Assembly (NCBI GenBank): GCA_010093745.1
Contig: MU006024.1
Location: 51,462 to 71,461, forward strand
Direction: 5' to 3'
DNA from: Piedraia hortae CBS 480.64
Lineage: Eukaryota
Length of the DNA stretch: 20,000 bases
The translations under genes were made by a program, and so were the position numbers. The stretch's first letter is position 1. Each line of letters opens with the position of its first letter. The notes below the pieces were generated by a model. The model was not told the DNA's origin. It worked only from the letters and a program-made list of their open reading frames with translations, and made no database searches. Positions 1-20,000 of the stretch are shown in pieces.

Positions 1-632
1 TCAGGTCAAATCTTGACATCTTTCAAACTGTCACATCTTTTTTTTTTGACACGCCTCAGCTGTCGCAGACAGTAATTCCTATCTCTTATGCCTTGGAAAC
101 ATCTCAGTTTGCTACGGAGCCACATACATTCCACAAACTAGCAATAGTGAAAACGCCAATTCTATCAAAGGACCATCCTGAGCGCAAGCTAAAAGTATTG
201 ATGATCGTCTACCGAGTTTTCTATGAGATCAGAAAAGTACTGCCCCTCCGATCCACCCTTTCAACCCGACAGTCCAAACACCTCAAAATCTACATGACAG
301 ACGACAGTATACCCAAACCCTTCTCAGCGAACTCTCGTAGTATCAACCCGAAGTGATAAAACCAAGTAACCCTTGTCATAACCCACCCACCACCCTCCGA
401 ATCAACACCCTCCCCACTTTCTTCCATAGAGCACCCATCCCTCCTCCCCAGTACGAAAACATTTGTAACCCAAATGACAATGCATCAGGATCCCTGTTCT
501 CGTCGGCAGACCATGGCCTCGTAGCTATGAATCGAGTGACGATGCATCATGATCATAGTCCTCATTAACAGGCCATGGGGCAGTCCGTCATCCGTTGCAA
601 GAGCGCTGCCCTGGCTCAGCGTTTACTGGACG

Positions 633-790
633 TGCCACAGCATGTTGGACAGGCAAAGGTCCGCTCAGCGCTTCCCTCTTCTTCCCAAGCTGCACAAAGC
701 ATGTTCGACAGGCGAAGATCCACTCATCCTTTCCCCCTTTTCCTGAGCCGCCCGAAATATGTTGGACAGGTGAAGGTAGACATACAGGAA
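633..790. repeat. Degenerate ~58-59 bp tandem repeat, about 2.5 copies
   Basis: ATGTT(G/C)GACAGG(C/T)(A/G)AAG(G/A)T starts at 642, 701 and 759. Units 1 and 2 also align over their pyrimidine-rich tails (ccgctcagcgcttccctcttcttcccaagc vs ccactcatcctttcccccttttcctgagc). Confidence 0.8.
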
Positions 791-1252
791 GGCTCTGGCG
801 TACTGCAGCAGAAACCCCACTCCCTTGCGGTAATGATGTTGAGGTGGCGAAGGATAGACTAGGAAATTTCGAGTACCGCTCTGCAGCCATAACTCAGCGG
901 AAAGGGGCAGGGTTGCCAGCTTTCAGAGTATCGATGCAAATTTTTCGGTGGTGAATCCTGTGTAGCATCGTTCGATGGCTTGGGCGAAGTAGTCGTGGGA
1001 CGCCATTCACCTGCTTCGCAAGACAGTCATTGGATGGTCTCCGTGATGCAAGCTACTTGACTGGTCTTCAAAGTTGCATCCTCTGAAAGACTTTGCGTCC
1101 CGGGCACCTGCTTTCCTCGCATATTTGGTATTTCCATATTGATTCGATGACGACGTATGGCTATCGGATTCAACTTGGGTGAGAAACTCCGTAGACCATG
1201 ACTGGGATGGGGATGGGCAGTTAAACGTCCGTGTCCAGAAAGAGGCTTGACC

Positions 1253-1276
1253 TTGTTGTTGTTGTTGTTGTTGTTG
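1253..1276. repeat. (TTG)8 microsatellite
   Basis: Read directly: ttgttgttgttgttgttgttgttg. Confidence 0.95.
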
Positions 1277-1445
1277 ATAAGGGTCAGAGTAGGCTTAAAC
1301 GTCCGGTGCTGAGATTCTACGAACACGTCCATTGACTTATCTAAGGCTTTCCTCCGCCATCCTGGATAGTTCTTCCCGCAGTCCCGGATCGAGTTTTCTG
1401 TCACAAGTCTGAATGCGACAGGCGACTATTTGGGCGTCCCAGAAG

Positions 1446-2021
1446 TCAAACATGTTCCTTTTTGATAGACACTTTCAGAGCCACTGTGAAGTTGTCAATG
1501 GGGCTTGAGTCGTCAATTGGAACAGTAAATCTTGGGAATTGAGAGTTGAACCCACACCCACCATGAGGGTCATCGCTGGGCGTTGGTTCGTCGATTAGGA
1601 CAGTAAATCCGGAAAATGGATTGATACATATCAAGCGACGATTCTGTAATTTCCCGCCGCTCATCTTCAGAACCAGATGTATGGTTTCGCGCATAGACTT
1701 CTTCAACTTATCGCTCCACTTTGGGATGTGAATCCATTCCTCTGCATCCTTATTGAAGTGTTGGACAAGCAGTTGTGGTTCTTGGATCTCCTCGGTTTGC
1801 CATGATAGAGGGCCAACTGTCAAATGGCTTTCCAAGTGGATCGAGCGGGAGCAGGCTGGTTGGGATTTCTCGTTCGAGATGTGGAATCCAATTCTCCTCG
1901 TCCTTGTCCAGTGGTTGGTTGACTCTCTACCCCGATCTGGTTCTTGGATGTCCTCAGTTTGTCGCGATTGGAAGGGACATGTCGAGTGAGGTTCCAAGTG
2001 GATCAGGCGAGTGCATGCTGG
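1446..2021 (-). pseudogene. Possible decayed or lineage-specific ORF built from internal duplications; no recognisable family
   Basis: The minus frame is open for ~190 codons with repeated peptides (PACTRLIHLEPH..QTEDIQEP / PACSRSIHLESH..QTEEIQEP). There is no ATG at its 5' end and a TGA at 2022-2024. Confidence 0.25.
1491..1624. repeat. 78-bp-period degenerate direct repeat (2 copies)
   Basis: CAGTAAATC at 1523 and 1601 with similar flanks. The copies are in frame on the minus strand: FSGFTVLIDEPTPSDD / FPRFTVPIDDSSPIDN. Confidence 0.75.
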
Positions 2022-2025
2022 TCAA
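1720..2025. repeat. Degenerate ~153-162 bp tandem duplication
   Basis: ggttcttggat..ctc.gtttg..ttccaagtggatc..gc.g..gca.gctggt starts at 1777 and 1939. gatgtg(g)aatcca.t..ct..gtcctt/atcctt..agtg(g)ttgg starts at 1725 and 1878. Confidence 0.8.
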
Positions 2026-3773
2026 CCCTGTAGCAAACACTCTCGTAAAAGACGCCAAGTCGATGATTGAGGCGAATTCGACGAGGACAAATCTGATCTG
2101 CCACATTGTGAAGAAACCCGAAGACAAAAGCACCTTCGACTGCTGAGGCAGGATCTAATGAAACCCACTTGGAAACAACCCGAGTTTTCATGGTTGCGAA
2201 GGTGGATTTTGAAGGTTCATTTTGGCAGTTTGAGCTTCAGGAACCCCTGTTGTTGAGAAGTATCATCGCCATACCTCGACCTTATAACAAAGATCATAGA
2301 AAGAAAAATCCTGTATAGCAAAATACTCAAAGAGCATAATAAAGAGGACAGTGGGGTGCGGCAATGGAGTGGTATTTGAAACTGTTTGAACAAAGATGCT
2401 ACGTGTATAAAAGCTCGCTGCTGAACATCAGAAAAGGTAATTTTGTAAAAACTCGATCTTCAGAACGATTACGCTACGCAACAGCAATCTTCCAACTCCT
2501 TGATTAGGCCAAATTTTGTTTTTTTCAACGGCCAAAAGAGAATGAATGGCATGTGTGGTGGTCCAGAGGCTGCATTGGATTGGCATTGCAGACCTTCAAG
2601 TTTGTTGTCGACATGCTTTGTCAAAAGTTTGAGGATACAATCTTTTTCTGTTGCTTTGAAGCGATAAGATTTGTATTTTGTATGAAGCGGCTAAGATGTA
2701 CAGCGTCTTTCAAGGTAGAAGGCATTCTGTCCACGGTTAACTGAAGGTTCGTAGGCAGCAGTGAAGTCGTCATCCACCACTCAGGTCCCCTTGTTTGTAA
2801 AATAGCCTTTGACCCAAATCAAGTGTCCATCCCGTGGGATCAAAAGGCATCCGCAACTGGCCGAAGAAAGCAACGGCAGGTGCACGAGAACTGCGGGAGG
2901 GCAATGTCGTTCTGGAGGCGTTTTCTATTCTTGCTAGAGGCTTTCGACCCATCGAATCTCTGATGAGGTCCGTTGACTCCAAGTCTACAAGTCTTGAAGT
3001 GTAGTGCAAGTAGATGTAGATGGACATGGAATGTGAAAGTAAAGACGGTGCACACAAAGATAAATGTTGTGCACTGCAGAGTGTGAAATTGGCGACTACA
3101 GTATTAATCCAAAAGCCGACGACCCACCAAGGAGGCTTGGTGCTCCACTCAGTAGAGTCATCTTTGCTGGTAGTGTTACCCAATGTACCAGATAATATGT
3201 GGGTCCTCTTTCCCGTTATGGGTTGACATCTCCAACGATTGGACAGTCAGTGGTACATAACCCCACTCATCGACGAATACAGTTTTTGTTATTCCGCTCG
3301 TCAAAGATTCCAGTGCACCTCACGAAAATATCACGACGGAATTGACCCCCGCTCAACCAATGTTCTCCCCATTTAGTGTTGACAGCTGAAAGATGATTGG
3401 ACGGTCCACTTCTCAAAGATGAATCGGTCAGTTGGCGCTGCGCATCGCTGAACCCCCCAAATCTTCCACACACACACAGCGGAACTCCCCCGCCACTCAA
3501 CCCATATTATCTCCACCTTGTGCTGCCAACTAAAAGACGGTTGAACACTCACCCCCTCAAACATGAACCCACTGGTGGAACGCAACCCCTCAACATCACT
3601 GAACCCCAATTATCTAACTGCGGAATTTCCCGCGCCACACCCCAAACCCCAGAAATTCACACCCAACCCACAGTCATATATAACTTCTACCATATACTTT
3701 TGACATTCATAGCCTCTCGTTACAACCCAATCCCATCAAACCAATCATAAACTCATCCGTCCCCATCCACCTC

Positions 3774-6700
3774 CTACCTCCCCTCCTGCTCTTCATCATC
3801 ACTTTCCACTCCCGGATTCGCAACCCTCAACCCACCCAAAGGCCTCGTATCCCCCAGCGACGCGAAGCCTGTATTTCCATGCAGCAGACCCATTCCATAG
3901 TCCTTATCATCTACCGGCGAGCTGGCGCCGGGGTACTCCCTGCTGAATTCTCGATTGTAGGGGCCGTAGGGCGTGTAGGGAACATACTCCTTTGATGTTT
4001 CGAGGGCGGGGGGGACAGAGGGGGGTGGAGGTGGAGGGTGGATTGGTTGGGAGGGGAGTTCAGCTGGTAGGGGAGGAGCTGTGGGAATATGTGAGGAGGG
4101 ATCAGGGGGTGCCATGCCTGGTGGTAAAGGCCCAGCTACGCCTGGTAGAGGTCCGCCTTCCCCTGGTAAAGACCCTCCCATACCAGGTAGATAGCCTCCC
4201 GCACGCGGAAGAGCTACACCAGATGGCAACGTCCCCGCATCAGCAGGCAACGGACCCGCACCCTCCGGGGCATACCCATCTTCATGCCCATACGTCCCGG
4301 AGGGAACATACGTCGCAGAAATCTCATACGCGTCTGCATGCTCCGGAACCATCCCGGGGAGGGTCTCATAACTCTGCTCGACCCTTGGTGGGGTATCCAG
4401 CGAATTATAATGATGATGCTCTTCAATCGTAGTCTCCTGAACATCACCCAACCCGCGAAGCGAAGGCGCACCTCTCCGACTTATGCGTGTATTAGATGAT
4501 TGCGTACTCGCCCTCCTCTCGATCCCTTCGATGGCCGGAAGACCAGAAAGCACAGCCTCGCTATCCGGATCCCTGATTGAGAATTGCGCTAGAGTGCGCA
4601 TCTTACGACTAACCCAACTCGCGAGGATTTTGCCTCGTTGTTTCTCACCGAGACGGGAACGGGGAAAGTCTCCTAGCGCTACAAAGGCGACGATGTCAAG
4701 GACGAGTTGGTGGGCGTCTAAAACGGCGTTGACGAGGACAGGGACGAGGGAGGCGAGGTACGCTTTTGTGCGTACTTCTGCGATGAGGACGAGAAGGCTA
4801 CCCGCTTGAAGAACCGCGCAGCCACCTCGGGCGACGCGTGAGTGGGCCGCTTCGACGGTTGTTTCGACATCGATGGCAAAGTGTTGGAGGCCGTTGATTT
4901 CAAAGGTTTCGCCAATGGCGCCAAGGACGAAGAGGACTTGCATGTCGACCATAGCGCCGCCGGGGCCAATGGGGCGGGAGACGGAGTGGAGGAACCCTAG
5001 GTCGCCGGTGCGGACGTAGCGGACCCCAGGATCGCCGTCGACGGTGCGGCCGTTGAAGCGCTCAGAGTCGAAGGCGTCTTGGCTGCCGTAGAAGGCTACT
5101 GCGTTCGCGGCACTTTGGACCCAGATTTCCCCGTATTCGCCGACGAGGCAGAGGCGGTTTGTTTCGGGGTTGACAATGGATATTTGGGTGGATACGGGTA
5201 CCATGCCTGAGTCTTGGACCATGAGGCTGAACGGTTCTTGGTCGGGGTCGACGGGGAGGATTAAGCCTCGTCGTAGGGCAATAGGATCTAGGTAGAGCTC
5301 AATGGGTTCGATGCACATGTAGCTCCGGCTGGCGATCATTGGATTGAGAACATGAGAATAAATGGTGTTGATGGCGGTTTTTTCCAGCCCAATGGGGCCA
5401 AAGGCGTTGCGTACGCGTACAAAGAGATCGCTTCGAGGTCGTGCTTCGGTGGAGAGCATGAGGTTTTTGACTTCGTGAAGGATAACAGGAGGTCTACAAG
5501 CCCCGTTGGCTATGGCGTGTTCGAGCATTTGGGGAGTTGCATAGGTATCTTTGATCTTGTACCGATTCAGCGTCTGGAAGAGGATAGAAGGGTTCTGGGC
5601 AAAGTCGACGGGGCTGACAAGGTATGTAGGGCAGGCCAAGAAGATGCCCATGAGGCAGGTATGGAGGAAGCCAAGGCCCATGGTGCTGCGCACACAGCCG
5701 AGCACTGGCCGAGTGCTGGTCATCTGGCAAGTTTCTTTCTGAACCTTGCAGAGTGCCATGAGGGTGTTATGGCCCAGCTGAATGGCTATTCGCCGTTGAT
5801 CGGGTGTCCAATAAGTCCAAATAACAACCGGATAGCCAGGTTGAATCCAAGCAGGTCGTATGGTAAGGCCCAGGTCTCGACAGCCATGACTCTGCTTTGG
5901 CGGCTTTGCAGTGTTGTAGACTGGGGGGATGGTCAACTTCAAAATCAGGGCAGACTGCTTCAGATGCTGCGAAACAGACTTCCCCTTGAGCAACTGCTCC
6001 ACGTCCGAGTTGACAATGATTGCTTTTATCTTAAAATCAGAAATCATGTGCAACAAGGCCGGGGCGTCCTCGCTAAGACGGTTACTGTCGATGGGGCCCA
6101 TGGGTATGGCAATGGCCCCTAGACACATGCAAGCGTGCACGGCGAAGACGAAGTCTTCCGAGTGCGTGTACATGAGCAGAACATGATCGCCTTGGCCTAT
6201 ACGCACTTTGTTGCGCAGGTACAAGGCCACACCGGCGACTTTGAGATCAAATTTCTTCCAATTCACCCCCTTTCCCTCTCTGCCTCGCCCATCAATAGTG
6301 CAGTAACTGAGCTCTTCAGGCTGGCGGCTAACCCTCCACTGCATCAGGTCATGAATGTTGCTAAACTGGTTCAACGGGGTCGACGTGCGATCGTCAATGA
6401 CAACCTCACGATGATCAACACCCGAATATTGCTTGTCAGCGTGCAATGCAAGCATATCCTGTCTTGCCTGACTGGCCATTTGACTCCATACTCCGCCCGC
6501 AGGATCATCTCCAAGCGGCAGATTCTGCACCGCCCTCTCCACCCCAAACTTGACATGCACACACGGTAAGTTTCCATTATCAAAGTCTTTTCGACACAAC
6601 ATGTTTCCGATCTCCCTCCGTCCATTTTTCACAACGCGAGGCAATGTATTCGGGGCCGTCATCATGACGCAGTAGACTCGCAGATGATGCTCCTGATATA

Positions 6701-9446
6701 GTATCTCCATGACCCTTTCACTGAGTGAGTCTAAGAATGGAATGTCTACCTGTCTGGGCGGGCCCCCAGTGGTCGTAGGTGCCGTACTCGCCGCCTGCGT
6801 TTCAACAACAACGATTGGCAAGTACTCCCCATTGACGTGGGCATCAAAAGCAGAGCAGTCGTACGCCCTGTTGACCCTTTTCAGCACCGTTGCAACGAGA
6901 TGTTGCACAAAGAAATGCCAGTATTCAATCTCATTTGTGCCGTGCTCAACCCACTCAACCCTCTGTCTGATGCGGTCCTCATACAGCCCGAGGACGTAGA
7001 CCTTGCCTTCAATTATACACCCCAAGAGGCCTGTCCTGAGGAATTCCAGATCCATTATCTGGGGTGTCGGGGAACCTTCAACAAACTGATACGGCCGTGC
7101 GTGGAAAATTGACTCTGTGTGCTTTGGCAGCGCCCAGAACCCACCGGAAAGAGAAGGAGAGTCTACCCAGATCTCGCCCACAGTATACGGAGCGCAGAGA
7201 ACTGTAGTTTCTGGATCGACGAGGGCCAAGGTGGCATCGGGAATGGGATATCCAAAAGCGCCTGCGCGAACCGTGCCTGGCTCATTGGCTCTCTTCTTCG
7301 CCTCCTCGCCTGTGGCAAGAACGATAATTTCATTCGTCTTCAGACTCTCCTTATCCAGCAAAACCTCGCTGAGCTCGTTCCGTCCCCGTTTTCGACCCGC
7401 CATTTTCCTCTCGCTGCTCCCTCCATTTAACAGACTCGAGTACCCATTTGTCCCCGGCGGCGGGGTGGCCTCTTCCTCCGAGTCTGGATCCTGATCAGCA
7501 CTGAGCGGACACCCCATTCTCTCTTCCCCGCCAAGCCAATCACGGACGGAGATCACCATGCCACCGTGCTCGGGAAGACAGAGCATGGGAGCAACGAGCT
7601 CTCTCGCACGCGGATTTCGCATGGGCTTGAACCAGCGATCTGCAAGGATTTCATGAAACTCGCAGTCGACAACCAAAGCGTCGATGAGGCAAATCTTTAC
7701 AGAGGAAAAATTGGGCTCCATGTTCTTCTTAAAGTGCCGTGTGGCCATGGGATCCTGCTGATAGTTGTATGTGGCGCGTTTGAGGCCAGAGTAGTCTGCT
7801 GCCATAACGGTGGCGCGGTATTTGGTTATGAGATGGGCGTAGAGTCCAGGCTGTTCGACTGCCTTGTTCTCGAGCCATACTGTCGTGTGGCCACCATACA
7901 CGCCCAGTAAAACGCCGAGAATGAGGCCGCAGCCTTCTCTGGGGTCAAGATATGACAGAATCGTCTCGCCCTTGTCCTGTCTCGGAGCAATATACGACCC
8001 GTCATTGGCTCGTAGATGCGAGGAAAATGTATCTGTGCTGTCGCCTTTGGGGATGGTGGAGAGAATGGCAGCGAGACAGGCCATTTGATGCATGATTGTT
8101 CGGTGAGACAGGACTACGCCTCTCAGATCACCGGTAGGGGCACGGGAAAACTCGATATAAGCCAAATCAGGAACTTGCAAAGGCGTTTGCTCATCCTTCT
8201 TCTTAGGATGGTAAGAGCCAAACTCGTTGGTCTTCCACCATTCGACGCCTGGCGGCCATTTGAGCTTGTGGGCGACAATGTCCCGTTGGAAGACTTTGAG
8301 GTTCGCATCTGTAGTCAAAGCTAAATGGCTCTGGGTCGTGGAGAGAAGCAGATTTAGCTTGTGGTAGTCATCAACGTTGTTGATAGGCACCGCCACAACG
8401 CCCGCAATAAAGCAGCCCAGTAAGGCAATGGCAAAGTCAATCACCTCAGAGTCGCGGTAGACGAGAGCAACTCGATCGCCACGGTAAAGGTTGGATTTAT
8501 CTCGAATTACCTGTGCCACTTTCTCCGCCCGACTGGTCAACTTCTCCCACACAATCGACATGACTTCCTTTCCCTTTGCGTCCAGGATGAGATAGGCAGG
8601 CTGTCGCGCCTGGAGTTTACCCCGATAGCGCAGAACCGAGGCAATATTGTCGAATTTTGACATTGGAACATTTCCATTGTGCGCATCATATACCGCAAAG
8701 GGCACATCTCGCGGCTCCAACGGCATCTGATGCATAGGTGCCATGGGCAAATTAGGAGGTGGCGGAGCAAAGGCGGCAGAGGGCGAAAATGGCTCGTTTT
8801 GGTAGTATTTCTGTGGCCCGCCACCATAAGACTCTCGGGATTGGGCAATCGAGTCCAGCCGTTGTTGGCCGGTGAAATCTGAAAAGTACGCCTGCAGTGA
8901 ATCACCCAACATGCTCATTCGACCATCCCCGGACCAATCCTGCTGATCTGGGTGAAAGGCGTAATCTGCATAGGCCATTCCATTGCTCCGTTGGCTATGT
9001 ACGCTGGATGGCCGCGATTCAAGTGGCGATACTGGGCGTGAATACGGGCCTGTAGCACCCCAGGACGAAAGCCGGTTGCCCGACGGCGGCCTGGACGGAA
9101 GACCCTGCGCCTGCTGCAATGGTGCGTTTGACTCATGTTCAATAGGACTCGGCACGAAGCCTGGAGTGGGCGGCTGGACGTAAAAGTTGGCAGGTCCTTG
9201 ATCTTGTTGGAGGTCAAAGTAGCCTCGCTGTGCAATGGGAACGGCCAATTCCAGACCTGGCTGTTTCAACGGCGACTCTCCAATGCTCTGGGTCTTTAAC
9301 TGGCGCTGCACCTGCTCCAAATCTTCTGCATTGAAGTACTGTGATAGCAGCGCCGTCCGTCTCTTATCGTAGCCCTTTTGCGTGATATCTCCATCTTCCA
9401 GCTCCTGATCCAGCTCACTCAAGCGTTTCTGCAGCCCCGCGTCCAT
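3774..9446 (-). CDS. CPS1: CPS1/DIP2-family protein: N-terminal DMAP1-binding domain, two fatty acyl-AMP ligase-like adenylation domains, Pro/Gly-rich tail (~1890 aa)
   Basis: N-terminal LSELDQELEDGDITQKGYDKRR (DMAP1-binding). AMP-binding motifs DLAYIEFSRAPTGDLRGVVLSH, GEIWVDSPSLSGGFW, FLRTGLLG, then GEYGEIWVQS, YVRTGDLGFL, FPRSRLGEKQRGKIL. Single uninterrupted frame. Best start is ATG 9446 (MDAGLQ); ATG 9521 is an alternative, and the ORF-track start at 9524 is TTG. Confidence 0.95.
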   Translation of the reverse strand: MDAGLQKRLSELDQELEDGDITQKGYDKRRTALLSQYFNAEDLEQVQRQLKTQSIGESPLKQPGLELAVPIAQRGYFDLQQDQGPANFYVQPPTPGFVPSPIEHESNAPLQQAQGLPSRPPSGNRLSSWGATGPYSRPVSPLESRPSSVHSQRSNGMAYADYAFHPDQQDWSGDGRMSMLGDSLQAYFSDFTGQQRLDSIAQSRESYGGGPQKYYQNEPFSPSAAFAPPPPNLPMAPMHQMPLEPRDVPFAVYDAHNGNVPMSKFDNIASVLRYRGKLQARQPAYLILDAKGKEVMSIVWEKLTSRAEKVAQVIRDKSNLYRGDRVALVYRDSEVIDFAIALLGCFIAGVVAVPINNVDDYHKLNLLLSTTQSHLALTTDANLKVFQRDIVAHKLKWPPGVEWWKTNEFGSYHPKKKDEQTPLQVPDLAYIEFSRAPTGDLRGVVLSHRTIMHQMACLAAILSTIPKGDSTDTFSSHLRANDGSYIAPRQDKGETILSYLDPREGCGLILGVLLGVYGGHTTVWLENKAVEQPGLYAHLITKYRATVMAADYSGLKRATYNYQQDPMATRHFKKNMEPNFSSVKICLIDALVVDCEFHEILADRWFKPMRNPRARELVAPMLCLPEHGGMVISVRDWLGGEERMGCPLSADQDPDSEEEATPPPGTNGYSSLLNGGSSERKMAGRKRGRNELSEVLLDKESLKTNEIIVLATGEEAKKRANEPGTVRAGAFGYPIPDATLALVDPETTVLCAPYTVGEIWVDSPSLSGGFWALPKHTESIFHARPYQFVEGSPTPQIMDLEFLRTGLLGCIIEGKVYVLGLYEDRIRQRVEWVEHGTNEIEYWHFFVQHLVATVLKRVNRAYDCSAFDAHVNGEYLPIVVVETQAASTAPTTTGGPPRQVDIPFLDSLSERVMEILYQEHHLRVYCVMMTAPNTLPRVVKNGRREIGNMLCRKDFDNGNLPCVHVKFGVERAVQNLPLGDDPAGGVWSQMASQARQDMLALHADKQYSGVDHREVVIDDRTSTPLNQFSNIHDLMQWRVSRQPEELSYCTIDGRGREGKGVNWKKFDLKVAGVALYLRNKVRIGQGDHVLLMYTHSEDFVFAVHACMCLGAIAIPMGPIDSNRLSEDAPALLHMISDFKIKAIIVNSDVEQLLKGKSVSQHLKQSALILKLTIPPVYNTAKPPKQSHGCRDLGLTIRPAWIQPGYPVVIWTYWTPDQRRIAIQLGHNTLMALCKVQKETCQMTSTRPVLGCVRSTMGLGFLHTCLMGIFLACPTYLVSPVDFAQNPSILFQTLNRYKIKDTYATPQMLEHAIANGACRPPVILHEVKNLMLSTEARPRSDLFVRVRNAFGPIGLEKTAINTIYSHVLNPMIASRSYMCIEPIELYLDPIALRRGLILPVDPDQEPFSLMVQDSGMVPVSTQISIVNPETNRLCLVGEYGEIWVQSAANAVAFYGSQDAFDSERFNGRTVDGDPGVRYVRTGDLGFLHSVSRPIGPGGAMVDMQVLFVLGAIGETFEINGLQHFAIDVETTVEAAHSRVARGGCAVLQAGSLLVLIAEVRTKAYLASLVPVLVNAVLDAHQLVLDIVAFVALGDFPRSRLGEKQRGKILASWVSRKMRTLAQFSIRDPDSEAVLSGLPAIEGIERRASTQSSNTRISRRGAPSLRGLGDVQETTIEEHHHYNSLDTPPRVEQSYETLPGMVPEHADAYEISATYVPSGTYGHEDGYAPEGAGPLPADAGTLPSGVALPRAGGYLPGMGGSLPGEGGPLPGVAGPLPPGMAPPDPSSHIPTAPPLPAELPSQPIHPPPPPPSVPPALETSKEYVPYTPYGPYNREFSREYPGASSPVDDKDYGMGLLHGNTGFASLGDTRPLGGLRVANPGVESDDEEQEGR
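4110..4270 (-). repeat. Coding ~21-bp (7-aa) tandem repeat in the CPS1 C-terminal tail
   Basis: EGAGPLP-ADAGTLP-SGVALP-RAGGYLP-GMGGSLP-GEGGPLP-GVAGPLP. On the + strand cc(t/a)ggta recurs at 21-nt spacing. Confidence 0.8.
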
Positions 9447-9979
9447 TTTAGTTCCATGCGCGCCTAGGGCGGATTCGCATTCATTCGGGTCTTTTGACGA
9501 GATCCTTAATGCCTGAGGCATCAACCAAATTTAGCCGTGGGGCAATCTGGGGTGCGTCAGTAGCGTCAAGAGAGCAGATGTCACTGACGGACCAACATCT
9601 CAACGAACATTGTTATCAGACTATTGAAGCCGCTACGAGGTTGTTCACAGCCAGCACATCAATCGTGGCAATTTCGTTCGAAACTACGTCAAAAGTCTTT
9701 CATCTGGCAGTCTTGCAACCAAACATGTCATCTTCATCAATTTCATTTCCCTCTACGCAGCTTAAACGCTGACCATCCACCACGATGATCGCCAACCATT
9801 GACTGGTCGTACCTATAACCACTTCGAGGAACCATATATCATGCCTATCGTACTTCCAGACCTGATCCGCGAAGCGCACGCAGTCACAGAGTCCCGCAGA
9901 TCACGGAAGCTTCTGATTGGCCAGCAGTAAAATCGCGCGCGATTTCGGAGAACCCGATGAAGGGGGAATGTTAAACAAT

Positions 9980-10648
9980 CCAGGCTCCCAGGATAAACAA
10001 CACCGGGCGGAACTAACCGCACCCAACTGTCCTGATTGGGTAGATCCATAATCGCCCTGCAACAATCATTTGCACAATCAATCTTGGCAAGCGTGGACAA
10101 TGCGCATTGCTACGGCGCAAGTGCTGTCGCGGCTTTTACACCAATTCCTACTTCTCGAGAAGCAATTCACCCTCCCTGCGGATTTTTCGATCGCGATTTA
10201 CCGACACCTCTCGCACTCTTCAGTTGAGCAAGATACTTACCATCCAGGTCAGTAATCTATTGGATAACTGAGGCATTGGCTGTGTGAGTCGGGGAAGTAA
10301 ATTCCATAAGGAATAAAGATGCCACTGAATTTTGAACACAGCATGTCGGGTAGCTCGTCATGTCCATCAAGTTTTCGAAGAGCTTACCATGTTCCTTTGT
10401 TGGTAACAGCTGGATCCTTCTGGGCAGTGGACTCTGATGAATATGACAGCATGGTCAACTTGCGAAGCAATCTTAGACTGAAGAGTCAATGGAACTGCGC
10501 TTTGTACAACCACCCATACAATACTATAGATCTCTTCCATCATACAGTGGACGTAACCAAAGCATCTCATCACTCTTGGATGCGTCACCCAATTAGGAAA
10601 GGTGGTTGCGGGTAGTTCCGCCCTGTGTTGTTTATCCTGGGAGCCTGG
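9980..10648. mobile_element. MITE-like non-autonomous element with 62-bp terminal inverted repeats
   Basis: 9980-10041 (CCAGGCTCCCAGGATAAACAACACCGGGCGGAACTAACCGCACCCAACTGTCCTGATTGGGT) matches the reverse complement of 10587-10648 at 56/62 positions without gaps. The interior has no recognisable transposase. A looser match may extend the ends to 9974/10655, flanked by TA (9972-9973, 10656-10657). Confidence 0.8.
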
Positions 10649-10661
10649 GGATGTTTACGAA

Positions 10662-11119
10662 GAAGGCGCAGATTTGCACGTCAACTAGCGTCCGTAGGTA
10701 GCGGACCAATCAGCTAGCGCAGTGCTCTTCTCTGATTGATCAGAAAAATCCACTGTGCAATCCTAAACAGATGCGACAGGAGCAGATTCACACATCCACT
10801 GGCGTTCGTGGCTGGCCGGTTTGATCAAGTGAGGCTTGTTTCGAAAGAGGACAGAGGCTTGCTTGGTTGGTTGGTCGGAAAATCTTACAGCGCATTGGAA
10901 CAGATGTGGAAGGAGCGAATTTACACGTCCACTGGCGTCCGTCAGAATTCGGCCAACTGTGAGGTATTCAGAGCGGGGGGGGGGAGGGTGTAAACGAAAA
11001 CCCTCAATCAGGAAGGAGCGAATTTGCACATCCAGTAGCGTCCGTCAGTGGCCGGTCAAGCAGCTCGGGTGAGACTCCTTTCCGGCTGGTTGAAAGGGAT
11101 CGGACGCTAGGGGATGTGC
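10662..11119. repeat. Array of four 34-bp conserved cores in ~103-133 bp degenerate units, plus a terminal inverted partial core
   Basis: Cores start at 10662, 10776, 10909 and 11012, consensus GAAGGAGC(AG/GA)ATTT(G/A)CAC(A/G)TCCACT(A/G)GCGTCCGT. 11101-11119 is the reverse complement of core positions 15-33 (17/19 vs copy 4). Confidence 0.85.
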
Positions 11120-11669
11120 TTTTGTAGGTGGAGTTCTCATTGCCACGTCATGCGCGCGCGTGGATTTTTTTAAGGGTGCATACAGGCGCTGACCTGCTGG
11201 TGTGAATTCATGCGAATCGAAAGATTTTGTTAACTAATTGATGCATCAGTACATGCTTCTTTGTCTACTGAGTATCAGGCGAGTGAGGCAGGGAACTAAT
11301 GCATGCTTCTATCGCTTTCGCTTTGGCTTCATTCAGCTACGTTGATTGGGTTGCAGGGGTTCATAGTTCTATGTGGGAGCTTTGGATATGCGGTTCACTC
11401 TAGTGAGAGTATTTAGCTGATTCAAATGATCGTATGATACCCTGGAGAAGGCCAGTGATTACCTGCGCGATCGGAATGTGCCTAGTCTTTGTCCCAGAGT
11501 ATTGTATACATCGCAAAAGTGCAAGGCTTAGGAGCCTTGTAGTCACTGACTTTCAATAGCTCTCCAAAGCTGAAAAGTGACTCTTGACCCCTGGGGCCAA
11601 AACCTGTCTCACCATCATGACGACGTCGCTGTTGGTTTACCAAGACAATGACCAAGACAGCGACTGCCA

Positions 11670-11930
11670 ATGACAGCCTCGATCAAGGGCAAAAGTTTGA
11701 TGTTCCCTTCCCCGCGCGTTCTGGATAGGTTGGTGGATAGGGCAGACATGATCTTCATGTGCGATATACCTCTGACTGACAACGTCTCAGGCATCAACTT
11801 CACCTCTAAAGACCTCAAGGAGCACCTCTTGAAGACTCACGAGTTCACCTGTCCGAACACGTCACGGTTGCATTGTCATCACAGCCATGCAGCTGCACGT
11901 GAAGCGATGGTGTGTCATCCACCCCTTGAA
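11670..11930 (+). pseudogene. Possible degenerate C2H2 zinc-finger relic
   Basis: FMCDIPLTDNVSGINFTSKDLKEHLLKTH-EFTCPN fits F-x-C...(C>S)-x3-F...L-x2-H-x4-H followed by the start of a second finger. The second Cys is missing and the flanks are unrecognisable. Confidence 0.3.
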
Positions 11931-12438
11931 GGGCAGTGGGTGGCCACAGCGGTTCGGAAAAGGATACACAGAAATACCGCAGTAGGAGCCAATTGTCGTG
12001 CGGTCAACGTCTACGGGCTCCCCGCAGCGCGTGGGCGTCTGCGGCTAAATTTGCAAGCGCCGACCAATCAGCTTGGCGACTGCCAAGTTATTGAGAGCGC
12101 TTCACATGAGCGCTTATTCCCTCTACGATAAAGGGTAAGGTACACGTCCAACGTGTCAAGGGACGTTACGAGCGTCCACGGTGACGCAGATTTTCTTTGT
12201 GTTCCCCCTGTCTTTGTGTCACAAAGGACTGTTCTCTCCTTTTTTTTTTTCATTCTCTTTTGTTAAAGACAGCCAAGGGCCTCACTTTCATTTACTGGAT
12301 TTTCTTGCTGGCAAGATCTTGACAACTCATCTCAGGTTGGACTACTTGGACTTTAATTTATTCCGGAAAAACCAACCGCAAGAGCCGCAGGTACGGGAAG
12401 CCAAGGGACGCCAACCAACGCTCGGACGAATCTCCCTT

Positions 12439-14388
12439 ATGCACGGGCCCGCAATGCCGCCGTATTCCATCTACAACAACCACGACAAAAGCCGGACGGC
12501 AACGACATTCGTTAATGGCAGTTTAGGGCGCGTAGCCGCTCGCGCTGCGCAACCGATTCCTAGTCCTTATAATCCACACGCACCGCCCACCGACTTTGGC
12601 GACATGAACCGGGTCAATTCGTCGTCGGCCGCGCTGGTCTACAGTTTTGGCCTGGCCGGCGTCGATCAGTCGATGAACTTCCTCTTTGCGGATGCCATTA
12701 TCATTTCATTTTGCGCCGTCCTGGGCATCACAATCATTTACCGTTTAACGACCCGAATAAACTCATATTTGCGACTGCTCTTCACCATGAGCGGTACCAC
12801 CGACCAGCGGTATTGGTCGCACAACCACGGCAACCTTTGGCCAAAAGTCAAGAAGCATCTGCTGTATGCGCCGCTGGGCAGACAGCAACACAACCGCGAG
12901 ATCATGCTCAGCCGGACACATCACATCGACATGGGCACGCTGCCGGGGCGATACATGTCGATATTAATATCAATGTACGTCTTGTCGAATCTGGCATATT
13001 GTCTCGCGCTGAGCTGGCATCGGAAAGAAAGCTCCAGCGTGATTGCCGAACTGCGCGGGCGGACGGGCGTCCTGGCGATTGTGAATCTCATCCCGACGGT
13101 CCTGTTCGCGCTGAGGAATAATCCACTCATCCCGCTGTTGGGCGTCAGCTACGACACTTTTAATCTGATGCATCGATGGTGCGCGCGGCTGGTGATTATC
13201 CAGTCGGTGCTGCATACCATATGTTGGGCAGTTAATGCGATTCGGGCGGGCGGGATGGAGCATGTGCGGGTTGAACTGGCGACGTCTTCGTCGTATGCCG
13301 GCGGTATGGTGGGAACAGTGTTGTTTGGGACCATATTGATCGCCGCCTGGAGTCCTGTTCGTCACGCCTTTTACGAAACCTTTATCAATGGTCATCGCAT
13401 CATGGTAGCCATTGGTCTGGCTGGCATCTGGGTGCATTTGGATCACGCAAACCTCCCGCAGTTTCCTTATGTCGCGTTTTGTGTTGGCATCTGGGCCTTG
13501 GAGCTCGTTTGGAGAACCGGCCGCATTGTCGCATACAACTACAGCCGAAGACGCGGCGTCACAAAGGTCACTGTTGAGGCACTCTCTGCGGAGGCATGTC
13601 GGGTGACGTTCAACCTGCGACGACCGTGGCGGTATCAGCCCGGCTGCCACGTGCACGCCTATCTACCGACCTACGCCCTGTGGAGCAGTCATCCGTTTTC
13701 GATTGCGTGGGCAGAGAATGCCAACACGGCCATCATGACCGATACCGAGATGGAGAAACACACTGACGTCGACGTGGTGCAGCCAGCAGTAACGTCCATC
13801 AGCCTCATCATTCGTGCGCGAGACGGCATGACAAGAAAGCTATACGACAAGGCGTCAGCCCGGCCCAACGGCAGACTAACAACATGGGGCGCCATTGAGG
13901 GTCCATATGGCGGCCACTCGCCCATGACCAGCTACGGCACAGCCATCCTCTTCGCCGGCGGCGTCGGCATCACACACTGCATGGGCTACGTGCACCATCT
14001 CGTGCGACAATACCAACTAGGCACATCCTCCACCCAAAAAGTGCTATTAGTCTGGTCAGTCCCAAACACAGAGGCGTTAGAATGGGTCCGACCGTGGATG
14101 GACACCATTCTGCGCATGGAAGGTCGAAGAGACGTGCTGCGAATCCAGCTCTTTGTCACCAAACCGCGCCACCGCGGCGAGGTCATCAGCAGTACGGGCT
14201 CCGTACAGCTGCATCCAGGTCGGTGTAATCCGACTACGATTTTGGAAAAGGAAATGAGAGAGCGCATTGGGGCTGTGGGCGTTACCGTCTGTGGGCCTGG
14301 TGCCTTTGCTGATAGCGTCCGCGCCGCTGTGCGGGATGTTGTCACTGATGGATTCATTGATTTCATGGAAGAGGCTTTTACTTATTAA
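12439..14388 (+). CDS. Ferric/cupric-chelate reductase (FRE/NOX flavocytochrome b family), ~649 aa
   Basis: Heme-ligating His pairs FNLMHRW..SVLH and INGHRI..IWVH, FAD motif HPFS, IEGPYG, NADPH motif LFAGGVGIT, VCGP, and C-terminal EEAFTY. First in-frame ATG is 12439 (12454 is an alternative); the ORF-track start at 12181 is GTG followed by T-rich UTR-like sequence. Confidence 0.93.
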   Translation: MHGPAMPPYSIYNNHDKSRTATTFVNGSLGRVAARAAQPIPSPYNPHAPPTDFGDMNRVNSSSAALVYSFGLAGVDQSMNFLFADAIIISFCAVLGITIIYRLTTRINSYLRLLFTMSGTTDQRYWSHNHGNLWPKVKKHLLYAPLGRQQHNREIMLSRTHHIDMGTLPGRYMSILISMYVLSNLAYCLALSWHRKESSSVIAELRGRTGVLAIVNLIPTVLFALRNNPLIPLLGVSYDTFNLMHRWCARLVIIQSVLHTICWAVNAIRAGGMEHVRVELATSSSYAGGMVGTVLFGTILIAAWSPVRHAFYETFINGHRIMVAIGLAGIWVHLDHANLPQFPYVAFCVGIWALELVWRTGRIVAYNYSRRRGVTKVTVEALSAEACRVTFNLRRPWRYQPGCHVHAYLPTYALWSSHPFSIAWAENANTAIMTDTEMEKHTDVDVVQPAVTSISLIIRARDGMTRKLYDKASARPNGRLTTWGAIEGPYGGHSPMTSYGTAILFAGGVGITHCMGYVHHLVRQYQLGTSSTQKVLLVWSVPNTEALEWVRPWMDTILRMEGRRDVLRIQLFVTKPRHRGEVISSTGSVQLHPGRCNPTTILEKEMRERIGAVGVTVCGPGAFADSVRAAVRDVVTDGFIDFMEEAFTY

Positions 14389-14402
14389 TGACTAGAATAA
14401 AT

Positions 14403-15062
14403 TCAGCGTTTGGCTAGGCCGGCGGTGGCTTTGCGTCCGAATGTTATGCTTCGGGGGAGCATTCGCAATGAAGAGAGGGAGGTTGTTATCTCCGTTAAGT
14501 CGTCTACGGCGTCTGTTTTATCGTCGTTTTTGACGTCGTTCTCGACACCTTCGTCCTTAGCATTCATTTTCTCTGCAGACTTCTCCTCCGTCGTAGTCGT
14601 AGGCGTCTTCCCATTCTCCTTCTCCGTGCTCGTCATCGTCGTAGTCTTAGACATGTTCCCCTTCCCCCCGAGTCCCTCTAGTGGTCTTCCCCCAAATCGT
14701 CCTGGGAGTCTCGCCCCCTCAAGGCCACGGTCAACAACCCCCCACCCCCAACCCCACGGATACCCATGCTTATCAATACAATGCAACCTCCTCCTTCTCC
14801 CATCTCGACAAACCTTCTCACACCCCTCGACGAAACACCTATAAACTTTCTCTCCCCTCGCCCGCTGCAAGGAAACAAAAGGATCGTGATGCTCGCGGAT
14901 GTGGAGGTCCAGGATATGGGTGGCAGGGAAGATTCTTCCGCACGCGAGGCAGGAGGGGGAAGGATGCTCCGCAGGCACGGGGACGGAGGAAGGGGAGAGG
15001 GAAGTGTATTTATGCGGAGGGGGGGAGGAGGGATGGGAGGGGGAGGGAGCTCGTTTTGGCAT
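14403..15062 (-). CDS. ZNF511-like C2H2 zinc-finger protein (219 aa)
   Basis: CLACGRIFPATHILDLHIREHHDPF...RARGEKVYRCFVEGCEKVC...RRRLHCIDKHGYP is the characteristic ZNF511-family finger pair. The C-terminus LSSLRMLPRSITFGR is also family-like. ATG at 15062. Confidence 0.85.
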   Translation of the reverse strand: MPKRAPSPSHPSSPPPHKYTSLSPSSVPVPAEHPSPSCLACGRIFPATHILDLHIREHHDPFVSLQRARGEKVYRCFVEGCEKVCRDGRRRRLHCIDKHGYPWGWGWGVVDRGLEGARLPGRFGGRPLEGLGGKGNMSKTTTMTSTEKENGKTPTTTTEEKSAEKMNAKDEGVENDVKNDDKTDAVDDLTEITTSLSSLRMLPRSITFGRKATAGLAKR

Positions 15063-15599
15063 ATGATTCCCTGGTTTTGTTTGGGGGATCGGATATAATG
15101 CGCTAGAGTCCGGGTTGGAAGCTATTTGGTTGTTGTTTTGCGGGGAGGTATATTGTTCGAGCTGATGGAAGTGTTTGTGCGTACGCGAGGTAGTTTGGAA
15201 CGGGGAATAGGGTTGCCAAGGGCACGTGAGGAGTCGAGATGTTTTCGGGTATCAACTGTGAAGTTTCTTTACGGATTGGTCGGCCTGGGTCCTATCTGGT
15301 GCAATGATTGCGATCCGCTAAGGGGTGAGAGCTAATGCTGCGTTCGGGACGATTCTTGTCTAAGACATTTAATAGTCTATATAAAAGTGTCTGGATCATC
15401 GTTACGTTCGCAGATTGGGTGCACTTTGGCTGATGACTTTGGACAGCAGACAGATCTTAGTCGATATAAGAAGTCGCAACGTATTCCCCATGCTCTAAAC
15501 TCTCCTCAACACGGACTACAGCACGTTTCTCTCAGGAAATTATGTGGGTGAAGGCAGGCTGCTCACTGCGCTTCTACCATGGATAGTGCCTGGGCCTCA

Positions 15600-15900
15600 C
15601 CAGTCCCGACTCCCGATGCCCTCCATGAGTTTGTGCACATTAGTGCTGCCTTGGGACTGGTGATGCCAAAAGCCTTCAACGGAAAAGTTACACCTCATCA
15701 TGAGGCGCATGAGACTGTACCATTGTATGTTCGCCGCTGAGAAGGTGAAAAACAGAGGCGGTATGCGGACACAACTCTCCAGCTCATGGCGTTTACGGTT
15801 CCAGAAAGGGCATGTGAAATATCTGCAGACTGTGAAGCCGTCTTCTTCAGTCCTGCCAAACTTCTTCATGATATGGGTGTACCCTCAAGCAAATATCGTC
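15600..15900 (-). mobile_element. Helitron Rep (Helitron_like_N, Helitron2/Helentron-type) relic with internal deletions
   Basis: Minus frame TCPFWNRKRHELESCVRIPPLFFTFSAANIQWYSLMRLM matches the Rep motif-1 region (GT.P.W...R.EL....P.LF.TFSAAD.QW..L). GFWHHQSQGSTNVH is a decayed HUH motif 2 (W.R.EWQ.RGS.H.H). Confidence 0.75.
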
Positions 15901-15949
15901 TACGTGCCAAAACACGGACAGAAGCCGATCGTAGCCCCGGGGCCCGGTT

Positions 15950-16175
15950 GAGGGTGGCAGACTTGTAAATGTGTTGTGCTGGGATCTCTGCCAGCGAGGG
16001 GATGTTCTGCAGAGCATCTCGATATGTGGCCTATGCGATGGTCATGTATGCTTCGTCAACGACAGTTCGCGCCAGTCTGCTCTCAGCGACCAGACGCAGG
16101 ACATATCTTCGAGAGAAGGGTGTGCCGGCGTGTTCGGCGCCGACCAAGACAACCGCAGCATCCTCACCCGGGCTG
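15950..16175 (-). pseudogene. RecQ-type SF2 helicase fragment (motifs Ib-II-III) of a TLH-like gene
   Basis: AAVVLVGAEHA...RLARTVVDEAYMTIA*ATYRDAL...QHIYKSATL. The DEAH box is decayed to DEAY (16046-16063), there is a stop at 16031-16033, and SAT lies at 15953-15961. Confidence 0.85.
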
Positions 16176-17211
16176 CGTCGATGAGATCGAGGTGTTGTTG
16201 TGTTGTCGAAGGGAACTTCACCTTGACGATGGCCACCGAGATCTGTCTCCAGGTTTTCACCGTCAAAGGCGCGACGCCGGCAGTAACACTCTCCACCTTC
16301 AGGCAGTCTTTCAGGGAGCCGTCCGCCCAAACAGCATAGTGTCGCTGCCAAAAGAAGGGCATGGACTGCGTCTGTGGGTCGGGAACGCGGAGGCTGGCGT
16401 TTCGCCATGGTAGGACGTAGATAATGTACTTGAGGAGAAGAGCGCCGTCAGACTCTGTGAGGAAGTGGACGCTCATTCGCGCCCGCCTCGTTGTCGACTG
16501 CCTTTTATGGTACCTCGCGAGCACCAAGACGCTGCTATCATGGAGCAGGACGCTGCGGAGACCATCCGTCGTGTTGTGGACGGTCATTGTGAGGAACTCT
16601 GCCCCACGCAAGGGCTGCCCTGAGGAGAGGCGAATCAGGGGGGGGGAGTGTGCGGAGGAAGTCTTAGCAATTGGCCTCGTAGTTCGTGGCTATGGTGGAT
16701 CTGATCGCTATGCGGCCGCCCGCCCGGCCGGGACAGCCACTCCTACCTGAGGTCGTCCGTGGTGACGATACACTTCGTGACGGCCTGATTAGCGGTGTCG
16801 AGCACCGGCCCATTGGCCGGCTTATCGACGAAGGAGTGGTTCATGGCGGTCATTGAAATGTTGTCGACAATATCGGTGGCACCAATCGTCGGAAAACGCT
16901 GTCCGAACATGATTTTTTTTTTTTCGGGAGAGCAGTCTGTCGGCCTCGTACTACATTTCCCTGATGAGCTGGCGGACCACGTCCATGGAGGCTCGGGTTG
17001 CCTTATACATGACCGTGGTCTGGCCAACGTACCAGATGGCCTCATTTGTGCTGATGTCCGGGCGGGTAGCCGCCCGGATGTAAGATCGCCAGCGCAGAAG
17101 CGACGACATTGGCGTTGCCGGTCCCTGTGACAGGTATCGGTGGCACACCTCCATGAAAATCCCCTGTCGATCTGCCTGGTCTGTCTCCTCCACGAAGACC
17201 TTTGCTACCGT
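16176..17211 (-). pseudogene. N-terminal/central region of a telomere-linked-helicase-like gene (fragment B), with tyrosine-recombinase-like motifs
   Basis: TPMSSLLRWRSY...W...MY....SMDVVRQ; IMFG..P.I....VDNIS...HSFVDKPAN; YEANC*DFLRTL / LIRLSSGQPLRGAEFL...HN....RSVLLHD..V....YHK...HFL.....LL.YIIYVLPW...FFW...W....L...L......LTVKTWRQISVAI. Stops at 16664-6, 16743-5, 16951-3; frameshifts at G9 (16638-46) and T12 (16913-24). Confidence 0.8.
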
Positions 17212-17700
17212 TATCGCTTGGACGTCCCAGATCAGTCCGGACGGCGAACTGGTGAAATTACGTCCCTCCATCCACGCCACAAGCCTATCCACATGCCATA
17301 GCCCGTTGCTAGGCTCCTTGACAAAGCTGTACCATTCGACGTGTTTCGAGATGTTATCAGTTAGCTGCCTAATGTTGATGTGGCACTCAAAGCCATACAA
17401 AAGTTTCTCAGTTGAACTTTTGCTTTTGCTGTAGCAACATGGCCAGTTGCTCGAATTGATCCATGGTCATAGACTCGTTGCTCTAGGCTAGGTTGATGCC
17501 ATCATCGGACCAGGCAGTACGGAAAGTTGAGCCTTCAAAATTCCTTGCTTGTATTTGTGTATGCAATGCATGTAATATTGTTGTCAATATGCGAGGGTAA
17601 GGGTGCGAAACGGGGTTAGTTCCACGTCCGCATGATTTTTTAGGAAAATCGCGACTCATCGTCCAAAATGTCGTGTCACCGGTGAGGATCTGCATATTCG
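17212..17700 (-). pseudogene. Second, divergent TLH-like fragment (fragment A)
   Basis: TAWSDDGINLA*SNESMTMDQFEQLA / EKLLYGFECHINIRQLTDNISKHVEWYSFVKEPSNGL...IWDVQAI repeats, at protein level only, the W..MY..SMD / IMFG..VDNIS..SFVDKPANG segment of fragment B. Confidence 0.7.
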
Positions 17701-18112
17701 TGGTTCCGCCTTCACCTTCTCCACCCTCGTAGATTATTGAGAATTTTTGTTATTCATGGTGGATATGAAGTCATGCCAAGGTTTGAGAAAGAATTTAGTC
17801 GAACAACAAGATTTATCGTGAGGGCTTCTGGAATCATTCTGCCAAGTGACAGAAGTGCATTACTGCAGTTCATTCCATCTGCTAAATTTCATCACAGTGC
17901 GCCAACTAGGGTTAGGTTTAGCTCAACGTCTCGTGACCTGGTGCGTCGTCCAGCCAAATTCTTTCAGAGGGCGGCAGAGGGTGAGTGTTTTTTGCTTGGA
18001 CGGAAAGAGACTGACGAGACAAAGGCCCTTGCGGCTCGACAAAGACTGGGGCGGAGAAGGAAACACGCATGTCGGCGCCGGGCGCAAGCATCCGAAACAA
18101 TTGGGCCAATCG

Positions 18113-19792
18113 ATGCGCCTGTCTATGAAAGAGGGCGACGCGACAGACCACGGGCACGATGGGAATGGCGGGCCTGGTTGGCAGGGGAAGCCGGCACTGC
18201 AGGTGATTTGTCTCGGGGCATCGGGCGGGCCCAGCGAGGAGGGCGTGACGGGGTTTCTGGTGCGATCGGTGGAGAGCGCGTGGGCGCGTGGCTCTTTGCT
18301 GGCCGTCGACGCCGGTTCGCACCTGGGGCCCATAACACGCATCCTGGAACGCGATTTTCCGCTGGTTGCCGATGCGGCGCGGTCCGATACACGCCGTCTG
18401 GACTCTCTAAGCCCGGGACCGAGTTCCGCAGACGAGTCAAAGGGCCGGCCGGCACTGCCCGACGATCCCCGAGCCCGAGCCCGAGCTTTATCGGCCGTCC
18501 ATACGCGTGGTCCGTTTGCTGGTGCGAAGCTGCCAAATGCGTCGGCGCGAGCCAACGCGTTGCATATCCTGCGCTCTTACATCTCCACCTACCTGATCAC
18601 GCATCCGCACCTGGACCATGTCTCGGGATTTGCTATAAACACGGCCGCTTTCCATGCCACATCGCGACCAAAGACACTTGCTGCCCTGCCGAGCACCGTC
18701 GACGCCATCAAGCGGCACATCTTCAACGATGTCATCTGGCCTAACCTGTCAGACGAGGACGGCGGTGTCGGTTTTGTGACGTTTCAGCGTCTCAAGGAAG
18801 GCGGAGATGTGATGATGGGCGAGGGCGAGGGCCGCGGCTATCTAGATGTCGTCGACGGGCTCGGCGTAAGGGCGTTCAAGGTGTCCCATGGCGTGTGCAC
18901 CAAGAGTCCGCCCAGCCACCATCACCGCGGCAGCATCGGCGAAATGCAGCCGCTGAATGGCGATGGCCCAGCACCACCTCCAGGTCGCTCGTTCTCGAGC
19001 CCCGGAACGCCACGTGCTAGCATCTACGGCCAGCAGCAGTCACCACGAGTGAGCATGCAAGGCCCGCAGGCGTCTCCCGGCATGTCTGCGGTCGAAGGAT
19101 CGTGCGTAGTCGACAGCACCGCCTTCTTCCTGCGCGACACGGAGACGTCGCGGGAAATCTTAATGTTTGGCGATGTCGAGGCCGACTCACTGTCGCTGGC
19201 GCCTCGCAACCGCATCGTATGGCAGGAAGCAGCACGCAAAGTGATGCTCAACAGCCTCGGCGGTATCTTTATCGAATGCAGCTACGATGATTCACAAGCA
19301 GATGCAATCCTGTTTGGCCATCTTTGTCCGCGACACGTCGTGGCTGAGCTCCAAACCCTGGCTTCGTTTGTGACAGAGCTGCGTACGCCCGAACAAGGGG
19401 GTAACAAACGCAAACGATCTACGTACGAGTCTGTTGCCCAATACGCAGTCAACGACCACGGCACAAAGCGCAGTCGCAGTTGGGCGCGCGGGTCCAGGCT
19501 GCTTGCGGACTCGCGCAGGTATAGCGTGCCAGACCCGCGGTCGAACCCAGCTACGCCAGAGCCCGAGGACGCGCCGTCGCCGTTCTCCGGAGGCTCGCCT
19601 TCTACAGCCCTACGCGATCTTCCGCTGGCTGGCATAAGGGTATACATTATCCATATCAAAGACCCCATGAAAGACGGTCCGCCTGCGAGTGACCGCATCC
19701 TCGCACAATTACGAGACCACGAAGCCGCGCTCAACCAGCCGCTGGGCTGTGAGTTTGTCATTGCGCGGTCTGGAGAAAGTTATTGGTTTTGA
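18113..19792 (+). CDS. PDE1: Low-affinity class II cAMP phosphodiesterase (metallo-beta-lactamase fold), ~555-559 aa
   Basis: ALQVICLGASGGPSE..VTGFLVRS, LLAVDAGS, class II signature YLITHPHLDHVSG, HIFNDVIWPNLSDEDGG, VSHG, MFGDVEADS, IFIECSYDDS...LFGHLCP, IIHIKD. First in-frame ATG is 18113 (18125 is an alternative); the ORF-track start at 17846 is GTG. Confidence 0.95.
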   Translation: MRLSMKEGDATDHGHDGNGGPGWQGKPALQVICLGASGGPSEEGVTGFLVRSVESAWARGSLLAVDAGSHLGPITRILERDFPLVADAARSDTRRLDSLSPGPSSADESKGRPALPDDPRARARALSAVHTRGPFAGAKLPNASARANALHILRSYISTYLITHPHLDHVSGFAINTAAFHATSRPKTLAALPSTVDAIKRHIFNDVIWPNLSDEDGGVGFVTFQRLKEGGDVMMGEGEGRGYLDVVDGLGVRAFKVSHGVCTKSPPSHHHRGSIGEMQPLNGDGPAPPPGRSFSSPGTPRASIYGQQQSPRVSMQGPQASPGMSAVEGSCVVDSTAFFLRDTETSREILMFGDVEADSLSLAPRNRIVWQEAARKVMLNSLGGIFIECSYDDSQADAILFGHLCPRHVVAELQTLASFVTELRTPEQGGNKRKRSTYESVAQYAVNDHGTKRSRSWARGSRLLADSRRYSVPDPRSNPATPEPEDAPSPFSGGSPSTALRDLPLAGIRVYIIHIKDPMKDGPPASDRILAQLRDHEAALNQPLGCEFVIARSGESYWF

Positions 19793-19848
19793 CGAGTGAT
19801 GATTCAGTGTAATGTAGTTCCTGCGAGTGTCCTTTTGTGTCTTAATCA

Positions 19849-19901
19849 GATGCAGTTTCTATTTCCCACTGTGGATGCAGTTTGAGCATTTTGATGCAGT
19901 T
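19849..19901 (+). repeat. Three copies of GATGCAGTT downstream of PDE1
   Basis: Exact 9-mers at 19849, 19874 and 19893. Confidence 0.7.
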
Positions 19902-20000
19902 GGCAGGGGCCCCTGTCACGACCCTGTCGATCGACAAACTCGGTCCAGGGTTGGAACCTGTTGTGAATATGCGGTATATTACGCGCATTATTAGTAACCG

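Follow-up and report, generated by a model that had tools for sequence, protein, structure and literature searches.

Between a class-II cAMP phosphodiesterase gene (17822-19792, plus strand; PF02112, E 1.8e-49) and an open reading frame with C2H2-like motifs (14403-15251, minus strand), the window, by which we mean the whole 20,000-nucleotide stretch of DNA analysed here, holds a run of broken coding sequence. An earlier, sequence-only reading had taken it for the relic of a telomere-linked-helicase (TLH) gene in which tyrosine-recombinase (YR) motifs stand upstream of a RecQ helicase, and had suggested that genes of this kind may mobilise themselves. Two questions arise: what the broken gene was, and whether its intact relatives could be recombinases that move their own DNA. 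For more than two decades TLH genes have been recorded at the chromosome ends of fungi, with a conserved middle domain to which no function was attached. In the available part of a 2024 survey this domain is named only 'the TLH domain' and has no assigned fold or function (bioRxiv 10.1101/2024.02.27.582403), while the models and alignments presented here suggest that it is a recombinase module.

Identity and decay of the window copy

A pseudogene fragment derived from a TLH-type gene occupies 17277-15854 on the minus strand, an identity confirmed by profile search, by tblastn and by the layout of intact relatives. According to translation, tblastn and profile search, the reading frame is shifted three times and interrupted by three in-frame stops, about 190 codons have been deleted, and the gene has lost both its ends. 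The motifs from which the relic had been recognised were all borne out on the minus strand, namely GQPLRGAE (16620-16597), YHK (16512-16504), TWRQISVAI (16254-16228), VVDEAY (16063-16046) and SAT (15961-15953), and they reflect homology and not chance. A 215-aa open frame at 16042-16689 (minus strand) matched 396 proteins at E<=1e-3, 47 of them at E<=1e-10, in an exhaustive search of 1.84 billion representatives, and its best foreign match reached E 7e-27 with 44% identity; a word-index search for longer relatives of the same frame had returned none. The two strongest profile matches, described below, point the same way.

Read in the direction of the gene, the relic consists of five minus-strand segments. 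The first (16921..17277), which is interrupted by an in-frame stop at 16951-16953, matches positions 50-169 of a 535-position TLH profile of intact relatives in hmmsearch (E 1.8e-28). As judged by hmmsearch and by tblastn with 12 homologues, it corresponds to the helical region directly upstream of the catalytic domain in these relatives, a region that looks like a possible YR core-binding domain. Within the middle region the relic starts near profile position 50, and no N-terminal paired C2H2 motifs are found in the window copy. The second segment (16731..16919) continues in a different frame (profile 168-231, E 1.7e-8; hmmsearch), the frameshift lying within a T12 run at 16913-16924. The third (16646..16723; profile 234-259, hmmsearch) is in the third frame and represents the helix leading into box I, with an in-frame stop at 16664-16666; its match is weak when taken alone (E 0.13), yet it is colinear with the other segments. 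The next frameshift falls within a G9 run at 16638-16646.

The fourth segment (16195..16638; profile 262-408, E 5.6e-49; hmmsearch) covers the first two thirds of the YR-like catalytic domain. It contains the box I Arg (16608-16606) and Glu (16599-16597) of LRGAE, the hairpin Lys within YHK and the second Arg within the WR of TWRQ (16251-16246), whereas a family-invariant Arg (R669 of homologue P0012) is replaced by His in the window copy (SVHFL). The profile match ends at position 408, ahead of the catalytic H436 and Y445. Here the tblastn alignment with homologue P0005 jumps from residue 776 to residue 967 across only 33 nt (16174..16207), so that residues ~777-966 have been deleted. The lost part comprised the acidic loop and the catalytic His and Tyr, the remainder of the YR domain as well as the linker, and helicase motif I. 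A deletion near 16175 with loss of the distal H/Y and of motif I had indeed been proposed from the sequence, and this jump places it between 16207 and 16174. The fifth segment (15854..16174; tblastn, homologue residues ~967-1095) is a fragment of a RecQ-type helicase core, corresponding to a stretch recognised as Pfam DEAD in the homologues; it retains motif II in VVDEAY and motif III in SAT, with an in-frame stop at 16033-16031 between them. Homology stops at about 15854, and Helicase_C and the C-terminus are missing.

A reading of the relic as a live small gene, for which a public source lists a 115-aa product (P0001), was rejected, as the relic is an internal piece of a 1500-aa frame. Judged by its sequence, the window copy is inert: it has no 5' site module, zinc fingers, catalytic His/Tyr, helicase motif I or C-terminal half, and because these parts are missing, it would be incapable of the recombination that we propose below for its relatives.

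The TLH domain of intact relatives

Intact members of the family encode one protein of about 1500 aa in which paired C2H2 fingers (OrsD), a helical region, the predicted YR module ('TLH domain'; a core-binding-like and a catalytic domain), a RecQ-type helicase and a Cys-rich tail follow each other in this order. Among 21 long relatives, Pfam detected OrsD in 18 (E<=0.01; 16 above cut-off), DEAD in 20 and Helicase_C in all 21, with a single weak match to RecQ_Zn_bind; the 'TLH domain' lies at about residues 600-830, and the helicase comes after it. A C2H2 pair, a conserved domain of ~250 aa and a RecQ-type helicase in the same order are described for published TLH genes in the accessible part of the survey cited above (bioRxiv 10.1101/2024.02.27.582403). 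The relatives' records carry the names 'DNA 3'-5' helicase', 'superfamily II DNA helicase RecQ' or 'hypothetical protein', and the label 'TLH' occurs on none of the matches' source records; their identity with the published TLH genes rests on architecture and telomere linkage.

Two template-free AlphaFold models of the relatives' middle region, one of 362 aa (pLDDT 76) and one of 535 aa (pLDDT 87.7, pTM 0.81), were compared with 48,161 chains by VIA-align. The 362-aa model aligned to XerA with Z 12.6 (rmsd 3.1, 153 residues aligned), to XerH with Z 10.1, to Cre with Z 9.8 and to XerD with Z 9.3; the first 30 of its best 50 matches were tyrosine recombinases, type IB topoisomerases, a protelomerase and other proteins of the same fold, after which Z fell to 3.6. 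The 535-aa model gave Z 11.3 with XerA, Z 9.7 with XerH over 241 residues including the N-terminal domain, and Z 8.9 with Cre. With XerH, Cre, IntI and the Tn1549 integrase, its alignment begins at model residues 1-26 and extends over 217-241 residues (rmsd 4.7-6.5), though unrelated helical bundles match the N-terminal helices of the model as well (Z 6-7). Foldseek likewise placed XerH and XerA first, at E 6e-3 to 4e-2, and gave no match at E 1e-3 for either model. A closest kinship with protelomerases, also considered, was rejected, as TelA (Z 3.8) and TelK (Z 3.4) score far below Xer and Cre (9-12.6).

The residues expected of such an enzyme are strongly conserved. In 80 aligned homologues R623 is present in 77, E626 in 79, K656 in 79, R742 in 79, H785 in 77 and Y794 in 78; the box I Glu stands three residues after the Arg (79/80), the Lys directly follows the strands of a modelled beta-hairpin, and the second Arg is preceded by Trp (60/80) or Tyr (18/80). 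In 59 other rows R274, R290, K307 and R393 are invariant, and H436 and Y445 are kept in at least 90%. The His and Tyr are nine residues apart, and the His-x8-Tyr spacing is canonical in Cre, lambda Int and XerD; the modelled His..Tyr stretch itself is of low confidence (pLDDT ~45-58). An hhalign comparison with 13 E. coli K-12 recombinases brought R, K, R, H and Y into register with XerD (E 0.0025 local, 0.00034 global; probability 8-16%). What did not hold is the 'H' of the HxxR motif: three positions before the second Arg the family has Ser (24/80), Ala (21/80) or Gln (18/80), and in the profile-profile alignment an Ala of the family faces the XerD His. The interpretation offered by the sequence-only reading was right as to the TLH relic, the deletion and the R, K and WR of the window copy, which appear to be the first three catalytic YR positions upstream of a RecQ-type helicase, and the YR fold and conserved distal H..Y on which it made itself depend are seen in both models and in the alignment; the HxxR His of the YR constellation that it cited is absent from the family.

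At the level of sequence families, the domain stands apart. Against Pfam recombinase families, 35 members gave no match even at E<=10, nor did the 21 long ones at E<=0.01; PDB sequences searched with a profile yielded nothing at E<=10, and DUF3435 and DUF3504 were not matched in any of the 35. With Xer, Cre and phage integrases (PF00589) the TLH domain shares the predicted catalytic fold and the order Arg, Lys, Arg, His, Tyr with His-x8-Tyr, and it may share a helical domain ahead of the catalytic one. It differs from them in that it has no sequence-level membership and misses the first His of the pentad, and also in an acidic insert of 10-20 residues between the second Arg and the His, in additional family-invariant Asn and Arg residues, and in being fused to zinc fingers and a helicase within one 1500-aa protein. 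We found no literature linking TLH to tyrosine recombinases. On the evidence of models and alignments, we show that the 'TLH domain' of intact relatives has a predicted tyrosine-recombinase fold with near-invariant Arg, Lys, Arg, His and Tyr; we infer, beyond this, that TLH units may possess recombinase activity and mobility of their own.

It is conceivable that the fold serves DNA binding only, as in a domesticated protein of the Ndc10 or DUF3504 kind. Ndc10 and QRICH1 also turn up as fold matches (Z 5.0-5.6 and Z 5.3, respectively), and the HxxR histidine is missing, both of which would suit such a role. However, the scores of active Xer, Cre and integrases are roughly double that of Ndc10, and domesticated Crypton-derived domains have lost the catalytic Tyr and the second Arg, according to the portion of PMC3212892 at hand, while TLH proteins keep the Tyr, both Args, the Lys and the His at the frequencies given above. 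We consider this explanation very unlikely.

A candidate recombination site and the question of mobility

Intact units, studied here on metagenome contigs, carry one candidate cognate site 360-480 nt upstream of the ATG. It consists of a 12+1+12 palindrome and two direct half-sites, lying after the inverted pair, 53 and 23-24 nt further on. Four half-sites in one geometry were present in 14 of the 26 loci with upstream DNA, and the pattern was not detected in the other 12. The arms of the palindrome are complementary in 90.3% of cells, with 10 of 12 pairs changed on both sides; none of 500 shuffles reached the observed complementarity, and slid controls gave 29-51%. In each of the 12 distinct loci the direct half-sites carry the same lineage-specific core, with no more than one mismatched position, and the half-sites covary lineage by lineage. 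No half-sites outside the 5' block and no second cluster occurred anywhere in 16 loci. If the domain were only a DNA-binding fold, the palindrome and repeats might serve as a promoter or as a silencer to which either the domain itself or the zinc fingers attach, and the distance to the ATG would be a possible promoter position.

The arrangement has a parallel in the internal resolution site of TnpI/Tn4430, where two inverted core motifs are followed on one side by two direct accessory motifs, all of them bound by TnpI, as described in the available part of PMC2847244. The TLH 5' block likewise shows an inverted pair and then two direct half-sites, to which the TLH protein would bind. TnpI differs in being a bacterial enzyme of cointegrate resolution, with no sequence-level homology to TLH as far as tested.

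Taking relic, fold and site together, we think it probable that the window holds an inert TLH relic and that intact TLH proteins are zinc finger-recombinase-helicase fusions with a site of their own upstream, at which they are proposed to recombine. The TLH protein would bind its own half-sites and would cut and rejoin DNA at the palindrome via a 3'-phosphotyrosine intermediate, the two direct half-sites serving as accessory sites in the manner of DR1 and DR2 for TnpI. If directly repeated sites recombined, the unit would leave as a circle, integration at the site of another unit could bring it to another chromosome end, and the helicase may assist strand exchange or replication. No excision product, empty/filled site pair, target duplication or activity was seen in this material. 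The recombinase reading together with a candidate cognate site turns the matter into a question that can be tested at the bench, and offers an idea of how TLH genes spread among chromosome ends.

The genomic setting of the relatives bears on the same point. At least two same-strand copies, forming head-to-tail arrays, occur in loci L008, L022, L023, L033, L035 and L036; a full open frame is kept in 10 of 38 loci examined, dead copies being common. At least two perfect TTAGGG units are found in 3 of 67 loci; in L057 and L003, TTAGGG arrays lie downstream of the gene where the contig ends, and many other loci end in C-free degenerate tracts. The family is not a single-copy syntenic one, which would have spoken against mobile genes; it is multicopy, tandem and end-linked. 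Like the published TLH genes, it has several copies, often in decay, and at some loci telomere repeats lie downstream; the window copy departs from those genes in being internal and broken. The left boundary of the unit is sharp: L008 and L036 have the 5' block in common but not the DNA upstream of it, and seven contigs begin 7-48 nt before the block. On the right, close copies cease to be similar 3-36 nt past the stop codon, and the sequence beyond differs between lineages; neither a defined right end nor a second site of the unit was found.

The 5' block also contains one or two telomere-repeat units in either orientation, which would suit another explanation, namely that the recombinase module is active on behalf of the host. 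It would process chromosome ends, perhaps by nicking or resolving the subtelomeric palindrome and so starting break-induced replication when telomerase fails, while TLH units would spread only by ordinary end recombination. Beside the telomere-repeat units, the single site cluster per unit with no right-end site would fit this, and so would the position of TLH genes next to telomeres, where, in the accessible text of PMC1635262, a function in telomere maintenance is discussed and expression of the fission-yeast copies during telomere crisis is reported; protelomerases share the fold, albeit at the low scores noted above. On the other hand, the half-site core changes together in all four sites from lineage to lineage, which is easier to reconcile with a protein that recognises its own unit than with a shared host function. 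The sharp left boundary with unrelated DNA beyond it and the frequency of dead copies also argue against a host role, as does the stable propagation of Magnaporthe chromosome ends that have no TLH, stated in the same portion of PMC1635262. We regard this explanation as unlikely, although less so than one of DNA binding only.

In Magnaporthe, the same text (PMC1635262, in the part available) places 11 of 11 TLH copies near telomeres and describes, upstream of TLH, repeats (HAR) that contain telomere-like motifs and have a discrete boundary, much like the 5' block; they were read there as X-element-like, and homologous recombination between ends could also explain the telomere-near copies. The comparison made in that text extends to the yeast Y' elements (Y'-Help1), which, like TLH, form a subtelomeric helicase unit in head-to-tail arrays with telomere-like tracts between them.

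Returning to a recombinase that acts on its own unit, a further step is to regard TLH units as a previously unrecognised superfamily of eukaryotic mobile elements, of ~5 kb, with a single gene and one cognate site, moving as circles. We put this forward tentatively, as its chances seem to us appreciably below even. In such elements one protein would fuse zinc fingers, a tyrosine recombinase and a RecQ helicase; circles would leave head-to-tail arrays and integrate at other chromosome ends, and stray internal relics like the window copy would be rare off-target or rearranged copies. Crypton, Starship (with its DUF3435 captains) and DIRS/Ngaro elements are comparable in having a tyrosine-recombinase-type enzyme as candidate mobiliser in fungi. 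TLH units differ from Crypton in the helicase fused in-frame (in the part of PMC3212892 available, no Crypton has a helicase and the word occurs 0 times), from Starship captains in the missing DUF3435 match, an Atlas lead scoring only 0.81, and further in having no reverse transcriptase and a single site cluster instead of two ends. If the recombinase reading is true, it would add a recombinase-helicase class to eukaryotic mobile DNA and would link selfish recombination to telomerase-independent end maintenance; as mobile elements, TLH units would account for the telomere linkage and for the amplification when telomerase fails.

Flanks and arrival of the window copy

How the copy reached its present place is a separate matter. 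The TTAGGG dimer is absent from the 20 kb of the window, even with one mismatch allowed, as had been noted before, and the neighbouring C2H2-like frame has no Pfam match behind its earlier 'ZNF511' label. Directly fused to the truncated 3' end of the relic, outside the TLH gene and on the same strand, lies a 95-aa open frame (15597..15884, minus strand) which resembles a scrap of a Rep N-terminal domain (Helitron_like_N). This was the only, weak, Pfam match obtained with eight relic frames (E 0.079; 13.6 bits against a cut-off of 28.9); 23 of its 30 nearest Atlas clusters are in the PF14214 set (score 0.91), and a sequence search with the 95-aa frame returned no relatives.

Such features suggest that the copy may have been carried or left there passively, through Helitron capture, through ectopic recombination or repair with subtelomeric DNA, or through an old rearrangement followed by deletions, to which we would give somewhat less than an even chance. 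Because the fragment is truncated at both ends, has no 5' site module and adjoins the Helitron_like_N-like frame, passive relocation appears, from its sequence, at least as likely as arrival by its own recombinase. The lack of telomere repeats in the window agrees with this, as does the fact that a search of 15000-18000 for terminal repeats or duplications yielded only short pairs of chance size. Against it, the Helitron assignment is weak, being below the Pfam cut-off with an empty sequence search, no Helitron ends were found, and decay after a true insertion could remove the same features.

No RNA runs were among the listed carriers of the stretch. Two sequencing runs of one organism carry it with no differences, one contig spanning 14000-18058, and since both are identical, no insertion polymorphism could be read from them. 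The copy is of value as one more independent, non-telomeric trace of the TLH family.

A TLH relic in the interval between two genes

The relic lies in a non-genic interval of about 2.9 kb. On one side is a minus-strand open frame (14403-15251) containing C2H2-like motifs; on the other is a plus-strand gene for a class-II cAMP phosphodiesterase (17822-19792; PF02112, E 1.8e-49). Upon translation, pieces of a single ancestral protein were found to be spread over three minus-strand reading frames of this interval. The sequence-only reading had described here a TLH-like (telomere-linked helicase) relic with a deletion near 16175. This was borne out by translation, tblastn and hmmsearch with a family profile, and the motifs GQPLRGAE (16620-16597), YHK (16512-16504), TWRQISVAI (16254-16228), VVDEAY (16063-16046) and SAT (15961-15953) lie where it had placed them. 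Upstream of both flanking genes there is a plus-strand ferric-reductase gene (12139-14388; Ferric_reduct, FAD_binding_8, NAD_binding_6), two genes away from the relic and with no tie to it.

We mapped the relic by tblastn with 12 homologues and by family-profile hmmsearch over the three minus frames, and both maps are colinear. The minus-strand segments are 17277-16921 (profile 50-169, E 1.8e-28), 16919-16731 (168-231, E 1.7e-8), 16723-16646 (234-259, E 0.13) and 16638-16195 (262-408, E 5.6e-49). The frame changes three times, twice at homopolymers (T12 at 16913-16924 and G9 at 16638-16646) and once near 16727, where the sequence is GC-rich; in-frame stops are present at 16951-16953, 16664-16666 and 16031-16033. 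At 16207-16174 the tblastn match skips from homologue residue 776 to 967 (numbering of the protein relative P0005), so that the linker and helicase motif I have been lost along with the second half of the middle domain; by tblastn, the helicase fragment extends to about 15854. The copy is short of about 390-430 codons at the N-terminus and of about 450 at the C-terminus, and histidine occupies one family-invariant arginine position (SVHFL). The relic is a pseudogene, a dead fragment. Its G+C content is 53-58%, so it is not heavily AT-mutated, and the only two sequencing runs found to contain this stretch gave identical sequence.

The 215-aa frame at 16042-16689 (minus strand) matched no Pfam family and gave no match by word-index search. 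An exhaustive search of 1.84 billion representatives returned 396 proteins at E<=1e-3, 47 of them at E<=1e-10; the best foreign match had E 7e-27 at 44% identity, while P0001, matching at 100% identity, is a publicly recorded 115-aa product of the window itself. In many relatives of 1200-1860 aa the matched stretch falls at about residues 600-780. Judged from these sequence matches, the relic's motifs are a matter of homology and not of chance. Among 21 long relatives, an OrsD domain (paired C2H2) is N-terminal in 18 (16 above the Pfam cut-off), DEAD is found in 20 and Helicase_C in all 21, and Pfam assigned nothing to the 700 residues between OrsD and the helicase. Published TLH proteins have this layout in three parts, as described in bioRxiv 10.1101/2024.02.27.582403, itself citing Rehmeyer 2009. 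The source record of no match uses the name "TLH", and it is by architecture, and by the telomere repeats beside the relatives, that the family was identified.

Fold and catalytic residues of the middle domain

Two models of the middle domain were obtained without templates, one of a 362-aa relative (35-row alignment, pLDDT 76) and one of 535 aa taken from an intact open frame in metagenomic DNA (59 rows, pLDDT 87.7, pTM 0.81), and both were compared with 48,161 PDB representatives. For the first model, the best 30 rows were all of one fold class, comprising Xer, Cre, phage and transposon integrases, Flp, type IB topoisomerases, a protelomerase, and Ndc10, QRICH1 and MrpR/SroF, which share the fold. 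Scores in these rows include XerA (Z 12.6, rmsd 3.1, 153 aligned), XerH (10.1), Cre (9.8) and XerD (9.3), against Z 3.6 at row 31. The second model gave Z 11.3 for XerA, 9.7 over 241 residues for XerH and 8.9 over 227 for Cre; its alignments start in the upstream helical region, at the place expected of a core-binding domain, where rmsd is 4.7-6.5 and unrelated helical bundles reach Z 6-7 on the same helices. The best Foldseek matches were XerH and XerA, at E values of only 6e-3 to 4e-2, and Atlas gave lead-level pointers to PF00589 (0.83), NDC10_II (0.82) and DUF3435 (0.81). The His..Tyr stretch is of low confidence in both models. Pfam recombinase families matched none of 35 members even at E<=10, and none of the 21 long members; a profile search of PDB sequences gave no match.

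Of the 150 matches listed, 84 cover the domain, and 80 were aligned after dropping four with split matches. Among these listed matches (numbering of the relative P0012), the Arg/Glu box is kept as R623 in 77/80 and E626 in 79/80, followed by N634 and R639 (78/80 each), Y654 (74/80), H655 (70/80), K656 and R669 (79/80 each), W741 (60/80, with Tyr in 18), R742 (79/80), H785 (77/80) and Y794 (78/80). In a second alignment, of 10 translated loci and 49 proteins, no row departs from R274, R290, K307 and R393, and at least 90% retain H436 and Y445. The order in the TLH family is Arg ... Lys ... Arg ... His-x8-Tyr; the His-Tyr spacing of Cre, lambda Int and XerD is also nine residues. When the family was compared by hhalign with a profile of 13 aligned recombinase genes of E. 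coli K-12, local alignment placed the second Arg, His and Tyr opposite their XerD counterparts, and extended and global alignment also paired the box I Arg-x-x-Glu and the hairpin Lys, with E values of 0.0025 and 0.00034 in one comparison. The probabilities given by hhalign were only 8-16%. The HxxR histidine is replaced by Ser, Ala or Gln, and an acidic insert of 10-20 residues lies between the second Arg and the His. Domesticated, non-catalytic recombinase relatives, according to PMC3212892, lost the Tyr and the second Arg, whereas the TLH family did not. The predicted fold, together with the conserved residues, supports the reading that the TLH middle domain is a tyrosine recombinase.

A candidate cognate site upstream of TLH units

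A scan of metagenome contigs found 67 loci of relatives. Among the 38 examined, 10 retain an open frame that spans 1455-1517 aa, counted from the first Met, and the rest are broken, some with stops at Gln and Trp codons. Downstream of the gene, the contig ends in a TTAGGG array in L057 and in a degenerate one in L003, and degenerate C-free tracts terminate many contigs; these tracts resemble TTAGGG arrays altered from G to A, as mutated telomere repeats would be. Long tracts without C on the gene's strand are seen at contig ends in L001, L005, L006, L009, L012, L014, L032 and L038. Six loci (L008, L022, L023, L033, L035, L036) hold at least two same-strand copies, and in L050 the gene is followed by a degenerate C-free tract and then by the next unit's 5' block. 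Between two head-to-tail units of L022, about 1.1 kb (3900-5030) has the look of another open frame, charged and coiled-coil-like, a place taken by degenerate telomere-like tracts in other lineages. Close copies cease to be similar 3-36 nt past the stop codon. Just past the stop of an intact frame, L014:4880-4940 carries a 19-nt motif three times in tandem.

For each ATG, the 10-mer repeated most often within the upstream 700 nt was determined without preconception. The outcome for 14 of 26 loci was four sites of one geometry, lying between -505 and -353 relative to the ATG: two inverted sites whose starts are 11-17 nt apart, a third at +53 nt and a fourth at a further +23-24 nt. Two further contigs start within the 5' block, and this search did not find the four-site pattern in the other 10 loci; shuffled controls reached 2-4 sites but never the geometry. 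Seven contigs start 7-48 nt ahead of one shared motif, that of this block. In order, the block has a conserved lead-in and a 12+1+12 nt palindrome; after about 20 nt come one or two telomere-repeat units, which may point either way, and finally the right half-site twice, directly repeated. At the heart of the half-site, a five-base core varies by lineage (e.g. ATTCC, AAACC, AAGTG, ATTTG, AAATG), and within each of 12 distinct loci it is identical across the direct half-sites, with at most one mismatch. Complementarity holds for 90.3% of palindrome cells, and in 10 of 12 pairs both sides have changed, a covariation reached by 0 of 500 shuffles (slid controls, 29-51%). Elsewhere in the same loci only scattered single half-site matches occur, so the right end lacks a second cluster.

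The 5' blocks of L008 and L036 are almost identical, but the DNA upstream of them is unrelated. Directly upstream of the left boundary in L036 (4150-4570), the opposite strand resembles a gene for an alpha/beta-hydrolase, including an elbow of the GHSLG type, and this unit seems to adjoin an ordinary gene or to cut it short. L001:49-93 and L021:353-397, from units 84% alike, differ in that the palindrome's three central bases are exactly reverse-complemented (TGT vs ACA) with unchanged arms; the centre has flipped as a whole and was not altered base by base. In L020 (1-458), a 94-nt direct repeat (1-94 = 365-458) brackets the 5' block, which ends in TTAGGGTTAGGGTT and has three direct half-sites with no clear inverted partner.

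Mobility of TLH units and arrival of the relic

The 5' block is of the same design as the TnpI site of Tn4430, described in PMC2847244 as an inverted core plus two direct accessory motifs to which one recombinase binds. On this reading, the TLH protein would bind its own half-sites and carry out strand exchange at the palindrome; circles could then be excised from head-to-tail arrays and integrated at another unit's site, a scheme that one site per unit fits. The sequence-only reading had proposed a self-mobilising recombinase-helicase fusion away from a telomere: its recombinase part is supported by fold and residues, and mobility of TLH units is plausible but unproven. Spread of TLH through recombination between chromosome ends and a host role in end repair are both live rivals, because in Magnaporthe, according to PMC1635262, helicase-associated repeats with telomere-like motifs end 181 bp before the TLH start codon, have a discrete boundary to unique DNA and are likened to yeast X elements, and 11 of 11 TLH copies lie near telomeres. 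Full-text searches of openly accessible literature found no link between TLH and tyrosine recombinases: papers mentioning both concerned a Vibrio gene or an unrelated effector, co-mentions of telomere-linked helicase and integrase were unrelated in the text available, and the accessible parts of the Zymoseptoria repeat survey (PMC4522978), the Crypton paper (PMC3212892) and a 2026 CryptonA paper do not make it.

The relic itself is without the 5' block, telomere repeats are absent from the 20 kb window around it, and no flanking repeats beyond chance were found. Self-insertion is a rather improbable route for its arrival. Adjoining, and fused to, its truncated 3' end is a 95-aa minus-strand open frame (15597-15884) that resembles the N-terminal domain of Helitron Rep. 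Its Pfam match (E 0.079) falls short of the cut-off, 23 of its 30 Atlas neighbours are in the PF14214 set (0.91), and a sequence search gave no match. Decayed remains of two repeat families seem to lie together in this interval.
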